NCBI GenBank assembly: GCA_963663765.2
Contig: CAXXUA010000013.1
Coordinates: 192,001 to 256,000 of the forward strand
Direction: 5' to 3'
DNA: 64,000 nt
Origin: Candidatus Poribacteria bacterium
GTDB taxonomy: Bacteria; Poribacteria; WGA-4E; WGA-3G
In this document: piece by piece, positions 1 to 64,000 of the stretch
Layout of the letters: every line of letters begins with the position of its first letter
Numbering within the stretch: position 1 is the stretch's first letter
Notes under the pieces: generated by a model
Told to the model about the DNA's origin: nothing
The model's input: the letters and a program-made list of their open reading frames with translations, nothing else
Databases searched by the model: none
Program-made: the position numbers and the translations under genes

Positions 1-2
1 TG

Positions 3-644
3 CAAACAGGTAAAAGTGAAATCATCGCCGCACTCTATGAAGGTAAACCCTTAAATTCACCTAACGATCTAACAATAGATGAACAGGGACGTATCTATTT
101 CACCGATCCTCGTTATGTTGGTCATGAGTCAGTAGAGCAACCGGTTATGGGTGTGTATCGGATAGACACGGATGGTTCCGTGCATCTCGTCATTGCTGAT
201 TCTGGAAAACCCAACGGTATAGCAGTCTCTCCTGACCAGAAAACCCTTTATGTCGGAAGCAACGACAGTGGGACGTTCCGTGAGATGCCTGAGGATGTGC
301 CAACTTACACGGGGAGAATGGCACTCCTTGCTTATGATCTATCAATGGATGGTACTACTTCATACCGCGAAACACTTGTTGACTATGCACCTGAACACGG
401 ACCGGATGGGTTTGAAGTTGATGTTGAAGGGAATCTATATGTGGCAGTCCGAGATAAAACACGATTCGGTATCTGTGTGTATACTCCAGATGGGACGGAA
501 TTGGCTTATATTAAAACACCGGAACTACCGACTAACGTTGCATTCGGACGCGGAGAATTAAGCAAAATACTATATATCACAGCAGGGGGCGGACTCTATA
601 GAATTCGTGTCTCAAAAGATGGTTATCATCTTCCGCAGAAATAA
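3..644 (+). CDS. SMP-30/gluconolactonase family beta-propeller protein (5' end outside window)
   Basis: The frame is open from position 3 (QTGKSEIIAALYEGKPLNSPNDLTIDEQGRIYFTDP...) into ORF 147..644; PNGIAVSPD, GPDGFEVD and PTNVAFG motifs. Confidence 0.85.
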   Translation, partial: QTGKSEIIAALYEGKPLNSPNDLTIDEQGRIYFTDPRYVGHESVEQPVMGVYRIDTDGSVHLVIADSGKPNGIAVSPDQKTLYVGSNDSGTFREMPEDVPTYTGRMALLAYDLSMDGTTSYRETLVDYAPEHGPDGFEVDVEGNLYVAVRDKTRFGICVYTPDGTELAYIKTPELPTNVAFGRGELSKILYITAGGGLYRIRVSKDGYHLPQK

Positions 645-657
645 CATAACTGGTGAA

Positions 658-2058
658 TCAATAATCCGGATGGATGTTATGCCACTGTGTAGCAGATTGA
701 TATGCGTTTCCAACTTGACATAACATAGGTTCTTCTAAGTGTTTACCGACAAACTGAATGCTCAGTGGTAATCCATCGTTAGTCATACCGCAAGGTGTAG
801 ATAGTGTCGGTGTTCCGTTGTAGTCAAAGGGAACAGTAAACCGTTGAAACCAAGCCGGTCTTGTCTCTTTTGGACCGTATAGCGATTCTGGTGTAACTTT
901 GTGTGGTTGTGCAGCCATTGATGGACAAACCAACACATCAATATCTTGGAATATACGTCTGAGATGTCCTGAACATTCATTTCTTAGATTATTGGCTTCA
1001 GCATAGTCTGCACCCGTCACTTTTGCTCCCATATCAAGCCAACCTTGAAACCAAGGTCCATATTCATCTCGTCGTGAAGGATATGTTGAAGAATGTGCAA
1101 AAACTGCTTCCGCAGAACAAAGGGTAGGCCATGCTAATACATACTCGTCCATATCGGGTAATTGTACTTCAATAATCTCTGCACCTAACTCTTGCAGTAA
1201 TTTGACACCTACTTGCACTGCATTAGCTAATTGATCATTTACATCTTTAGTTGCATAATGTTCATCAAAACCTATTTTCACTCCTTTGATACCGTTCTCA
1301 ATTCCATCAATTATAGCAGTTACTGGATAGGGTAGAGAAGTCGGATCGTTTGGGTCATACCCAGCAATTGCTTGCAACATGATGGCTGCGTCCTTCACGG
1401 TACGTGTCATCGGTCCGACGTGATCCAGTGATTCAGCAAGTGGGAGGACACCATATCGACTCACTCTGCCCCAGGTCGGTTTCAACCCAACGATACCACA
1501 AGCAGCAGAAGGAAACCGAATTGAACCGCCTGTATCGCTACCAATTGAACCTGCACAAAAACCTGCTGCGGTTGCGACACCTGAACCACTTGATGATGAA
1601 CCTGTCCACTGCTTCTCATTCCAAGGATTGATAGGTATATCAAATTCGGGATGATAACCTCCCATTGCACCTTCAGTCAGATTGAGTTTGCCAAGTAGCA
1701 CAGCACCAGAATCATTCAGTTTTTCAACAACGGTGCTGTTGTATTCTGGGATGTGGTCTGCTAAAACTTTTGCACCACCCATCGTTCGGACACCCTTTGT
1801 AAAACATAGATCTTTAACAGCGATAGGAATTCCATGCAGTGGTCCACGATAGATTCCTGAAAATATTTCTTTTTCTGCTTGCTGTGCTGTATTCAGTGCA
1901 TGTTCCGGCATTAGGGATGCATAACTTTTTAGTTGGTCGTCAACTTTGTTAATACGTTCCAGCATTGCTGTCGTTAGTTCAACAGGTGACAACTGCTTTG
2001 ATAATAGAAGTTCAGCTAATTCTGTGATAGGTTTGTAATGTAAGGGATTTGCTGACAT
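658..2058 (-). CDS. Amidase signature family protein (GatA paralogue)
   Basis: IAVKDL, GSSSGS and [12 protein letters not shown] amidase signature; lacks the GatA-specific [17 protein letters not shown] region. Confidence 0.85.
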   Translation of the reverse strand: MSANPLHYKPITELAELLLSKQLSPVELTTAMLERINKVDDQLKSYASLMPEHALNTAQQAEKEIFSGIYRGPLHGIPIAVKDLCFTKGVRTMGGAKVLADHIPEYNSTVVEKLNDSGAVLLGKLNLTEGAMGGYHPEFDIPINPWNEKQWTGSSSSGSGVATAAGFCAGSIGSDTGGSIRFPSAACGIVGLKPTWGRVSRYGVLPLAESLDHVGPMTRTVKDAAIMLQAIAGYDPNDPTSLPYPVTAIIDGIENGIKGVKIGFDEHYATKDVNDQLANAVQVGVKLLQELGAEIIEVQLPDMDEYVLAWPTLCSAEAVFAHSSTYPSRRDEYGPWFQGWLDMGAKVTGADYAEANNLRNECSGHLRRIFQDIDVLVCPSMAAQPHKVTPESLYGPKETRPAWFQRFTVPFDYNGTPTLSTPCGMTNDGLPLSIQFVGKHLEEPMLCQVGNAYQSATQWHNIHPDY

Positions 2059-2157
2059 TATTTCCTTTCAATCAAGTAGAAGTCTACAATAACAAATATA
2101 ACCAGATTGTATTTTCTATATAATTCGTTGAATCTGCGAAATAATCGTGTTATCATA

Positions 2158-3348
2158 TCAGTGTCGTGGGAAGAAGGTATCAATTCCTGCTGCAACATCT
2201 TCAATTGGATGTCCGTACAGTTTCTCATATTTTTCGTGTGTACCGCGTTCGGTATCTGTGAGTTCTGTTATTGGGAATAGTAGTGTTTCTCTGCTTCGTT
2301 TACCCGATTCACTCATAGCAATGTTCATCTCTTGGTCTTGTCTTCCGCGTGTTGCCCCATATTCTGGTTCAGTATCATTTAGGACTGCATTGGCTATGCT
2401 AAGTAGTTCATCTGCTACAGCAATTTGTCTTTCAGCGAGTGGGTAATTTTTCAGCGGATTGTCCCATGTCACCGTTTGATCGGGGAGCTCAAGTTCAATT
2501 TTATCAAGAACATCAACTCCGTTAACATCAATTGTATGCCGTTTAGCACGATGTGCAATTCCTTTTGCACCGGATTGCAAATCAGATTCGGGTGTAACGT
2601 ATATGTCTTCACCGACAATCGTGCCTTTACTACCGTCAATTTGTGAGATACCAGTTTGTCCGCGTCCAAGTGAACGTGCATGTATGACATTAGAGTATAC
2701 CATTAATGCTGTTGCATTGTTGTCAAATTCAATAAAACCGAAGCTCCACCTTTCACTTGTATGGTTGCGTTTCATTGCATCTATAATGGGAATGATAGGC
2801 GTTGATTGTGTTATTCCGAGTGCAGATTTTGGTTCACCACCTGCACGTAATCGGAGCATACTCATGCCGTGATAGCCACCTTCATAGAATATTCGGTAAA
2901 TACGAGCAACATCACCGATGACACCTGCGTCAATGACTTTTGAGAGAAATCGTTCTCGTGGTGCGCGATAGTAATTTTCAGCTACTTCAAGTTTGACGTT
3001 ATTTACCTTAGCACTTTCAATCATCATATCAGCAGCGGGAAGTGTCAAAGCGATTGGTGTTTCACAGATGATATGTACACCCGCATCAGCCATAAAGCAT
3101 GCTACTGCTTGATGTGCTAATCCGGGTACAGTTATATCAACGACATCAAGTTGTTCATGTTTTACCAGATCACGTACGTTAGTATATGCGTTTGCTCCGT
3201 ATTTTTCTGCGAAACGTGTCGCAGTATCCTCATCCATATCGCATATAGCAACAAGATTGTAGACATCTTTGAGTTTTGCGATTACGGATAGATGTGAACC
3301 ACCACCACGTCTGCCAGCACCGATTAATGCAATATTGAGTTTTGACAT
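2158..3348 (-). CDS. Gfo/Idh/MocA family oxidoreductase
   Basis: N-terminal Rossmann IALIGAGRRG; HIICETPIA (EKP-like) motif. Confidence 0.85.
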   Translation of the reverse strand: MSKLNIALIGAGRRGGGSHLSVIAKLKDVYNLVAICDMDEDTATRFAEKYGANAYTNVRDLVKHEQLDVVDITVPGLAHQAVACFMADAGVHIICETPIALTLPAADMMIESAKVNNVKLEVAENYYRAPRERFLSKVIDAGVIGDVARIYRIFYEGGYHGMSMLRLRAGGEPKSALGITQSTPIIPIIDAMKRNHTSERWSFGFIEFDNNATALMVYSNVIHARSLGRGQTGISQIDGSKGTIVGEDIYVTPESDLQSGAKGIAHRAKRHTIDVNGVDVLDKIELELPDQTVTWDNPLKNYPLAERQIAVADELLSIANAVLNDTEPEYGATRGRQDQEMNIAMSESGKRSRETLLFPITELTDTERGTHEKYEKLYGHPIEDVAAGIDTFFPRH

Positions 3349-3465
3349 AAATGTCTCCTTAGCTTATATTCCTAAAATGTTAGTCACTTAATTTTATGCT
3401 AATTTACTGGTAATCAAAATAACATTTTTGATAAAATGCGTCAATAAAAATCGGGAGTTTGGCTG

Positions 3466-4233
3466 ATGATTGCATTAATCCTAAAAGACCTTCAAATATA
3501 TTCCAAAACTCAGAAATACAGGAATATTCTTTTTATTTCTATTTCAATTCTTGTGCTTCTGTTTTTTGTAGGAACATTAGAGTTTTATGCTCAAGGAACA
3601 GATACTCAACGAGATGGTAAATATATTGATGTCGGCAAACAGACATATACCTTATTTATTTACTGTATATTTTTCATGCAAGTTTTTGTGACACAACATG
3701 CAGTTGATTCAATTTATATGGAACAGTCAAAGATTTCAAGACAAAATCCATTTCAGTTGAAGAATGGAAATATAGGTTTGTTAGTACTAACTCCTTTGTC
3801 TAATTGGAATATCTTGATTGGTAAGTTAACGACAGTCTTGATTTGGTCAGGATGGGTAATATGGTTTACAATTCCATTATTTATGCTTTCAGTTTTTATA
3901 GGCGGATTAGGGTTAACACCATTGTTGAAATGTGGTGTTGTAATATTGATGAGTTCTATTCTATTTACGATGATAGGCTTATGTTACGCATCATTCCACT
4001 CAGTTATTCAGGCGAAAATATTCAGTTATGGAATAGTACTTGCACTTACATTCCTTCCGTTGTTTCCGATAACTCCGTTCGCTAACGTACCAATGTTGTC
4101 ATTAATGAGTCCTTTAACTGCGCTGTTTGCTGTCTTGAAAACTGACCCATCATCTCTGTGGTTGTGGAACATTAGTTTTAATTGTGCGTTATGCTTACTT
4201 ATATTTCCCATTGTAACGCATAGGTTGGATTGA
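3466..4233 (+). CDS. Multi-pass membrane protein, ABC-2 permease-like
   Basis: About 6 hydrophobic segments; 'LLVLTPLSNWNILIGKL' resembles the ABC-2 permease signature. Confidence 0.6.
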   Translation: MIALILKDLQIYSKTQKYRNILFISISILVLLFFVGTLEFYAQGTDTQRDGKYIDVGKQTYTLFIYCIFFMQVFVTQHAVDSIYMEQSKISRQNPFQLKNGNIGLLVLTPLSNWNILIGKLTTVLIWSGWVIWFTIPLFMLSVFIGGLGLTPLLKCGVVILMSSILFTMIGLCYASFHSVIQAKIFSYGIVLALTFLPLFPITPFANVPMLSLMSPLTALFAVLKTDPSSLWLWNISFNCALCLLIFPIVTHRLD

Positions 4234-4258
4234 CACAGCTGTTTTCGTAGGTTATAAT
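4230..4258 (+). promoter_or_regulatory. Consensus sigma70 promoter for trpS
   Basis: TTGACA (4230-4235), 17 bp spacer, TATAAT (4253-4258); AAGGAG just before ATG 4282. Confidence 0.8.
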
Positions 4259-4281
4259 TAGGTTAGACAAAACTAAGGAGA

Positions 4282-5289
4282 ATGAATTTGAAACAGATTG
4301 CATTAACAGGTATAAAACCGACAGGACAACCTCATATCGGCAACTATTTGGGTATGATAAAACCCGCTCTGGAACTTACAAAAGAGTATCAAGCATATTA
4401 TTTTATCGCTGATTACCACGCCCTCACAACCGTTAAAAACAAAAAGGAATTAGAGGAATTAACCTATCAAGTAGCAGCTACATGGTTGGCATTAGGTTTG
4501 AATCCTAATGAAGTAATCTTCTACCGACAATCGGATATTCCAGAAGTGTTTGAGTTGTCGTGGGTGTTAGCGTGTTTCACATCCAAGGGCCTAATTAATA
4601 GAGCACACGCATATAAGACTCTGGTAGACGATAATGTTGCAGCAGGTCGTGAAGAGGACAAAAACATTAATTCTGGACTCTACACATATCCAATCTTGAT
4701 GGCTGCGGATATTCTGTTGTTTGGAACACACATTGTTCCTGTTGGTTTTGACCAGAAACAACACCTTGAAATAACACGAGATGTGGCGATGACATTCAAT
4801 AAGACCTATCATGAAGTGCTGGTTGTACCTGAGGCAGTAATTCGGAAAGAGGTGATGACAATCTCAGGACTCGACGGTAGGAAGATGAGTAAGAGTTATA
4901 ATAATGTTATCCCACTTTTTGCCCCTTCAAATCAGGTGCGTAAACAGGTCATGCGTATCGTAACCGATTCAAAACGCCCCGAAGAACCGAAAGATCCTGA
5001 TGAATGTAATGTATTTGCTATTTATCGTCATTTTGCTGATGCTGATGCTGTTGAAGCAAAACGTCAACTCTATCTCAATGGTGGTCTCGGTTATGGTGAT
5101 ATGAAAAATGAACTTTATGAGTTGTTGGAGTCTACATTTTCAGCACAAGGTGAGCAGTATAATACGTTTATGGAGAACCGAAATGAATTGGATCGGATTC
5201 TTGAACGAGGGGCAGAAAAAGCGCGTGACATTGCTGTGCCGATTTTGGCGAAGGTTCGTAAGGCGATTGGTGTGACTAGCGAGCGGTAG
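4282..5289 (+). CDS. trpS: Tryptophan--tRNA ligase
   Basis: TGIKPTG-HIGNY, YPILMAADIL, VPVGFDQKQH and KMSKS motifs. Confidence 0.97.
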   Translation: MNLKQIALTGIKPTGQPHIGNYLGMIKPALELTKEYQAYYFIADYHALTTVKNKKELEELTYQVAATWLALGLNPNEVIFYRQSDIPEVFELSWVLACFTSKGLINRAHAYKTLVDDNVAAGREEDKNINSGLYTYPILMAADILLFGTHIVPVGFDQKQHLEITRDVAMTFNKTYHEVLVVPEAVIRKEVMTISGLDGRKMSKSYNNVIPLFAPSNQVRKQVMRIVTDSKRPEEPKDPDECNVFAIYRHFADADAVEAKRQLYLNGGLGYGDMKNELYELLESTFSAQGEQYNTFMENRNELDRILERGAEKARDIAVPILAKVRKAIGVTSER

Positions 5290-5304
5290 GATAGAATCGT
5301 TGAG

Positions 5305-5749
5305 TTATCTTGAAATCAACATGAGAGCATTAAATGAAGGATATTGATCAAGAACTGCCAATTCCTGCCGTTCAATTAACCGATCAACATGATTAAAATC
5401 CAAAATACGCGCGGTGACTTCTCCAATAGTTGTGAGGGGAACTATTCTTACTTCTTATAACCTATAGTGGTTTACCCATTAATCAATTCTCGGATTATAG
5501 AAACGACTAAACTGTTTGGTCTGAAACACAAGAGAACCTATGTCACTGCATTTGTTGCGGTTACAATATGAGCACGCGTAAACAAGGTTGTTTTCCTCAG
5601 TAACCCCACCATGCTTTTCACTAATGATATGGTCTACTTGACAACCGAAATAAGTATCTTCCTCGTGGATCAGACAATATTCACACAACCCATTAGCAAG
5701 GGGTTTAGACTAACTTTCTTAAGGCAATGGATACGTAGGTTTTGCTCAT
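5305..5749 (-). pseudogene. Degraded HNH endonuclease
   Basis: ATG at 5749 gives MSKTYVSIALRKLV*, then a 1-nt frameshift into ANGLCEYC...VDHIISEKHGG...ACSYCN...FYNPRID*WVNHYRL*EVRIVPLTTIGEVTARILDFNHVDRLIERQEL...; three internal TAA stops, final stop at 5305-5307. Confidence 0.85.
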
Positions 5750-5985
5750 TCTTTCAGATTGTGCTGTGCGCGGGATTTTGCAAGACGCATCAGATGCTCA
5801 AGCTGCAAACAGTGGTTGAGTTCTGCAGTTTCTTCAGATGTCAACCAAGTTGTCTTTTCCCAATGAATCAGATCTGCGATTCGTTCTTTCGTTTCTTCAG
5901 AAGTGCAAAAATCTATTAGGTTTCGCGGGGTTGTCCCTGCAGCGATGAAATCACTGATTTCCTTATATACAGGCGAAATGTGCAT
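5746..5985 (-). CDS. Small hypothetical protein, probable partner/antitoxin of the HNH gene
   Basis: 79 aa with GGAGG RBS; its TGA overlaps the HNH ATG (ATGA at 5746-5749). Confidence 0.7.
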   Translation of the reverse strand: MHISPVYKEISDFIAAGTTPRNLIDFCTSEETKERIADLIHWEKTTWLTSEETAELNHCLQLEHLMRLAKSRAQHNLKE

Positions 5986-6148
5986 TGAATTTCCTCCATA
6001 ATTTAATAGATAGACCTAATGTTACTGACCTACTTCAAAATCAACATTTTGCGAGTTGCAGAGAATTCCCCTGCTATTAAATAAACACACTCAGGTTTGA
6101 CATGAGCGAAATGACCCATCTGTAGTGTATAGTGTTTATTGATTACAA

Positions 6149-7102
6149 CTATACTTTGGTTCTTAGTTGCTTTTGATATTCGGCATGTGCGGATTGTGGA
6201 TCCATCTCGCCATCAAGTACGCGACGTAAACACCGCACAAAAACTATTGGATCATCTTCACCGAATATGGTGCGTCCGAACAGGATAGCGCGCCCACCAT
6301 TCTGAACAACATTATGAGCAAGTGCAAACGTACTGCGTGCATTTTGTCTTGCCCCCCCTAAAGCACCAATCACGAGTGTTGTATCAAATTGACATAACTC
6401 TGTCCAGACATCCGAAGTCGTATAAGCAGTTTTGATAAAACGGGGTCGTTGGTGTTTACGGAGATAACTCATAGTGCGAACGATAGAATCAGCGACATAC
6501 ATACCACGTTTTTCTTCGTCCATTCCCGGTAATTTCACATTCGGTAAAAACACCTCTAATAAATGGTCGAATCCTTCAATTTCCCCCACGACATGAGCAA
6601 ATTGGACATAAGCTTGTAGCATACGTTCGTCAACAATTGGGTCATTGTTTAGTGTGATTGAATATAATCCGAGGTTGACTCTACATTCAAGAGCAGGACC
6701 GATGAGCGTTTCACAATACCGTTGCATGTCTTCTGGAAAGACCGTTTGAAAAGGCATGGAAGGTCGGGATGTATAGACACCGAACCTTGGGTTCCAGATT
6801 GCAGTCTCAGAGTTCATCCGTACGATAGGTGTAATAGGGGAGTTTTCAAACAGGTTTTCATCGAGTGCAAGTGTCTCAGCATCTGCGGGAGTCATCAGGA
6901 GTCCGTCTAACAGACCGTCTTCAACAAGGTCGCGTTGGAGCTGCAAAAACTCCGCATGCGTACGATAGTGTGGTTTTGGTTTTTGGACTTGTCCTAATCC
7001 TTTTATGCCAGCTGAAGCGAGTGGGTCTGCAGCAAAAACAAGAATAGGACTTTGTGAAATCAAGTCTGTATCTGAAAGTTTATCGTATATCCGGTTGCCC
7101 AT
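6149..7102 (-). CDS. Hypothetical TIM-barrel protein, class I aldolase-like
   Basis: 317 aa; FIKTAYT (putative Schiff-base Lys), GALGG, GGRAILFGRTIF aldolase-like C-terminus. Confidence 0.6.
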   Translation of the reverse strand: MGNRIYDKLSDTDLISQSPILVFAADPLASAGIKGLGQVQKPKPHYRTHAEFLQLQRDLVEDGLLDGLLMTPADAETLALDENLFENSPITPIVRMNSETAIWNPRFGVYTSRPSMPFQTVFPEDMQRYCETLIGPALECRVNLGLYSITLNNDPIVDERMLQAYVQFAHVVGEIEGFDHLLEVFLPNVKLPGMDEEKRGMYVADSIVRTMSYLRKHQRPRFIKTAYTTSDVWTELCQFDTTLVIGALGGARQNARSTFALAHNVVQNGGRAILFGRTIFGEDDPIVFVRCLRRVLDGEMDPQSAHAEYQKQLRTKV

Positions 7103-7182
7103 ATTTGATTAGTTCCTTTAGTATTGGGGTATGAAATTGAAAAAACTATTATGGTGTTTCTACATATTCGGTCTATATTGTA

Positions 7183-9699
7183 TTACAAAGTGTTAGTTGG
7201 GTCAATATCAATTATATATTCAATAGCATTTGATTTTAGAATGGATGGTGGCTCCTTAGTCAAACTATATAAGAGGTTACTAATTTTTTCAACATTCTGA
7301 CTTCTAAGCAGAAAGTGCCATCTATATTTACCTTCGATTTTAGATAGAGGTGCAGGTGCTGGACCTGAGATTGTTATCTCAGGAAACTTTTCTGTTTTCA
7401 ACTGATGTAAATACTCACTAACATTCTTTGCAGCATCTATCACCATATTTTCATTTTTTCCACGCAGCAAGAGGCTGGCTATATTAGCAAATGGTGGATA
7501 ACCCAATGTTCTCCGTTCTAATATTTCTTTTTCATAGAAATTGATATAGTCATGCTTTTGTGTAGCTAAAATGCAATAATGTTCTGGCAGATAAGTCTGA
7601 ATGATTACTTCCCCAGCTGCATCAGCTCGTCCAGAACGTCCCGCAACTTGAGTAAGTAAGCTGAATGTTTGTTCGCTTGCGCGGTAATCGGGAAGATTTA
7701 ATGCTGTGTCAGCTACCACGACACCGACAAGTGTTACATTAGGGAAATCCAGACCTTTTGCAACCATCTGCGTACCGATCAATATATCAATTTCTTGACG
7801 TTGAAAAGCATCTAAAATCTGTTGATGTGCGTTTTTTTTTGTCGTCGAATCAGCATCAAATCTTTTTACGTTTGCAGATGGATATGCTTTAAGTATTTCT
7901 TGTTCAACCGTTTCTGTGCCGAACCCTTTTTTTCCAAAATAATCAATTGCTGGACTGCTGCATTCAGGACACGTTGGGTGTAAATCTCTTTTGTGTTCAC
8001 AGTGATGACAAACCATTTTTTTTAATTCAAAGTGGAATGTCAACGTAATTGAGCAATTATTACATTTCTCTACATAGCCACATGTGCGACAAAATACATA
8101 ACGTGAATGTCCACGTCTATTTAAGAACAAAATACTTTGTTGCTTTTTCTCTATTCTCTCACTGATAGCATCTCTGAGTTGTTGTGAGAAGATCGTACGG
8201 TTTCCTTTTTTTAGTTCATCCCGCATATCAACAATTTGGACTTTGGGCATTTTTCTATCTAAAACACGCATCGGGAGACTGAGGAGTTTATAGTTTCCGT
8301 TTTGTGCTTGGTAATAACTTTCGAGAGAGGGTGTTGCACTGCCGAGGATTATAGGGCAATTTGCAAACTCTGCTCGTTTACGTGCCACCTCACGTGTGTG
8401 GTAACGTGGTGCAGTATCTGATTTATATGAGTCTGAATGTTCCTCATCAATAACCATTAAACCCAAATTATTGACAGGTGCGAATACTGCAGAACGTGGA
8501 CCTATAACAATATCTGCGTCACCATTCTTGATACGATGCCATTGGTCAAACCTCTCACCATCGCTTAGACGACTGTGAAGTAGCGCAATGCGTTCTCCAA
8601 AACGACTGATAAACCGTGATGCAGTTTGTGGTGTCAAAGAAATCTCTGGAACAAGCACAATCACGGATTTTCCACTATCCAAAACCTTTGACATGACCTG
8701 CATATACACTTCAGTTTTACCACTTCCAGTTACACCGTGTAACAAGAAACAACAATTTGATTCATTATTAGATTGGATATTATTAAGAATGTCTGTATAT
8801 GCATCGGTCTGAAATTGGTTCAAAGTGTGAGATTGTGTGGTTGCAATCGGTTGGTTACTCAAGGGATTGCGTATCGCTTGTGCTTTAGAAATTTTTATGA
8901 AGCCGCGTCTCTCAAGTGTACGGAGAAGTGTCGGACCCGTTTTTACCCGCTTTGTTAGTTCGGATGTAGCAATTGGTGCACCTTCATCAAGTAATATTTG
9001 AAGGATTTGTGCATGTTTGATAGCTGCAGCATGGGGGATTCGTCTATTTTTTCTATTTTTTGATTCAGGAACACCTGTTTGTTCAGTTAATAAATCTATA
9101 ATTTCTGACTCAATATCTTCTTGTGACAATGCTAAAGATGCAACATTTGTAAACTGTGCAGTTGCTTTGGGTTTGTGTAAGATTCTGAGTTCAACAATAC
9201 CCTTTTCTTGTAGTGCTTTAATTTTTGGACGAAGTTTTGCTGTTGTTGTACCGACTCGTCTTGCAAGTTGATCTGGAGACAGATCACCCTCAGTTTCCAA
9301 AAGTGTTACGATTTCTTTTTGAACTATTTCACGTGGAGGTTCATAATCCGGTAGTAAGTGTACTCTTTTGTGTTTATGATTTCGGACTGCGGCAGGAACA
9401 GCACAAAAAAGGGAACTACCCCATGAAGACAGATAGTAGTCCGACATCCATTTTGTGAGTTTGAGAAGTTCTTCGGAAAATGTAGGGATCTCGTCCAGAC
9501 ATTCTGAGATATTCTTGATCTTGTCAGCATCAACGTCAGTTTCTTCAACCCGTTCCACCACAACACCTTCCTGTTGACTTCTATGGAAGGAGGCTAAAAC
9601 CCGTACTCCCGGCTGCACTTTTGCATTTAAATATTCTGGGACAGCGTAAGTGAATAGTTGATTCACAGCAAGAGGAAAAGCAACTTTGGCATAACTCAT
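7183..9699 (-). CDS. priA: Primosomal protein N' helicase
   Basis: GVTGSGKTEVY, DEEH, four CxxC pairs, GTQMVAKGLDF, QVAGRSGR; start placed at ATG 9699 (MSYAKVAF). Confidence 0.95.
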   Translation of the reverse strand: MSYAKVAFPLAVNQLFTYAVPEYLNAKVQPGVRVLASFHRSQQEGVVVERVEETDVDADKIKNISECLDEIPTFSEELLKLTKWMSDYYLSSWGSSLFCAVPAAVRNHKHKRVHLLPDYEPPREIVQKEIVTLLETEGDLSPDQLARRVGTTTAKLRPKIKALQEKGIVELRILHKPKATAQFTNVASLALSQEDIESEIIDLLTEQTGVPESKNRKNRRIPHAAAIKHAQILQILLDEGAPIATSELTKRVKTGPTLLRTLERRGFIKISKAQAIRNPLSNQPIATTQSHTLNQFQTDAYTDILNNIQSNNESNCCFLLHGVTGSGKTEVYMQVMSKVLDSGKSVIVLVPEISLTPQTASRFISRFGERIALLHSRLSDGERFDQWHRIKNGDADIVIGPRSAVFAPVNNLGLMVIDEEHSDSYKSDTAPRYHTREVARKRAEFANCPIILGSATPSLESYYQAQNGNYKLLSLPMRVLDRKMPKVQIVDMRDELKKGNRTIFSQQLRDAISERIEKKQQSILFLNRRGHSRYVFCRTCGYVEKCNNCSITLTFHFELKKMVCHHCEHKRDLHPTCPECSSPAIDYFGKKGFGTETVEQEILKAYPSANVKRFDADSTTKKNAHQQILDAFQRQEIDILIGTQMVAKGLDFPNVTLVGVVVADTALNLPDYRASEQTFSLLTQVAGRSGRADAAGEVIIQTYLPEHYCILATQKHDYINFYEKEILERRTLGYPPFANIASLLLRGKNENMVIDAAKNVSEYLHQLKTEKFPEITISGPAPAPLSKIEGKYRWHFLLRSQNVEKISNLLYSLTKEPPSILKSNAIEYIIDIDPTNTL

Positions 9700-9765
9700 A
9701 AAACATTCCTGCTGGAATAAATAGTAGGTTTTTTGTGTACACTCAAAATACAACCTATCAAGTTG

Positions 9766-10488
9766 TTATTTTTCATCTATGTATGCCATCACTTGCTGCA
9801 TATCTTCCCAGACATCACGTTTAGCATTTGGGTTTCTGAGCAAATAAGCTGGATGAAAGGTCGGCATAATGACAGGTGCATTGTCTTGCTGTTTAGCAAG
9901 TGCATATTGATGGAACTGTCCGCGTAGTGCAGTAATACCTGTTTTGGTCTCAAGCATCATCTGTGCTGCAAAACTGCCAAGTGCTACAATGACTTTTGGT
10001 TGAATTAATTCTATCTGCCGGAGTAGGTATGGACTGCATGTTTCTACTTCGTCTGGTGCGGGATTTCTGTTACCGGGAGGTCTGCATTTAAGTACATTAG
10101 CGATGTAAACATCCTCACGCGTATATTTCATCGCATTGATGATTTCTGTGAGTAATTTACCTGCTCTACCGACAAAAGGTTCCCCTTGCTTGTCTTCATC
10201 AGCACCGGGTGCTTCACCTACAAACATCAAATCTGCAGTTGAGCTTCCAACACCAAAAACGACGGTATTCCGTCCTTCATGTAACTGACATTTAATGCAA
10301 CTTTGCGCGTCTGTGTTGAGAGCAGGTAGATCCAAGGCAGCGTATTTTGGTTCCTGTTCCGCCTCTTTTATTTCTGCTTCTGTAAAGCCAAATTCAAGTT
10401 GTTCTGCCACGTATTCCCTCACAGTTGCAACGATTTGTAGGTACTCTTTTCTGAGATTGATGTCATCCATAAGGTATCCCTGTATCAA
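9766..10488 (-). CDS. udg: Family 4 uracil-DNA glycosylase
   Basis: [24 protein letters not shown] and HPAYLLR motifs. Confidence 0.92.
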
Positions 10489-10496
10489 TCAATCAA

Positions 10497-12173
10497 TTAG
10501 TTGCGCCATTTGTCAAAGAGGCTAATTCCATCATACCAGGTTATATATAGAAAAAGTGCGATTAGAAGTACGACACTAACTTGTTGAACAATCTCTTGTG
10601 CTCTTCGGGGTACTGGACGACCACGTATTTTTTCTACTGCGAAAAAAAGTAGGTGTCCACCATCAGCAATTGGAATCGGTAACAAATTTACGATTGCGAG
10701 GTTCACGCTGATGAAACCAATGAAAAAGAGAATAGAAGCTACACCAACACTATCAAACATACGACTTGTAACATCAGCTATTCCTACTGGACCTGAAAGA
10801 TGCTTTGGTGACACTTCACCAACTATAAGTTGTTTTAGAGTTCGTGCAATTGAAGTGACCGTAAGCCATGTGGTTTCTGTGCCTTTTGCTAATGCTGAGA
10901 AAAAATTATATCTTGGTAACGGAGGGTCTAATTTCATCCCTGATAGATAAGTTGCCCAATTCATACCAAAAATAGTGCCTTTTTCATCCTTGTCAGATAT
11001 TTCTAAAGGATTAATTGTAATAGTTTTCTCTGTACCTTCTCTGAGAATTCCTAATGCAATCGGTTTGTCTTTTGCCTTTTCCAATTCTGAATAGAGAGTT
11101 TTGCTCTCTGCTGGTTTTCCATTCACACTAATTATAATATCTCCATCCTCAATACCTGCTAAATCAGCGGTGCTATTCTTTTGTACTACAGTTCTAAGCT
11201 GCCAAGTGACAGGAAGTTCAATTGTTTGCTGTTCACCTTCCCTTAGAATCCCGATTTTAATTTTATCCTGTTTCTGATTTATCTTATTATAGTATTCTTG
11301 GTATTTTATTAATGTCCAATCTTCTTGTGTTTTCCAAATATCTGGGTCAAAAACTGGAACGGTATACAAGTTTTCTGCATCAATGGTTTCTATCTGCTCG
11401 CCAACCATTATTCCCGCTTGTTCAGCCAAACTACCCGTAATAATATCAGAAACTAAAACATCGTTGGATCCAATAACTTTGATTATCCCAGTATCTCCTC
11501 TTGAATTAGGAATAGCATCTGGAACGATGGTAAGCGTTTCCAAATTATCATCTCGTTGAACAACAAAATCCAATGATTTATTAGGGTTGGTAAATATTTT
11601 CATTTGGAAAGCAGAAAAATTGGATATGCGATCATCATTTATAGATACAATTTTGTCACCTGGCAACATACCTGCGATACCTGCCGGACCATCATCATCA
11701 ACCAAGGCGATCTGAACTCCATCTCGTTTTTGTCCAAATGTCTGTCCAGTTAAACCACCAATTAAGCCTACTGCATGACGATCAACCCCTATAGCAAAAA
11801 TGAACCAAAAAGCAATTATCCCAAACAAGATATTCACAGCAGGTCCTGCGACAACAACAAAAGCGCGCTGTCCGATCGATGCACTTCCAAATTCACCTTT
11901 TGCACCGGTCTGTTCAGTTGGGTTTTCCCCTTCCATTTGGACATATCCACCAAAAGGCAGCAGTGAAAGTTTGTATTCTGTATCACCCTTTTTGAAACCC
12001 ACTAACTTTGGACCGAAACCAAGTGAAAAGGCATTTACCTTAATACCTGCACGTTTGGCAGCGAGAAAATGTCCGAGTTCATGAATAAAAATAAGAAAAC
12101 CGAGAGGAATGAGTGCAAGAAGTACCGTTTTGAAACCAGAAATTACTGTTAGAATTAGTTCCATAAACTCCAT
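10497..12173 (-). CDS. rseP: RIP metalloprotease RseP with multiple PDZ domains
   Basis: HELGH, LPFGGYV, AGPAVN, NLLPIPIADGGH; follows dxr. Confidence 0.93.
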   Translation of the reverse strand: MEFMELILTVISGFKTVLLALIPLGFLIFIHELGHFLAAKRAGIKVNAFSLGFGPKLVGFKKGDTEYKLSLLPFGGYVQMEGENPTEQTGAKGEFGSASIGQRAFVVVAGPAVNILFGIIAFWFIFAIGVDRHAVGLIGGLTGQTFGQKRDGVQIALVDDDGPAGIAGMLPGDKIVSINDDRISNFSAFQMKIFTNPNKSLDFVVQRDDNLETLTIVPDAIPNSRGDTGIIKVIGSNDVLVSDIITGSLAEQAGIMVGEQIETIDAENLYTVPVFDPDIWKTQEDWTLIKYQEYYNKINQKQDKIKIGILREGEQQTIELPVTWQLRTVVQKNSTADLAGIEDGDIIISVNGKPAESKTLYSELEKAKDKPIALGILREGTEKTITINPLEISDKDEKGTIFGMNWATYLSGMKLDPPLPRYNFFSALAKGTETTWLTVTSIARTLKQLIVGEVSPKHLSGPVGIADVTSRMFDSVGVASILFFIGFISVNLAIVNLLPIPIADGGHLLFFAVEKIRGRPVPRRAQEIVQQVSVVLLIALFLYITWYDGISLFDKWRN

Positions 12174-12218
12174 TGTTTTTTCTCCTTATGATGATTGCAG
12201 TATTTGAGTAAAGCCATG

Positions 12219-13385
12219 TTACTTATAAGAGTTAATTATTGAACGGACGGTTGACTTCGTCCAGTTGTCTACTTCAAGTATATCTTCAAGTGTTGGGTCT
12301 GCAATCACTTTGTGTTTATCCATTACAGTCTGCAATATAGCGGGAATATCCATAAATCCTATGTGTTTACCAAGAAATGCTTTTACCACGACTTCGTCAG
12401 CACTGCTCAGAACAACGGGGAGAGTTCCTCCGACTTCAGCTGCAGTGTATGCAAGTGAAATACAAGGGAATTTCTCTCTATCTACAGGTTCAAAATGTAA
12501 TGTGCATGTTTCAGTTAAGTCTAATCGTGGGACAGGTGAGGGGAGTCTATTTGGATATGATAGTGCATATTGAATCATAATCCGCATATCCGTAGGACCG
12601 AGTTGTGCAAGTGTCGAACCGTCTGTCCATTCTACCATAGAATGAACTATACTCTCTCTATGAATTACAATGTCTATTTTTTCGGGTTCAATATCAAATA
12701 ACCACTTCGCCTCAATCACTTCTAAACCTTTGTTCATCATAGTTGCTGAATCGATGGTGATTTTCTGTCCCATATCCCAATTGGGATGCTGTAGTGCTTT
12801 TTGTGGCGTTACAGCACTGAGTTCGTCTTTTGGCAGATCGCGAAATGGTCCACCAGAAGCAGTTAAAATCAAGCGATGAATTTCATTGTTCTTATTTTCT
12901 GTCCCCTCTAAACATTGAAATATTGCGCTCATTTCCCCATCAATTGGAATTAGATTTACACCGTTCCTCCGAACAGCTTCCAGAACTATAGGACCGCACA
13001 TGACCATCACTTCTTTGTTGACGAAGGCGATGTCTTTACCCGCATTGATGGCAGCGAGTGTCGGTAACAAACCCGCACTTCCACCCATTCCATCTAATAC
13101 TTGATCTGCTGCTTCAAATGTTGCTACTGCTTGTATTCCATCAGGCCCAGCAAGTACTTCAATATTCTTTATGTCGTTAATTCTATTTTTCAGACACTTA
13201 GCAGCATCAAAATCATATAACGCTGCCAAATGTGGTTGAAACTTTCGTATTTGATATTCAAGCGTATCAGCATCTTTGTTTGCAGCCAATGCTACGACAT
13301 TGAATTCTTCGCTATGTGTTTCAACGACATTTAAAGTGTTTTTTCCAATTGAACCAGTACTGCCTAAAATTGCGATGTGCTTCAT
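12219..13385 (-). CDS. dxr: 1-deoxy-D-xylulose-5-phosphate reductoisomerase
   Basis: [38 protein letters not shown]. Confidence 0.96.
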   Translation of the reverse strand: [388 protein letters not shown]

Positions 13386-13504
13386 GTGTATGTATTATTG
13401 TGTCAGTGCCGAAGCACATGCAAATTAATTGTGGATTCTCTTATTTTTTAGTTTGTACATTAGACTGTATCTAATAGATGTGCCTTATACAACGTCTAAG
13501 CGGT

Positions 13505-14338
13505 CTATTTTATAATCCCTACTATTGCGAGATAATAATAAAGAAAAGGTGCAGCAAATATTAAACTGTCACATCTATCAAGAAAACCACCGTGCCCTGG
13601 AATAAAATCTCCAGAATCTTTTACACCTGCAGTGCGTTTCATTAGTGACACACTCAAATCTCCAAGTTGTCCTAAAACACTTAACAGTAGTCCTATAAAG
13701 GCTGCATCGGTCAGTGAAAGTGTTTCTATTAGTAAGAAATTTCTATAAACCACACAAACTAAAGTTCCAACAACTAATCCAGCGATAATTCCTTCAATAG
13801 TTTTGTGGGGACTAATTGGGGTGCTGAGTTTATGTTTTCCAACAGCTTTCCCAATGAGATAAGCTGCGGTATCACTGCACCAGATTGTTCCAATTAATAA
13901 GAAGACAATACGTGTCCCGACTTCATTAATTTTTTGTAATAGTATACAGTGATATCCAAATGCCCAACCAATTGTCAGGATTCCAGTGAGTTTTAGCGTG
14001 ACTGTTAGCAACTCACCCTTTACTTCACCTTTGTAAATACTTGATGCAAATGTATATATAAAAACTACAAGTAAGAACCCAAACAAGTAGATTGATGTTC
14101 GGGGCTTGTCAGTAGGAGAATCCAAAAAATAAGCTAACAAGCAGAAACCCACAGTTAATGCTGCGGGGATTATAGGGTTTAATTTTTGACTGAAGTGTTG
14201 TGAAAGTTTGCAGTATTCAACCTGCATCATCAGGACAGCGGCGGAGACGAGTATCAGAAAAAACCATCCACCGAAATTAATAACTAACAGGACAAGGGGA
14301 ACTAGTACGACAACACTCAGAGTTCGCCGCCAAAACAT
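13505..14338 (-). CDS. cdsA: Phosphatidate cytidylyltransferase
   Basis: ISPHKTIEG and KDSGDFIPGHGGFLDRCDS motifs. Confidence 0.93.
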   Translation of the reverse strand: MFWRRTLSVVVLVPLVLLVINFGGWFFLILVSAAVLMMQVEYCKLSQHFSQKLNPIIPAALTVGFCLLAYFLDSPTDKPRTSIYLFGFLLVVFIYTFASSIYKGEVKGELLTVTLKLTGILTIGWAFGYHCILLQKINEVGTRIVFLLIGTIWCSDTAAYLIGKAVGKHKLSTPISPHKTIEGIIAGLVVGTLVCVVYRNFLLIETLSLTDAAFIGLLLSVLGQLGDLSVSLMKRTAGVKDSGDFIPGHGGFLDRCDSLIFAAPFLYYYLAIVGIIK

Positions 14339-14340
14339 AA

Positions 14341-14928
14341 TTAAGTCTCTAAGAGTTCAGCTTCTTTGGTTTCAGCAAGATCATTAATTTTATCAACATA
14401 GGTATCGGTTAATTTTTGAACGGGATCCGTATCACTTCGTCCACTTTTCTTATCACCGCCTCTGCCTTTGCTTCTCCTGCTACCAGAACCAGCTTCTCCA
14501 CCTTCCAGTTTTTTTATTGCATCATTTGCGTCACGGCGAATGTTTCGAATTGCGACTCTACCTTCCTCAGCCAACTTCTTTACAAGTTTTGTGAGTTCAA
14601 CCCGTCGTTCAGTTGTTAATTCAGGGACTTGGATGCGAATGAGATTGCCATCATTGCTTGTAGCCAAACCCAAATCAGACTGTGCGATTGCTTTTTCAAT
14701 ATCCTTGAGAAGTGTCTTGTCCCATGGTTGTATTACAAGCTGACGTGGTTCTGGTGTCGTAATCGTCCCAACCTGATTTAACGGGGTTTTGTTCCCATAA
14801 TAGTTTATGGTTACTTGGTCTAACAATGCAGTTGTTGCACGACCTGTTTGTATGTGTGATAATTTCGCTGCCGTGGATTCGACAGTTTTTTGCATACGTG
14901 ATTCAGTATTTTGCAGTACTTCTTGCAT
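14341..14928 (-). CDS. frr: Ribosome recycling factor (with unusual Gly/Arg-rich segment)
   Basis: TGRA, PLNQVG, QPWD, NDG, RNIRRDAN and QKLTD motifs. Confidence 0.93.
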   Translation of the reverse strand: MQEVLQNTESRMQKTVESTAAKLSHIQTGRATTALLDQVTINYYGNKTPLNQVGTITTPEPRQLVIQPWDKTLLKDIEKAIAQSDLGLATSNDGNLIRIQVPELTTERRVELTKLVKKLAEEGRVAIRNIRRDANDAIKKLEGGEAGSGSRRSKGRGGDKKSGRSDTDPVQKLTDTYVDKINDLAETKEAELLET

Positions 14929-14991
14929 CTGAATACCCTATCCTTTCTATTGTGATTGATTCCGATGTAATCGCAGCTGACTGTATCAACA

Positions 14992-15585
14992 TTACTGTCC
15001 GAGAACATATAGCACAAAACGTCTTACAACGATATTCTCACCGAGTTGTGCAATTGCATCTTTTACAAGGTCCTCAATAGTTTTATCGGAATCTCGTATA
15101 TATGGTTGTTTTAGCAGACACGCTTCTGAGTAAAATTTTGAAATACGTCCATCTACAATTTTATCAACAATATGGTCAGGTTTTCCTTCTTGAAGTGCCT
15201 GAGTTTTCAAAATTGCTTTCTCTGCATCAAGTTCCTCATCAGGGACTTCATCCTCGTTGACATATTTTGGTTTTGCTGCGGCGACTTGCATGGCGATTTC
15301 TGTTGCTAATTTTTGAAACTGCTCAGTTCTGGCGACAAAATCAGTTTCACAATTAAGTTCGACTAAAGTGCCGACACGGTTTCCGGGGTGGATATATGAG
15401 ATAATCAATCCCTCTTCTGTAGCCCGTCCACCTTTGACTTCGGAGGCGCGCAAGCCTTGCTCGCGCAATTTCTTAATTGCGGTATCAATATCACCTTCTG
15501 TCTCTGTTAGTGCTTTCTTACAATCCATAATACCAGCACCAGTACGAGAACGTAACTCACTGACCATTTTTGCAGTTATTCCCAT
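14992..15585 (-). CDS. tsf: Elongation factor Ts (short form)
   Basis: LRSRTGAGIMDCKKAL and ELNCETDFVA; the second ATG (15585) is preferred because GGAGG lies directly upstream. Confidence 0.95.
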   Translation of the reverse strand: MGITAKMVSELRSRTGAGIMDCKKALTETEGDIDTAIKKLREQGLRASEVKGGRATEEGLIISYIHPGNRVGTLVELNCETDFVARTEQFQKLATEIAMQVAAAKPKYVNEDEVPDEELDAEKAILKTQALQEGKPDHIVDKIVDGRISKFYSEACLLKQPYIRDSDKTIEDLVKDAIAQLGENIVVRRFVLYVLGQ

Positions 15586-15748
15586 TTTTCCTCCCATTAA
15601 GATTCAAACTATATATGATGCAGCCTTAATAATAACTGCTGTTTCAAATTTATTAGACTTTGTTGAATCTGTATTTTATAAATATAGAGACTTAGTCTTA
15701 TTCTATTCTTATGTCTACACAAGTAATAGGTAATTCTTAGAAATTATA

Positions 15749-16648
15749 CTACTGTGTTGTGCTCCGTTGTCTTCTGGGACGTCTCTTTGGTTTAGGTTGC
15801 CGTGTCTGTCGTTGTTCACCTTCACCGATTGCTTCAGGTTCTGCAGAAAGCTGTTCAACATCAACGATTTGTGCTGTCTGCTCTTCATGCCTTTCAGTTT
15901 CAGCGACTTTTTCCAACTGATCTTCTTCTAACTGTTTCTTTTCTTCCTCAACTTGTTCACCTTCTAATGCGGCGCCTCGACCTTGAATTACGGATTCTGC
16001 TAAGACAGAACAAAACAATCTAATTGAGCGAATAGCATCATCATTTCCAGGTATAGGAAGATCTATTGGATCGGGATCACAGTTTGTGTCTACAATAGCA
16101 ATGATCGGTATACCGAGTTTGTTTGCTTCAGCAATAGCCGTATGCTCTTTTCGGGTATCTGTGACTATAACAGCCTCTGGCAGGTTAGACATCTCTTTAA
16201 TTCCGTTCAAGTTATTGGAAAGTTTGTCTTTTTCCCGTTTCAAACGAATGACTTCTTTTTTTGGACGTTTTTCAAATTGACCGGTTTCCTCTTCTTGTTC
16301 AAGTTGTTCTAACCTACTGATGCTTTGTCGTATTGTTTGGAAGTTGGTCAACATTCCTCCTAACCAACGGTGATTGACGTAGTACATACTACATCTGACA
16401 GCTTCCTCAAAAACTGCTTCCTGAGATTGTCGTTTTGTTCCAACAAATAGCACTGAACCACCCTTTGCTGCGATTTCTTTCACATAGGCAACTGCGTTTT
16501 CAAGCAATCTTAGGGTTTTCTGCAGATCAATGATATATATTCCGTTGCGTTCAGCAAAAATGTACTCTGCCATCTTTGGATTCCATCGTCTTGTTTGGTG
16601 ACCAAAATGGACTCCACATTCAAGGAGTTCCTTCATTGTAACTGACAA
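15749..16648 (-). CDS. rpsB: 30S ribosomal protein S2
   Basis: [40 protein letters not shown]; TTG start after GGAGG. Confidence 0.97.
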
Positions 16649-16689
16649 ATATAACCTCCGGGGTAACAGGAATCAAATTGTTCCTTATT

Positions 16690-16770
16690 GGGTTTACACT
16701 TCCACCTCCTTCACATTTGCATCAGTCTCTCAAAATGAGAGAACCCACTGTGCAAATCAGAAGGTGTGTA
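16690..16770 (-). ncRNA. rpsB leader (t44/S2-leader-like cis-regulatory RNA)
   Basis: Minus strand ACACACCUUC...AUUUGCACAGU...UCUCUC AUUUU GAGAGA CUGAUGCAAAU..GAAGG..GUGGAAGUGUAAACCC forms a long nested hairpin with the ACACAC...GUGGA..AACCC ends typical of t44, lying between the promoter and rpsB. Confidence 0.65.
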
Positions 16771-16812
16771 TCTCAAGTAATAATAGCGTCTTCCATTGAT
16801 AAAATTGATATA

Positions 16813-16841
16813 ATTATACCATGTATCTAACGGGTATGCAA
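16813..16841 (-). promoter_or_regulatory. sigma70 promoter of the rpsB operon
   Basis: TTGCAT, 17 bp spacer ending in TG-n, TATAAT on the minus strand. Confidence 0.75.
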
Positions 16842-16928
16842 GATTATTTTGTATATAGTAGGATTATTCTTTTACGGTAGGATGCTACTCAATCAATTAG
16901 AAATGATATAATAATGTACATTAGAATC

Positions 16929-17822
16929 CTAAAGAATTGAACGCAGATATTGATAATTTCGTTTTGCACTTTCAAATGGACTACCCATACCAGGTAACAC
17001 GTCCTGTTCGACGACGATCCAACCATCGTAATTCTGCTTATGTAGTTCTGCTATGATAGCGGGGAAATCAACTTCTCCTTTACCCAGTTCACAAAAAACT
17101 CCGTTCCTTACAGACTGAAAGTAATCCCAGTTTTCCCTACGAGATTTGGTGGCGATTTGCGGTTGACAATCCTTGAAATGCACATGCCATATACGGTCTG
17201 TGTGCATTTCAAATATATCAAGTGGGTCACCACCACCGAATCGGTAATGTCCAGTATCAAAACACAATCCAACCAAGTCGGGATCCGTACGTTGCATCAA
17301 TGTGTCTACTTCTTCTATTGTTTCAATATATCCTGCACAATGATGGTGAAAGACTGTTCGGAGTCCAGTCTCGTCCCGCACGGATTGTGCGATGCGATGC
17401 ACACTCCGCACAAAAATATTCCACTGCTCCTGCGTCAAGCCGTGTTCAGCACTGATGCGTCCTGCATTGTGCGTGCGTTGTTCTACAGTTCCATTATCAT
17501 CTGAAAGCACGATAAAAGCGTTGTTACCTCCAGCTTCTGCTAATAAACATGCATGTTGTAGTGCTGATTTCTCACCCGCTGCGTGTGCATTTGCTTCTGC
17601 TAATGCAACGGGAACGAAAGCACCTAACAACATTAACTCTCGTGCTGCGAGTTCGTCGTGGAGTTGAGCGGGGTCTGTCGGCATAAACCCCCAATCTCCT
17701 AATTCGGTGCCGCGATATCCGATTGCTTGCATTTCGTCTAATACTTGGGTGTAGTGTGGTGATTTACCTTGTAGATCGAATTCAAGTACTCCCCAGGAGC
17801 ATGGGGCATTTGCGATTTTCAT
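16929..17822 (-). CDS. Sugar phosphate isomerase/epimerase, IolE (inosose dehydratase)-like
   Basis: ANAPCSWG, HHH, DTGH, HVHFKD, GWIVVEQD; start placed at ATG 17822. Confidence 0.8.
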   Translation of the reverse strand: MKIANAPCSWGVLEFDLQGKSPHYTQVLDEMQAIGYRGTELGDWGFMPTDPAQLHDELAARELMLLGAFVPVALAEANAHAAGEKSALQHACLLAEAGGNNAFIVLSDDNGTVEQRTHNAGRISAEHGLTQEQWNIFVRSVHRIAQSVRDETGLRTVFHHHCAGYIETIEEVDTLMQRTDPDLVGLCFDTGHYRFGGGDPLDIFEMHTDRIWHVHFKDCQPQIATKSRRENWDYFQSVRNGVFCELGKGEVDFPAIIAELHKQNYDGWIVVEQDVLPGMGSPFESAKRNYQYLRSIL

Positions 17823-17868
17823 TGTGTTATCGGTTCTCATCCTTTTGAATAAGACATAATTTAAACGT

Positions 17869-18903
17869 CTACTTTTTTGTATCAAACTCAAAATCTCCGT
17901 TAATTACATCTTGTATGATTTTCCCTCTCCTTATACGGTTTGTCCTACTATTAGTTCCCTGAAGAGCAGAGTTATGATACTCCATTATTTGGCGATGTTT
18001 TTTTGCAAAATCTTCATCTGCTTTACCGGATTTATTAACTAAATCATAAAAACGTAGGAGTCCTTTTCCAACTTCTGCTGGTTTAGCGTTTATTTCTTCT
18101 CTGAATAATGCGCGGTGAATCTCTACGATCAGAGTGAATAAATCTGACTTTCTCCAGGCGCGACTTTTTTCTGGGATGCCACACTTTTTTATAAACTGAA
18201 AGACCTCTTCAAATTGAGTATTTAGATTGTGTTTTTCTTCAAATTCATCGTTGTATTGCCTAAGATAATCTTCAAATTCACTCTCTAAACTGAAATAAGT
18301 TGACATCACTGTAATTATCACAGACAAAGCAAATGAAACATCCCTCATACGCCTAATATCAGTAGAACTGAATACTCGATGCTTTCTAAAAAAAGAATCT
18401 TGTGAAAGCCTATCTGCGAATTGTTTTATTTCTCCATCATATCTTGCATTGTGAATCTCCATAGCATTTAGAGAATAATTTGTTGAGTTAATCCGTTTAA
18501 AAATTTCCTTTATCTCGCTAATACTTGTTTGACCTAAGTCTCGAACAACAACTAAGTAATCATAGAAACTTATTTTTTCTTCATCACTAAGTTTTGCGAA
18601 TGGGATTACTCCACCTGACAGCTTCAAATCTTTAGAAGCATCAACATACTGTTTCAGCGTAGTCAACCTTTGTTGACCATCTACTAACATTTCTTTCGCT
18701 TCTCCAGTATCAGGATTTACTTCACCCGCGGCTATATATATTTCAGGAAAAGGATAACCTCGTAAAACTGTATCAATAAAAGCACTCTTGTGTTTATTGG
18801 ACCACACCAAGCGTCGTTGGAACCCAGGATCTGGCACTAAGGTTCCAGTTCGGAGGCCATTCAAAAGACTGTGGATTCTTCTAGGGCCTGCTGCTACCTG
18901 CAT
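17869..18903 (-). CDS. DUF262 (GmrS/ParB-Srx fold) domain protein without HNH domain
   Basis: FQRRLVW, GYPFPEIY, VDGQQRLTT and EIFKRINS DUF262 motifs; GGAGG RBS; no EHxxP/GNL motif in the C-terminal half. Confidence 0.85.
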   Translation of the reverse strand: MQVAAGPRRIHSLLNGLRTGTLVPDPGFQRRLVWSNKHKSAFIDTVLRGYPFPEIYIAAGEVNPDTGEAKEMLVDGQQRLTTLKQYVDASKDLKLSGGVIPFAKLSDEEKISFYDYLVVVRDLGQTSISEIKEIFKRINSTNYSLNAMEIHNARYDGEIKQFADRLSQDSFFRKHRVFSSTDIRRMRDVSFALSVIITVMSTYFSLESEFEDYLRQYNDEFEEKHNLNTQFEEVFQFIKKCGIPEKSRAWRKSDLFTLIVEIHRALFREEINAKPAEVGKGLLRFYDLVNKSGKADEDFAKKHRQIMEYHNSALQGTNSRTNRIRRGKIIQDVINGDFEFDTKK

Positions 18904-19483
18904 TATTTTCCTCCAAGTTATTTATGCATTCCTGTATACTAATTTTCTGATAATTCTCTAAAAAGAAATATGATCTATATAATGCACCTCTAATTTTATA
19001 ATCACCATATCTTCCACTCCTTGTAACACTCTGAAAAAAATTCCACCATTTTTCTCTTAAATCAAAAATAGACGATTGAGGTAACTTATCAGGTCTTATC
19101 CACCCTCGAAAGAGATAATTAGCAAATTCTCTATATTCGGGCCAATATGGACCTTCATATAGATAATTGTACACGTCTTTCCAAAATTGTTCGAATAACG
19201 TTGAGGATACTATGGCGACATCAATGTCAGAATTATCACTGAATTCACGGTACCGATTTTTAGGTGCAACACTAAAACCAAGCTTTGCTGAACCTACTAC
19301 CAAGACTTGATTTGGATGCAAACCAAAGTTTTCAGCAACTTCTGAACGCAAATCAAAATAGTCTTGATGAGATAAAATACAACATTCTCCGAAAATAATG
19401 TACTTTCTCACTATCTGAATTGATGAAAATTTATTTAAGTCTTCCTTAAATTGATTGAGTCTTTGCTCTACTTCATTATTCAT
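18881..19483 (-). CDS. Small Pol-beta superfamily nucleotidyltransferase-like protein
   Basis: VVGSAKLGFS followed by SDIDVAIV matches the hG[GS]...DhDh catalytic signature; 200 aa; overlaps the DUF262 gene by 23 bp. Confidence 0.7.
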   Translation of the reverse strand: MNNEVEQRLNQFKEDLNKFSSIQIVRKYIIFGECCILSHQDYFDLRSEVAENFGLHPNQVLVVGSAKLGFSVAPKNRYREFSDNSDIDVAIVSSTLFEQFWKDVYNYLYEGPYWPEYREFANYLFRGWIRPDKLPQSSIFDLREKWWNFFQSVTRSGRYGDYKIRGALYRSYFFLENYQKISIQECINNLEENNAGSSRP

Positions 19484-19535
19484 TCTATTGTCCTTAGAGA
19501 ATTTGAACCAAAAATGATACTTCAGACAACATAGA

Positions 19536-20108
19536 TTACGTACAATCTTGTTTCAGCTTTGAAATCTTATCAAAATCTTGGATTGCGGACTCCAAATTGT
19601 CCATTCGTAAGTAAGTCATAGCACGTTTAAAGTAAGCATCTGTGAAGGTTGGAATTAGTTTTATTGCCTCAGAAAAATCTGCAATAGCCTTGTCATACTC
19701 ACCTATTTTCACGTATATTTTACCGCGCTCTTCGTAGATTTCGGCATCATAGGGACGGAGTTCAATCTCCTTGCTAAATCCTTCAATTGCCTTGTCGTAC
19801 TCACCTCGTTCACCGTAAAGGGCCGCGCGAAAACCCCACGCATCAGCATGATCTGGATCAAGTTTAATTGCTATGCTAAAGTCAGCAATTGCCTTGTCAT
19901 ATACCCCTTTCTCATCATATAGTTTTCCACGAGTATAAAATGTCTCAACATCATACAAGTTGAAGTCTATTGCTTTGGTAAGGTATGTGATTGCATTATC
20001 AAAATCGTTTTTTCTTATGTAAGTTTTTGCACGTGTGTTGTAGAATGTGACGAGATTAAGTTTCAGAGTTTCAATATTATTTTTCGCATTAGTATCTAAT
20101 AAGTTCAT
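19536..20108 (-). CDS. Tetratricopeptide repeat protein
   Basis: About 4-5 34-aa repeats (YxxRG...G.YDKAIADFS.AI.L.P). Confidence 0.85.
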   Translation of the reverse strand: MNLLDTNAKNNIETLKLNLVTFYNTRAKTYIRKNDFDNAITYLTKAIDFNLYDVETFYTRGKLYDEKGVYDKAIADFSIAIKLDPDHADAWGFRAALYGERGEYDKAIEGFSKEIELRPYDAEIYEERGKIYVKIGEYDKAIADFSEAIKLIPTFTDAYFKRAMTYLRMDNLESAIQDFDKISKLKQDCT

Positions 20109-20299
20109 TGTTTACCTCAATTTTACAGGTGAATTATAACACAACACATACAACATAGCAATTGGTTTCTGTGATGCAAAAACACACACAGAAATGCAAA
20201 CATCTGTTATACTGCAACAATCGGAAGTCCTAACATTCAACACCATTAGAAAAGGACCGGCATTTTGGATGTTTGAAGGGCAAACTTTTTGGCCATGGG

Positions 20300-20616
20300 A
20301 CGGTTACAACATGCCATAGAAACGTCTCGGACTGCCAACGGATGTTGCTGCATTGGTTTCTAAACTAACTACCGACACAACTGAATTGGAGTTGGTAAAC
20401 CTTAGCATATCTGAAGCACGTGATGTGATTGTCCAAGCTGGTTCAATGGGTGAACACCATTTTACAACTGCCCGATTCAAAGAGGATAACGGTGATAACA
20501 CCGTTGCGGTAGACGGAACATATCTTCAAGTTCACTTACCACCGAACACGCATATTGTGTTAGCAGTGGGAATGGAGCGTTTTGTTAATGCACCTTCGTA
20601 TCAACTGCCATGGTAA
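20300..20616 (+). pseudogene. C-terminal remnant of a large conserved hypothetical protein
   Basis: In-frame TAG just before KRLGLPTDVAALVSKL...LVNLS..ARDVIVQAGSMGEHHF...GMERFVNAPSYQLPW; reads as a protein C-terminus with no proper start or RBS; left boundary approximate. Confidence 0.55.
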
Positions 20617-20653
20617 TAGGCAAATCATCTTATATTTCTGGTGGATGTGTAAT

Positions 20654-20679
20654 GTAGAAGGGGTTTTCAACCTTGATTT
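20654..20679 (+). repeat. GTAG-type REP half-site
   Basis: gtagaaggggttttcaaccttgattt matches the reverse complement of 28299-28324 at 23/26 nt. Confidence 0.6.
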
Positions 20680-20718
20680 TGCACATGCAGTAGCAAGTAC
20701 AATTAGGAGGTAAAAATT

Positions 20719-21738
20719 ATGGCGACAGAGAGATACTTAACTGCAGAACAGAGTGTACAACAACTCCTGAAAACAACGCCACCGCTTTACTTCAATGGAA
20801 ACCCAACTAAAACGGAGTGGAAAGAATGGCGAAGGAAGTTCAAACGTAACATCGCTCGGTACCTAGGTCCAAAACCTGATGCAGTGCCGTTGGAAGTAGA
20901 GATATTAGAGAAAATAAGACGAGATGGTTACACAAGAGAAAAGATAATTTTCAATCCTGATGCATTCTCCTCAATTCCAGCTTATGTCTTAATTCCAGAC
21001 AGCGCAAACGCGGACACCCCCGTACCAGCAGTACTATGTGCACACGGGCATGGCGTTGGTAAAGACGGGGCAGTCGGTATAGTTGATGACTATCAGAAAC
21101 AGTATGCTGTGGAACTCGCAAAAAAGGGATTTGTTACCATCGCACCAGATTGGCGATGTTTCGGTGAAAGGTTAGATAGAGATGCGTGGGTTCGCCGTCC
21201 GGGTAGAGATGGGTGTAATGCTGCGTATTTCGCACTTGGGTATTTCGGTTATCAACTGCTACAACTCAACATTTCTGATGGACAACGTTGTTTGGACTAT
21301 CTTCAGAACCGTCCTGAAGTGGATAGCAGTCGGTTAGGTTGTATGGGATGTTCGTTTGGTGGTACAATGACGACCTATATATCTGCTTTCGATCGGAGAA
21401 TTAAGGCTGCTGTTATTGTCTGTTATCTTAGCACGTTGACAGATGCGTTAGGTGACCGTGGACGTGCAAATACGTGTGGATCACAGTTCATGTTTGGACT
21501 TCGCGCAGCGGGTGATATTTCGGATGTAGCAGGACTTATCGCGCCGCGGGCATGTATGGTGCAAATCGGTTCTGATGACAAGTGTTTTATTGAGTCTGAT
21601 GCTTTGTCGGCATTTGAACACTTAGAGAAGATATATACCGCATGTGGTAAACGCGAAAGGTTAGTCTTGGATCATTTTCAGGGAGGACATGAGATTGATC
21701 TGCAACCTGGGATTGCATTTTTGGAAGAGCGATTGTAA
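20719..21738 (+). CDS. Alpha/beta hydrolase (dienelactone hydrolase/acetyl esterase-like)
   Basis: HGHG, GCSFGG nucleophile motif, C-terminal GGH; AGGAGG RBS. Confidence 0.85.
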   Translation: MATERYLTAEQSVQQLLKTTPPLYFNGNPTKTEWKEWRRKFKRNIARYLGPKPDAVPLEVEILEKIRRDGYTREKIIFNPDAFSSIPAYVLIPDSANADTPVPAVLCAHGHGVGKDGAVGIVDDYQKQYAVELAKKGFVTIAPDWRCFGERLDRDAWVRRPGRDGCNAAYFALGYFGYQLLQLNISDGQRCLDYLQNRPEVDSSRLGCMGCSFGGTMTTYISAFDRRIKAAVIVCYLSTLTDALGDRGRANTCGSQFMFGLRAAGDISDVAGLIAPRACMVQIGSDDKCFIESDALSAFEHLEKIYTACGKRERLVLDHFQGGHEIDLQPGIAFLEERL

Positions 21739-21885
21739 GCCAATGAACGTTAGGAGAATACCTTGTTATATTGATATTTCCTTAATATAAATTGCAGTAT
21801 CAAGTGCATTAATCAACAACTATTGTTGGAATCATCTTGGTCAAAAACAACTGTGCAGAGTTGTAAAAAACACAAGGAGGAGTCT

Positions 21886-24219
21886 ATGATAGAACGATGG
21901 GGTATGTATGAAGCTACACTGAATGGACCTGACACGGGTAATCCATTTGTTGATGTAAGCATAACAGCTGAATTTAAGCATAATGGGGGTCGGTCTTTTG
22001 AGTTGTCTGGGTTCTATGATGGAAACGGGATTTACAAACTCCGATTCATGCCTGATGAAGTAGGTGAATGGAGTTACACAACAAAAAGTAACCGAACCGA
22101 ACTTGATGGTGAAACAGGACGTTTTACATGTATCAAGCCATCAGAGGGAAACCACGGACCCATACAAGTATTCAAAGATTACTATTTGCGCTATACCGAT
22201 GAAACTCCATACCATCAATTTGGTACAACATGTTATGCATGGGTACATCAAGGTGATTCTATGGAAGAACAGACACTCAAAACCCTTGCAGATGCTCCGT
22301 TCAACAAGATCCGGATGTGCATCTTTCCTAAAGATTACATATACAATGAAAACGAACCTACCTACTACCCATTTGAGGGAAAGCCGTTAAAGGAATGGGA
22401 TTATAGCAGATTCAATCCTGTATTTTGGCAGCATTTTGAACAGCGTGTGCAAGACCTATTAGACCTTGGTATTGAAGCAGATATAATCCTCTTTCACACC
22501 TATGACCGCTGGGATTTTGAAAATATGGATGCGGAAAGTGATGATCGCTATATCCGTTATGCCGTGGCACGTTTAGCTGCATTTCGCAATGTATGGTGGT
22601 CGCTTGCAAATGAATATGACATCATGCCTGCAAAAGAAGAAACTGACTGGGACAGGTTTTTCCAGATTATCCGTGACAATGATCCATATCAACGTCTGCG
22701 TGGGATACACAATTGCCGGCAATGGTATGACCATGGCAAGTCATGGGTGACACACACCAGCATTCAAACTATCAATATGGCACAAGGTATCAACTATCGA
22801 ACGCAATACGACAAGCCAGTTATTTATGATGAATGCCGCTATGAAGGAGACATTCCAAAGGGATGGGGAAATATCACTGCCAGACAGATGGTGCAGAACT
22901 TTTGGGCAGGCACTGCTTCTGGCTGCTATGTTGGACATGGAGAGACCTATAAACATCCTGAAGACTTACTATGGTGGGCAAAAGGGGGTGTTCTACATGG
23001 TGAGAGTCCGTCGCGAATAGCATTTTTAAAAGACTTTATGAAAGACGCACCAACGTTTGATACGCTTGAACCAATTGGCGATGATATGGGACGATATATC
23101 CTTGAGAAACAAGGAGAATACTATTTGGTCTATACTACCTCACCACAGTCAATTACAATACAGTTGCATGGAGATCAACCGTACAAAATTGATGGTGTTG
23201 ATATGTGGAACATGAAGATACTCTCTATTGGAACAGCACAACCAGGAGAATATAGAATTGATGCGCTTCATGATGATTTTGTATACCGGTTTACTCCCTA
23301 CACACCAGGTGAAAAACTACGTCCTGAAGCAAAAGCAGAAGTAGATGTCACACAAGGAAATGCTCCGTTAAATGTTGCTTTTACAGCAGCAGGGAATTTA
23401 ACACATCGCTGGGATTTCGGTGATGGTATAACATCAGATCAATCGAATCCTACACACGTCTTTGAAAAACTTGGACAACATACTGTCACACTGCAGGTCA
23501 CTGATGATGAAGGAATGTCAACAATAACTTCTCTATCAATAAACGTGTTACCAGAAGTGCCAGCAAATATCGGAACCCATACGGTCTTCCCCGGTTCACG
23601 CTATGGACTTGTTTTTTACTGGAATAGCGCGTTTGAAGATAGCAATGAAATTATCTCTCGAGACGGTGCATCCATTAATGAAGATGGACAGATAGATCTA
23701 AAATCTGGTGCATTCCTTGCTGAGAATGTGAACAATACTCTTCTTACAGCTTGCCAACAAAGCAATCAATTGACAATTGAATGTGTTGTAACCACAGATA
23801 ATCTAAATCAAAACGGACCTGCACGTATCATCTCATTTTCTAAAGATGTAACACATCGGAACTTTACATTGGGGCAGGACGGCAGCCGTTTTGCAATGCG
23901 TATCCGAACACCTCATACAGGATCAAATGGACTTGATGGGGAATTCACTTTCGGGAAAATTGATGCTGGAAATTCGATCCATGTTATCGTCAGTTATTTT
24001 CTCTCAAATGTCTTTTGCTATGTAGATGGTGAATTAGTCTACTCTGGGCACGGTATACAGGGTGACTTCAGTAATTGGGAACTATACACACTCATTTTCG
24101 GAGATGAAGCAAGTGGTGGTAGAAACTGGGAAGGGAAACTCAGTCATATAGCAATTTATAGTCGCTTTGTTGGTGAGGAAGAGGCAACACACAAGTTTGG
24201 ACTAATTCAGAATGAGTGA
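21886..24219 (+). CDS. DUF5060/DUF4038 putative glycoside hydrolase (GH140-like) with PKD and LamG-like domains
   Basis: NPF...FYDG..YKLRFMP..GEW, WWSLANEYD, KPVIYDECRYEG; PKD WDFGDG...PTHVF; C-terminal concanavalin-like region; ATG 21886 after AAGGAGG. Confidence 0.75.
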   Translation: MIERWGMYEATLNGPDTGNPFVDVSITAEFKHNGGRSFELSGFYDGNGIYKLRFMPDEVGEWSYTTKSNRTELDGETGRFTCIKPSEGNHGPIQVFKDYYLRYTDETPYHQFGTTCYAWVHQGDSMEEQTLKTLADAPFNKIRMCIFPKDYIYNENEPTYYPFEGKPLKEWDYSRFNPVFWQHFEQRVQDLLDLGIEADIILFHTYDRWDFENMDAESDDRYIRYAVARLAAFRNVWWSLANEYDIMPAKEETDWDRFFQIIRDNDPYQRLRGIHNCRQWYDHGKSWVTHTSIQTINMAQGINYRTQYDKPVIYDECRYEGDIPKGWGNITARQMVQNFWAGTASGCYVGHGETYKHPEDLLWWAKGGVLHGESPSRIAFLKDFMKDAPTFDTLEPIGDDMGRYILEKQGEYYLVYTTSPQSITIQLHGDQPYKIDGVDMWNMKILSIGTAQPGEYRIDALHDDFVYRFTPYTPGEKLRPEAKAEVDVTQGNAPLNVAFTAAGNLTHRWDFGDGITSDQSNPTHVFEKLGQHTVTLQVTDDEGMSTITSLSINVLPEVPANIGTHTVFPGSRYGLVFYWNSAFEDSNEIISRDGASINEDGQIDLKSGAFLAENVNNTLLTACQQSNQLTIECVVTTDNLNQNGPARIISFSKDVTHRNFTLGQDGSRFAMRIRTPHTGSNGLDGEFTFGKIDAGNSIHVIVSYFLSNVFCYVDGELVYSGHGIQGDFSNWELYTLIFGDEASGGRNWEGKLSHIAIYSRFVGEEEATHKFGLIQNE

Positions 24220-24250
24220 GAATGATAGATCCAATACATGATAGATATTA

Positions 24251-25492
<1,242 letters not shown>

Positions 25493-25564
25493 TTATGAAA
25501 AAAACGCTCCTATTCTTCTAAATATCCAAATTTATGGTATGAATTCATTACTTTGTAGTAATCT

Positions 25565-26710
25565 TTAATATTCACGTTTGTGCCAATCGTCTTCCCATAG
25601 GTTGAAAGAACCTTCACGGTATGGGTGTTGTGCGATGAGATCCTCATTTAGTTCCATACCCAAACCAGGTCCGTTGGGAAGACTGAAGTAACCATCTATA
25701 ACTTCTGGACATCCAGTAGCAGCTTCTTTGACCCATGCTTCCGAAAAATCGTTGAAATGCTCCTGAATTTTGAAGTTCGTTGTGCATGCAGCGAAGTGCA
25801 ATGCGGTTGCAGTAGAAACCGGTCCTCCTACATTATGCGGTGCGACCGTCATATAACACATATCCCCCATTGCAGCGATTTTCTTGGTTTCCAAAAATCC
25901 ACCTGTTTGCGTAATATCGGGTTGCAAAATATCTGCAGCCTGTAAGTTGATCAACTCGCGATATTCGTATTTATTATGTAGTCGTTCACCTGTTGCAACC
26001 GGTAGATTGATCTTGTCAGCAGCTTTTGCTAATGCGGCGATATTATCGGGGGGTACAGGTTCCTCTACCCAACTCGGTTGGAATTGTTCCAATTCTGCTG
26101 CAATCTCTATAGCGGTATAAGGACTAAATCGTCCGTGCATCTCAACCAAGATTTCCACATCAGGTCCTACGGCGTCGCGAACAGCTTCTACGAGTGAAAC
26201 AGATTTTAGTTTTTCTTCATAAGAGAGTTCATAATAGCCAGCACCAAAAGGATCAAACTTGAGTGCTTTATATCCTTTATCAAGCACTTTTTTAGCAGCA
26301 TCATGAAATTCCTCTGGAGTCCGTTCTACGCGATACCAACCATTTGCATACGCTTTGATTTTGTTACGACAAGCACCACCAAGTAAGCGATAGACAGGTT
26401 GATTCAAAACCTTACCGATAATATCCCAACAAGCGATTTCAATTACACTGATACCCGTAGCGACTATCTCCCCAGCGCGTCCGTAATCATCTCGGAACAA
26501 CCGTTGGTATAAGTCTTCTGTATTGAACGGGTCGCTACCAATGACATGTCTACGTTTTGCTCCATCAATATAGGACACGAGTGCATCTGTACGATTGTTC
26601 ATCCGCACTTCACTGATACCAGTTACACCTTCGTCGGTTTCAACTTTCACGAAGGTTAGATTCCGCCAGCTTGTTCCCATAACAAGGGTAATGACATCTG
26701 TGATTTTCAT
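25565..26710 (-). CDS. Mandelate racemase/enolase superfamily acid-sugar dehydratase (DgoD-like)
   Basis: WDIIGK, YANGW, KFDPF, EMHGRF, EEP, ATGER, QPD, APHN. Confidence 0.85.
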   Translation of the reverse strand: MKITDVITLVMGTSWRNLTFVKVETDEGVTGISEVRMNNRTDALVSYIDGAKRRHVIGSDPFNTEDLYQRLFRDDYGRAGEIVATGISVIEIACWDIIGKVLNQPVYRLLGGACRNKIKAYANGWYRVERTPEEFHDAAKKVLDKGYKALKFDPFGAGYYELSYEEKLKSVSLVEAVRDAVGPDVEILVEMHGRFSPYTAIEIAAELEQFQPSWVEEPVPPDNIAALAKAADKINLPVATGERLHNKYEYRELINLQAADILQPDITQTGGFLETKKIAAMGDMCYMTVAPHNVGGPVSTATALHFAACTTNFKIQEHFNDFSEAWVKEAATGCPEVIDGYFSLPNGPGLGMELNEDLIAQHPYREGSFNLWEDDWHKREY

Positions 26711-26712
26711 GG

Positions 26713-28074
26713 TTAGTTTCTTGCTTCCTCATCTGTTACGCGGCGTTGTCCACTGCCTTTATATTGTGCAGTTTCTATGGTAGGAGTCTCTTCTCCTGCT
26801 TCAACCATCCGTCTAATGAGTCGTTCTCTCATCGTTTGTGCGACATTTTCATGGGATTTATTTTCGATGAGATTCCGTAATTCGTAAGGGTCTGCTTGAA
26901 GGTCATAAAGGTATTGTTCCTCGTAGACATCAGATCCTGCACCACTTCTACCACTATTTTTGGGTGCATCTACACAGTATTTCCAACGTTGTGTTCGGAC
27001 AGCGCGTCCTACTTGCGCTTCACTAATTTGGACAAATACTTCTTCGTCCCAATCATCTGACTCACCTCGTAGCAGCGGCAGGATAGACCGACCTTGCATT
27101 ACATCTGGTACTGCAATACCAGCAGCATCCAGAAGTGTCGGTGGTAGATCCACAAGACTCACAAGTTGTTGTATCTGTCCACCTCCAATGAAATCTGCAC
27201 CGTGCAATGCAGTTGGCACGCGGATAGAACTTTCATGACAAGAACGTTTATATTCACTATTACGCGTCTTAAAATGACAGCCATGGTCAGAAGTGAACAA
27301 AATGATAGTGTTCTCAAGTAGATTAAGGCTTTTGAGTGCATCTAACAACCTACCAAGTGCTTCATCAAGTCTTTTTACCATGCCGTAATAGCCGCCTAAG
27401 TGCTGGTGTGTTGACCCACCCAGCGCGGCGAGGTCAGGTGGTATCCATTTACCCGTATACCTTTCCCGGTACCCATCAGGTGGCGGATAGTCATCTAAAT
27501 GGTTCTGATGATGCGGTTCTATATATGATGTAAAAAGGTAAAAAGGATCGTCTTTATTTTGGTCAACATACCGGATCACAGCATCAGTTACGGCGTCAAC
27601 ACGATAACCGGGCAGGTCAATGGGTTGATTATCATTATTGAATAACCTTGTCCGATATGCATCGGATGTCATCTCCAGCACATTAGAGGCTAACCAGTAA
27701 TCATAACCGCCGCGATGTTCTTCTGGAACAGGTCCTGTGCTGCCACTATGAAGGTGCCATTTACCGATATAACCAGTGTTATAACCAGCATCCCCGAAAT
27801 GATGTGCAAGTGTTTTTAAGTCAGGTGACAATGGGATTCCGTTGCGGTAGCATCCAGTTGTTGTAGCGTATAGACCTGTTTGCAGACATGATCGTGCAGG
27901 ACCACATACAGGTTGGCATGTAAAAGAGCGACGGACATGCGTGCCTTGCTGTGCCATCCGGTCGAAATTAGGTGTTAAATCCAGTGGATTCCCGTGCAAT
28001 CCAGATGTGTCCCACCGTTGTTGGTCAGTGAAAAAGACAATGACATTCGGTTGCTGTGCGTCAGATTGGGGCAT
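26713..28074 (-). CDS. Sulfatase
   Basis: FTDQQR, CGPAR formylglycine motif, GKWHL, SDHG. Confidence 0.92.
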   Translation of the reverse strand: MPQSDAQQPNVIVFFTDQQRWDTSGLHGNPLDLTPNFDRMAQQGTHVRRSFTCQPVCGPARSCLQTGLYATTTGCYRNGIPLSPDLKTLAHHFGDAGYNTGYIGKWHLHSGSTGPVPEEHRGGYDYWLASNVLEMTSDAYRTRLFNNDNQPIDLPGYRVDAVTDAVIRYVDQNKDDPFYLFTSYIEPHHQNHLDDYPPPDGYRERYTGKWIPPDLAALGGSTHQHLGGYYGMVKRLDEALGRLLDALKSLNLLENTIILFTSDHGCHFKTRNSEYKRSCHESSIRVPTALHGADFIGGGQIQQLVSLVDLPPTLLDAAGIAVPDVMQGRSILPLLRGESDDWDEEVFVQISEAQVGRAVRTQRWKYCVDAPKNSGRSGAGSDVYEEQYLYDLQADPYELRNLIENKSHENVAQTMRERLIRRMVEAGEETPTIETAQYKGSGQRRVTDEEARN

Positions 28075-28111
28075 ATATCTGTTTTCCTCTCTCTTTGTAA
28101 TTTCTATTCAC

Positions 28112-28140
28112 ATTTTATTGTATTTTCTTATGTGTGTCAA
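28112..28140 (-). promoter_or_regulatory. sigma70 promoter for the sulfatase-dehydratase genes
   Basis: TTGACA, 17 bp, TAAAAT on the minus strand, about 40 bp upstream of ATG 28074. Confidence 0.7.
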
Positions 28141-28215
28141 GGAGGATTTGCAAATCGTATAGAGAGATATATTCAAATGTCGATTAATCGGAATTTCTAA
28201 CCTCACTTACCTAAG

Positions 28216-28324
28216 GTTAGAGCGCCCTCCTGGTCGCGACCGGGAGGTTAAAAAAATATGAATGCCATATAGGCAATCCCCTCCTACAGTAGTCGGGGAA
28301 ATCGGGGTTGAAAACCCCTCCTAC
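28216..28324. repeat. Cluster of degenerate GTAG/CTAC REP-like palindromes
   Basis: cctcctggtcgcgaccgggagg (degenerate copy of 28669-28712) and two cccctcctac half-sites. Confidence 0.7.
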
Positions 28325-28668
28325 AAGAGTGCTTTTCAACAATTGAGTGCTTTTGATTCTGATTCTTGTCACAAAAGTGAAATATTTTAGTTGTTTTTTT
28401 CGTGATTTTTGTGTTTTTTTCATAGGTATTCTCGATCGTGTCGTGGTGTGGATTTATGTGGGTTATCTGTTTTTGCTGAATTTCAAAAAAAACAACTAAA
28501 TGTGTTTTTTGTCGTTTTTCTGTTTGTATATTTATGTTCTTGTTTTTTAGCAATAGTAACATCAATCATTTATGGTGAATTAAGGTCTAAAAGTTAGGAT
28601 TTCATTTGCTCGTATGGGTAATATTATACCATTTTCATGTGATAATGTCTCATTAGTAGCGGAAATCT

Positions 28669-28712
28669 GGTAGGAGCGACCTCCCAGTCGCGACCGGGAG
28701 GTCGCTCCTACC
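28669..28712. repeat. 44-bp near-perfect GTAG REP palindrome
   Basis: ggtaggagcgacctcccagtcgcgaccgggaggtcgctcctacc is self-complementary except for one pair. Confidence 0.85.
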
Positions 28713-28905
28713 GAAGAGAGTAACCCCCTGCCAGTAAACAGTAGAATTCCTTAATGAGACAAGATTTATTAGAATTGGTATTATATCATACTGTTGTGTG
28801 GGTTTGTTGTGTTTTTGTTTTGAGAACAATAGATAACCTGATAAATCTATTGTGATTCTATTGTTGAAATTTCCCTTTGCATAAATGTTGTTGATTCTAT
28901 TCAGA

Positions 28906-30723
28906 TTAAACTTCAGTATATCCATTGGGTAACGGTTTTCCGCTGACGAGTGCAGATTTCAATGGACGTATATGTCTACAACTGCCACGATACTCAAACC
29001 CGGGACAATCACAGGTTATATCTGCACCGACTACTTCTAAAGTATAAAATTTACCTTTACTCGATGAACTTTCAGCATGATATGTAGTACGTTCAGGACC
29101 AGTTAGCACTTGTGCTAAGATTTTGATAGCTTCTTCTGAATATGGGTTTAGTTGTTTGCTTGTTGCTTCTTCAAGATGTGATGCGTTTTCTTCAAGATAT
29201 GCATCACCTGCATTTTGGAGTACACTTTGAATATCTGATTCTTTCAGTTTTGAGGTCTCAACGGACAATGCGTTCATCATTCTTTTGAGTTCACTGAGAA
29301 CGTCCATCTTTAGTGCTACCTCACCACCAGGAACCAATATTGAACCTTCAACGATGGAATCCATCAATGCTGCTTTTGTTTCCAATACTGTTTTTACGAA
29401 GGAATCAATCGTACCACTTGCGATCATATAGGTAACGTTTACAGTTCCTGTTTGACCGATACGATATGCGCGATCCTCTGCCTGCCAGTGATTTGCAGGC
29501 ACCCAATCTAAATCGTTAAATACCACTTGTCTTGCAGCAGTAAGATTTATCCCTACTCCTGCAATGTGCATATTTGCAACGAAGATTCTGATATCATCAT
29601 CGTTTTGAAACTGATCAACGCGATCCTGCCGTTTATCTGTTGGAACTGCACCTGAAACGTAAACCGCCCGATCCTTGAAGTGCTTTTGAAAACGTTGCAT
29701 TGTGTTGAGAAAGGAAGTGAAGATGATTACCTTTTCTCCCTGTTCCAATGCATTTTCGACGAATTTTATCGTATGCCGACATTTGACAAAAGCAATAGCA
29801 CGACGAACTTGAGTTATTCTTCCCATTCCTGTTCCTAAATCTGTAGCGTCTATTGATTCATTGATTTCATCGCTTTGTGCTGTTGATATTCCGATGGATT
29901 CTGGTAATCCAGCAATGGCTTCTGGTGTCTCAAATTTAGATATGAATTCTTGTACTAATCGATTATAGTGCTGTATAGCATAAGGGTGTAGTTCAACGTC
30001 CATCCATGTTCGAACTTTCGGTGGTAGGTCTAATACCTCGTCTTTGGTTCGTCGTAGCATCACACCATGTAATTGGACGGTTAGTTCTTCAATGTTGCTT
30101 GCGCCATCTGCAACTAACCCAAAATCCCCTTGATATGCTTCACAGTATCTTTTTGCAAAACTGAGAAAACTCTTACCAAGTGAATGGTTTAGTAGTTGTA
30201 GGAGCGGAAATAAGTCACGTGGCCGGTTGGTCATTGGAGTGCCAGTAAGCGTATGGACAACAGGTTCATTTTCAATCTCATGGACGAGTTTAGAAGCGTT
30301 TTGACTACGTTGACTTTGGTAGTTTTTAAGAAAATGTGCTTCATCAAAAACAACACCTTTCCAGTCAAATTCCAAGATCTTGTCAAGGTTTTTACCAAGT
30401 ATTTCGTAGTTGACAATCACCCAACCATTGAAATCTGTTGAAGGAAGGGGTTTGGGTCCAACAATTGCAGTTTCAGCAGCGGGTAGTACAATTTCTATTT
30501 CGCGTACCCAGTTGCGTTTGATAGATGCAGGACAAATGACAAGATATGGACCATCGGGTTCAGCTTCTACCATTGCCAAGATAGATTGTCGGGTTTTGCC
30601 TAAACCCATATCGTCAGCAAGGAGTGCGCGGCGACGACCCAAAAGGAATGCAATACCTTCTATTTGATGTGGAAATAAACCTTCGGCAATTTCTTCAGCA
30701 CGTTTTACACTATTTTCCTGCAT
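28906..30723 (-). CDS. SNF2-family helicase (SMARCAL1-like) with C-terminal SWIM zinc finger
   Basis: LADDMGLGKT, DEAH, LTGTP..N, QAEDRAYRIGQ; C-terminal CDC....RGSCRH. Confidence 0.9.
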   Translation of the reverse strand: MQENSVKRAEEIAEGLFPHQIEGIAFLLGRRRALLADDMGLGKTRQSILAMVEAEPDGPYLVICPASIKRNWVREIEIVLPAAETAIVGPKPLPSTDFNGWVIVNYEILGKNLDKILEFDWKGVVFDEAHFLKNYQSQRSQNASKLVHEIENEPVVHTLTGTPMTNRPRDLFPLLQLLNHSLGKSFLSFAKRYCEAYQGDFGLVADGASNIEELTVQLHGVMLRRTKDEVLDLPPKVRTWMDVELHPYAIQHYNRLVQEFISKFETPEAIAGLPESIGISTAQSDEINESIDATDLGTGMGRITQVRRAIAFVKCRHTIKFVENALEQGEKVIIFTSFLNTMQRFQKHFKDRAVYVSGAVPTDKRQDRVDQFQNDDDIRIFVANMHIAGVGINLTAARQVVFNDLDWVPANHWQAEDRAYRIGQTGTVNVTYMIASGTIDSFVKTVLETKAALMDSIVEGSILVPGGEVALKMDVLSELKRMMNALSVETSKLKESDIQSVLQNAGDAYLEENASHLEEATSKQLNPYSEEAIKILAQVLTGPERTTYHAESSSSKGKFYTLEVVGADITCDCPGFEYRGSCRHIRPLKSALVSGKPLPNGYTEV

Positions 30724-30750
30724 GCAGTATTCCTTATGGAGGGGAATATC

Positions 30751-31716
30751 TTATCTATCAACGAGCCAAAAATCACCTTGACTGACAGTACTGAGGTGCT
30801 TCATCATCACCGCTCCAGGGAAATTTGGTGCCATACCTATACCCATTGAAAAAATGCGACCGTTACCTGTTGCATGCTCCCCTATACGTTTTAGGTCTGG
30901 TGTGCTGATACTGGTAGGAATTCCATCGCTAAACAGAACAACAATTGTGGGTGTGGATTTTGCTGTATCTGTCAAAGTAGTCAGCATATCGTGGTCGGTA
31001 CCCCTTGTATGTATCCGCGATTTTATGCTTGCCAGATATGCTGTTGAACTCTTTATTGTGTCTTCAGTGACTGTAACAAAACCTTTCTGATAACTTACCA
31101 ACTCGGCACTAAATGCCAGAATATTAAAACTGTCGTGAGGTTCGAGGAAGGTGAGTGAATCTTGCATTATGTTTATAATCCTGTTGAATTTCCAATCAGA
31201 GTAGTTTTGCACACTGGTAGATAGGTCTATACAATAGATAATGCGCTGCGGTCCCTCTTGTGCTTCAATAAACTTTACCAAACGACTCTTTTTTCTTTCT
31301 GGTGTTTTCTGCAGTTTCTGTATTGGAATTTCAACACCGCGTTGTATACTGGGGACATCTTTTATTTCTATCTGTGTGGGACCGGGGGCTATTCCTTCTC
31401 CTATATTAACTTGGTCGGTTGTTTGAAAGGCAGTGGGTTCTGCTGCTGAAACAACTCCGCGATGTGTTACAGGTTGGTTGCTTGTGAGTATCTTCAGTCT
31501 TGGCTGATTCGTAGTTGGTGTGTTCTCTCGTTTGATTTGTGTGCGTTTTGGTGGTGTGAGCCGTTTTTTTGGTGGATCGGCTTTTGTGAAGATTGCATCC
31601 ATTGTGTCTGCATAGTTGGATGGTGCAACGTTAAACCAGTAATAGATTCCAATTACTCCAACGATGAGATGTAATGCGAATGAAATGAGTAGTGATGTGC
31701 TTGACTTATATTTCAT
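30751..31716 (-). CDS. Membrane-anchored vWA domain protein
   Basis: N-terminal TM (SLLISFALHL), Pro/Lys linker, MIDAS DLSTS, LFSDG. Confidence 0.75.
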   Translation of the reverse strand: MKYKSSTSLLISFALHLIVGVIGIYYWFNVAPSNYADTMDAIFTKADPPKKRLTPPKRTQIKRENTPTTNQPRLKILTSNQPVTHRGVVSAAEPTAFQTTDQVNIGEGIAPGPTQIEIKDVPSIQRGVEIPIQKLQKTPERKKSRLVKFIEAQEGPQRIIYCIDLSTSVQNYSDWKFNRIINIMQDSLTFLEPHDSFNILAFSAELVSYQKGFVTVTEDTIKSSTAYLASIKSRIHTRGTDHDMLTTLTDTAKSTPTIVVLFSDGIPTSISTPDLKRIGEHATGNGRIFSMGIGMAPNFPGAVMMKHLSTVSQGDFWLVDR

Positions 31717-31769
31717 TGTGATATGCTACAGAATAGAATTCGGTTTTAATTGCTAATAATTGTCTTTCA

Positions 31770-33230
31770 TTATTGCCATCTCTCAACAACAACCTTTTTC
31801 TGTGTGAAGAAATCAACAGCGTCCCAACTTTGTCCGTGCAGATCTCCAAAGAAACTGTCCTTCCAACCGCTGAATGGGAAGAACGCCATAGGAGCTGCTA
31901 CACCGATATTTATACCGATATTTCCGATCTGTGCTTCATACCTAAATTTGCGTGCTGCTGCTCCACTTCTCGTGAATAAACATGCCATATTCCCATAGTT
32001 ACCACTATTGATACGTTCAATCGCTTCATCTATGGTTTTGACATGGATGAGTCCTAAAACAGGACCGAAGATTTCAGTTTTTGCGATTTCCCCTTGTGGG
32101 TCAATGTTTGACAGAACAGTAGGTCGCATGAAATTGCCATTTTCACAACCATTGATGCTTGGATATCGACCATCAACGAGCACCCGCGCGCCTGCATCTA
32201 TACCAGTCTGAATTAATCCTTCAATTCGTTGCTTGCTATCCTGTGTGATGACAGGGCCCATCTCTACATTCTCATCCAATCCGTTGCCAACAACTCTATC
32301 TGTTGCGACATCACTAATTGCATTTGGAAACCAGTTCTGTGCACCCCCAACAGCAAAGGCAAGTGATGCGGCGAGACAACGTTGTCCTGCACATCCGAAT
32401 GCACTATCTGCTGTTGCATTAGCGGTAAACTCTGGATCAGCATCTGGTAGAACAATCAACGGGTTTTTCGCGCCGCCTTGACACTGAACACGTTTGCCAT
32501 GTGCTGCGGCTTTAGCATAGATTGCTTTTGCAGTTGCAGTTGATCCGACAAAACTAATTGCGTGTATCTCAGGATGTTCCAAGATTGCATTAACTGTATC
32601 CTGACCACCATTCACAAGATTCACAACCCCTTTTGGTAACCCTGTTTGTTCAAGGAGTTTAAATATCTTCTGCATGGTAAGTGGTACTTTCTCAGAAGGT
32701 TTTACAATGTAAGTGTTCCCACAAGCAATGGCATAAGGCAGGAACCAGAAGGTTATCATTCCAGGAAAATTGAATGGCGCGATGACAGCACCAACACCTA
32801 CGGGTTGGCGAATCATGAACTCATCGATTCCTGTAGAGATGTCTTCCAAATTAGCACCTTGCATCAATGTAGGAATTCCACATGCTACTTCAACGTTTTC
32901 AATAGCACGTCGTATTTCTCCCTTTGATTCAGCAAGGGTTTTACCACATTCTAATGTAATCGTTTGTGCAATATCGTCAATATTCTCATCAAGCAAATTC
33001 TTGAGTTTGAATAGGTATTGAACTCGTTGGACAGGTGGTGTGCGTCTCCATTCATCAAAAGCAGATGTGGCAGCAGTAGCTGCTTGATGCACTTCTTCTG
33101 CGGGGGATAGTGGTACCAATGTTAGTACTTCACCCGTTGCGGGGTTTGTCACATCAAGCATTTCTGAGGACTCAGAACGCTGCCATGTGTTGTCAATATA
33201 GTTCAAAATGGGTGTTGGTTCATTCATCAA
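31770..33230 (-). CDS. mmsA: CoA-acylating (methyl)malonate-semialdehyde dehydrogenase (MmsA/IolA)
   Basis: [48 protein letters not shown]. Confidence 0.9.
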
Positions 33231-33267
33231 AAATAATTACCTTTTGCTTAACGTAAGAAAACAGCCA

Positions 33268-34695
33268 TTAGTTCTGTTTTGCGAAGATTTCAAGAACTTT
33301 CATCTGCTCCATTGCAGCGACTACTTGCGGATCATGGACAATATCATCTTTTATGTTCTGTGTTTCTAATGCAATTGCAAACTTCAGAGCAATATCACTT
33401 AAGATGATCTGTTCTTCGGTGAGAGCGTCAGTTAACCTTCTATAAGTCCGCATTAGTTTTGCTGCTTGACGGTCATCGCGAGATGCATGTTCAGCGGAAT
33501 ATAATTTATCTAAGACATCATCCCCGTTTTCTTCAATAAAAGTTTTAATTTTTTGATGATTACGAAGTTTTATTTGCATTTGCTGTTCAGATCGACTAAA
33601 ATATGCGGTCTCAACGTCTGGTATGACACCGATTTTATCAATATCTACCCCACTGGGTGTAAAGTAACGCGCTACAGTTAGTTTTACGGCAGCTTTTGAA
33701 TCGCTGAGTGGGAAGACCTTCTGTACTGATGCTTTTCCAAAAGTTTTACTTCCCATGACGAGACCTCTGCTATGGTCTTTTATTGCACCGGCAACGATTT
33801 CAGATGCACTTGCACTCCCCCCGTTGACTAATACTATTAGTGGAAAATTGTCCCTTGCCTTACCTTCAGCATGAAAATCTTCTCTTTTTTCAATTCCCTT
33901 ACTATAGACAACGAGCTTGCCGGGTTCAAGAAAATCGCTTGAAATTGCAACAGCTGAACTGAGTAATCCACCAGGGTTAAAACGAAGATCAAGGATAATT
34001 CCTTTTACATTTTGTGCGATGAATTCTTCCAGGGCTTTGTCAATATCCTCTGGTGTAGTCTGTAAGAACTGATTAATTTTTAGATAACCGAGATTATCCC
34101 CGATTATTTCTTTCTCTACGTTTGGTATTCGTATAACCTCTCTCCTGATCGTAACCTCAATCGGTTGATTTACCTTTGGACGAATTAGGGTAATTGATAC
34201 AGAGGTTCCGGGTTCGCCACGTAGCAGGTCAACAGCCTCATCTAATGTCATGACTGCTGTAGATTCTCCATCTATCTGACTGATGATATCCCCATTTTGA
34301 ACGCCAGCAAGTGCAGCCGGATTTCCTTTGAAAGGTGTTATGACGGTGATCATATCATCACGCATGCCAACTGTCATGCCGAGACCACCGTAGTTGCCTT
34401 GGTTTTGTGTGCGAAATGTGAGGTAGTCAGGAATATATTGGCTATAAGGATCTAAGGTGCGGAGCATACCCCTGATTGCACCTTCCATCAATTCTTTTGG
34501 ATCAGTATTATCAAGATGTTCCTGTTCAACATAAGCCAATATTTCAGTAAAAAGCGATATATTCTCTAATAGATTGTCCTTATCTGTTTCACCGTTTTCA
34601 GTTTCTGCAGAAGTCCAGTTAATTTGAAGAGAAACTGCAATGAAAACTGTAAGTAGTATAATAAAAAAAGTATGTTTTTTCATTTTTGACTCCAT
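33268..34695 (-). CDS. ctpA: S41 C-terminal processing protease
   Basis: Signal peptide, LDPYS, PDZ (GGLGM), DLRFNPGG, SASASEIVAGA, FGK. Confidence 0.9.
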   Translation of the reverse strand: MESKMKKHTFFIILLTVFIAVSLQINWTSAETENGETDKDNLLENISLFTEILAYVEQEHLDNTDPKELMEGAIRGMLRTLDPYSQYIPDYLTFRTQNQGNYGGLGMTVGMRDDMITVITPFKGNPAALAGVQNGDIISQIDGESTAVMTLDEAVDLLRGEPGTSVSITLIRPKVNQPIEVTIRREVIRIPNVEKEIIGDNLGYLKINQFLQTTPEDIDKALEEFIAQNVKGIILDLRFNPGGLLSSAVAISSDFLEPGKLVVYSKGIEKREDFHAEGKARDNFPLIVLVNGGSASASEIVAGAIKDHSRGLVMGSKTFGKASVQKVFPLSDSKAAVKLTVARYFTPSGVDIDKIGVIPDVETAYFSRSEQQMQIKLRNHQKIKTFIEENGDDVLDKLYSAEHASRDDRQAAKLMRTYRRLTDALTEEQIILSDIALKFAIALETQNIKDDIVHDPQVVAAMEQMKVLEIFAKQN

Positions 34696-34713
34696 TTCTA
34701 TGTATAAACTTTT

Positions 34714-35211
34714 CTATCTATTTTTAATCAATTTGTTTGTTAAATTTCTTATACTTGTGTTATACGTAATGTAAAAAGCAACAATTACAGCAATAGCACC
34801 AAATACCAAATCAAATAATTCCATACGGTTTTTCATAAGTTCAAATTTAGAACTACTGAAATAGACATTTTCTGCAATAAGTTTTGCATCTTTCTCAACT
34901 ATTTTCCACTGTTCCATATATTGCTCAGTCAATTGTGAAATTGCATTCAAATGAACATCCAGATATTTTCCGACAAGAAAACCTATCACAGCGAAAATGG
35001 CTGCTCCGATAGAGACCAAAAACCAATGCATCTTCTCATCTGATTCAATTGCATTCACACATGTGAGTAGCATTCCTATTCCAGTGAACGCACCGATACA
35101 AACAGCGATAAAACCAAAGGTATTCCCAGTCAACTGTATGTATGTTGCCCAAAGTATGCCACCTAAGACTGCACCAATGAGTCCACCTAAAGGTGCAAAA
35201 ACAATTTTCAT
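34714..35211 (-). CDS. Hypothetical membrane protein
   Basis: About 4 TM segments; 4-bp overlap with the gatA stop. Confidence 0.65.
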
Positions 35212-36689
35212 TCGTTTCCTTCAGTAGAATGAATATCGGGTTTTTTCAGATGATGTTCAGTATTTTGCTCAAAAGAATAAGCAACTCGTAAGACTGATTC
35301 CTCTGCGAACGGTTTTGCAAGTAATTGTAGACCTATAGGTAAACCGTTTTTGGCAAAACCACAAGGTACGGAAATTCCAGGTAACCCCGCATGACTTGCT
35401 GGTGTCGTCATGACATCACACATATACATTTGTAAAGGGTCTGCTGTGCGTTCACCAATCTTAAATGCAGATGTAGGTGATGTTGGGGTTGCAATTACAT
35501 CAACTTTCTCAAAAGCATCATCAAAATCGGACTTTATTAGCGTACGCACCTTTTGTGCTTTTTTATAATATGCATCTTGATACCCCGTACTCAAGGCAAA
35601 AGTTCCAAGCATGATGCGTCTTTTAACTTCTTGTCCAAATCCTTCACTTCGTGTTTTCTTATACATATTGATTAAATCAGCAGGTTCTTCGGTTCTATAT
35701 CCGTAGCGAACTCCGTCATATCTTGCAAGGTTTGCACTTGCTTCTGCTGGTGCGATGATATAATATGTTGCTATTGCATAATCGGTATGAGGTAGAGATA
35801 TTTCAACGATAAACGCACCCAGTTTTTCTAATTCAGCGATAGCAGTATGCACACAGTCTGCTACATCGGTGTCTAATCCTTCAGCGAAATACTCCTTAGG
35901 AACCCCTATTTTCATTCCTTTTACATCATTGATGAGGAATTTCGTAAACTCAGGAACAGGAACATCAACAGAAGTTGAATCCATCTCGTCTTTACCACAG
36001 AGTGCGTTGAGAACCAATGCACAATCAGTTACATCTTTGGTAAATGGTCCGATCTGATCCAGTGAAGAAGCAAATGCGATAAGACCATAACGTGAAATCC
36101 GTCCATAAGTTGGCTTCATGCCAACAACCCCACAGAGAGCAGCAGGTTGACGAATAGAACCACCAGTATCAGAACCCAAAGACAATATTGCAGTGTCAGC
36201 TGCGACGACTGCTGCTGAACCGCCACTTGAGCCACCAGGGATCGCCGTCAAATCCCATGGATTGTGTGTGATTTGATATGCAGAATTTTCTGTAGAAGAC
36301 CCCATCGCAAACTCATCCATGTTTGTCTTGCCGATCATAACAACTCCTTGTTGGTTCAGTTTGTTCATGACGGTCGCATCATAAGGCGGGACAAAGTTCT
36401 CCAATATCTTTGAAGCACATGTTGTCCGAACACCTTTGGTGCATATTACATCTTTGATTGCAAAGGGTATACCCGCAAGAGGTGGCATATCATCACCATT
36501 TTGAAATCCACGATCTGCTACAGCTGCTTGTTCTAATGCGAGTTCTTCTGTTAATGTCAAATAACCTTTGACTTGTGATTCCACCTCCTTTATGCGTCTA
36601 AAGATAGACTCAGTTAATTCAACAGCAGTGATTTCGCGGGTCTTGAGTTTCTTATGTAATTCGTGTGCAGGTAATTGGTTTAGTGCCAT
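35208..36689 (-). CDS. gatA: Asp/Glu-tRNA amidotransferase subunit A
   Basis: [53 protein letters not shown]. Confidence 0.96.
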
Positions 36690-36703
36690 TCAGTTGCTGC
36701 TCC

Positions 36704-37000
36704 TTATGCAGTATCAATAACTCTGGGAACACCGAAATAACCTTCTTCTGCTTCAGGTGCATTCGCAAGTACTGCTTTCCGATTTAACGAAGTTTTTACA
36801 ATATCAGGTTTGGTTATATTATATTGCGGATGAATATGTGATGTCGGTGGAACGTCATCCGTATCCAATTCATTCAATTTACCAATATATTCCAAGATTC
36901 TGCTGAGTTGCTCTGTAAAATCTTGTGTCTCTTCCTCGTTGAAATCAAGCCGCGCTAAGTTTGCTACGTGGCTAACGCCATCAGTCGTTATTGTTGCCAT
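36704..37000 (-). CDS. gatC: Asp/Glu-tRNA amidotransferase subunit C
   Basis: HVANLARL...LNELDT..VPPT...NAP....YF.VPRVI; directly upstream of gatA. Confidence 0.93.
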   Translation of the reverse strand: MATITTDGVSHVANLARLDFNEEETQDFTEQLSRILEYIGKLNELDTDDVPPTSHIHPQYNITKPDIVKTSLNRKAVLANAPEAEEGYFGVPRVIDTA

Positions 37001-37026
37001 TTAATTGTATTCCTTTCACATTTAAT

Positions 37027-39186
37027 TTATGTTCCTGTCTGTAATGGTGCCAAAGCAGCAGCAAATCGTTTTGAACCCCCGCGGTCAAAACGTACAGTGA
37101 CAAAGGCATTCAACCCAGTACCACTTAGTTTTGTCACCTTACCACGTCCAAAACTCGGATGGATTACAATCTGTTCAACACTATACTTCTCTTCTGTTTC
37201 CTCAATGACATATTGGTTTTCTTGTTGAGAAAATGCTGAGTTGTATCTGTCAACGTGTTTTATCAGATGCGGTGAAATCTCGTCAATGAAACGTGATGGC
37301 ACTCTATATTCTGATCCACTCCAGGTTCTGCGTGATTGTGCATGCACAAGGAAAAGCTGTTCCTCTGCCCGTGTGATACCGACATAACACAATCTACGTT
37401 CCTCTTCTAAATCTGCTTCAGAATTGACGGAACGTTGATGAGGCATGTATCCTTCTTCCATACCGACTATAAAGACAAACGGAAATTCTAAACCTTTAGC
37501 ACTGTGTAAGGTCATCATCGTCACAACATTGGATTTATCCGTGTCATCGTCAGTATCCATTGTGTCAATATCCGCTATGAGTGCAACATTTTCCAAATAT
37601 TCAGATAGAGACGGGTCTTCAGCGATCATTTCATATTCGTAGACTGCGTTTAGCAGTTCTTCAATGTTCTCAACTCTGTTTTGGGCTTCAATTGTTCGTT
37701 GTCCTTTGAAGTTTTCAAGGTACCCCGTGGTGTCTAAGATATGTTCAAGCGCATCTGCGGGAAGATCAGTCTCGTCATATCCATCAAATATATTTGAGAA
37801 ACGACGGATTTTACCCTTTATTCCTGCATTTATTGTATCTATTTCGTCAACACGTTGTACTGCTTCAAATAGCGGTATATCTTCAACGTCAGCAAATTGC
37901 ATAAGCCGTTCAAGAGATGTTGCGCCAATACCACGACTGGGTACATTGATTATACGTCTGAGACTCAATGTATCACGTGGGTTGCACATAACGCGGAGAT
38001 ACGCGATAAGGTCCTTGATTTCCATTCGGTCATAAAAACCTAACCCACCAACAATCTGATAAGGAATATTAGCTGAACTAAGTGCCTCCTCAAAAATACG
38101 TGATTGTGCGTTTGTTCTATAAAAAATAGCAAAACCCTTGTATTCAACCCCTTCGGAGTACCAATCCTCAATCCTTGTCCCAACGTAACCGGCTTCGTCG
38201 CGCTCATCCATCGCTTCATAACAAGTGATCAGTTCCCCTTGTTCTTTCTCTGTCCACAGTTTTTTCTCTTTTCGTTCCTTGTTGTTTTGAACAACACTCC
38301 ATGCCGCTTCTAATATGTTCTTGGTTGAACGGTAATTCTGCTCTAAACGGAGTACTCGTGTGTTTGGAAAATGATCTTCAAATTTGAGTATGTTCTGGAT
38401 GTCAGCCCCGCGAAATCCGTAAATTGACTGGTCATCATCTCCCACTACGCATATATTCCTTTTATCACCTGATAGATAACGCACCAATTCATACTGGCAA
38501 TGGTTCGTATCCTGATACTCATCTACAAGCACGTACTCAAACTTATTCTGATAAAATTCAAGAACATCTGGGTAGTTTTTGAAGAGTCTTATAGTAAAGT
38601 TAAGCAGGTCATCAAAATCCAAGGCGTTGTTTTTTCGCAGTGTCTTCTGATATATTGGATATACTTTAGCCACAATCTTTTCATAGAAACCCTCAGCTGT
38701 GTTTTCATAAGAAGAAGGATTTATGAAACTGTTTTTTGCACTACTAATAAGGTCGTGAATTGTACGTGGATAATACTGTTTTTCGTCCAAATTGTACTGT
38801 TTTAGGATGTCCTTTACAACAGTGAGTTGTTCGCTTTTGTCAAATATGGTAAAGTTCCGGGTAAAACCGTCTAATTGTTCAATGTCTTTTCGCAGAATGC
38901 GCGCACAAGATGCATGGAATGTAGAAACCCATAGATTCCTGCTCGGTCCCTCTCCCAAGAGTGTATCCAATCGTTCTTTCATCTCATTTGCAGCTTTGTT
39001 TGTGAATGTAACAGCAAGAATACGAAATGCAGAAACTCGGTGATTTTTAATTAGATTTGCAATACGGTGAGTTATGACGCGTGTTTTTCCGCTTCCCGCA
39101 CCGGATAGGATAAGGAGAGGTCCTTGAGTGTGTTGGACAGCATCACGTTGGACATCGTTTAAGGAACTCAATAGATTGTCGGACAA
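37027..39186 (-). CDS. pcrA: UvrD/PcrA DNA helicase
   Basis: GAGSGKTRV, VDEYQDTN, VGDDDQSIY, LEQNYRS, TLHSAKGLEF, EERRLCYVGITRA; C-terminal Tudor-like HPSFGRG. Confidence 0.93.
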   Translation of the reverse strand: MSDNLLSSLNDVQRDAVQHTQGPLLILSGAGSGKTRVITHRIANLIKNHRVSAFRILAVTFTNKAANEMKERLDTLLGEGPSRNLWVSTFHASCARILRKDIEQLDGFTRNFTIFDKSEQLTVVKDILKQYNLDEKQYYPRTIHDLISSAKNSFINPSSYENTAEGFYEKIVAKVYPIYQKTLRKNNALDFDDLLNFTIRLFKNYPDVLEFYQNKFEYVLVDEYQDTNHCQYELVRYLSGDKRNICVVGDDDQSIYGFRGADIQNILKFEDHFPNTRVLRLEQNYRSTKNILEAAWSVVQNNKERKEKKLWTEKEQGELITCYEAMDERDEAGYVGTRIEDWYSEGVEYKGFAIFYRTNAQSRIFEEALSSANIPYQIVGGLGFYDRMEIKDLIAYLRVMCNPRDTLSLRRIINVPSRGIGATSLERLMQFADVEDIPLFEAVQRVDEIDTINAGIKGKIRRFSNIFDGYDETDLPADALEHILDTTGYLENFKGQRTIEAQNRVENIEELLNAVYEYEMIAEDPSLSEYLENVALIADIDTMDTDDDTDKSNVVTMMTLHSAKGLEFPFVFIVGMEEGYMPHQRSVNSEADLEEERRLCYVGITRAEEQLFLVHAQSRRTWSGSEYRVPSRFIDEISPHLIKHVDRYNSAFSQQENQYVIEETEEKYSVEQIVIHPSFGRGKVTKLSGTGLNAFVTVRFDRGGSKRFAAALAPLQTGT

Positions 39187-39268
39187 GAAATGTCTCCTTC
39201 GGTAAGGGTTGATGGTAATGTATAAAGTATACGCAATTTAGGTTTTGTATGCAAGGAAATTGTTGGTA

Positions 39269-39297
39269 TTGAATTTATGGACAGAAAATGTTATAAT
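39269..39297 (+). promoter_or_regulatory. sigma70 promoter with extended -10
   Basis: TTGAAT, 17 bp spacer ending in TG-n, TATAAT upstream of 39331. Confidence 0.65.
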
Positions 39298-39330
39298 TCA
39301 CCAATAGATTTGAGATAGTAGGTATCGTAA

Positions 39331-40371
39331 ATGAACAATTCGGTATTTCGTGTAGGTGTCACGCCAGATTTCCTCAAACCTGATAGCACTTCCGATTTAG
39401 ATAACATAGCAGGTCCACTGTTTGAAGAAGCAGGAATAGACTGGGAATATATTGAAGATAAAACTTCGACATTACATACAAAACAAATAAAAGACTATGA
39501 TGCACTATTGGTGTTAGGAGCAAAAATCACAGAAGAAACCCTTAACAACAATGAAAGACTTGCAATTATCGCAAGGTTTGGAGTCGGGTATGATAAAGTT
39601 GACGTTGCTGCATGCACTAAGTATGGTGTCTTACTGACAATTGCACCAGATGGTGTCCGAAGACCTGTCGCAACTTCAATTCTGACCTTTGTGCTATCTC
39701 TAAGTCATCAGTTGTTGAGAAAAGACAGACTCATCCGTTCGGGTAAATGGGAAGACACGAAAGACTTTATGGGTATGGGTTTAGTCGGCAAGACCCTCGG
39801 ACTTGTTGGTATGGGGAATATCGGTAAAGAGACATTCAAACTGGCAAAACCTTTCGGTATGCGTCATATTGCCTACGATCCATACATTTCTCCTGCAGAG
39901 GCAGCAAAGGTTGGCGTTGAACTTGTCAATCTGGATACTTTGATGCAAACCGCTGATTATGTTTGCATCTGCTGTCCGTTGAATGATGATACACATGAAC
40001 TTATTGATGCAAAGTGCATCAGCTTGATGAAACCGACAGCGTATCTGATTAACACTGCTCGCGGTCCCATTGTTGACCAAAAAGCACTCACAGACGCGCT
40101 TCAGCATCGACATATACAAGGAGCAGGTCTTGATGTCTTTGAACGAGAACCAATTGACGATGATGATCCACTCCTAAGTTTAGACAATGTTATCCTGACA
40201 CCACACAGTATCTGTTGGACCGACCAATGTTTTGAGGGGAACGGTAAGAGTGCTTGTGAGAGTATCATAAGTGTTGCTTCAGGACAATTGCCAAAGTATA
40301 TTGTGAACAGAGATGTAATTGACAATCCAATACTAAAGAAAAAACTCACGAACATAATAAATTCGCAATGA
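39331..40371 (+). CDS. D-isomer-specific 2-hydroxyacid dehydrogenase
   Basis: RFGVGYD, GMGNIG, INTARG, GLDVFEREP, LTPH. Confidence 0.9.
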   Translation: MNNSVFRVGVTPDFLKPDSTSDLDNIAGPLFEEAGIDWEYIEDKTSTLHTKQIKDYDALLVLGAKITEETLNNNERLAIIARFGVGYDKVDVAACTKYGVLLTIAPDGVRRPVATSILTFVLSLSHQLLRKDRLIRSGKWEDTKDFMGMGLVGKTLGLVGMGNIGKETFKLAKPFGMRHIAYDPYISPAEAAKVGVELVNLDTLMQTADYVCICCPLNDDTHELIDAKCISLMKPTAYLINTARGPIVDQKALTDALQHRHIQGAGLDVFEREPIDDDDPLLSLDNVILTPHSICWTDQCFEGNGKSACESIISVASGQLPKYIVNRDVIDNPILKKKLTNIINSQ

Positions 40372-40399
40372 TAAAACTACGATATAAAAGGTGTAATAA

Positions 40400-41524
40400 A
40401 TGGCTCATGCATACACTCCCGGACTGAAAGTTACCGAGGGGATGACGATACAAAAAAGAAGACGGCTTCCACTTGAAGGTGAAGTACTTGTTGAAACTGG
40501 TGTTGCTGTTAAGGCAGAGGATGTTGTTGCTAAAGCAGACCTACCCGGTAACGTGCAGTTGTTGAACGTAGCAAACCTGCTCAGCATTTCTCCCGAAGAG
40601 ATCGCTGAATACATGCTAAAACAGACAGGTGAGAAGATTTTAGAGAATGAAATTATTGCTTCCACAAAAGGGATTTTTGGACTTTTCAAATCACAAGCAC
40701 GTTCACCTATTGAAGGTACAATTGAGGCTGTATCTGATGTAACGGGACAAGTCATCCTGCGTGAACCCCCCATCCCAGTTGAAGTAAAAGCATACACAAA
40801 CGGAACTATAACAGAAACTATCCCAAATGAAGGTGTCACAGTGGAGACCTATGGCACTTATGTCCAAGGTATTTTTGGCGTAGGAGGAGAGACGTTAGGT
40901 GAGTTGGTTGTAGTCGTTGATTCTCCAAGTGACAACTTGCAAGTAGAGCAAATATTGCCTGAACACAAAGAAAAGATAATTGTTGGGGGTTCGCTTGTCG
41001 CAACCGATGTTATTCAGAAAGCCGTAGAAATCGGAGTCCACGGTATCATTGCAGGTGGAATAGACGATGCGGATTTACGACAACTTCTTGGATATGAACT
41101 TGGTGTGGCTATCACCGGATCCGAGGAACTCGGCATCACACTTGTTATTACCGAAGGTTTTGGCAGTATTGCTATGGCTGAACGCACTTTTGAACTGCTC
41201 AAAACCCGCGAAGGTATGAAAACCTCTATCAACGGTGCTACCCAAATACGTGCGGGTGTTGTCCGTCCAGAAATCGTAATTCCTTTCATTTCAGATGGTA
41301 ATGCTACAGACTCTGATGTGTCCGAAGGTACATTAGAGATTGGCAGTCCTGTGCGTGTGATTCGTGAACCGCATTTTGGTAAATTGGGACACGTCACTGA
41401 CCTCCCGATAGAACTGCAGCAATTGGAAACGGAAGCAGAGGTAAGAGTACTACAAGTGGAATTTGAAGATGGTGAAAAAACAACTCTCCCCCGCGCCAAC
41501 GTTGAAGCTATTGAAGAACGATAA
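40400..41524 (+). CDS. Conserved hypothetical protein with barrel-sandwich-hybrid-like and C-terminal KOW-like domains
   Basis: 374 aa; GEVLVETGVAV and ARSPIEGTI (biotinyl/lipoyl-like strands); LEIGSPVRVIREPHFGKLG (KOW-like). Confidence 0.7.
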   Translation: MAHAYTPGLKVTEGMTIQKRRRLPLEGEVLVETGVAVKAEDVVAKADLPGNVQLLNVANLLSISPEEIAEYMLKQTGEKILENEIIASTKGIFGLFKSQARSPIEGTIEAVSDVTGQVILREPPIPVEVKAYTNGTITETIPNEGVTVETYGTYVQGIFGVGGETLGELVVVVDSPSDNLQVEQILPEHKEKIIVGGSLVATDVIQKAVEIGVHGIIAGGIDDADLRQLLGYELGVAITGSEELGITLVITEGFGSIAMAERTFELLKTREGMKTSINGATQIRAGVVRPEIVIPFISDGNATDSDVSEGTLEIGSPVRVIREPHFGKLGHVTDLPIELQQLETEAEVRVLQVEFEDGEKTTLPRANVEAIEER

Positions 41525-41537
41525 CTCTCATTTAATC

Positions 41538-42021
41538 AGGATTTACGTACGAAATGGTAGGTGTGCTTTGTAAGCGCGCTGGCACATCAAGTCCTAACAG
41601 CACCAAGTCAACGGTATGAATGCCTTTTTGCATTCCCCGCCTATAAAGCGCCAAGGCAACGGTATGAATCATGAAGCATGCCACAAGCGCATGCTTCTTT
41701 AGGCATTCCCCACCTACCGTATGAGAAATATCTATTACCGAACTAATAAATTAATCTTCATATCAGAAACATCTTGTGACAAAAACTTCGCACACATATT
41801 AAGCAAATAATTGACAGTATACCTTATAACGTGATATGATATATAAATGTCAATTCAGATAGCATTCAAGATGAAAATGATGCAAATATCAGAAATTTTA
41901 TAGGTTTCCAGCGCGCTTACAAAGCACCAAATCAAGAAATCAACGGTATGAATCATGGAGCATGCCACAAGCGCATGCTTCTCTAAGCATGATACGCTTA
42001 CCGTTGGGGTGCGTAAGTCTT
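41538..42021. mobile_element. Composite palindromic repeat / MITE-like element
   Basis: Imperfect ends aggatttacgtac/gtgcgtaagtctt; perfect 20-bp inverted repeat 41563-41582 / 41908-41927; 42-bp direct repeat 41657-41698 / 41941-41982 (41/42 identical). Confidence 0.6.
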
Positions 42022-42059
42022 ATTAGAATATATAAATTGAATCCAAACAAAGCAAAATT

Positions 42060-43490
42060 ATGAACAAAGAAAATCAATCCATTCTCAAAACAGACATAAA
42101 AAACCTTCCTGCTGTTTTAGGAGGTATACCGGTCTTTGAAATTTCAGAGGAAAAACCATATCCAAAACTGGATCAATGGAAGCAAATCACTGAAGAAGAG
42201 GCTAAACTTGCTTATGAAATGACGTTACGTAACGAATTATCCGGCAAGTCTTCTACTGTAAGAGAATTTGAACATATATGGCGTGAACGGCATCAGACAA
42301 ATTTCACTATGAGTCTTATAAATGGAACTGCTGCCTTACATAGTGCAATGTTCGGTCTTGGTGTCGGTCCAGGTGATGAAGTGATCTGTCCGACCTATAC
42401 TTGGATGGCGTCTATTACACCTGCTCTAATGTTGATGGCTAGACCTGTCTTTTGTGAAGTTGACCCAAAAACGTTGCTCATTGATGTTGATGATGTCAGG
42501 AAACGGATCACATCGCTGACAAAAGCAATAGTTATAGTGCATCTTTGGGGGAATGTCTGTGATATGGATGCGCTCATGGAACTCAGCGAAGAAACAAACA
42601 TCCCAATAATAGAAGATTGTTCACACGCGCACGGAGCATCATACAAGGGAAAACCATGTGGAAGTATCGGCCATGTTGGCGCTTGGAGTTTGCAAGGAAG
42701 CAAAGCAGTAAGTGCCGGTGAAGGTGGCGTACTCGCAACTAACGATATCGCTGTTTTTGAACGGGCATGTCTATTAGGTCAAGTTAACCGAAGTATAGAT
42801 ACCATTGGTGAACCCGAATTAGACACTGCTGCCCTAAATTACCGACATCTTCCACCTATGGGTTTGGGTGTAAAGTATCGAGCACATCCATTGGCAATTG
42901 GGATTGCATCTATTCAATTGCAGAAACTTGACCAACTCAATGAAAACCGACGACAATATCTCAATGAAATCAATGATGGGTTAAAGGAAATTCCTGGAGT
43001 AGCTGCAATCAAGCGAAATGCTGGAACACAACCTGCTGGATACTTTGGATTTCCTATACATTATAAACAGGATGAAATGTATGGTCTTTCAGCACAAGTG
43101 TTTGCACATGCATTACGTAAAGAAGGTGTTTTGGCTAATAACAATACATTTCCCCTATTAGTTGGTGATGGTGAGCCAGTATTTTCTGGAAGCCTACCAA
43201 CGAATAGCAACCCATATCCATTATTACATACTTTACCGCTTTTTATGAATGGACTTGACTTATACACAAAGGGGCGCGGTTCTCTTTGCACATCTGATTT
43301 GGGTGGAGACTACCAAGGATATTCTCTCGGTGACTTACCCATTACAGAAAAAGTCTGTTCACAATTGGTTTTTCTACCACTCTTAACAAATCCGGTACCA
43401 AAAGCTGCTGAAAAGATACTTACCGCTATCCGAAAAATATCAAATCATGCAGAGTTATTAGTTAAAACCATGAAAAATAACCCTGTATAG
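42060..43490 (+). CDS. DegT/DnrJ/EryC1/StrS PLP-dependent aminotransferase
   Basis: NGTAALH, GPGDEVI, IVHLWG, IEDCSHAHG, SLQGSK..GEGG. Confidence 0.9.
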   Translation: MNKENQSILKTDIKNLPAVLGGIPVFEISEEKPYPKLDQWKQITEEEAKLAYEMTLRNELSGKSSTVREFEHIWRERHQTNFTMSLINGTAALHSAMFGLGVGPGDEVICPTYTWMASITPALMLMARPVFCEVDPKTLLIDVDDVRKRITSLTKAIVIVHLWGNVCDMDALMELSEETNIPIIEDCSHAHGASYKGKPCGSIGHVGAWSLQGSKAVSAGEGGVLATNDIAVFERACLLGQVNRSIDTIGEPELDTAALNYRHLPPMGLGVKYRAHPLAIGIASIQLQKLDQLNENRRQYLNEINDGLKEIPGVAAIKRNAGTQPAGYFGFPIHYKQDEMYGLSAQVFAHALRKEGVLANNNTFPLLVGDGEPVFSGSLPTNSNPYPLLHTLPLFMNGLDLYTKGRGSLCTSDLGGDYQGYSLGDLPITEKVCSQLVFLPLLTNPVPKAAEKILTAIRKISNHAELLVKTMKNNPV

Positions 43491-43503
43491 ACTTTTTTAG
43501 AAC

Positions 43504-45231
43504 ATGTCATTAGAATTTTCAACAATAACACGAACTCATAATATAAATAAACTAAAGTCAGAACCATTAGACGTGTTGGTTATTGGCGGAGGGATCGTCG
43601 GTGCTGCTGTCATTCGGGATCTCACACTAAATGGAGGGATAAAAGTTGGTTTGATAGAACAATCAGATTTTGCCAGTGGCACGAGCGGTGCAAGTTCTCA
43701 ACTGATACACGGTGGTTTTCGTTACCTTGCTAAACGTGACATCAGTCTGGTAAAACAAGCACGAAAGGAAAGAGAAATCCTGCTGCATATCGCACCGAAC
43801 CTTGTGAAACCTATACCTTTAGCAATATTAAGGTACAAGGGTGACCCGTATCCACTTGCAGGAATTCAACTCGCCGCAAGATACTACAATCATCTCTCAC
43901 AATCTGATAATGCAGAAAAGTCTATGCTACTGCGAGATGTACAGAAGATACAAGACATGGTAGGTCCCGTCTCAACAGATTCATTAAAGGGATGTGTTGT
44001 CTTATGGGACAGCAAAGTAGATGATGCAAGGCTGACCTTAGCAACGCTCAAAGATGCTTATCAGAACGGAGGTATTGTAGCAAACTATGTTCAATTCCTA
44101 CGTTTTATTGACCAACCTAGTACATCAGTTGTACCACATAGAATAATTGCGAAGGATACTATATCGGATCAATGCTTTGAAATTACTGCAAAAAAAGTTG
44201 TCTCTACTGTAGGTCCGTGGACAGATCAGATTTGGTGTAAAGATCCAAGTTACGATGGAAAGCCGAGATTAGAGACAAAAAATGCAAAAGGCATACACAT
44301 AATATTACCGTCTTGTGTCGGTGGAAATAGCTCAATTCAATATGGTGTGATTGCAGTGACTCAAGCAGAAAAACACAAAAATGAAAAGCAACGCGCGATT
44401 TTTCTATTACCAGGTGAACACAATACCACTATTATCGGCACAACTGAAACCACGCCAGAAGGTGATCCAGAGTCTGCCCGACCATCTAAAGAAGAAATAG
44501 AGTATCTACTTACAGAAACACAACGAATTTTCCCAAGTATGTCATTTAATCGTAACTCAATAATTGGAACTTATGCAGGAGTCCGTCCTCTAATTGCTTC
44601 CAACAATTCTAAGAAAATAGACGAAAAAGGTGGTCGTAACTTTGTTTCAAGAGAACATATCATCACCGAAAGTCCAAGCGGCATCTTATATGTCTATGGT
44701 GGAAAACTAACAACGCACCGTCTAATCGCTGAAGAAACTACAGACTTAATAACAGAATTACTTGATGTTCCCCGTCACTGTAAAACTGCCGTCTGTCCCT
44801 TGTCAATTGCTATGTCAGAAGGTTTTACCTATCATAACCCAAACACTTCTCAAAGTTCTACTGATCAGCTTATGAAAAACTCTATCTCCGAAACTGATAC
44901 TGAACGTCTCTTCCAACGATATGGTAGCACTGGTTATCAGACCATCACAGAATTCATCAAGCAAGATGGCACACTCGCTGAACCTATTGCGCCTTCTCTG
45001 CCATACCTAAAGGCAGAGATCATTTATGCCTTTAGGGGGGAAATGGCTATCACATTAGAAGACCTGTTGTGGCGACGCACTCGAATTGGATGGACAAAAG
45101 GACAAGGTATAGACATTGCAACGAAAATAGCAGAGTTTATTGGTGAAAAGAACAACTGGACACAGGAGAAAGTAGAAGCTGAAGTTACAAACTACGTAAA
45201 CCGTATTAAGTGGTTAAATCGAAACCTGTAA
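43504..45231 (+). CDS. glpD: FAD-dependent glycerol-3-phosphate dehydrogenase/oxidase family
   Basis: IGGGIVG, DFASGTS..S.LIHGG.RYL, DDARL, KGIH, AGVRPL, GGKLTT, RRTR. Confidence 0.85.
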   Translation: MSLEFSTITRTHNINKLKSEPLDVLVIGGGIVGAAVIRDLTLNGGIKVGLIEQSDFASGTSGASSQLIHGGFRYLAKRDISLVKQARKEREILLHIAPNLVKPIPLAILRYKGDPYPLAGIQLAARYYNHLSQSDNAEKSMLLRDVQKIQDMVGPVSTDSLKGCVVLWDSKVDDARLTLATLKDAYQNGGIVANYVQFLRFIDQPSTSVVPHRIIAKDTISDQCFEITAKKVVSTVGPWTDQIWCKDPSYDGKPRLETKNAKGIHIILPSCVGGNSSIQYGVIAVTQAEKHKNEKQRAIFLLPGEHNTTIIGTTETTPEGDPESARPSKEEIEYLLTETQRIFPSMSFNRNSIIGTYAGVRPLIASNNSKKIDEKGGRNFVSREHIITESPSGILYVYGGKLTTHRLIAEETTDLITELLDVPRHCKTAVCPLSIAMSEGFTYHNPNTSQSSTDQLMKNSISETDTERLFQRYGSTGYQTITEFIKQDGTLAEPIAPSLPYLKAEIIYAFRGEMAITLEDLLWRRTRIGWTKGQGIDIATKIAEFIGEKNNWTQEKVEAEVTNYVNRIKWLNRNL

Positions 45232-45376
45232 TTCAATAGCTATGACTTTAGTATTACATTTATAGTAGATTTTAAAATTTACCTAAACACTTTATTCCAT
45301 ACCTTTAACAAACCAAACGAACTACGGTTGTGCTACAGAAATGTTCAAGAAATAATATGCTTTACCACAAAAAGAT

Positions 45377-46405
45377 ATGAAATGGCTACGATTTGGAAAT
45401 CCGGATTATCTCTTTATATTATGGGTAGGTTTACCACTTATTGTCTTGTTGCTTTTTTATGGACTACAAAAAAAGTGGAAAATGCTATTGCTTTTTCAAA
45501 GCAATGTGAGTCCTACACATCTTAAACGATTCAAAATTCAAGTGCTGTTATTAGGATTATGTTTTCTGTTTGTTTCAATTGCTATTGTCCATCCACAGTG
45601 GGGAATAAAGCCAGAAACTGTAGCAGAAAGGTTAGACATCATGCTTGCATTGGATATATCCACAAGCATGCTTGCAATAGATGAAAATGCCACCCGCAGA
45701 CTTACGCATGCCAAGAATACCATACTTGCTTTGTTGAACCGACTGGATGGTGAACGAATTGGTTTACTCTATTTCGCTGAGGCAAGCATTGTGGTATGTC
45801 CATTAACCACTGATGTTTCAACGCCCAGGGAAATATTATCAGCAATAACACCTGATACACTTGTTCACAGAGGCACTAATATCTCAAATGCTATTGAGAC
45901 CGCAACTGAACGGTTCATTTCGGCACAAGATGAATTAATAACGAGTAATACTGATGTTGGTGGACATAAAGTTGTGATCCTTTTCACAGATGGAGAGGAT
46001 CATGGTGACGATGCCATCGTTACAGCAAAAGTGGCGACAGAAGAGGGTGTTCATCTCTATTGTGTAGGAATTGGAGCATCAGAAAAATCAGTTCCGATAC
46101 CACTTGCAGATGAAAGCAAGGGATACAAGAGAGATGTAAACGGTCAACTGGTACTCACAATGTTAAATGAGGGTTATTTACAAGATGTTACAGAAGCGGG
46201 AGACGGTAACTATTATCACGCAAATGATGGTATAACAGATTTAATGAAGGACTTAGCGAACCTTGAAAAGCAGAAATATCAGACATCCGCTCACGGTGAC
46301 TTACAAGAAAGGTTTCAATGGTTTGTTGCGTTAGCCTTACTCTTACTTTTTAGTGAATTACTGATTCAGACAAAAATAAGAAACAGCGCGAGGATGCTAA
46401 ATTAG
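45377..46405 (+). CDS. BatB-like vWA domain membrane protein
   Basis: N-terminal F.NP.YL TM segments, PQWG, DISTSM MIDAS, CPLTTD, TDGEDH, C-terminal ERFQW TM. Confidence 0.8.
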   Translation: MKWLRFGNPDYLFILWVGLPLIVLLLFYGLQKKWKMLLLFQSNVSPTHLKRFKIQVLLLGLCFLFVSIAIVHPQWGIKPETVAERLDIMLALDISTSMLAIDENATRRLTHAKNTILALLNRLDGERIGLLYFAEASIVVCPLTTDVSTPREILSAITPDTLVHRGTNISNAIETATERFISAQDELITSNTDVGGHKVVILFTDGEDHGDDAIVTAKVATEEGVHLYCVGIGASEKSVPIPLADESKGYKRDVNGQLVLTMLNEGYLQDVTEAGDGNYYHANDGITDLMKDLANLEKQKYQTSAHGDLQERFQWFVALALLLLFSELLIQTKIRNSARMLN

Positions 46406-46437
46406 ATTTCTTATGCCGCTCATTTGTCGTAAACTGT

Positions 46438-47469
46438 TCATGTCTTTTTAGGTATTAACCCATCAGGTCTGAAGCGCATCAAGAGTATCAATATGATCCC
46501 AAAGATAAGATAACGAGCATCACCAAACTGGTTAGGAAGGACCCATCTGAGTACTTCTCCTAAGGATGCTAGTACTGCTCCGCCCATAATTGCACCTCTG
46601 ATGCTGCCCATTCCACCAAGGACAACCATGCAAACGATCAGGATGGACTCCCAGAACTCAAACGTCCCTGCACTTATACCTGCTCTGAATGGACCTAAAA
46701 ACGCACCACCCAGTGCCCCAATGGCAGCACTGATCGCAAAGGCAAGCAATTTATAACGACTGACATTGATCCCCATACTTTCAGCTGCCTGTTCATCCTC
46801 TCGGATCGCAACCCAAGCCCTACCAACCCTCGAATGAAGCAATCGATACGTTACAAAAACAACGATTGCAAGCAGTATGAAAATCTGATAATAGTAATGC
46901 CAAAGTTGATCAAGTTGTATATTGAAGATCTTCGGTGCAGGAATATCGTTTATCATGCCATCAATATCACCAATTAACCAATCCTCAACTTTTACAATAC
47001 GGAAGAGTAATTCAGCAAACCCAAAAGTTACAATAGCAAAATAATCGCCTGTTAGTCTTAACGTAGGCACGCCTCGCAAAAGTCCCCAGAATGCTCCATT
47101 TACCACAGCAATTGGGAGTGCTATCCAATAACTGATACCTAACCTTGTCATGAGAATACCTGCTGTGTATCCACCGACAAGGTAAAACCCAACATAACCG
47201 AGGTCTAATAATCCAGTAAACCCACAAACAATGTTTAATCCTACAGCAAGAAGCATGTATAAACATACTTCTATTACAGTACGGAGCATTGTATCTCCAC
47301 TTGGTATTGGAAGATAAATGCCCTGTTTTGTAAATAAGCCATAGATAAAATCTATCCCGTACGTAAACAGTGGGAATAGACAAATTACGAAAAAAAGAAC
47401 AATCGTTTTAGATGTGATCTTATTTCGCAATAGATTTTCTGTGTTGTTGGGTGTTATTTTATTTTCCAT
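46438..47469 (-). CDS. livM: Branched-chain amino acid ABC permease
   Basis: GLNIVCGFTGLLDLG, LRLTGDYFAIVT, SRVGRAW.AIREDE. Confidence 0.9.
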   Translation of the reverse strand: MENKITPNNTENLLRNKITSKTIVLFFVICLFPLFTYGIDFIYGLFTKQGIYLPIPSGDTMLRTVIEVCLYMLLAVGLNIVCGFTGLLDLGYVGFYLVGGYTAGILMTRLGISYWIALPIAVVNGAFWGLLRGVPTLRLTGDYFAIVTFGFAELLFRIVKVEDWLIGDIDGMINDIPAPKIFNIQLDQLWHYYYQIFILLAIVVFVTYRLLHSRVGRAWVAIREDEQAAESMGINVSRYKLLAFAISAAIGALGGAFLGPFRAGISAGTFEFWESILIVCMVVLGGMGSIRGAIMGGAVLASLGEVLRWVLPNQFGDARYLIFGIILILLMRFRPDGLIPKKT

Positions 47470-47523
47470 AGGTTTCTGTATAAAATATTATATTCACTTT
47501 ATATGAAGATATTCTCAAAAAAG

Positions 47524-48420
47524 TTATGCGCGCGTCTTTGTAGATTTTCCGAGTAACCCCGAAGGTCGGATGAGGATCACAGCAATCATTATAATATAAG
47601 CAAAAGCTACCCTATAACTGGAATCAATATAACCTGCTCCAAGAACTTCTGCAAGTCCTATTATTAATCCTCCGAGCATGGCTCCAGTGATATTGCCTAT
47701 ACCTCCGAGTACAGCAGCTGCAAAGGCTGCAACACCTTTATAGTATCCCATCATTGGTTCAATTACTTCGCGTGTACCTACCATCACGCCTGCAACTGCT
47801 CCTAATGCAGAACCGATAGCAAAGGTTATTAAGATCACTTGGTTTGTATTGATACCCATCAGATTTGATGCGACTTTGTTCTGTGCACATGCACGCATTG
47901 CTTTGCCAATTTTTGTTAGGTGTATCATTCGATTCAATCCAAACATTAAAGCAAGTGCAAGCAGGATGATAAATAGATCAAGGTAAGGTAATGATGCGCC
48001 TCCTGGTAGGCTTATTGCGTTTTGGCTGTGAAAAAATGCAGGAAGCAGATCACTTGTTATAGTGCGTTGTTCTGCTTTCCAGATGAGTTGAGCAAGATTT
48101 TGTAAACCGATTGACATACCAATAGCAGTAATTAATGCTGATAGACGAGATGCGTTTCGTAGGGGACGGTATGCAATGACATCTATTATCATACCCAACG
48201 CTGCACAGAGTATCATGCTCATCGGTAGAGCTATCCAAAAGGGAACATTCAAGAATGTAACAAGTGTAAAAGCAAAATATGCACCAAACATGAAAATTTC
48301 ACCATGAGCGAAATTTATCAGTTGGATAATTCCATACACCATCGTATATCCCACTGCGATCAGTGCATATATTCCCCCAAGGACTAACCCATTCATTATC
48401 TGCTCTAATAATTGAGCCAT
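47524..48420 (-). CDS. livH: Branched-chain amino acid ABC permease
   Basis: YALIAVGYTMVYGII.LINFAHGE, AAVLGGIG. Confidence 0.92.
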   Translation of the reverse strand: MAQLLEQIMNGLVLGGIYALIAVGYTMVYGIIQLINFAHGEIFMFGAYFAFTLVTFLNVPFWIALPMSMILCAALGMIIDVIAYRPLRNASRLSALITAIGMSIGLQNLAQLIWKAEQRTITSDLLPAFFHSQNAISLPGGASLPYLDLFIILLALALMFGLNRMIHLTKIGKAMRACAQNKVASNLMGINTNQVILITFAIGSALGAVAGVMVGTREVIEPMMGYYKGVAAFAAAVLGGIGNITGAMLGGLIIGLAEVLGAGYIDSSYRVAFAYIIMIAVILIRPSGLLGKSTKTRA

Positions 48421-48487
48421 AATCTAAATTTCCCTAATGTCTGCATTTATAGTAGAATGCCAATTTGAACCATATATAGCAAAGCGT

Positions 48488-49678
48488 TTATTCCAACATC
48501 TGTACTTCTGCTGTATCAAATTTACCATCTTTCACGATTTTGACATAAGCGGGTTTATTGACGGTATCGCCATTTTTGTCAAAATAGGTTAGTCCGGTGA
48601 TGCCGGTATAACCTTCCTCTGGAGTATCTATATCAGCCAAATGGTCTCGAATAGCTTTTCGTTTGTCTTCGATAGAAGCATCCATTTTGTATGTATTTTC
48701 AATTGCTTCAGCAATCATACCTACAGCATCATACGACAAAGCAGCCCAAGTATCAGGTTCAACACCGTATTCAGTCTTGAAAACTTCCGCGACGTTTAGT
48801 GCTTTTTCTCCACCCGCACCAAACATGAAGGGAGTTGTAAGAAGCGTGCCTTCAGCTGCATCCCCAGCACTTTCTAAGAAATCCGGAGAATCAACGCCAT
48901 CTGCGCCAAAGAACCGAGAAGTAATCCCTGACTCACGTGCTTGCTTGACAATCAAACCAGCTTGACTATATAAACCTGAAATAAAGATAATGTCTGGATC
49001 TTTGGCTTTAATACTGGTAAGTTGAGCTTTAAAGTCTGTGTTGTCACGGTCATAAGATTCAGTAGCAACAACATTTAATCCAATTACTTTTGCTTCAGCT
49101 AAGAATGCGTCTGCTAAACCTTTTCCATAAGCATCATTATCGTAGAATACAGCAACCGAAGTCAGGTCGGTCAATTTATTTTTTATGTAATTTGCGATAA
49201 ATGATGCTTGAAAATCATCACGATACAGATTCCTAAACATCCAGTCGCTACCTTCACAAACCGTGACGTTTGTTGAACCGGGAGACAATGCTACGATGCC
49301 TTTCCTTCCATAGATTGTTTTACCTCTTAAAGAACAAGAACTGTTAAAGTGACCGATAACTGCAAGAATACGCGGGTTTGTAGAGATACGAGTCGCAACT
49401 GAAATTGCTTCCTTCTCTTTCCCCGTATCATTCTCAAAGTCAAGAATTAATTCCTTCTTGATGAATTCACCTTCATCATTCTTTTCATTAGTCTTGATTC
49501 CACCAGCGTCATTTATTTCTTTTGCCTTAAGACTTGCTCCCCGTTTAATCATTTCACCAAACGAAGCGTTGCTTCCAGTAAATGGTCCTGCAACAGCAAC
49601 CCTTATTTGGTCTCCAGCATCGCAGCCCCAGACCAACGCCAATGAAAATAATAACAATGCAATCAACCCATTTCTCAT
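48488..49678 (-). CDS. livK: Branched-chain amino acid ABC substrate-binding lipoprotein (LivK/LivJ family)
   Basis: Lipobox LVWGC, GPFTG, IGHFNSS, AYGKGL, TDF..QL..IK. Confidence 0.85.
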   Translation of the reverse strand: MRNGLIALLLFSLALVWGCDAGDQIRVAVAGPFTGSNASFGEMIKRGASLKAKEINDAGGIKTNEKNDEGEFIKKELILDFENDTGKEKEAISVATRISTNPRILAVIGHFNSSCSLRGKTIYGRKGIVALSPGSTNVTVCEGSDWMFRNLYRDDFQASFIANYIKNKLTDLTSVAVFYDNDAYGKGLADAFLAEAKVIGLNVVATESYDRDNTDFKAQLTSIKAKDPDIIFISGLYSQAGLIVKQARESGITSRFFGADGVDSPDFLESAGDAAEGTLLTTPFMFGAGGEKALNVAEVFKTEYGVEPDTWAALSYDAVGMIAEAIENTYKMDASIEDKRKAIRDHLADIDTPEEGYTGITGLTYFDKNGDTVNKPAYVKIVKDGKFDTAEVQMLE

Positions 49679-49682
49679 CTTA

Positions 49683-50474
49683 TTAGTACTCCCCTTTTTC
49701 TATAACAGATTTTTCAGCGATAACCTGTCTGAAGTCAAAATTAAATTTCAATTTTTCTTGTTTACCATCTGAGTTGACTAAAACAACTTCGGGTATAATA
49801 ATCCTCATTTCTGTAGTATCACGGTGTAGACGATCAAAAACGATAAGACCGCGCCGCTTAGCACCTTTGAACAATTTACCGCTTTCAAACAGACTTTGAG
49901 CTAAGACTTCACGACCTTCTTGCAATGCAGCAATATCCACATAGTTTTGATAGTATGGATAATATCTATGATTAGGGATATGGTACTGCGGATAGGGAGG
50001 AGTTTGAACTGCGTTCTGTTCTGGTTTTTCTAAGTTCCCATAAAGGTCTTCAAAGTAATCGAATGGAAGATTTGCGTACTGCGCACCATTTTTATCAATA
50101 AGCATTGCACTCTCTTCTACCAAGACCCGTGATGTCTTCAAATTGTGAATCGTTAATTCAAAGACTGTATAAATGGGTTCAACGTTTCCATTGTTACTAA
50201 CATATTGATATGGATTGCTGTGTGGGTTCTCCGTTAATGCAAAAATTTCTGCTTCATCAAGTGCTTCAATTGTTACTGCAACACCCTTTTGAACAACCGT
50301 GACAGCACCCGTTTCAGGATGAATTCTTGTGTTTGTTTGACCTTCAATCGGTTCAATGTATATGTCAACCGAGGGTTGTGGTACAACTGTACAACTCACA
50401 CACATTCCACCTAATAATACATAAATGACTATATGTGCAACTTTTGTTTTAATTCTTCTCAAGAATTGATACAT
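49683..50474 (-). CDS. Hypothetical lipoprotein
   Basis: Basic N-region, hydrophobic stretch ending CVSC; 4 bp upstream of livK. Confidence 0.65.
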   Translation of the reverse strand: MYQFLRRIKTKVAHIVIYVLLGGMCVSCTVVPQPSVDIYIEPIEGQTNTRIHPETGAVTVVQKGVAVTIEALDEAEIFALTENPHSNPYQYVSNNGNVEPIYTVFELTIHNLKTSRVLVEESAMLIDKNGAQYANLPFDYFEDLYGNLEKPEQNAVQTPPYPQYHIPNHRYYPYYQNYVDIAALQEGREVLAQSLFESGKLFKGAKRRGLIVFDRLHRDTTEMRIIIPEVVLVNSDGKQEKLKFNFDFRQVIAEKSVIEKGEY

Positions 50475-50515
50475 TATGGTTTTTGACCTCTACATTCTTT
50501 GAATATACAACTTAT

Positions 50516-50544
50516 ATTTTACACATTACAAGTTTGAATGTCAA
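50516..50544 (-). promoter_or_regulatory. sigma70 promoter for the lipoprotein-liv operon
   Basis: TTGACA, 17 bp, TAAAAT on the minus strand. Confidence 0.7.
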
Positions 50545-50674
50545 CGTTTTTATCACTTATATAAAGTTTTTCTATATATTATGGTCATATTATAGTCAGT
50601 ATAAAGTCTTTCAGGTTGAGTTTTTAGTTGCCAGTTTTCGGTTATCAATTTTTTTGTCGGTTTACGCGAGGAAC

Positions 50675-50998
50675 GGTGTGTAAAGTTTTGGTTGCTGTGC
50701 GTACGTGCGTAGGGGCTGGGTCTCCCCGCCCGAACAGAGGCTTTATGCGTGCGCGGAAACCTCGCCCCTACGATGTCCACAGTTTTCTAACGTCAAGCAA
50801 ACTTGATATATGGTAGATTTTAGAATTAATTAGACATTACGGGTTTGTAGGAGTGAACTCCGATTACCGACTACGAGTGGCTTTGGTCGCGATTCGGAGA
50901 TTGCTCCTACAGAAAATGTGCCTCTTTAATTTCAAAGTTCACCATAAGTTGGACGGACTTTTTTTATATCAGGGTTTCTACAAAAACTTTACACACCC
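50675..50998. mobile_element. Non-autonomous MITE, IS256-family-like ends, carrying two REP hairpins
   Basis: Perfect 15-bp inverted repeats ggtgtgtaaagtttt (50675-50689) and aaaactttacacacc (50983-50997); flanking direct repeat cgaggaac (50667-50674, 50999-51006); internal GTAG...CTAC hairpins at 50709-50771 and 50847-50910. Confidence 0.75.
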
Positions 50999-51127
50999 CG
51001 AGGAACGCAATTCGCGTAATCCGTGTAAACCGAGATTCAGACAGCACACATGCCAAAAACTTTACAGTTCTTAACGGTGTGATTCAATTGTATATAAGAA
51101 CAGATTTTCTGAATTATCATATGGGTT

Positions 51128-52369
51128 TTACTCATCACTTTTCTCAGTTGTTGCTAATTTCTGATATTGTGAGGATAAATTTTGCACAATTACACCCCAA
51201 ATACATGAAGCTACCATTGCAGTAATAGAAAATGCTTTTCCGGGTATAGTAGTCACAAACAGACGAACTAATTCAATGACACCTGCACTGCCCCCTTTGC
51301 TAAAACGGTATCCAAATGAATCTATTATCTGCTTAGCACGGTATCTTTCATCATAAGAAAGTGGCATGTAGAATAGTTCTTTACCTGCGCGAAATAGCGA
51401 GTAGTCAAGTGCTTTAAACGTTATATAGGAAATTCCTCCAGTTCTAAGTGATGGTCTTAGTGTGAGAAAGAAACCGTTAATGAGATGTACAAGTGGAATG
51501 AATATGTGAATTATACGAACAGAAATAAATCGTAGTGTTATAGGGACAACAATCAATTGTAGAACTGCAGAAATTGCACCTAGTCCAGCATAGAAATTAC
51601 CGTAATACGCACTCATTTCATCCTCATTGGTTATCTCTGTTTCAACTAATCCATTGAATCGGAGGTCAAGTACTGTAGAAATAAGTTGTGTAGTTAGGAT
51701 CAGTAGTCCAATGAAAACAAGGTATTTTGAACTAAAAAACGTCTTAACACCTAAGTGACCACGTTTTCCACCTTCTTCGGCAACACTCGGTTTTGGTTCT
51801 CCTGCAAATTTATATGCGATAACACCAAAGATAGCCGCGGGTATTAGTGATGCTGCAGTGAAAACGAGAAAGATTTCAGAACCTAAGGTTGTTGCCCATT
51901 TTCCTACAAGTAATCCCCCCGCGACAGAACCTACAGAAGCAATTGCACAGAATGGTCCGTTTATGGTTTTTGCTTGTTTAGATGAAAGGACACTGTTGAC
52001 AAATGACCAGAATTGTTCAATGATGATAACAATGTATGCTTCACGAAAGACATAGATTATGGCAGCAGCGAAGCGGTAACCCCGTAATAATGCAAAGTAA
52101 CTCCCTATAATTAAAGCTCCTGATAGAATTGAAGTTATCGCCAACGTGCGTGTTGCACCACACCAAGAAAGCAACCGGCCATAAATGTAAAGAAGCAGGA
52201 TGAGACTGGGCGGAACTGCCATCATTACACGGGGAAGATTCTCGGCTGTGTATGACGTAATGAAAAGTGAGTTAGATACTGCCCGGATAAATTCATAGCC
52301 ACACAAGAGAAAACTTGCAGCAGCAGAGATTGCAACAGCAGCAAAAAGGACACGTTTTGGAAACATCAA
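51128..52369 (-). CDS. TLC/Npt ATP-ADP translocase-like MFS transporter
   Basis: About 11-12 TM; Y.FIR..S.SLF, QFWSFVN, KALDYSLFR..KELFYMPL..DERYRAKQIIDSFGYRFSK. Confidence 0.75.
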   Translation of the reverse strand: MMFPKRVLFAAVAISAAASFLLCGYEFIRAVSNSLFITSYTAENLPRVMMAVPPSLILLLYIYGRLLSWCGATRTLAITSILSGALIIGSYFALLRGYRFAAAIIYVFREAYIVIIIEQFWSFVNSVLSSKQAKTINGPFCAIASVGSVAGGLLVGKWATTLGSEIFLVFTAASLIPAAIFGVIAYKFAGEPKPSVAEEGGKRGHLGVKTFFSSKYLVFIGLLILTTQLISTVLDLRFNGLVETEITNEDEMSAYYGNFYAGLGAISAVLQLIVVPITLRFISVRIIHIFIPLVHLINGFFLTLRPSLRTGGISYITFKALDYSLFRAGKELFYMPLSYDERYRAKQIIDSFGYRFSKGGSAGVIELVRLFVTTIPGKAFSITAMVASCIWGVIVQNLSSQYQKLATTEKSDE

Positions 52370-52453
52370 GGAACTCTATCAAAGTAGTGGTAACAATTAT
52401 CACGGTATAATTCTTAATCAACACGAGAAAAACTTAGTGGGATTTCGATCCTA

Positions 52454-53272
52454 TTAGAATACATCTTCGTTGGGACGTGGGTTGTGTATCCAATGGCCGT
52501 TTGGATCGCTGCCTCTTGCAATAATTGCCCTTTGATTCCAATTGTTTGCAGCGTGTACGTCTGGTGGAACAAATCGCATTGTCAGTCCACATCGTCTTCT
52601 ATTTGAGGTATTCGGTTCTGAACCGTGCAATAGCAGATCAGAATGTAGTGACATCTGTCCTGCTTTCATCTCAAAATGCACGGGTGTCTCACCATACTTT
52701 TCAGGTTCATACACAGATTGACTCAATACGTTCTTTTCCTCAGCAGTACTTCGCTCAAACGCTATTTGCCCGTGCAGGTGTGATTTAGGAATAATAGTCA
52801 TAGCACCATTTTCAACAGAAGTGTCATCAATCGCCAACCACACAGTGACTGTTTTGCTCGGTGAAAGGGGCCAATAAGATGCGTCTTGATGCCAACTGAC
52901 TTGTTTGTCTTCCCCAGGCAGTTTACAGAAATAATGCGTTCCCCAACAGATCAGGTTTTCACCAAGTAGGTCTTGAACATAGTCCAGTATTCTGTCATCT
53001 GTAATAAGGTCGTGAATACCAGCACACCGTGTATGCCAACCGTTAATGGAATAACTGTTTCCACCATCTGCTAAGACTTTTTCCATCAAGCGGTTGAAAT
53101 ACTCACGGTGTTGTGTGATCTCCGACTCAGGAAAGACATCTAACGGACAGATAAAACCTTTTTCGTTAAAGTGCTGAATTTGGGTTTGTGTTAATGTTGA
53201 TGGTTTTGCGTTGTCAACGGGAAAGAATTGTAGTTTACGTTTGAGGTCAGGTAGTGCATCAGTGATTGGCAT
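52454..53272 (-). CDS. Phytanoyl-CoA dioxygenase (PhyH) family protein
   Basis: WHQD, VWLAIDD...NG, IPKSH, HGS.PN.S..RR. Confidence 0.9.
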   Translation of the reverse strand: MPITDALPDLKRKLQFFPVDNAKPSTLTQTQIQHFNEKGFICPLDVFPESEITQHREYFNRLMEKVLADGGNSYSINGWHTRCAGIHDLITDDRILDYVQDLLGENLICWGTHYFCKLPGEDKQVSWHQDASYWPLSPSKTVTVWLAIDDTSVENGAMTIIPKSHLHGQIAFERSTAEEKNVLSQSVYEPEKYGETPVHFEMKAGQMSLHSDLLLHGSEPNTSNRRRCGLTMRFVPPDVHAANNWNQRAIIARGSDPNGHWIHNPRPNEDVF

Positions 53273-53358
53273 TTAGAATTCCTTTCTATTCTTTCTATTA
53301 TGTGAGAAAAAAGGGGAGAAAAAAGGACAGAGGTTATTCACTCCTAACAAGACTCATT

Positions 53359-54132
53359 CTAATGATGCCGTTTCGATTTAATAACACCCCATCGTGTAGC
53401 GAGTTTATTTTTAGGTTCTACTGCTGCAAAATCACCATCTTTAATCGTGTTGATCTCTTTTTCAGAAAGGATTCTATTAAACAGGTACACTTCGTCAATA
53501 GTTCCAGTGAAGAATTCCTGTCCTGGATGTCTTGCTCCTACCATAATTGAACCATCAATCTCATCAACCATTGGGTGTTTCTCACCATTACTCGCCTTTT
53601 GTCCATCATGGTAAAGAAGAACTTCAGTATTAACGTCGTAGGTTAAAGCGATATGTACCCAGTCAGTTGGTTGATTATCAGTGGTGATACTTCTTCTTGC
53701 CCAATTAGTTTGATTACGTGCATAGACATAGGTTTTCTGGTCCCCATTGTTAAAAATGACAGCCCATTTTAGATTTCCTGCTGCGACCATATAGTTCCAA
53801 TTTGATGCTTGGGTGTCCCCGCGTTTTACCCAAAAAGCAACAGAGAAACTTTCTCTCAACTGCAAAGTATCAGTAATTGGTATTTTAACGTGTTGTCCCT
53901 TAGTCCCATCAAATTCAAGTGCTTTTCCCCCAAATTGTCCATTAACCCTTGATGGATTTGCTATTAGCTCTCCATCATGTCCATAAGTAGAACTGTCCTT
54001 TGCTTTATCCCCTGATCCTTCCTCAAAAGACAAATATAATACCAAAGAATCATCATCAGGAGCAGCAAATAACGTTGTGTTGACTAAGAACAGAGTCAAT
54101 ATAGCTGCGAAAATCGCAATATTCTTTTTCAC
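53359..54132 (-). CDS. Secreted LamG-like jellyroll protein
   Basis: Signal peptide from GTG 54132 (after GGAGGG); LYLSFEEG.G, ALEFDG, W.HIALTYD, F.GTIDEV; C-terminal AVEPKNKLATRWGVIK. Confidence 0.85.
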   Translation of the reverse strand: MKKNIAIFAAILTLFLVNTTLFAAPDDDSLVLYLSFEEGSGDKAKDSSTYGHDGELIANPSRVNGQFGGKALEFDGTKGQHVKIPITDTLQLRESFSVAFWVKRGDTQASNWNYMVAAGNLKWAVIFNNGDQKTYVYARNQTNWARRSITTDNQPTDWVHIALTYDVNTEVLLYHDGQKASNGEKHPMVDEIDGSIMVGARHPGQEFFTGTIDEVYLFNRILSEKEINTIKDGDFAAVEPKNKLATRWGVIKSKRHH

Positions 54133-54214
54133 CGGATTCCCTCCTATAATTAAGTGTCTATTCATAGGAAACTACTCGTCAGATTTCCCAGAAAATAAAG
54201 GATACATTCCGTAT

Positions 54215-55984
54215 TTAACAAGCACCACATTTCTTACATACTGTGGTATCACAAGATCTTGTCATATAACCTTTTTCGTGTTTGTTGAATTCAAGTTGTA
54301 GGAATTTCGGTTTTACGTTTAGGTCAAGATGATCCCATGGATTTACTTCGTTGAAATCGCGTTGTCTTAATGCGTAAAAGTCTGGTAATAACCCATTTTT
54401 TCTGAATGCGTTATTCCAAGACATTCCGCGTGCGATATCCAATATCACCCTACCAAGTCTTCGGTCACCGCGTGCAAACGCTGCTTCTTGATGTGCCATA
54501 CGAGCACTTGCGGATGATACTTTGATACTTCCGAGACTGTTGATTTCACGTTTTAAATAATCAAGTTTTTTTGCTATCGTTTTTGGGGGTTCCATTGCAA
54601 CCCACTGAAATGGTGTATGTGGTTTTGGAACCATAGGTGAAATAGTAAAACTGATGCGACCAATCTTACCAGTGCGTTTAGCATGTGGTAACAGGATTGT
54701 CCGCATCTCTCTTGCCATTTCAGCAATTGCAGTCACATCTTCTGGAGTCTCGTGGGGAACTCCGATCAGAAAATATAAACGTAGATTTAGGATGTCACGT
54801 TTGAGTGCTTCTTCAAAAACATAATAAAGACGTTCTCGGGGGATTGCTTTATTAACTACCTTTTGAAGTTCTTCAGTAGCTACTTCGGGTGCGATTGTGA
54901 TGGTACCCTGTTCGCTGTCAGCCAGTGCGTCAAGCAATGGGGTCTCAACCGTTTCAGCACGGAGAGAAGCACATGAAATACGGAAACCGTTGTCTACCAA
55001 ACCAGTAGCAATTTCATTTATCTGTGGGTGGTCGGAAATAGATGCCCCGACCAATCCTATTCTATCCGTGATACCTCTTGCTTTTTCTGCAAGTGCAAGT
55101 GTATTCTCAACAGAGCGATGTCTCGGCCATCGACGTGCGTAATCTGCAACACAGAAACGGCACTGTCTGCCACATCCACGAACAATCTCAATTAGATGTG
55201 CATTTGAAAACTCAGTGTTCGGTGTATGAATCTGGGTACAGGTTTGGACATCATCAAGAACTGGTACTGCAGCCGAACGTATTTTCTCTGGATAACCCGG
55301 CTTAGGGGATACCTCTTTTACACTTCCATCAGACTTGTAAGAGACCTTATAGAAACTTGGAACATAGAATCCAGGTTCATTGCCAAGAATTTTCAATAGA
55401 TCATCTTTCGGTGCATTTGACAATTTCCATTCGTGGAATTTATTCATGAGATCGTGGATGATCAGTTCAGCCTCACCTACGACAAAGACATCAATGAAAT
55501 CCGCAATTGGTTCGGGATTATATGAGATGTTAATTCCACCTGCGATGATGAGTGGATCCCAATCTGTACGTTCTTCGGCAATTTCTGGGATGTTGCCTAA
55601 TGCTAATGCTCGTGGGATATTGATATAATCAGATTCAAATGAAACTGAGAAACCGACTACATCAAAAGTATTTAGTGGACTCTGTGTTTCCAAAGAGAAG
55701 AGTGGTAATTTCTTCCTAACGAGTTCCTGAATATATTGAGTCTCTGGAATAAAGACTCGTTCACAAGCAGTATCTTTTCGCGAGTTTAAGGTAGCATGAA
55801 TTACCTGCAAACCTAAACTTGACATCCCAAGTTGATATGTACTTGGATATACAAGTGCAAATTTATTAGGTTTCCTAAAGTGTGTTGAGGTGCGTTCGTT
55901 TTCAAACGAGCTTTTTTCTGAATTTAGTAGTTCATACGTGTGTTCGCGTAAATCCAATATACACCTCTTACCAAAAGCATTCAA
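54215..55984 (-). CDS. B12-binding-like radical SAM protein
   Basis: YP.TY.LGMSSLG, RGCGRQCRFC, PKPHTPFQW, C-terminal CxxxxCxxCGAC; true start may be slightly downstream. Confidence 0.85.
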   Translation of the reverse strand: MNAFGKRCILDLREHTYELLNSEKSSFENERTSTHFRKPNKFALVYPSTYQLGMSSLGLQVIHATLNSRKDTACERVFIPETQYIQELVRKKLPLFSLETQSPLNTFDVVGFSVSFESDYINIPRALALGNIPEIAEERTDWDPLIIAGGINISYNPEPIADFIDVFVVGEAELIIHDLMNKFHEWKLSNAPKDDLLKILGNEPGFYVPSFYKVSYKSDGSVKEVSPKPGYPEKIRSAAVPVLDDVQTCTQIHTPNTEFSNAHLIEIVRGCGRQCRFCVADYARRWPRHRSVENTLALAEKARGITDRIGLVGASISDHPQINEIATGLVDNGFRISCASLRAETVETPLLDALADSEQGTITIAPEVATEELQKVVNKAIPRERLYYVFEEALKRDILNLRLYFLIGVPHETPEDVTAIAEMAREMRTILLPHAKRTGKIGRISFTISPMVPKPHTPFQWVAMEPPKTIAKKLDYLKREINSLGSIKVSSASARMAHQEAAFARGDRRLGRVILDIARGMSWNNAFRKNGLLPDFYALRQRDFNEVNPWDHLDLNVKPKFLQLEFNKHEKGYMTRSCDTTVCKKCGAC

Positions 55985-56029
55985 CCAATAATATCACATA
56001 CTGAATATGCAAGAATACAATATAACTGA

Positions 56030-57373
56030 TTAGTTTCTCCGTTTATCTCTTTTCTGTTGAACGCGAAGGAATGCAGGAATATCCCACTGTTTACCACGGT
56101 TCTGCTCTTGACCTTCCTCATTCTCTTGTTGATTATTCTCTGTTTCTTCTTGTTCAGCTCGTTGTTTGGGATTTGTCGGTCGATTTGAAGGTGTTCGCGG
56201 ATTAGGAGTACTTTGTGTGCCTTCGTTTCTTCTGTTTTGAGACTGACGATCCCAAGATGGTCGTGAAGTACTTGTTGGAGTCCGTGCTTCGGTATTCCTA
56301 ACCCGACTACCTTGTAGCATAGGATTCGGTTGTCCACCTTGAGGAGAATAACTACCAGCTTGTGGGTTATATCTAGTTGCTGTATTGTTCATTACATTTT
56401 CATCAGCAGGTGCATCAAAACCGGTTGCGATCACTGTTACCATCACTTCATCGTTGAGTTCTAATTCATCTCTATAAACTAAACCAAAGATCGGTTGTGC
56501 ATCTTCTGATGCTTCCACTATGACCTTCATGGTTTCATCTAATTCGTGCATTGTAAAATTAGGTGGTGAAGTTATATTGACTATCATACCCACTGCACCA
56601 GCAATACTGGTTTCTTCAAGCAAAGGTGATGAGATCGCTGCCACTGCTGCAGCATGTGCGCGGTTATCTCCTACAGCACTTCCCATACCCATCAATGCAG
56701 TACCAGCATCGCGCATCACTGTTTCTACATCAGCGAAATCAACATTAATTTCCCCAGTTTCTCTAATGATTTCGGAGATACTCTGAACACCATGTAGAAG
56801 AATCCTATCTCCCTCTTTGAATGCTTCAGGAATGGGTAGTTTTCTATCAAAAGTGTCAATCAAACGTTGGTTAGGTACGACTATGACAGAATCCGCACTA
56901 TCACGTAATTCTTTTAGTCCGATTTCTGCTTTTTCTGCGCGATGCCTTCCTTCAAAATCAAAAGGACGAGTTACAACACCAATAGTCAATGCTCCTTTTT
57001 CTTTTGCGAGTGAAGCAACAATTGGGGCTGCACCTGTACCAGTACCTCCCCCCATACCCGCAGCAACAAATACCATGTTTGCAGAATCAACAATACCCTG
57101 CAAACGTTCACGGTCCTCTTCTGCTGCCCGCCTACCGATTTCGGGATCTGCACCCGCACCTAATCCCTTAGTTGTTTGAACACCAATTTGTACCCGTTCG
57201 GCACCATGGCATGAATTGAGTGCTTGTGAGTCAGTGTTTACGGCATAAAACTCTATGTCAGTGAGGGCTGCTTCGATCATACGTCTGACAGCATTACCGC
57301 CTGCTCCACCTACACCGATAACCTTGATTTTTGCACTCGTATTGTTAATCTCTTCTTGTTCAAAATGAATCAT
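56030..57373 (-). CDS. ftsZ: Cell division protein FtsZ
   Basis: GVGGAGGNAV, GMGGGTGTGAAP, INVDFADV; C-terminal DIPAFLR. Confidence 0.98.
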   Translation of the reverse strand: MIHFEQEEINNTSAKIKVIGVGGAGGNAVRRMIEAALTDIEFYAVNTDSQALNSCHGAERVQIGVQTTKGLGAGADPEIGRRAAEEDRERLQGIVDSANMVFVAAGMGGGTGTGAAPIVASLAKEKGALTIGVVTRPFDFEGRHRAEKAEIGLKELRDSADSVIVVPNQRLIDTFDRKLPIPEAFKEGDRILLHGVQSISEIIRETGEINVDFADVETVMRDAGTALMGMGSAVGDNRAHAAAVAAISSPLLEETSIAGAVGMIVNITSPPNFTMHELDETMKVIVEASEDAQPIFGLVYRDELELNDEVMVTVIATGFDAPADENVMNNTATRYNPQAGSYSPQGGQPNPMLQGSRVRNTEARTPTSTSRPSWDRQSQNRRNEGTQSTPNPRTPSNRPTNPKQRAEQEETENNQQENEEGQEQNRGKQWDIPAFLRVQQKRDKRRN

Positions 57374-57847
57374 ATTTAATTTCAGTCACCTTTGAACTAC
57401 ACATCCTTTTGTGCATCACTGCAGTATTACTACAGATTGATTTATCATTAGAATGTTGTTTAACCAACGGCAACCTACTTCCTCCTTTTTCATAAACACT
57501 TCATCCAGTTCCCCACAGTCAAAGTAAAATCTTACACACTGATGGTTTGCCACCCCCTTGTATAATTTCCAATCCTAAAAGCATACCTATATTAGCGTGA
57601 TTGTATTACATTTTGTAATCACTTTAACAATAAAATATATAATACTGTGTATTTTCGTGATTTGTATGTATTTCTTTTTTCATGAAGTTAATTGTAAGGT
57701 AATGCCATTAACTTGTAAAATTACACAATTTATTATACATTTAAAACATAATTAAATCAATATTAAGAATAAACATTCGCACAAATATTGTGCTTCTTCA
57801 GCAATTTCTGTTCTTAACAATAGGACGATCACCTTAGTATCTATATA

Positions 57848-59083
57848 TTAATATCCGAACCATTCCTTTATACGCCGAAAGAAACCTCCCATAAAACTTG
57901 AACTACGTCTAAGTGCTTGTTTCTGTTTTTCTTCACGTCGCAAAGTTTCACCATACATTGCCAAACCAAGACTTGTGGCATACATAGGATAATTTACACG
58001 GTCTGATAGACCCTTTAATTCCATTGGATATCCGACCTGTACACGAAGTTCTAATACTTGCTCAGCCAATTCTGTTAAACCATCCATGAGTGCAGTACCC
58101 CCTGTCAACACAAGTCCACCTGGCAGTTGCATTTCACCAATTTCCCTAGATATTCCTTCCAAAATCTCAACCATACGGTATTCAATGATCTGAGCAAGTT
58201 CATAACGACTAATAAATTTGGGAGGTGTAGAACCTGTTGTAATTGGTACAGGATTTGTGTCATCTTCTGGCACCCATGCTGTCCATGCACATCCCCGGTG
58301 AAGTTTTATTTCTTCAGCCATCGGTAAAGGAACTTTAAGGTATTGTGCAATATCATTTGTTACATGTTGACCTCCCACAGGTAGTACTACCACATGTTGA
58401 ATCGCATCTTCTTTGTAAATGATGATATCAGTTGTTTGGTCCCCAATATCGGCAAGAGCTACCCCAACTTCGCGTTCATCCCGTTGTAAGACTGCTTTGG
58501 CTGATGCAAGCGGTGTAACTGTGATGGTTTCTACACTTGGGATTTCCGAACTTTCAACACTGTTCAACAAACTCTGAATACCACTTGTGTTTCCAGTGAT
58601 TATATATGCATTTGCCTCTAAACGGGACCCCGACATACCAATTGGTTCTTTGATCCTATTGTCCATGTCAATTACGAAATTTTGCTCAATTACATGAAGA
58701 ATATCTTGTCCATCAGGGATCGCAGCAATTGTTCGAGCAGAATGTACAGCACGATCTACATCATCCTTAGTAATCTGTGATGGGTTCTTTACGGTTACAA
58801 CGCCGCGGGAAGTTTGTCCAAGTATATGTTCACCCGTAATACCCAAGCATACTACCTCAATGTTGATACCTGCCATGAGTTCCGCTTCTGTTATCGCTTC
58901 TCGAATTGCTTCTGCTGTCAGATTGATGTCAACCACTACTCCCCTACGCAAGCCTTTTGAACTTGCAGAGCCAACACCGATAATTTCCATCTGCCCATCT
59001 AAACTTGGAAGTGTATGACACACAACCGCAGAAATTTTACTTGAACCGATGTCTAATCCGGTGATTATGGTTCCTTTTGCCAT
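57848..59083 (-). CDS. ftsA: Cell division protein FtsA
   Basis: GLDIGSSK, SKGLRRG.VVDI, VGGQHVTNDIA, LTGGTA; amphipathic C-terminus. Confidence 0.95.
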   Translation of the reverse strand: MAKGTIITGLDIGSSKISAVVCHTLPSLDGQMEIIGVGSASSKGLRRGVVVDINLTAEAIREAITEAELMAGINIEVVCLGITGEHILGQTSRGVVTVKNPSQITKDDVDRAVHSARTIAAIPDGQDILHVIEQNFVIDMDNRIKEPIGMSGSRLEANAYIITGNTSGIQSLLNSVESSEIPSVETITVTPLASAKAVLQRDEREVGVALADIGDQTTDIIIYKEDAIQHVVVLPVGGQHVTNDIAQYLKVPLPMAEEIKLHRGCAWTAWVPEDDTNPVPITTGSTPPKFISRYELAQIIEYRMVEILEGISREIGEMQLPGGLVLTGGTALMDGLTELAEQVLELRVQVGYPMELKGLSDRVNYPMYATSLGLAMYGETLRREEKQKQALRRSSSFMGGFFRRIKEWFGY

Positions 59084-60028
59084 TTAATTACTGTCCCCTC
59101 CTAAATAAAGTGTATCTTCATATCGCGCATCTATGTATTTATGTTTTTTAGGTGTTGTTGTTTTTTGTGTACCTTCATGTGGCTCTATGGATTCTGATGG
59201 TACTGACATGGTATTTTGCTGGATTCGGTGAGATTGTTGTCTAACAAACAAACCAATATGTCGGATTCCAGTTTTGATAGAATCAGCAGCGATCCAAATT
59301 GGGATGGGCATGTTATCAAAATGTAATATAATTTTTTGGAATTTGCGTGCATCAATTTTCCGAAGATCTTTTGCCAGTTTCGGTTCTTTAGATCTAACAT
59401 GCTTTAGAATTTCTATTCCTGTTTGTGTAGCAGAGGTACTCATCTGTTTGCCAATTTTAGGTAAATTTTCTCCTTCATCTACGATAAAAATCGTCTGATT
59501 GAATTGTGTAGGTATTATAGATTCTAACACATATCCCTTATCATCTATCAAGTAAAAATGTCTTTTATCGTCTGGTTTTTTATAAGAACTCTGCTTTTTT
59601 TTCATTTCTGAGGTATCCAATAATAAGAAATTTAGTCTTGCGTAAACTTTTCTTTCTGTTACTTCAATGGTAAGTTGACGTTTTGCTAAATTCTTGGTTA
59701 CCTCAACGTTTTTTAAATAACTCAGATTTTCTTTTAAGTATATCGCTGTTTGATATTCTGAATCTATGACGATATTGTCTAAATTATCACCAAGAACATC
59801 ATATATCTGTCCTTCAGTATAATGCAAATTTCCAAAAAGTGCAAATGATACATTTTCTATATTAAAGAATCCCAATATAATTTTACCAATAAACAACACG
59901 GTAATCAATAACATTCCTATAATGACTATTCGTCTGGCTCGGAAAGTAGATGTACGAACATGTTTGGGTTGAAATATTCTATGATTTGGTTCCCAATTTT
60001 TTACTTTTGTTTTCTTTAGAAATCTCAT
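59084..60028 (-). CDS. ftsQ: FtsQ/DivIB-like cell division protein
   Basis: Basic N-terminus, single TM, POTRA-like region (GN.H..., I.VTER), C-terminal YIDARY; lies between murC and ftsA. Confidence 0.75.
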   Translation of the reverse strand: MRFLKKTKVKNWEPNHRIFQPKHVRTSTFRARRIVIIGMLLITVLFIGKIILGFFNIENVSFALFGNLHYTEGQIYDVLGDNLDNIVIDSEYQTAIYLKENLSYLKNVEVTKNLAKRQLTIEVTERKVYARLNFLLLDTSEMKKKQSSYKKPDDKRHFYLIDDKGYVLESIIPTQFNQTIFIVDEGENLPKIGKQMSTSATQTGIEILKHVRSKEPKLAKDLRKIDARKFQKIILHFDNMPIPIWIAADSIKTGIRHIGLFVRQQSHRIQQNTMSVPSESIEPHEGTQKTTTPKKHKYIDARYEDTLYLGGDSN

Positions 60029-60034
60029 AGTCTT

Positions 60035-61405
60035 TTAACCCAGATCCGTTGCACGTCTACTCAAAAAATCATGACCGACATTTACAATGTCTCCTGCCCC
60101 AAGTGTGATTACCAAGTCATTGGGTTGTGTAATTTCCATGAGACGTTCAACAACATCTGTCATGTGAGAAACATACATTACATTAGTATGTCCATGTGCT
60201 TTAATTGCCTTTGCTAAGTTTTCTCCTGTCACGTTTTCTATAGGTTTTTCACCTGCTCCAAATATTGACGTAACTATCAAAACATCTGCTTGATAGAATG
60301 AACGAGAAAATTCATCTGTGAGGTCACGCACGCGAGCATATCTATGCGGTTGAAAAACTGCAACAATACGTCGGTTATAACCTTCCCGGGCACCACGTAA
60401 AGCCGCTGTTAATTTTGCAGGATTGTGTGCATAGTCGTCAACAACCACTATATCATCTACCGTTCCTAATACTTCAAATCGCCGATGAACACCCTGAAAT
60501 GATTCTAGTGCATGCTGAATTTGGTCAAACGCAATATCCAATTCAAATCCTACTGCTATTGCTGCTAATGAATTTGATATATTATGTCGTCCAGGCATTT
60601 TCAGATGAACTATACCACATTCTTCACCATAGTAACGGACCCGATAATGAGAGGAAGGACCATCAATTACTATTTCCTCAGCAATCAGGTCAGCGCGTGT
60701 ATCAAGACCATAGGTCGTGAATTTCTTTTTTACCTTTGGGATAAGTTTCTGAATATTCTCTTGATCAAGACACAAAACAGCTCCGCCATAAAACGGTACT
60801 TTGTTGATAAATGTTAGAAACGTTTCTCCGATTTCTTCAATGTTGTTGTAATAGTCAAGATGATCCGCATCGACAGAAGTAACTACAGCAATAGTGGGAT
60901 AAATCATTTTGATTGAACCATAAGCCTCATCTGCCTCAATTACCATTACATCTCCATGTCCACTTCGTGCATTACTTCCATCAACCAACTTCCCACCAAC
61001 TACTACCGTTGGATCAAGTGAAGCTAATACAGCAGATGTCATAGCTGTAGTTGTAGTTTTGCCATGTGTACCACTGACAGCAATACTATATCGCATCCGA
61101 GTAATTTCATTCAACATCTCTGCTCCCATTATTATCGGGATTTTCGATAGCATCGCAGCTTGTAGTTCTGGGTTGTTATCTGGAATAGCAGGTGATCTGA
61201 CGACTACATCCGCACCATCAATATACGACGAGTCATGACCATACCAAATTTTAGCACCACATGATTTCAAATGTTCTGTGGTTACAGACTTCTTTATATC
61301 TGAACCTGATACTAGAAAGTCAAAGTCAAGAAGCACTTCCGCAATGCCACTTAAACCTGCTCCGCCTATACCAATGATATGAATATTTTGGGTTTTACCA
61401 AACAA
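60035..61405 (-). CDS. murC: UDP-N-acetylmuramate--L-alanine ligase
   Basis: IGIGGAG.SG, GTHGKTTTT, EADE, DHLDYY, DDYAH, FQPHRY. Confidence 0.95.
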   Translation of the reverse strand: MFGKTQNIHIIGIGGAGLSGIAEVLLDFDFLVSGSDIKKSVTTEHLKSCGAKIWYGHDSSYIDGADVVVRSPAIPDNNPELQAAMLSKIPIIMGAEMLNEITRMRYSIAVSGTHGKTTTTAMTSAVLASLDPTVVVGGKLVDGSNARSGHGDVMVIEADEAYGSIKMIYPTIAVVTSVDADHLDYYNNIEEIGETFLTFINKVPFYGGAVLCLDQENIQKLIPKVKKKFTTYGLDTRADLIAEEIVIDGPSSHYRVRYYGEECGIVHLKMPGRHNISNSLAAIAVGFELDIAFDQIQHALESFQGVHRRFEVLGTVDDIVVVDDYAHNPAKLTAALRGAREGYNRRIVAVFQPHRYARVRDLTDEFSRSFYQADVLIVTSIFGAGEKPIENVTGENLAKAIKAHGHTNVMYVSHMTDVVERLMEITQPNDLVITLGAGDIVNVGHDFLSRRATDLG

Positions 61406-61468
61406 CGTAAATCTCCATCCTAAAGCTAAAATTCAATCTTTTCTAACGAAAGATAGTGATATTAGAGT

Positions 61469-62698
61469 TTACTTCACTAATGTAAGTTCATAAATTGACT
61501 TAGCGATCATATCACCTGCAAATGGACGACCCAAACTTAAACTTGAAGAACGCATTTCTTGAAATGTTTCTGTGTCTGTGATGATACGAAAAAACTCATT
61601 GACAAGTACATCGTGTTTTAACGTATCCTGTTCAAGCATTGTCGCTGCACCAGCATTTACAACCGTCTCGGCATTCTGTACTTGATTGTTTCCAATTGCA
61701 GCAGGCAATGGTATAAAAATTGCGGGAATACCACATGCGGTGACTTCAGATACTGTCATACCTCCAGCTCTACATATCATCAAGTCTGCAATACAATATA
61801 CCTCTTCTACCTGATTAAAGAAGGGACGAGTATGATGTGGAATTCCGTGTTTTGAATAAGCTTCCTTAACATCCTCTACATCTGATTCTCCGGTCTGATG
61901 TACTATTTGTATTTGTTTTGTCTTTGCACCAATAATAGACATAAAATGCCCATTATCCTTGTTTTGTTGAATATTTTTTACACGTTCTGCTATTAATGGA
62001 GACGCATTAATCATTGCTGAGTTTATCGCACGCGCTCCTTGACTGCCTCCCATGACAAAGACAGTTGTCAGATTAGGATCTAAACTATACTTGCTATATA
62101 TTTCATCTGTACGTGAACATTCTGTAATTTCTGGACGTATTGGATTACCAGTTATCTGTATAATGTTTTCAGGAAACCTGTGAGTTTTAGGTGGTAAAGC
62201 AAGGAATGCTGCCTTAGCAAAACAAGAGAGAATACTGTTCGTCAAACCAGGTGTTACATTCTGTTCCTGAATGGTTATCGGGATATCCAGTAACCATCCA
62301 GCAAATAGAACTGGTCCGGAAACGTATCCTCCAGTACCAATGACAACTTCTGGTTTGAATCGTTTTAAATGCTTAATTGACTGCAATAATCCTTTAATGA
62401 CCTTGATTATTACCGGAATCCACTTCAAAGTAAAACTACGTGGAAATCCTTCCACTTTAATGGGTAAAAACTGGTAACCTTGTTGTGGTACAAGGGTTGA
62501 TTCTAATCGGTCATCCCCTCCAATAAACACAAGGTCTACTTCTGGATTTAGTCGTTGAAGGGCTTGTGCGATACCGATCGCAGGATATATATGACCACCT
62601 GTACCACCCCCTGCAAGGACAATTCTATTCACGTACTTTTTACCCTCAAAATTATCTTTATCGTTTTCTTGTCTAAGTTGTTTTTCTATTATAGTCAC
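61469..62698 (-). CDS. murG: Lipid II N-acetylglucosaminyltransferase
   Basis: GGGTGGHIYP, GGYVSGP, EQN, GNPIR, GGSQGA, RAGG.T, Q..NA. Confidence 0.95.
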   Translation of the reverse strand: MTIIEKQLRQENDKDNFEGKKYVNRIVLAGGGTGGHIYPAIGIAQALQRLNPEVDLVFIGGDDRLESTLVPQQGYQFLPIKVEGFPRSFTLKWIPVIIKVIKGLLQSIKHLKRFKPEVVIGTGGYVSGPVLFAGWLLDIPITIQEQNVTPGLTNSILSCFAKAAFLALPPKTHRFPENIIQITGNPIRPEITECSRTDEIYSKYSLDPNLTTVFVMGGSQGARAINSAMINASPLIAERVKNIQQNKDNGHFMSIIGAKTKQIQIVHQTGESDVEDVKEAYSKHGIPHHTRPFFNQVEEVYCIADLMICRAGGMTVSEVTACGIPAIFIPLPAAIGNNQVQNAETVVNAGAATMLEQDTLKHDVLVNEFFRIITDTETFQEMRSSSLSLGRPFAGDMIAKSIYELTLVK

Positions 62699-62798
62699 TT
62701 CTACATTTTAGTAGTTTGTATAGTTGGTTGACTTTTTTACAAAAACACTCTTATTTATTTCCCAGTTCTTTTAATACACTCTTATTGCCTATATTAGC

Positions 62799-63995
62799 TC
62801 AGCTTGATTTCAGTGAAGTTCTACTGGCACTACGTGATATGTTCAACAGTATTCCAACACTTACTAAACTAATTACAAGAGAAGAACCTCCATAGCTTAA
62901 AAATGGAAGTGTTATACCCTTTGTTGGAAGTAGTCCTGTTACAACACCGATATTTATAAACGCTTGCAATCCCAGAATAATGGTTAGACCTGTAGCAAAT
63001 AACCCACCAAAACGATTCTCAGTACGTCTTGCAATTGAAATTCCACGCCATATAAATATCATAAAGAGAATTATTACCACAGTCGCCCAAAAAAATCCTA
63101 ATTCTTCTCCCAAAATTGAAAAAATAAAATCTGTATGGGGATAGGGTAGATAGTTGATTTTAGCTGCACTGTCATCAAGTCCAACACCAAAAAACCCTCC
63201 CCATCTTAACGCATTCAATGAACGACCTAACTGATAACTCGCGGCATCAGGCGATAGCATAGTCGCCCAATAGTCTGTTAAACGCTTCAAACGGTAAGGA
63301 TTGCTAATGATGAACCCTGTTAGCACTGCACTTCCACTTCCAACTAACAAGAATGTATGAGAAAGACGAATTCCGCCGATGAAAAGTAGACTTCCAGCAG
63401 TTGCAGCTAAAAGTACTGCAGAACCAAAATCAGGTTGTTTTGCCACTAACCCAAACATAATTCCTATAATCAATACATTGGGGAGGACTCCATTAAAAAG
63501 GTTCTTTATACGTTCTGGATTACGGGCTAAGAAATGGGCAGTATGTATAATTAATGCTATTTTAGCAAACTCTACAGGTTGGAATCGGATACCTTTGAAA
63601 TAAATCCAACGTCTAAAACTACCTCCTTCCGCACCTTGAACGCTACTGCCGATCGGAGAAAATACAAGTGCAAGTAACACAAATGCAAGGAAAAGCAATT
63701 TATTGCTATGCTTCTCATAAAACCAATACGGAATGTAGGAAGCTACACCCATCCCTACTAATCCTATCAAACAGGCAACAACTTGTATCTTTAAATAGTG
63801 GTAATTGTTGTCATACTGCTTCGCAGAGAGGACATGTCCTGAACTATATACCATCACAATACCAAAACCGACCAAGATTAGAGTCACAACAAGTAAACCT
63901 GTATCTACTCTACCGAGATTCCTAATCTGCGGACGAGTTCTTTCAACTGGAATAACTGATTGATTGTCAAAACTGACTGTATTTTGATTTTGCAT
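62799..63995 (-). CDS. ftsW: SEDS peptidoglycan glycosyltransferase FtsW
   Basis: RW, QPVEFAK, QPDFG, YLP..HTDFIF, LPTKGITLPFLSYGGSS; upstream of murG. Confidence 0.94.
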   Translation of the reverse strand: MQNQNTVSFDNQSVIPVERTRPQIRNLGRVDTGLLVVTLILVGFGIVMVYSSGHVLSAKQYDNNYHYLKIQVVACLIGLVGMGVASYIPYWFYEKHSNKLLFLAFVLLALVFSPIGSSVQGAEGGSFRRWIYFKGIRFQPVEFAKIALIIHTAHFLARNPERIKNLFNGVLPNVLIIGIMFGLVAKQPDFGSAVLLAATAGSLLFIGGIRLSHTFLLVGSGSAVLTGFIISNPYRLKRLTDYWATMLSPDAASYQLGRSLNALRWGGFFGVGLDDSAAKINYLPYPHTDFIFSILGEELGFFWATVVIILFMIFIWRGISIARRTENRFGGLFATGLTIILGLQAFINIGVVTGLLPTKGITLPFLSYGGSSLVISLVSVGILLNISRSASRTSLKSS

Positions 63996-64000
63996 TGATA

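Follow-up and report, generated by a model that had tools for sequence, protein, structure and literature searches.

The window under analysis, a stretch of 64,000 nucleotides from a Candidatus Poribacteria genome, encodes two overlapping genes (hereafter G1 and G2) that, as judged by gene order across genomes, form a functional unit: the pairing is real and the linkage is obligate. G2 is a relative of NsnA, a component of the Menshen system, whereas for G1 the data point to a remote nucleotidyltransferase (NTase). The pair, most probably a module of the defense or toxin-antitoxin kind, would be a new variant among DUF262 conflict systems. The explanation that we tentatively favor is that G1 and G2 comprise a self-contained, horizontally mobile, two-gene DUF262-based conflict module of the defense, abortive infection or addiction type, with G2 as the sensor and G1 as the output.

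The G1-G2 locus in Poribacteria

The features of the locus are listed in Table 1. With 701 homologues of G1 and 2593 homologues of G2 detected at E<=1e-3, both genes are far beyond what chance open reading frames would yield, and their start sites look real, with GGAGG at 18910-18914, 7 nt before the ATG of G2, and AAGGA before the ATG of G1. The short overlap together with the GGAGG suggests translational coupling of the two genes, and an overlapping or abutting arrangement is the rule among 68 loci in which they are adjacent. The GC content is 0.34-0.37 across the pair, whereas the neighboring iolE-like and hydrolase genes are at 0.43-0.48 (0.349 for the pair vs 0.403 for the whole window). 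The initial annotation, which was made from the letters of the window, described two co-oriented genes with a 23-bp overlap that are richer in AT than their neighbors, and this description holds for the ORFs, their strand, sizes and base composition. The strings that it quoted from G1 (GSAKLGFS, SDIDVAIV and GALYRSYFFLENYQ) are all present in the translation, as are the DUF262 motifs of G2, in the forms FQRRLVW (QRxxxW), DGQQR and FKRIN. G1 is the upstream and the smaller of the two genes, a place where an antitoxin or a regulator is usually found rather than an effector, and this feature counts against the explanation favored here.

Table 1. Features of the G1-G2 locus (positions in the window)
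Feature	Coordinates	Strand	Description
G2	17869..18903	-	344 aa; NsnA-like: ParB-type DUF262 and helical C-terminal domain, without a nuclease domain
G2, all-helical C-terminal domain (residues ~156-344)	17872..18438	-	homologous to the C-terminal 'ParBDB' region of NsnA
G2, DUF262 (ParB/Srx-type NTP-binding) domain (residues 11-155)	18439..18873	-	Pfam GmrSD_N, 1.9e-23
G2 motif III	18487-18501	-	DUF262
G2 motif II (DGQQR)	18667-18681	-	DUF262
G2 motif I	18802-18822	-	DUF262
Overlap of G1 stop region and G2 start	18881..18903	-	23 bp
G1	18881..19483	-	200 aa ORF; putative divergent Pol-beta/MNT-like nucleotidyltransferase-fold protein, without a curated family
G1, putative NTase active-site core (residues 60-92)	19208..19306	-	strand, G64-S65, helix, long loop, S85-D86-x-D88 on the next strand (secondary structure of the model)
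TPR gene, upstream, co-oriented	19536..20108	-	190 aa; five TPR repeats (Pfam)

The pair had been described as flanked by an iolE-like gene and a gene remnant. The first label is fair because the gene downstream of G2 encodes a xylose-isomerase-like TIM barrel protein (AP_endonuc_2, Pfam). The second one is accurate only in part: the TPR ORF is intact, yet related genomes encode orthologues of 360 aa, and the ORF corresponds to no more than their C-terminal half (residues 185-360), with 75.6% identity. This gene is located directly upstream of the pair in at least 10 Poribacteria loci, is not a conserved neighbor elsewhere, and may be co-transcribed with the pair in Poribacteria. A promoter-like site was detected upstream of it (20133-20161, - strand), with no excess of such sites overall (13 vs 14.0 in shuffled sequences), and the promoter and terminator scan found no terminator-like site inside the block.

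The surroundings of the locus in the window are housekeeping genes, including rpsB, tsf, frr and cdsA, and the pair in Poribacteria is not part of a defense island. The block consisting of the TPR gene, G1, G2 and the iolE-like gene occupies a fixed syntenic position in Poribacteria, with flanking genes that are 70-89% identical, like the pair itself. In the tree, the copies from Poribacteria group together in one clade (100% support), and the pair has stayed at the same chromosomal site over divergences with dS above 1. The dN/dS ratios against 15 orthologues, 0.12-0.27 for G1 and 0.15-0.23 for G2, indicate that the pair evolves under purifying selection in Poribacteria. The combination of a fixed position and purifying selection is unlike the behavior of defense genes with a fast turnover.

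G2 is an NsnA-like protein without a nuclease domain

The PADLOC model of NsnA matches G2 with an E-value of 8.5e-33, residues 3-335 aligning with model positions 46-380 of 385, and G2 also matches phrog_2598 (1.3e-35). GmrSD_N is the sole Pfam match in G2, and no DUF1524/HNH domain was detected (Pfam, E<=1), which bears out the original reading of this protein as a DUF262 protein that lacks such a nuclease. The residues of the DUF262 motifs are all at least 95% conserved among 71 paired loci, and in the C-terminal domain, R185, D188, K252, E261, R320, R323 and R326 are conserved across the same loci. The corresponding region of NsnA has been named 'ParBDB' (PMC12065111, in part).

In the predicted structure, G2 appears as a soluble alpha/beta and helical protein, with a mean pLDDT of 68.9; the N-terminal domain is poorly modeled, and the helices are mostly in the range of 85 to 96 from residue 161 on. 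This mediocre model limits structural conclusions to the family level. The top Foldseek matches were BrxU (7p9k) and DndI (9jfl), both with an E-value of 4.2e-3, along with ParB, and BrxU was the sole PDB sequence match to G2 with an E-value below 0.1 (0.0064).

G1 is a putative, highly divergent nucleotidyltransferase

When used as a query, G1 matched no model in Pfam, PADLOC or NCBIfam (Pfam and PADLOC at E<=1), no PDB sequence at E<=10, either as a single sequence or as a profile made from alignment A1 of the G1 family, and nothing in a phage collection searched with tblastn. It does match phrog_32008 (2e-12), and its relatives comprise 977 representative clusters at 50% identity (E<=1e-3). 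Weak, sub-threshold matches to NTP_transf_2 were obtained for 27 of the 74 family members (Pfam; best E-value 3.3e-4); Polbeta is matched by 4 of the 74, and every other family by a single member only. The nearest named cluster in the Atlas (score 0.94) carries NTP_transf_2 on 11% of its members.

The predicted structure of G1 is highly confident (pLDDT 96.7) and includes additional N- and C-terminal helices. Foldseek comparison of this model to the PDB yielded nothing at E<=1e-3 (best E-value 0.47, TM below 0.25), and neither did the comparison to a viral library (best E-value 0.037); the non-significant matches are mostly NTases, which head the list and include OAS1 and a CD-NTase at E-values of 2-3. 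The hallmark of the Pol-beta fold, an hG[GS] turn after strand 1 followed by [DE]x[DE] on strand 2, is found in G1 by both conservation and placement in the model. The column counts in A1 are 74/74 for S65, 73/74 for G64, 74/74 for G69, 72/74 for S85, and 74/74 for both D86 and D88; the invariance of S65, D86 and D88 argues for a working active site. D132, located after strand 127-128 and kept in 61 of the 74 sequences, is a candidate for the third carboxylate.

The weak profile matches, the invariant G-S...D-x-D residues and the confident model point to G1 being a remote, very divergent NTase of the Pol-beta/MNT type, the only reading that the data favor, and one in line with the earlier identification of G1 as a Pol-beta NTase. 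A regular expression search with the motif found no bona fide MNT proteins among the fetched loci, and a search for longer or fused forms of G1 returned a single protein with a histidine kinase C-terminus, encoded on a 1369-bp contig and of doubtful meaning. For the conflict module explanation, the lack of a significant structural match to the NTase fold of G1 and the retention of the candidate third carboxylate, D132, in only 61 of the 74 sequences are counts against.

G1 and G2 are obligately linked

Using a closer alignment (A2), we identified 79 genome loci via G1, a set that is biased toward copies keeping VVGS.KLGF and GWIRPD..P. In 76 of these, G2 is located downstream of G1 on the same strand, so that the conservation of the pair across genomes, proposed as a check in the initial annotation, was borne out. 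A full-length G2 lies directly downstream in 68 of the 79 loci; in the others, the two genes are fused (1), G2 is cut by a contig end (1), in pieces (4) or 2-3 kb away (2), or else it is absent (3, one of these at a contig end). IS elements or frameshifts disrupt the pair in 6 of the 79 loci, and transposase insertions account for 4 of the 6 displaced or broken copies. When the search was anchored on G2, three plasmid matches spanned 80% or more of the protein, and two of these, on Cronobacter pA84-3 and on Pseudoalteromonas pTHAF3_a, have a G1-family gene just upstream.

Loci that are more similar to each other in G1 also tend to be more similar in G2 (Pearson correlation of pairwise identities 0.82 over 2485 pairs), and a mutual information scan of G1 against G2 columns in 71 pairs gave no clear signal (top corrected value 0.44). 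Across the 79 loci, 544 neighboring ORFs fall into 455 clusters and include no third conserved gene: nearly all of the shared neighbor clusters, including all large ones, join Poribacteria loci, and a few small ones join others. The fused protein P0133 and the ORF in locus L059 are identical and come from just one metagenome-assembled genome, which weakens the 'Rosetta stone' argument from gene fusion, and the fused form could be a frameshift artefact; that this sole fusion comes from one such genome also counts against the conflict module explanation.

Complex prediction for G1 and G2 gave a score of 0.45, compared to 0.00 for the best control, with runs that agree in at least 85% of the contacts and with a pLDDT of at least 86 for the partner, providing weak support for the binding of G1 to G2. 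Among 80 solved complexes, 58 attain the mark of the tool, as do 2 among 110 mismatched pairs, counts that apply only roughly here because the G1-G2 run used our own alignments; at scores up to 0.60, only 7 of the 80 solved complexes and both mismatches reach the mark.

Mobility and genomic context

The paired loci included in the tree come from 12 phyla, which are intermixed in it, and near-identical pairs occur in different gammaproteobacterial families. The pair is carried on a 6.2-kb plasmid, in locus L032 it is inserted between phage head-tail and tail-tube genes, and elsewhere it adjoins a relaxase with ArdC, resolvases, IS elements or a pSAM2-type Rep protein. The GC content of the pair is below that of the flanks in 66 of 67 loci (mean difference 0.117). 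Judging by these contexts, the pair is horizontally mobile.

From our reading of the neighbors, 18 of the 37 loci examined outside Poribacteria contain a mobile element, restriction-modification, TIR, HEPN, Fic or toxin gene no more than two genes away. The enrichment in defense islands that the initial annotation proposed to test is not evident: PADLOC-positive neighbors in the other loci (17 of 148) are not above the crude baseline from the window, where 2 of the 22 flanking proteins match a PADLOC model, both generic, and the locus resides among housekeeping genes. The lack of evident enrichment and the stability of the Poribacteria locus in these surroundings count against the conflict module explanation.

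On an Asticcacaulis plasmid, an NsnA-like DUF262 gene overlaps a downstream Ser/Thr kinase gene, the product of which matches the PD-T4-6 defense kinase (1.9e-26), and on an Aliarcobacter plasmid, a G1-like gene is partnered instead by a DUF4365 protein. The partners of the DUF262 and G1-like genes thus appear to be swappable enzymes, a pattern that we count in favor of the conflict module explanation.

Comparison with known systems

G2 matches NsnA end to end and shares with it the plan of a ParB-like DUF262 domain followed by the helical region (PMC12065111, in part). However, downstream of G2, the AP_endonuc_2 gene takes the place of the NsnB ABC-type ATPase (AAA_15 and DUF3696), the NsnC effector (inPIN and a nuclease/toxin domain) is absent as the third gene, and the partner of G2 is the NTase-like gene upstream. 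None of the 22 flanking ORFs tested matches an Nsn model, and the term 'nucleotidyltransferase' appears 0 times in PMC12065111. Given the match to NsnA in the absence of NsnB and NsnC, G2 is related to a single component of Menshen, and the pair is not Menshen.

Two-gene systems that include a nuclease-less DUF262 protein have been described, namely, PD-T4-2 and Dazbog (PMC10952713, in part). PD-T4-2_A matches G2 at 8.8e-19, but the match is partial, with the best stretch confined to G2 residues 19-96. Because G1 matches no PADLOC model (E<=1), neither PD-T4-2_B nor DzbA/DzbB is present, and PD-T4-2 is rejected; so is Dazbog, given that no Dzb model matches G1, G2 or the TPR gene (PADLOC, E<=1). 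The initial caution that the pair might be a catalogued DUF262 system such as Menshen or Dazbog is thereby settled. In relatives from P2-like phages and prophages, the DUF262 gene comes first and is followed by an unrelated gene for a protein of 206-239 aa.

G2 shares with GmrSD, BrxU, SspE and DndI the N-terminal DUF262 domain with the QRxxxW, DGQQR and FxxxN motifs; in GmrSD, BrxU and SspE, this domain is an NTPase that reads the state of the DNA and controls the attached nuclease (PMC10952713 and PMC12065111, both in part). In contrast to these enzymes of ~590 aa, G2 consists of ~340 aa and has an obligate second gene, and their DUF1524/HNH (His-Me finger) nuclease was found neither in G2 nor in G1 (Pfam, E<=1). 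The pair is therefore not a GmrSD-type system, fused or split. It is also distinct from CBASS, with no CD-NTase, SMODS or SAVED match in G1 or G2 (PADLOC, Pfam), and the separation from both of these systems that was initially proposed stands.

Among the Pol-beta-fold NTases involved in defense, the toxins MenT and AbiEii and the signal synthases CD-NTase and HalB are possible models for G1. No sequence model of these matches G1 (Pfam and the 2023 release of PADLOC, which perhaps lacks Hailong models), and the respective partners, AbiEi, MenA, Cap effectors and the HalA channel, are absent beside G1. The HepT/MntA system resembles the pair in that a small upstream NTase gene with a G-S...S-D-x-D motif overlaps its downstream partner, with one fused form in our set, and differs from it in that the partner of G1 is a DUF262 protein rather than a HEPN RNase with Rx4-6H; in addition, G1 falls under the Pfam threshold for NTP_transf_2 and has the extra terminal helices. 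In the absence of a HEPN match in G2 (Pfam), the identity of the pair as a HEPN-MNT system is rejected. The literature search found no paper on an NTase-DUF262 pair; the supplementary tables of PMC12065111, which give neighborhood classes of ParB-DUF262 proteins, might include the pairing.

Possible function of the pair and alternatives

Under the conflict module explanation, G2, with its NTP-binding DUF262 domain and NsnA-like helical DNA-binding domain, would serve as an NTP-dependent DNA sensor and switch. G1 would be produced in a fixed ratio to G2 through translational coupling and would probably be bound to it. As the enzymatic output, activated G1 would attach a nucleotide to a macromolecule, which could be RNA, tRNA, protein or a DNA end, and would thereby halt the invader or the cell that it has infected.

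The best surviving alternative, albeit an unlikely one, is a toxin-antitoxin module similar to type VII, in which G1 would be the antitoxin that neutralizes G2 by nucleotidylylation, as MntA AMPylates HepT, and the toxicity of G2 in its unmodified form would come from binding, clamping or nicking DNA in an NTP-dependent manner. The gene order is the same as in the MNT-HEPN modules, with a small NTase-like gene carrying an S-D-x-D type motif upstream of, and overlapping, a larger partner; MntA is reported to be an adenylyltransferase that modifies HepT, and MNT-HEPN fusions are known (PMC7641770, PMC11586414 and PMC13000451, all in part). The location of the pair on a small plasmid would make sense for an addiction module, the predicted binding of G1 to G2 is compatible with it, and five G2 tyrosines (Y86, Y116, Y143, Y203 and Y309) are at least 95% conserved in the 71 paired loci. 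However, G2 contains no known toxin domain, and no toxin consisting of DUF262 alone was found described in the literature searched, which included parts of PMC12065111 and PMC10952713. The pattern of damage also bears on this possibility: IS elements or frameshifts strike G2 in loci L035, L055, L062 and L065 and separate the two genes in L006, and G1 is truncated in L066 and L078. Loss of G1 with G2 intact would, as a pattern, argue against G2 being the toxin, a conclusion for which this sample is too small.

Still less probable is a non-conflict role, at least in Poribacteria, where the genes could have been domesticated as a pair that is associated with DNA and serves in regulation or maintenance. 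One form of this would be a DNA-binding NTPase similar to ParB, accompanied by an accessory NTase-fold subunit that is perhaps catalytically inert, with the pair acting together with the TPR protein. The fixed block, the single Poribacteria clade, the dN/dS ratios and the housekeeping surroundings described above are all compatible with domestication, as is the fact that D132 is not invariant. Conversely, elsewhere plasmids, prophages and conjugative elements carry the pair without its TPR neighbor, and the phylogeny is patchy; copies are disrupted by IS elements and frameshifts; the GC content is ~9 points under that of the flanks even in Poribacteria; and the invariant S65, D86 and D88 suggest an active enzyme.

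The proposal of the initial annotation, that G2 binds or hydrolyzes a nucleotide or oligonucleotide signal made by G1, in a manner similar to CBASS or Hailong, appears very unlikely: it is compatible with an NTase-like G1, including the weak structural matches to OAS1 and a CD-NTase, and with an NTP-binding pocket in G2, but G1 shows no CD-NTase, SMODS or other signaling synthase match (Pfam, PADLOC, E<=1), G2 matches no receptor model, neither protein contains a recognizable killing effector (nuclease, TM, TIR or phospholipase; Pfam/PADLOC) for a signal to switch on, the tight 1:1 coupling and the likely complex leave no need for a diffusible signal, and the DUF262 domains of the systems described in the literature covered are NTPases tied to DNA recognition rather than second messenger receptors (PMC12065111 and PMC10952713, both in part).

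Implications

The G1-G2 pair is widespread, and at 1.6 kb and with two parts, it is a simple system in which to ask what the DUF262 switch controls. G1 is an NTase-like enzyme outside the current classification; its fold is predicted with very high confidence, yet none of its structural neighbors is significant. DUF262 proteins are recurring sensors of anti-phage systems, and the pair could add nucleotidyl transfer to these systems as a new enzymatic output. The Poribacteria are sponge symbionts, and the long, stable residence of the pair in these bacteria raises the question of its role there.

A more specific and somewhat doubtful possibility is that G1 founds a new clade of Pol-beta NTases, the activity of which is gated by a ParB-type (DUF262) NTP-dependent DNA sensor or, in the mirror image, that a ParB-type toxin is restrained by nucleotidylylation. 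With such gating, the pair would be the first case of a ParB/DUF262 switch that acts through nucleotidyl transfer instead of a nuclease in an immune or addiction module. On this reading, NsnA-like sensors would also constitute a plug-in platform for interchangeable enzymatic outputs, be they nucleases, kinases or NTases.

Organization of the locus

The genes for the nucleotidyltransferase-like protein (G1) and the DUF262 protein (G2), hereafter the pair, overlap by 23 bp according to ORF calling in the window, with GGAGG located 7 nt 5' of the G2 start, within the 3' end of G1. All motif strings cited in the initial annotation are present in the two translations, and its observation that the pair is AT-richer than its neighbors is borne out, with GC contents of 0.34-0.37 compared to 0.43-0.48 in the adjoining genes on both sides (0.349 for the pair and 0.403 for the window) and the reduction extending to all three codon positions. 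The gene downstream of G2 encodes a xylose-isomerase-like TIM barrel (Pfam). The upstream gene, taken previously for a remnant, is in fact an intact ORF with TPR repeats; it corresponds to only the C-terminal half of 360-aa orthologs, and no trace of the missing N-terminal half was detected at E<=1e-3 in the stretch that precedes it. The surrounding genes include rpsB, tsf, frr and cdsA. The only strong defense-model match among the 22 flanking ORFs (PADLOC) is an SNF2-type helicase located roughly 9 kb away from the pair (ZorD/DpdE-like, 2.2e-58), which may be simply a generic helicase.

Features of the window and of the compared loci
Feature	Sequence	Coordinates	Strand	Description
G1	Window	18881-19483	minus	ORF, 200 aa
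G2	Window	17869-18903	minus	ORF, 344 aa
TPR gene	Window	19536-20108		Upstream of G1; five TPR repeats (Pfam)
Stretch upstream of TPR gene	Window	20109-20718		610 bp
SNF2-type helicase	Window	28906-30723		605 aa
L032	Microbulbifer echini	1988-5322		Pair between phage head-tail attachment gene and lambda-like tail-tube gene
L083	Asticcacaulis plasmid pASDW145_2	3986-6132		418-aa NsnA-like DUF262 protein (NsnA, 1.8e-36), Ser/Thr kinase downstream
L002	Aliarcobacter plasmid pM830MA	4830-7489		Distant G1-family gene (HMM of the G1 alignment, 2.8e-21), then 647-aa DUF4365 protein
L084	Glutamicibacter plasmid	3944-5642		NsnA/PD-T4-2_A-like DUF262 gene, then unrelated gene; adjoins Fic/VbhA
L085	P2-like phage P24B2	140-2015		NsnA/PD-T4-2_A-like DUF262 gene, then unrelated gene; phage genome end
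L086	E. coli prophage	3501-5212		NsnA/PD-T4-2_A-like DUF262 gene, then unrelated gene; adjoins integrase

Linkage, mobility and selection

G1 and G2 are obligately linked, mobile and under selection. Scanning one genome per species with G1 peptide patterns yielded 79 loci, a sample biased by these patterns, in which the state of G2 was assessed by searching all ORFs with HMMs of both proteins. A full G2 lies directly downstream of G1 on the same strand in 68 loci; in one locus each, G2 is fused with G1 or is adjacent to it and cut by the contig end, in four it is in pieces, in two it is found 2-3 kb from G1, and in three it is absent (one at a contig end and one beside a degraded G1). Of the six cases in which G2 is broken or set apart from G1, four are explained by transposases; in L006, L055, L065 and L066, transposases of the DDE_Tnp_1, IS1595, DDE_3 and IS3 types are inserted between or inside the two genes. 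The fusion is given little weight because only one such protein is known, encoded in one assembled genome. Among the G2-anchored plasmid matches covering at least 80% of G2, two of three have a G1-family gene just upstream, one of them with a G2 that is only 28% identical, and the divergence of G1 is correlated with that of G2 (r = 0.82). Complex prediction from our own alignments lends weak support to direct interaction, with a score of 0.45 compared to 0.00 for the best control, contact agreement between runs of at least 85% and partner pLDDT of at least 86; of the reference sets, 58 of 80 solved complexes attain the mark applied, as do 2 of 110 mismatches, and at 0.60 or under only 7 of the 80 solved complexes but both of these mismatches do so, counts that hold approximately given the use of our own alignments.

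Twelve phyla are represented among the 71 clean pairs and are mixed in the tree of the pair, and near-identical pairs occur in different gammaproteobacterial families. The GC content of the pair is below that of the flanks in 66 of 67 loci (mean difference 0.117), and no neighbor is conserved outside Poribacteria (544 neighbor ORFs form 455 clusters). The two genes on either side of the pair were scanned in 37 of the 44 non-Poribacteria loci with full flanks; in 18 of these 37, by our reading, they include a gene of a mobile element or restriction-modification system, or one for a TIR, HEPN or Fic protein or a toxin. The L032 pair is a moron-like insert in the lambda-like morphogenesis region of a prophage, a relaxase with ArdC is encoded near the pair in L027, and a 6.2-kb Cronobacter plasmid bears the pair as cargo; other neighbors include resolvases, IS elements, a pSAM2 Rep protein, and DpnI or SmaI with methylases. 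PADLOC-positive proteins, two of them apparently spurious matches, make up 17 of the 148 neighbors, in 12 of the 37 loci; this rate is not above that in the housekeeping flanks of the window (2 of 22), and thus enrichment of the pair in defense islands was not demonstrated in this set.

The window pair and 15 other Poribacteria pairs form one clade with 100% support, the block consisting of the TPR gene, G1, G2 and the iolE-like gene is syntenic across these genomes, with flanking genes as diverged as the pair, and the dN/dS ratios of the pair are in the range of 0.12 to 0.27. Together with the housekeeping surroundings, these observations indicate that Poribacteria have long carried the module, which is fixed and maintained there. 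The GC content of the pair nonetheless remains some 9 points lower than that of the flanks, even with vertical inheritance through dS above 1. Between the window and another Poribacteria locus, L009, dS is 1.5 for G1 (60% identity) and 0.55 for G2 (81% identity), a discordance suggestive of recombination between G1 and G2 within Poribacteria.

Predicted features of the two proteins

G1 has no match in Pfam, PADLOC or NCBIfam, and is matched by phrog_32008 (2e-12). The family is large (701 proteins at E<=1e-3 in a 90%-clustered set; 977 representatives at 50% identity), and its G-S/D-x-D site is intact in G1. In an alignment of 74 diverse members (numbering of the window G1), S65, G69, D86, D88 and G127 are invariant, G64, S85, W101 and Y178 are almost so, and D132, found in 61 of the 74, is the best candidate for the third acid. 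In the AlphaFold model, which is of very high confidence (pLDDT 96.7, pTM 0.90), G64-S65 occupy the turn from a strand into a helix and D86/D88 lie on the strand that follows, a predicted arrangement that is a hallmark of Pol-beta nucleotidyltransferases. When each of the 74 members was compared to Pfam at E<=1, 27 matched NTP_transf_2 (best 3.3e-4) and four matched Polbeta, each other family being matched by one member only; the nearest named Atlas clusters also bear nucleotidyltransferase labels. Neither the PDB nor the viral library yielded a significant Foldseek match to the model, and the top PDB list (E 0.5-3, TM below 0.25) consists mostly of Pol-beta nucleotidyltransferases (GLD-2, Cid1, CutA, PAP, ANT(4'), OAS1 and a CD-NTase). 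G1 is probably a remote, elaborated MNT-like protein of the nucleotidyltransferase fold.

The sole Pfam domain of G2 is GmrSD_N (DUF262; residues 11-155, E 1.9e-23), DUF1524 being absent in this search. The NTP site is intact, and motifs I-III and several charged residues of the C-terminal domain are each at least 95% conserved in the 71 paired loci. The top PADLOC match is NsnA of the Menshen (NsnABC) system (8.5e-33; G2 residues 3-335 aligned with positions 46-380 of the 385-position model), whereas PD-T4-2_A matches only partially; because the NsnA match spans nearly all of G2, the C-terminal region of about 190 residues is homologous to the C-terminal domain of NsnA. In the Menshen study (PMC12065111), NsnA is described as a ParB-DUF262 domain joined to 'ParBDB', a helical domain that binds DNA, and is put forward as the sensor. 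The structure predicted for G2 is mediocre (pLDDT 68.9), with BrxU, DndI and CDP-bound ParB as the best Foldseek matches (E 4e-3 to 9e-3), and BrxU is also the only PDB sequence match with E below 0.1 (0.0064).

Relation to known systems and proposed mode of action

When the pair is compared with Menshen, GmrSD-type enzymes, PD-T4-2, Dazbog, HEPN-MNT and CBASS (2023 copy of the PADLOC models), features that define each of these systems are missing from it. The DUF262 systems named in reviews and in the Menshen paper are GmrSD, BrxU, SspE, Menshen, Dazbog and PD-T4-2, to which another study (PMC12409362) adds TgvAB and GrwAB; literature searches found no nucleotidyltransferase partner for a DUF262 protein.

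By analogy with GmrSD, BrxU, SspE and NsnA, G2 would read DNA and switch with NTP in a putative complex with G1, which would provide the catalytic output. The main rival is an arrangement like the type VII toxin-antitoxin MntA/HepT, in which G1 would modify and silence G2 and which the gene order fits better. The diffusible-signal model of the initial annotation, with G1 making a signal sensed or hydrolyzed by G2, is the least favored because neither effector nor receptor is recognizable.

Relatives of the two genes also occur with other partners. In L083, the two-gene arrangement joins a DUF262 protein to an enzyme of another kind, a kinase that matches the PD-T4-6 defense kinase (1.9e-26) and is overlapped by the DUF262 gene; in L002, the partner is not a DUF262 protein, and therefore the nucleotidyltransferase-like module can change partner. 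The second genes of L084, L085 and L086 (206-239 aa) have no match to PADLOC or to the HMM of the G1 alignment. The NsnA-like/kinase and G1-like/DUF4365 pairings support the view of a putative sensor plus a swappable enzyme, and we rate the pair as a DUF262-family conflict system with an unclassified nucleotidyltransferase-like family.
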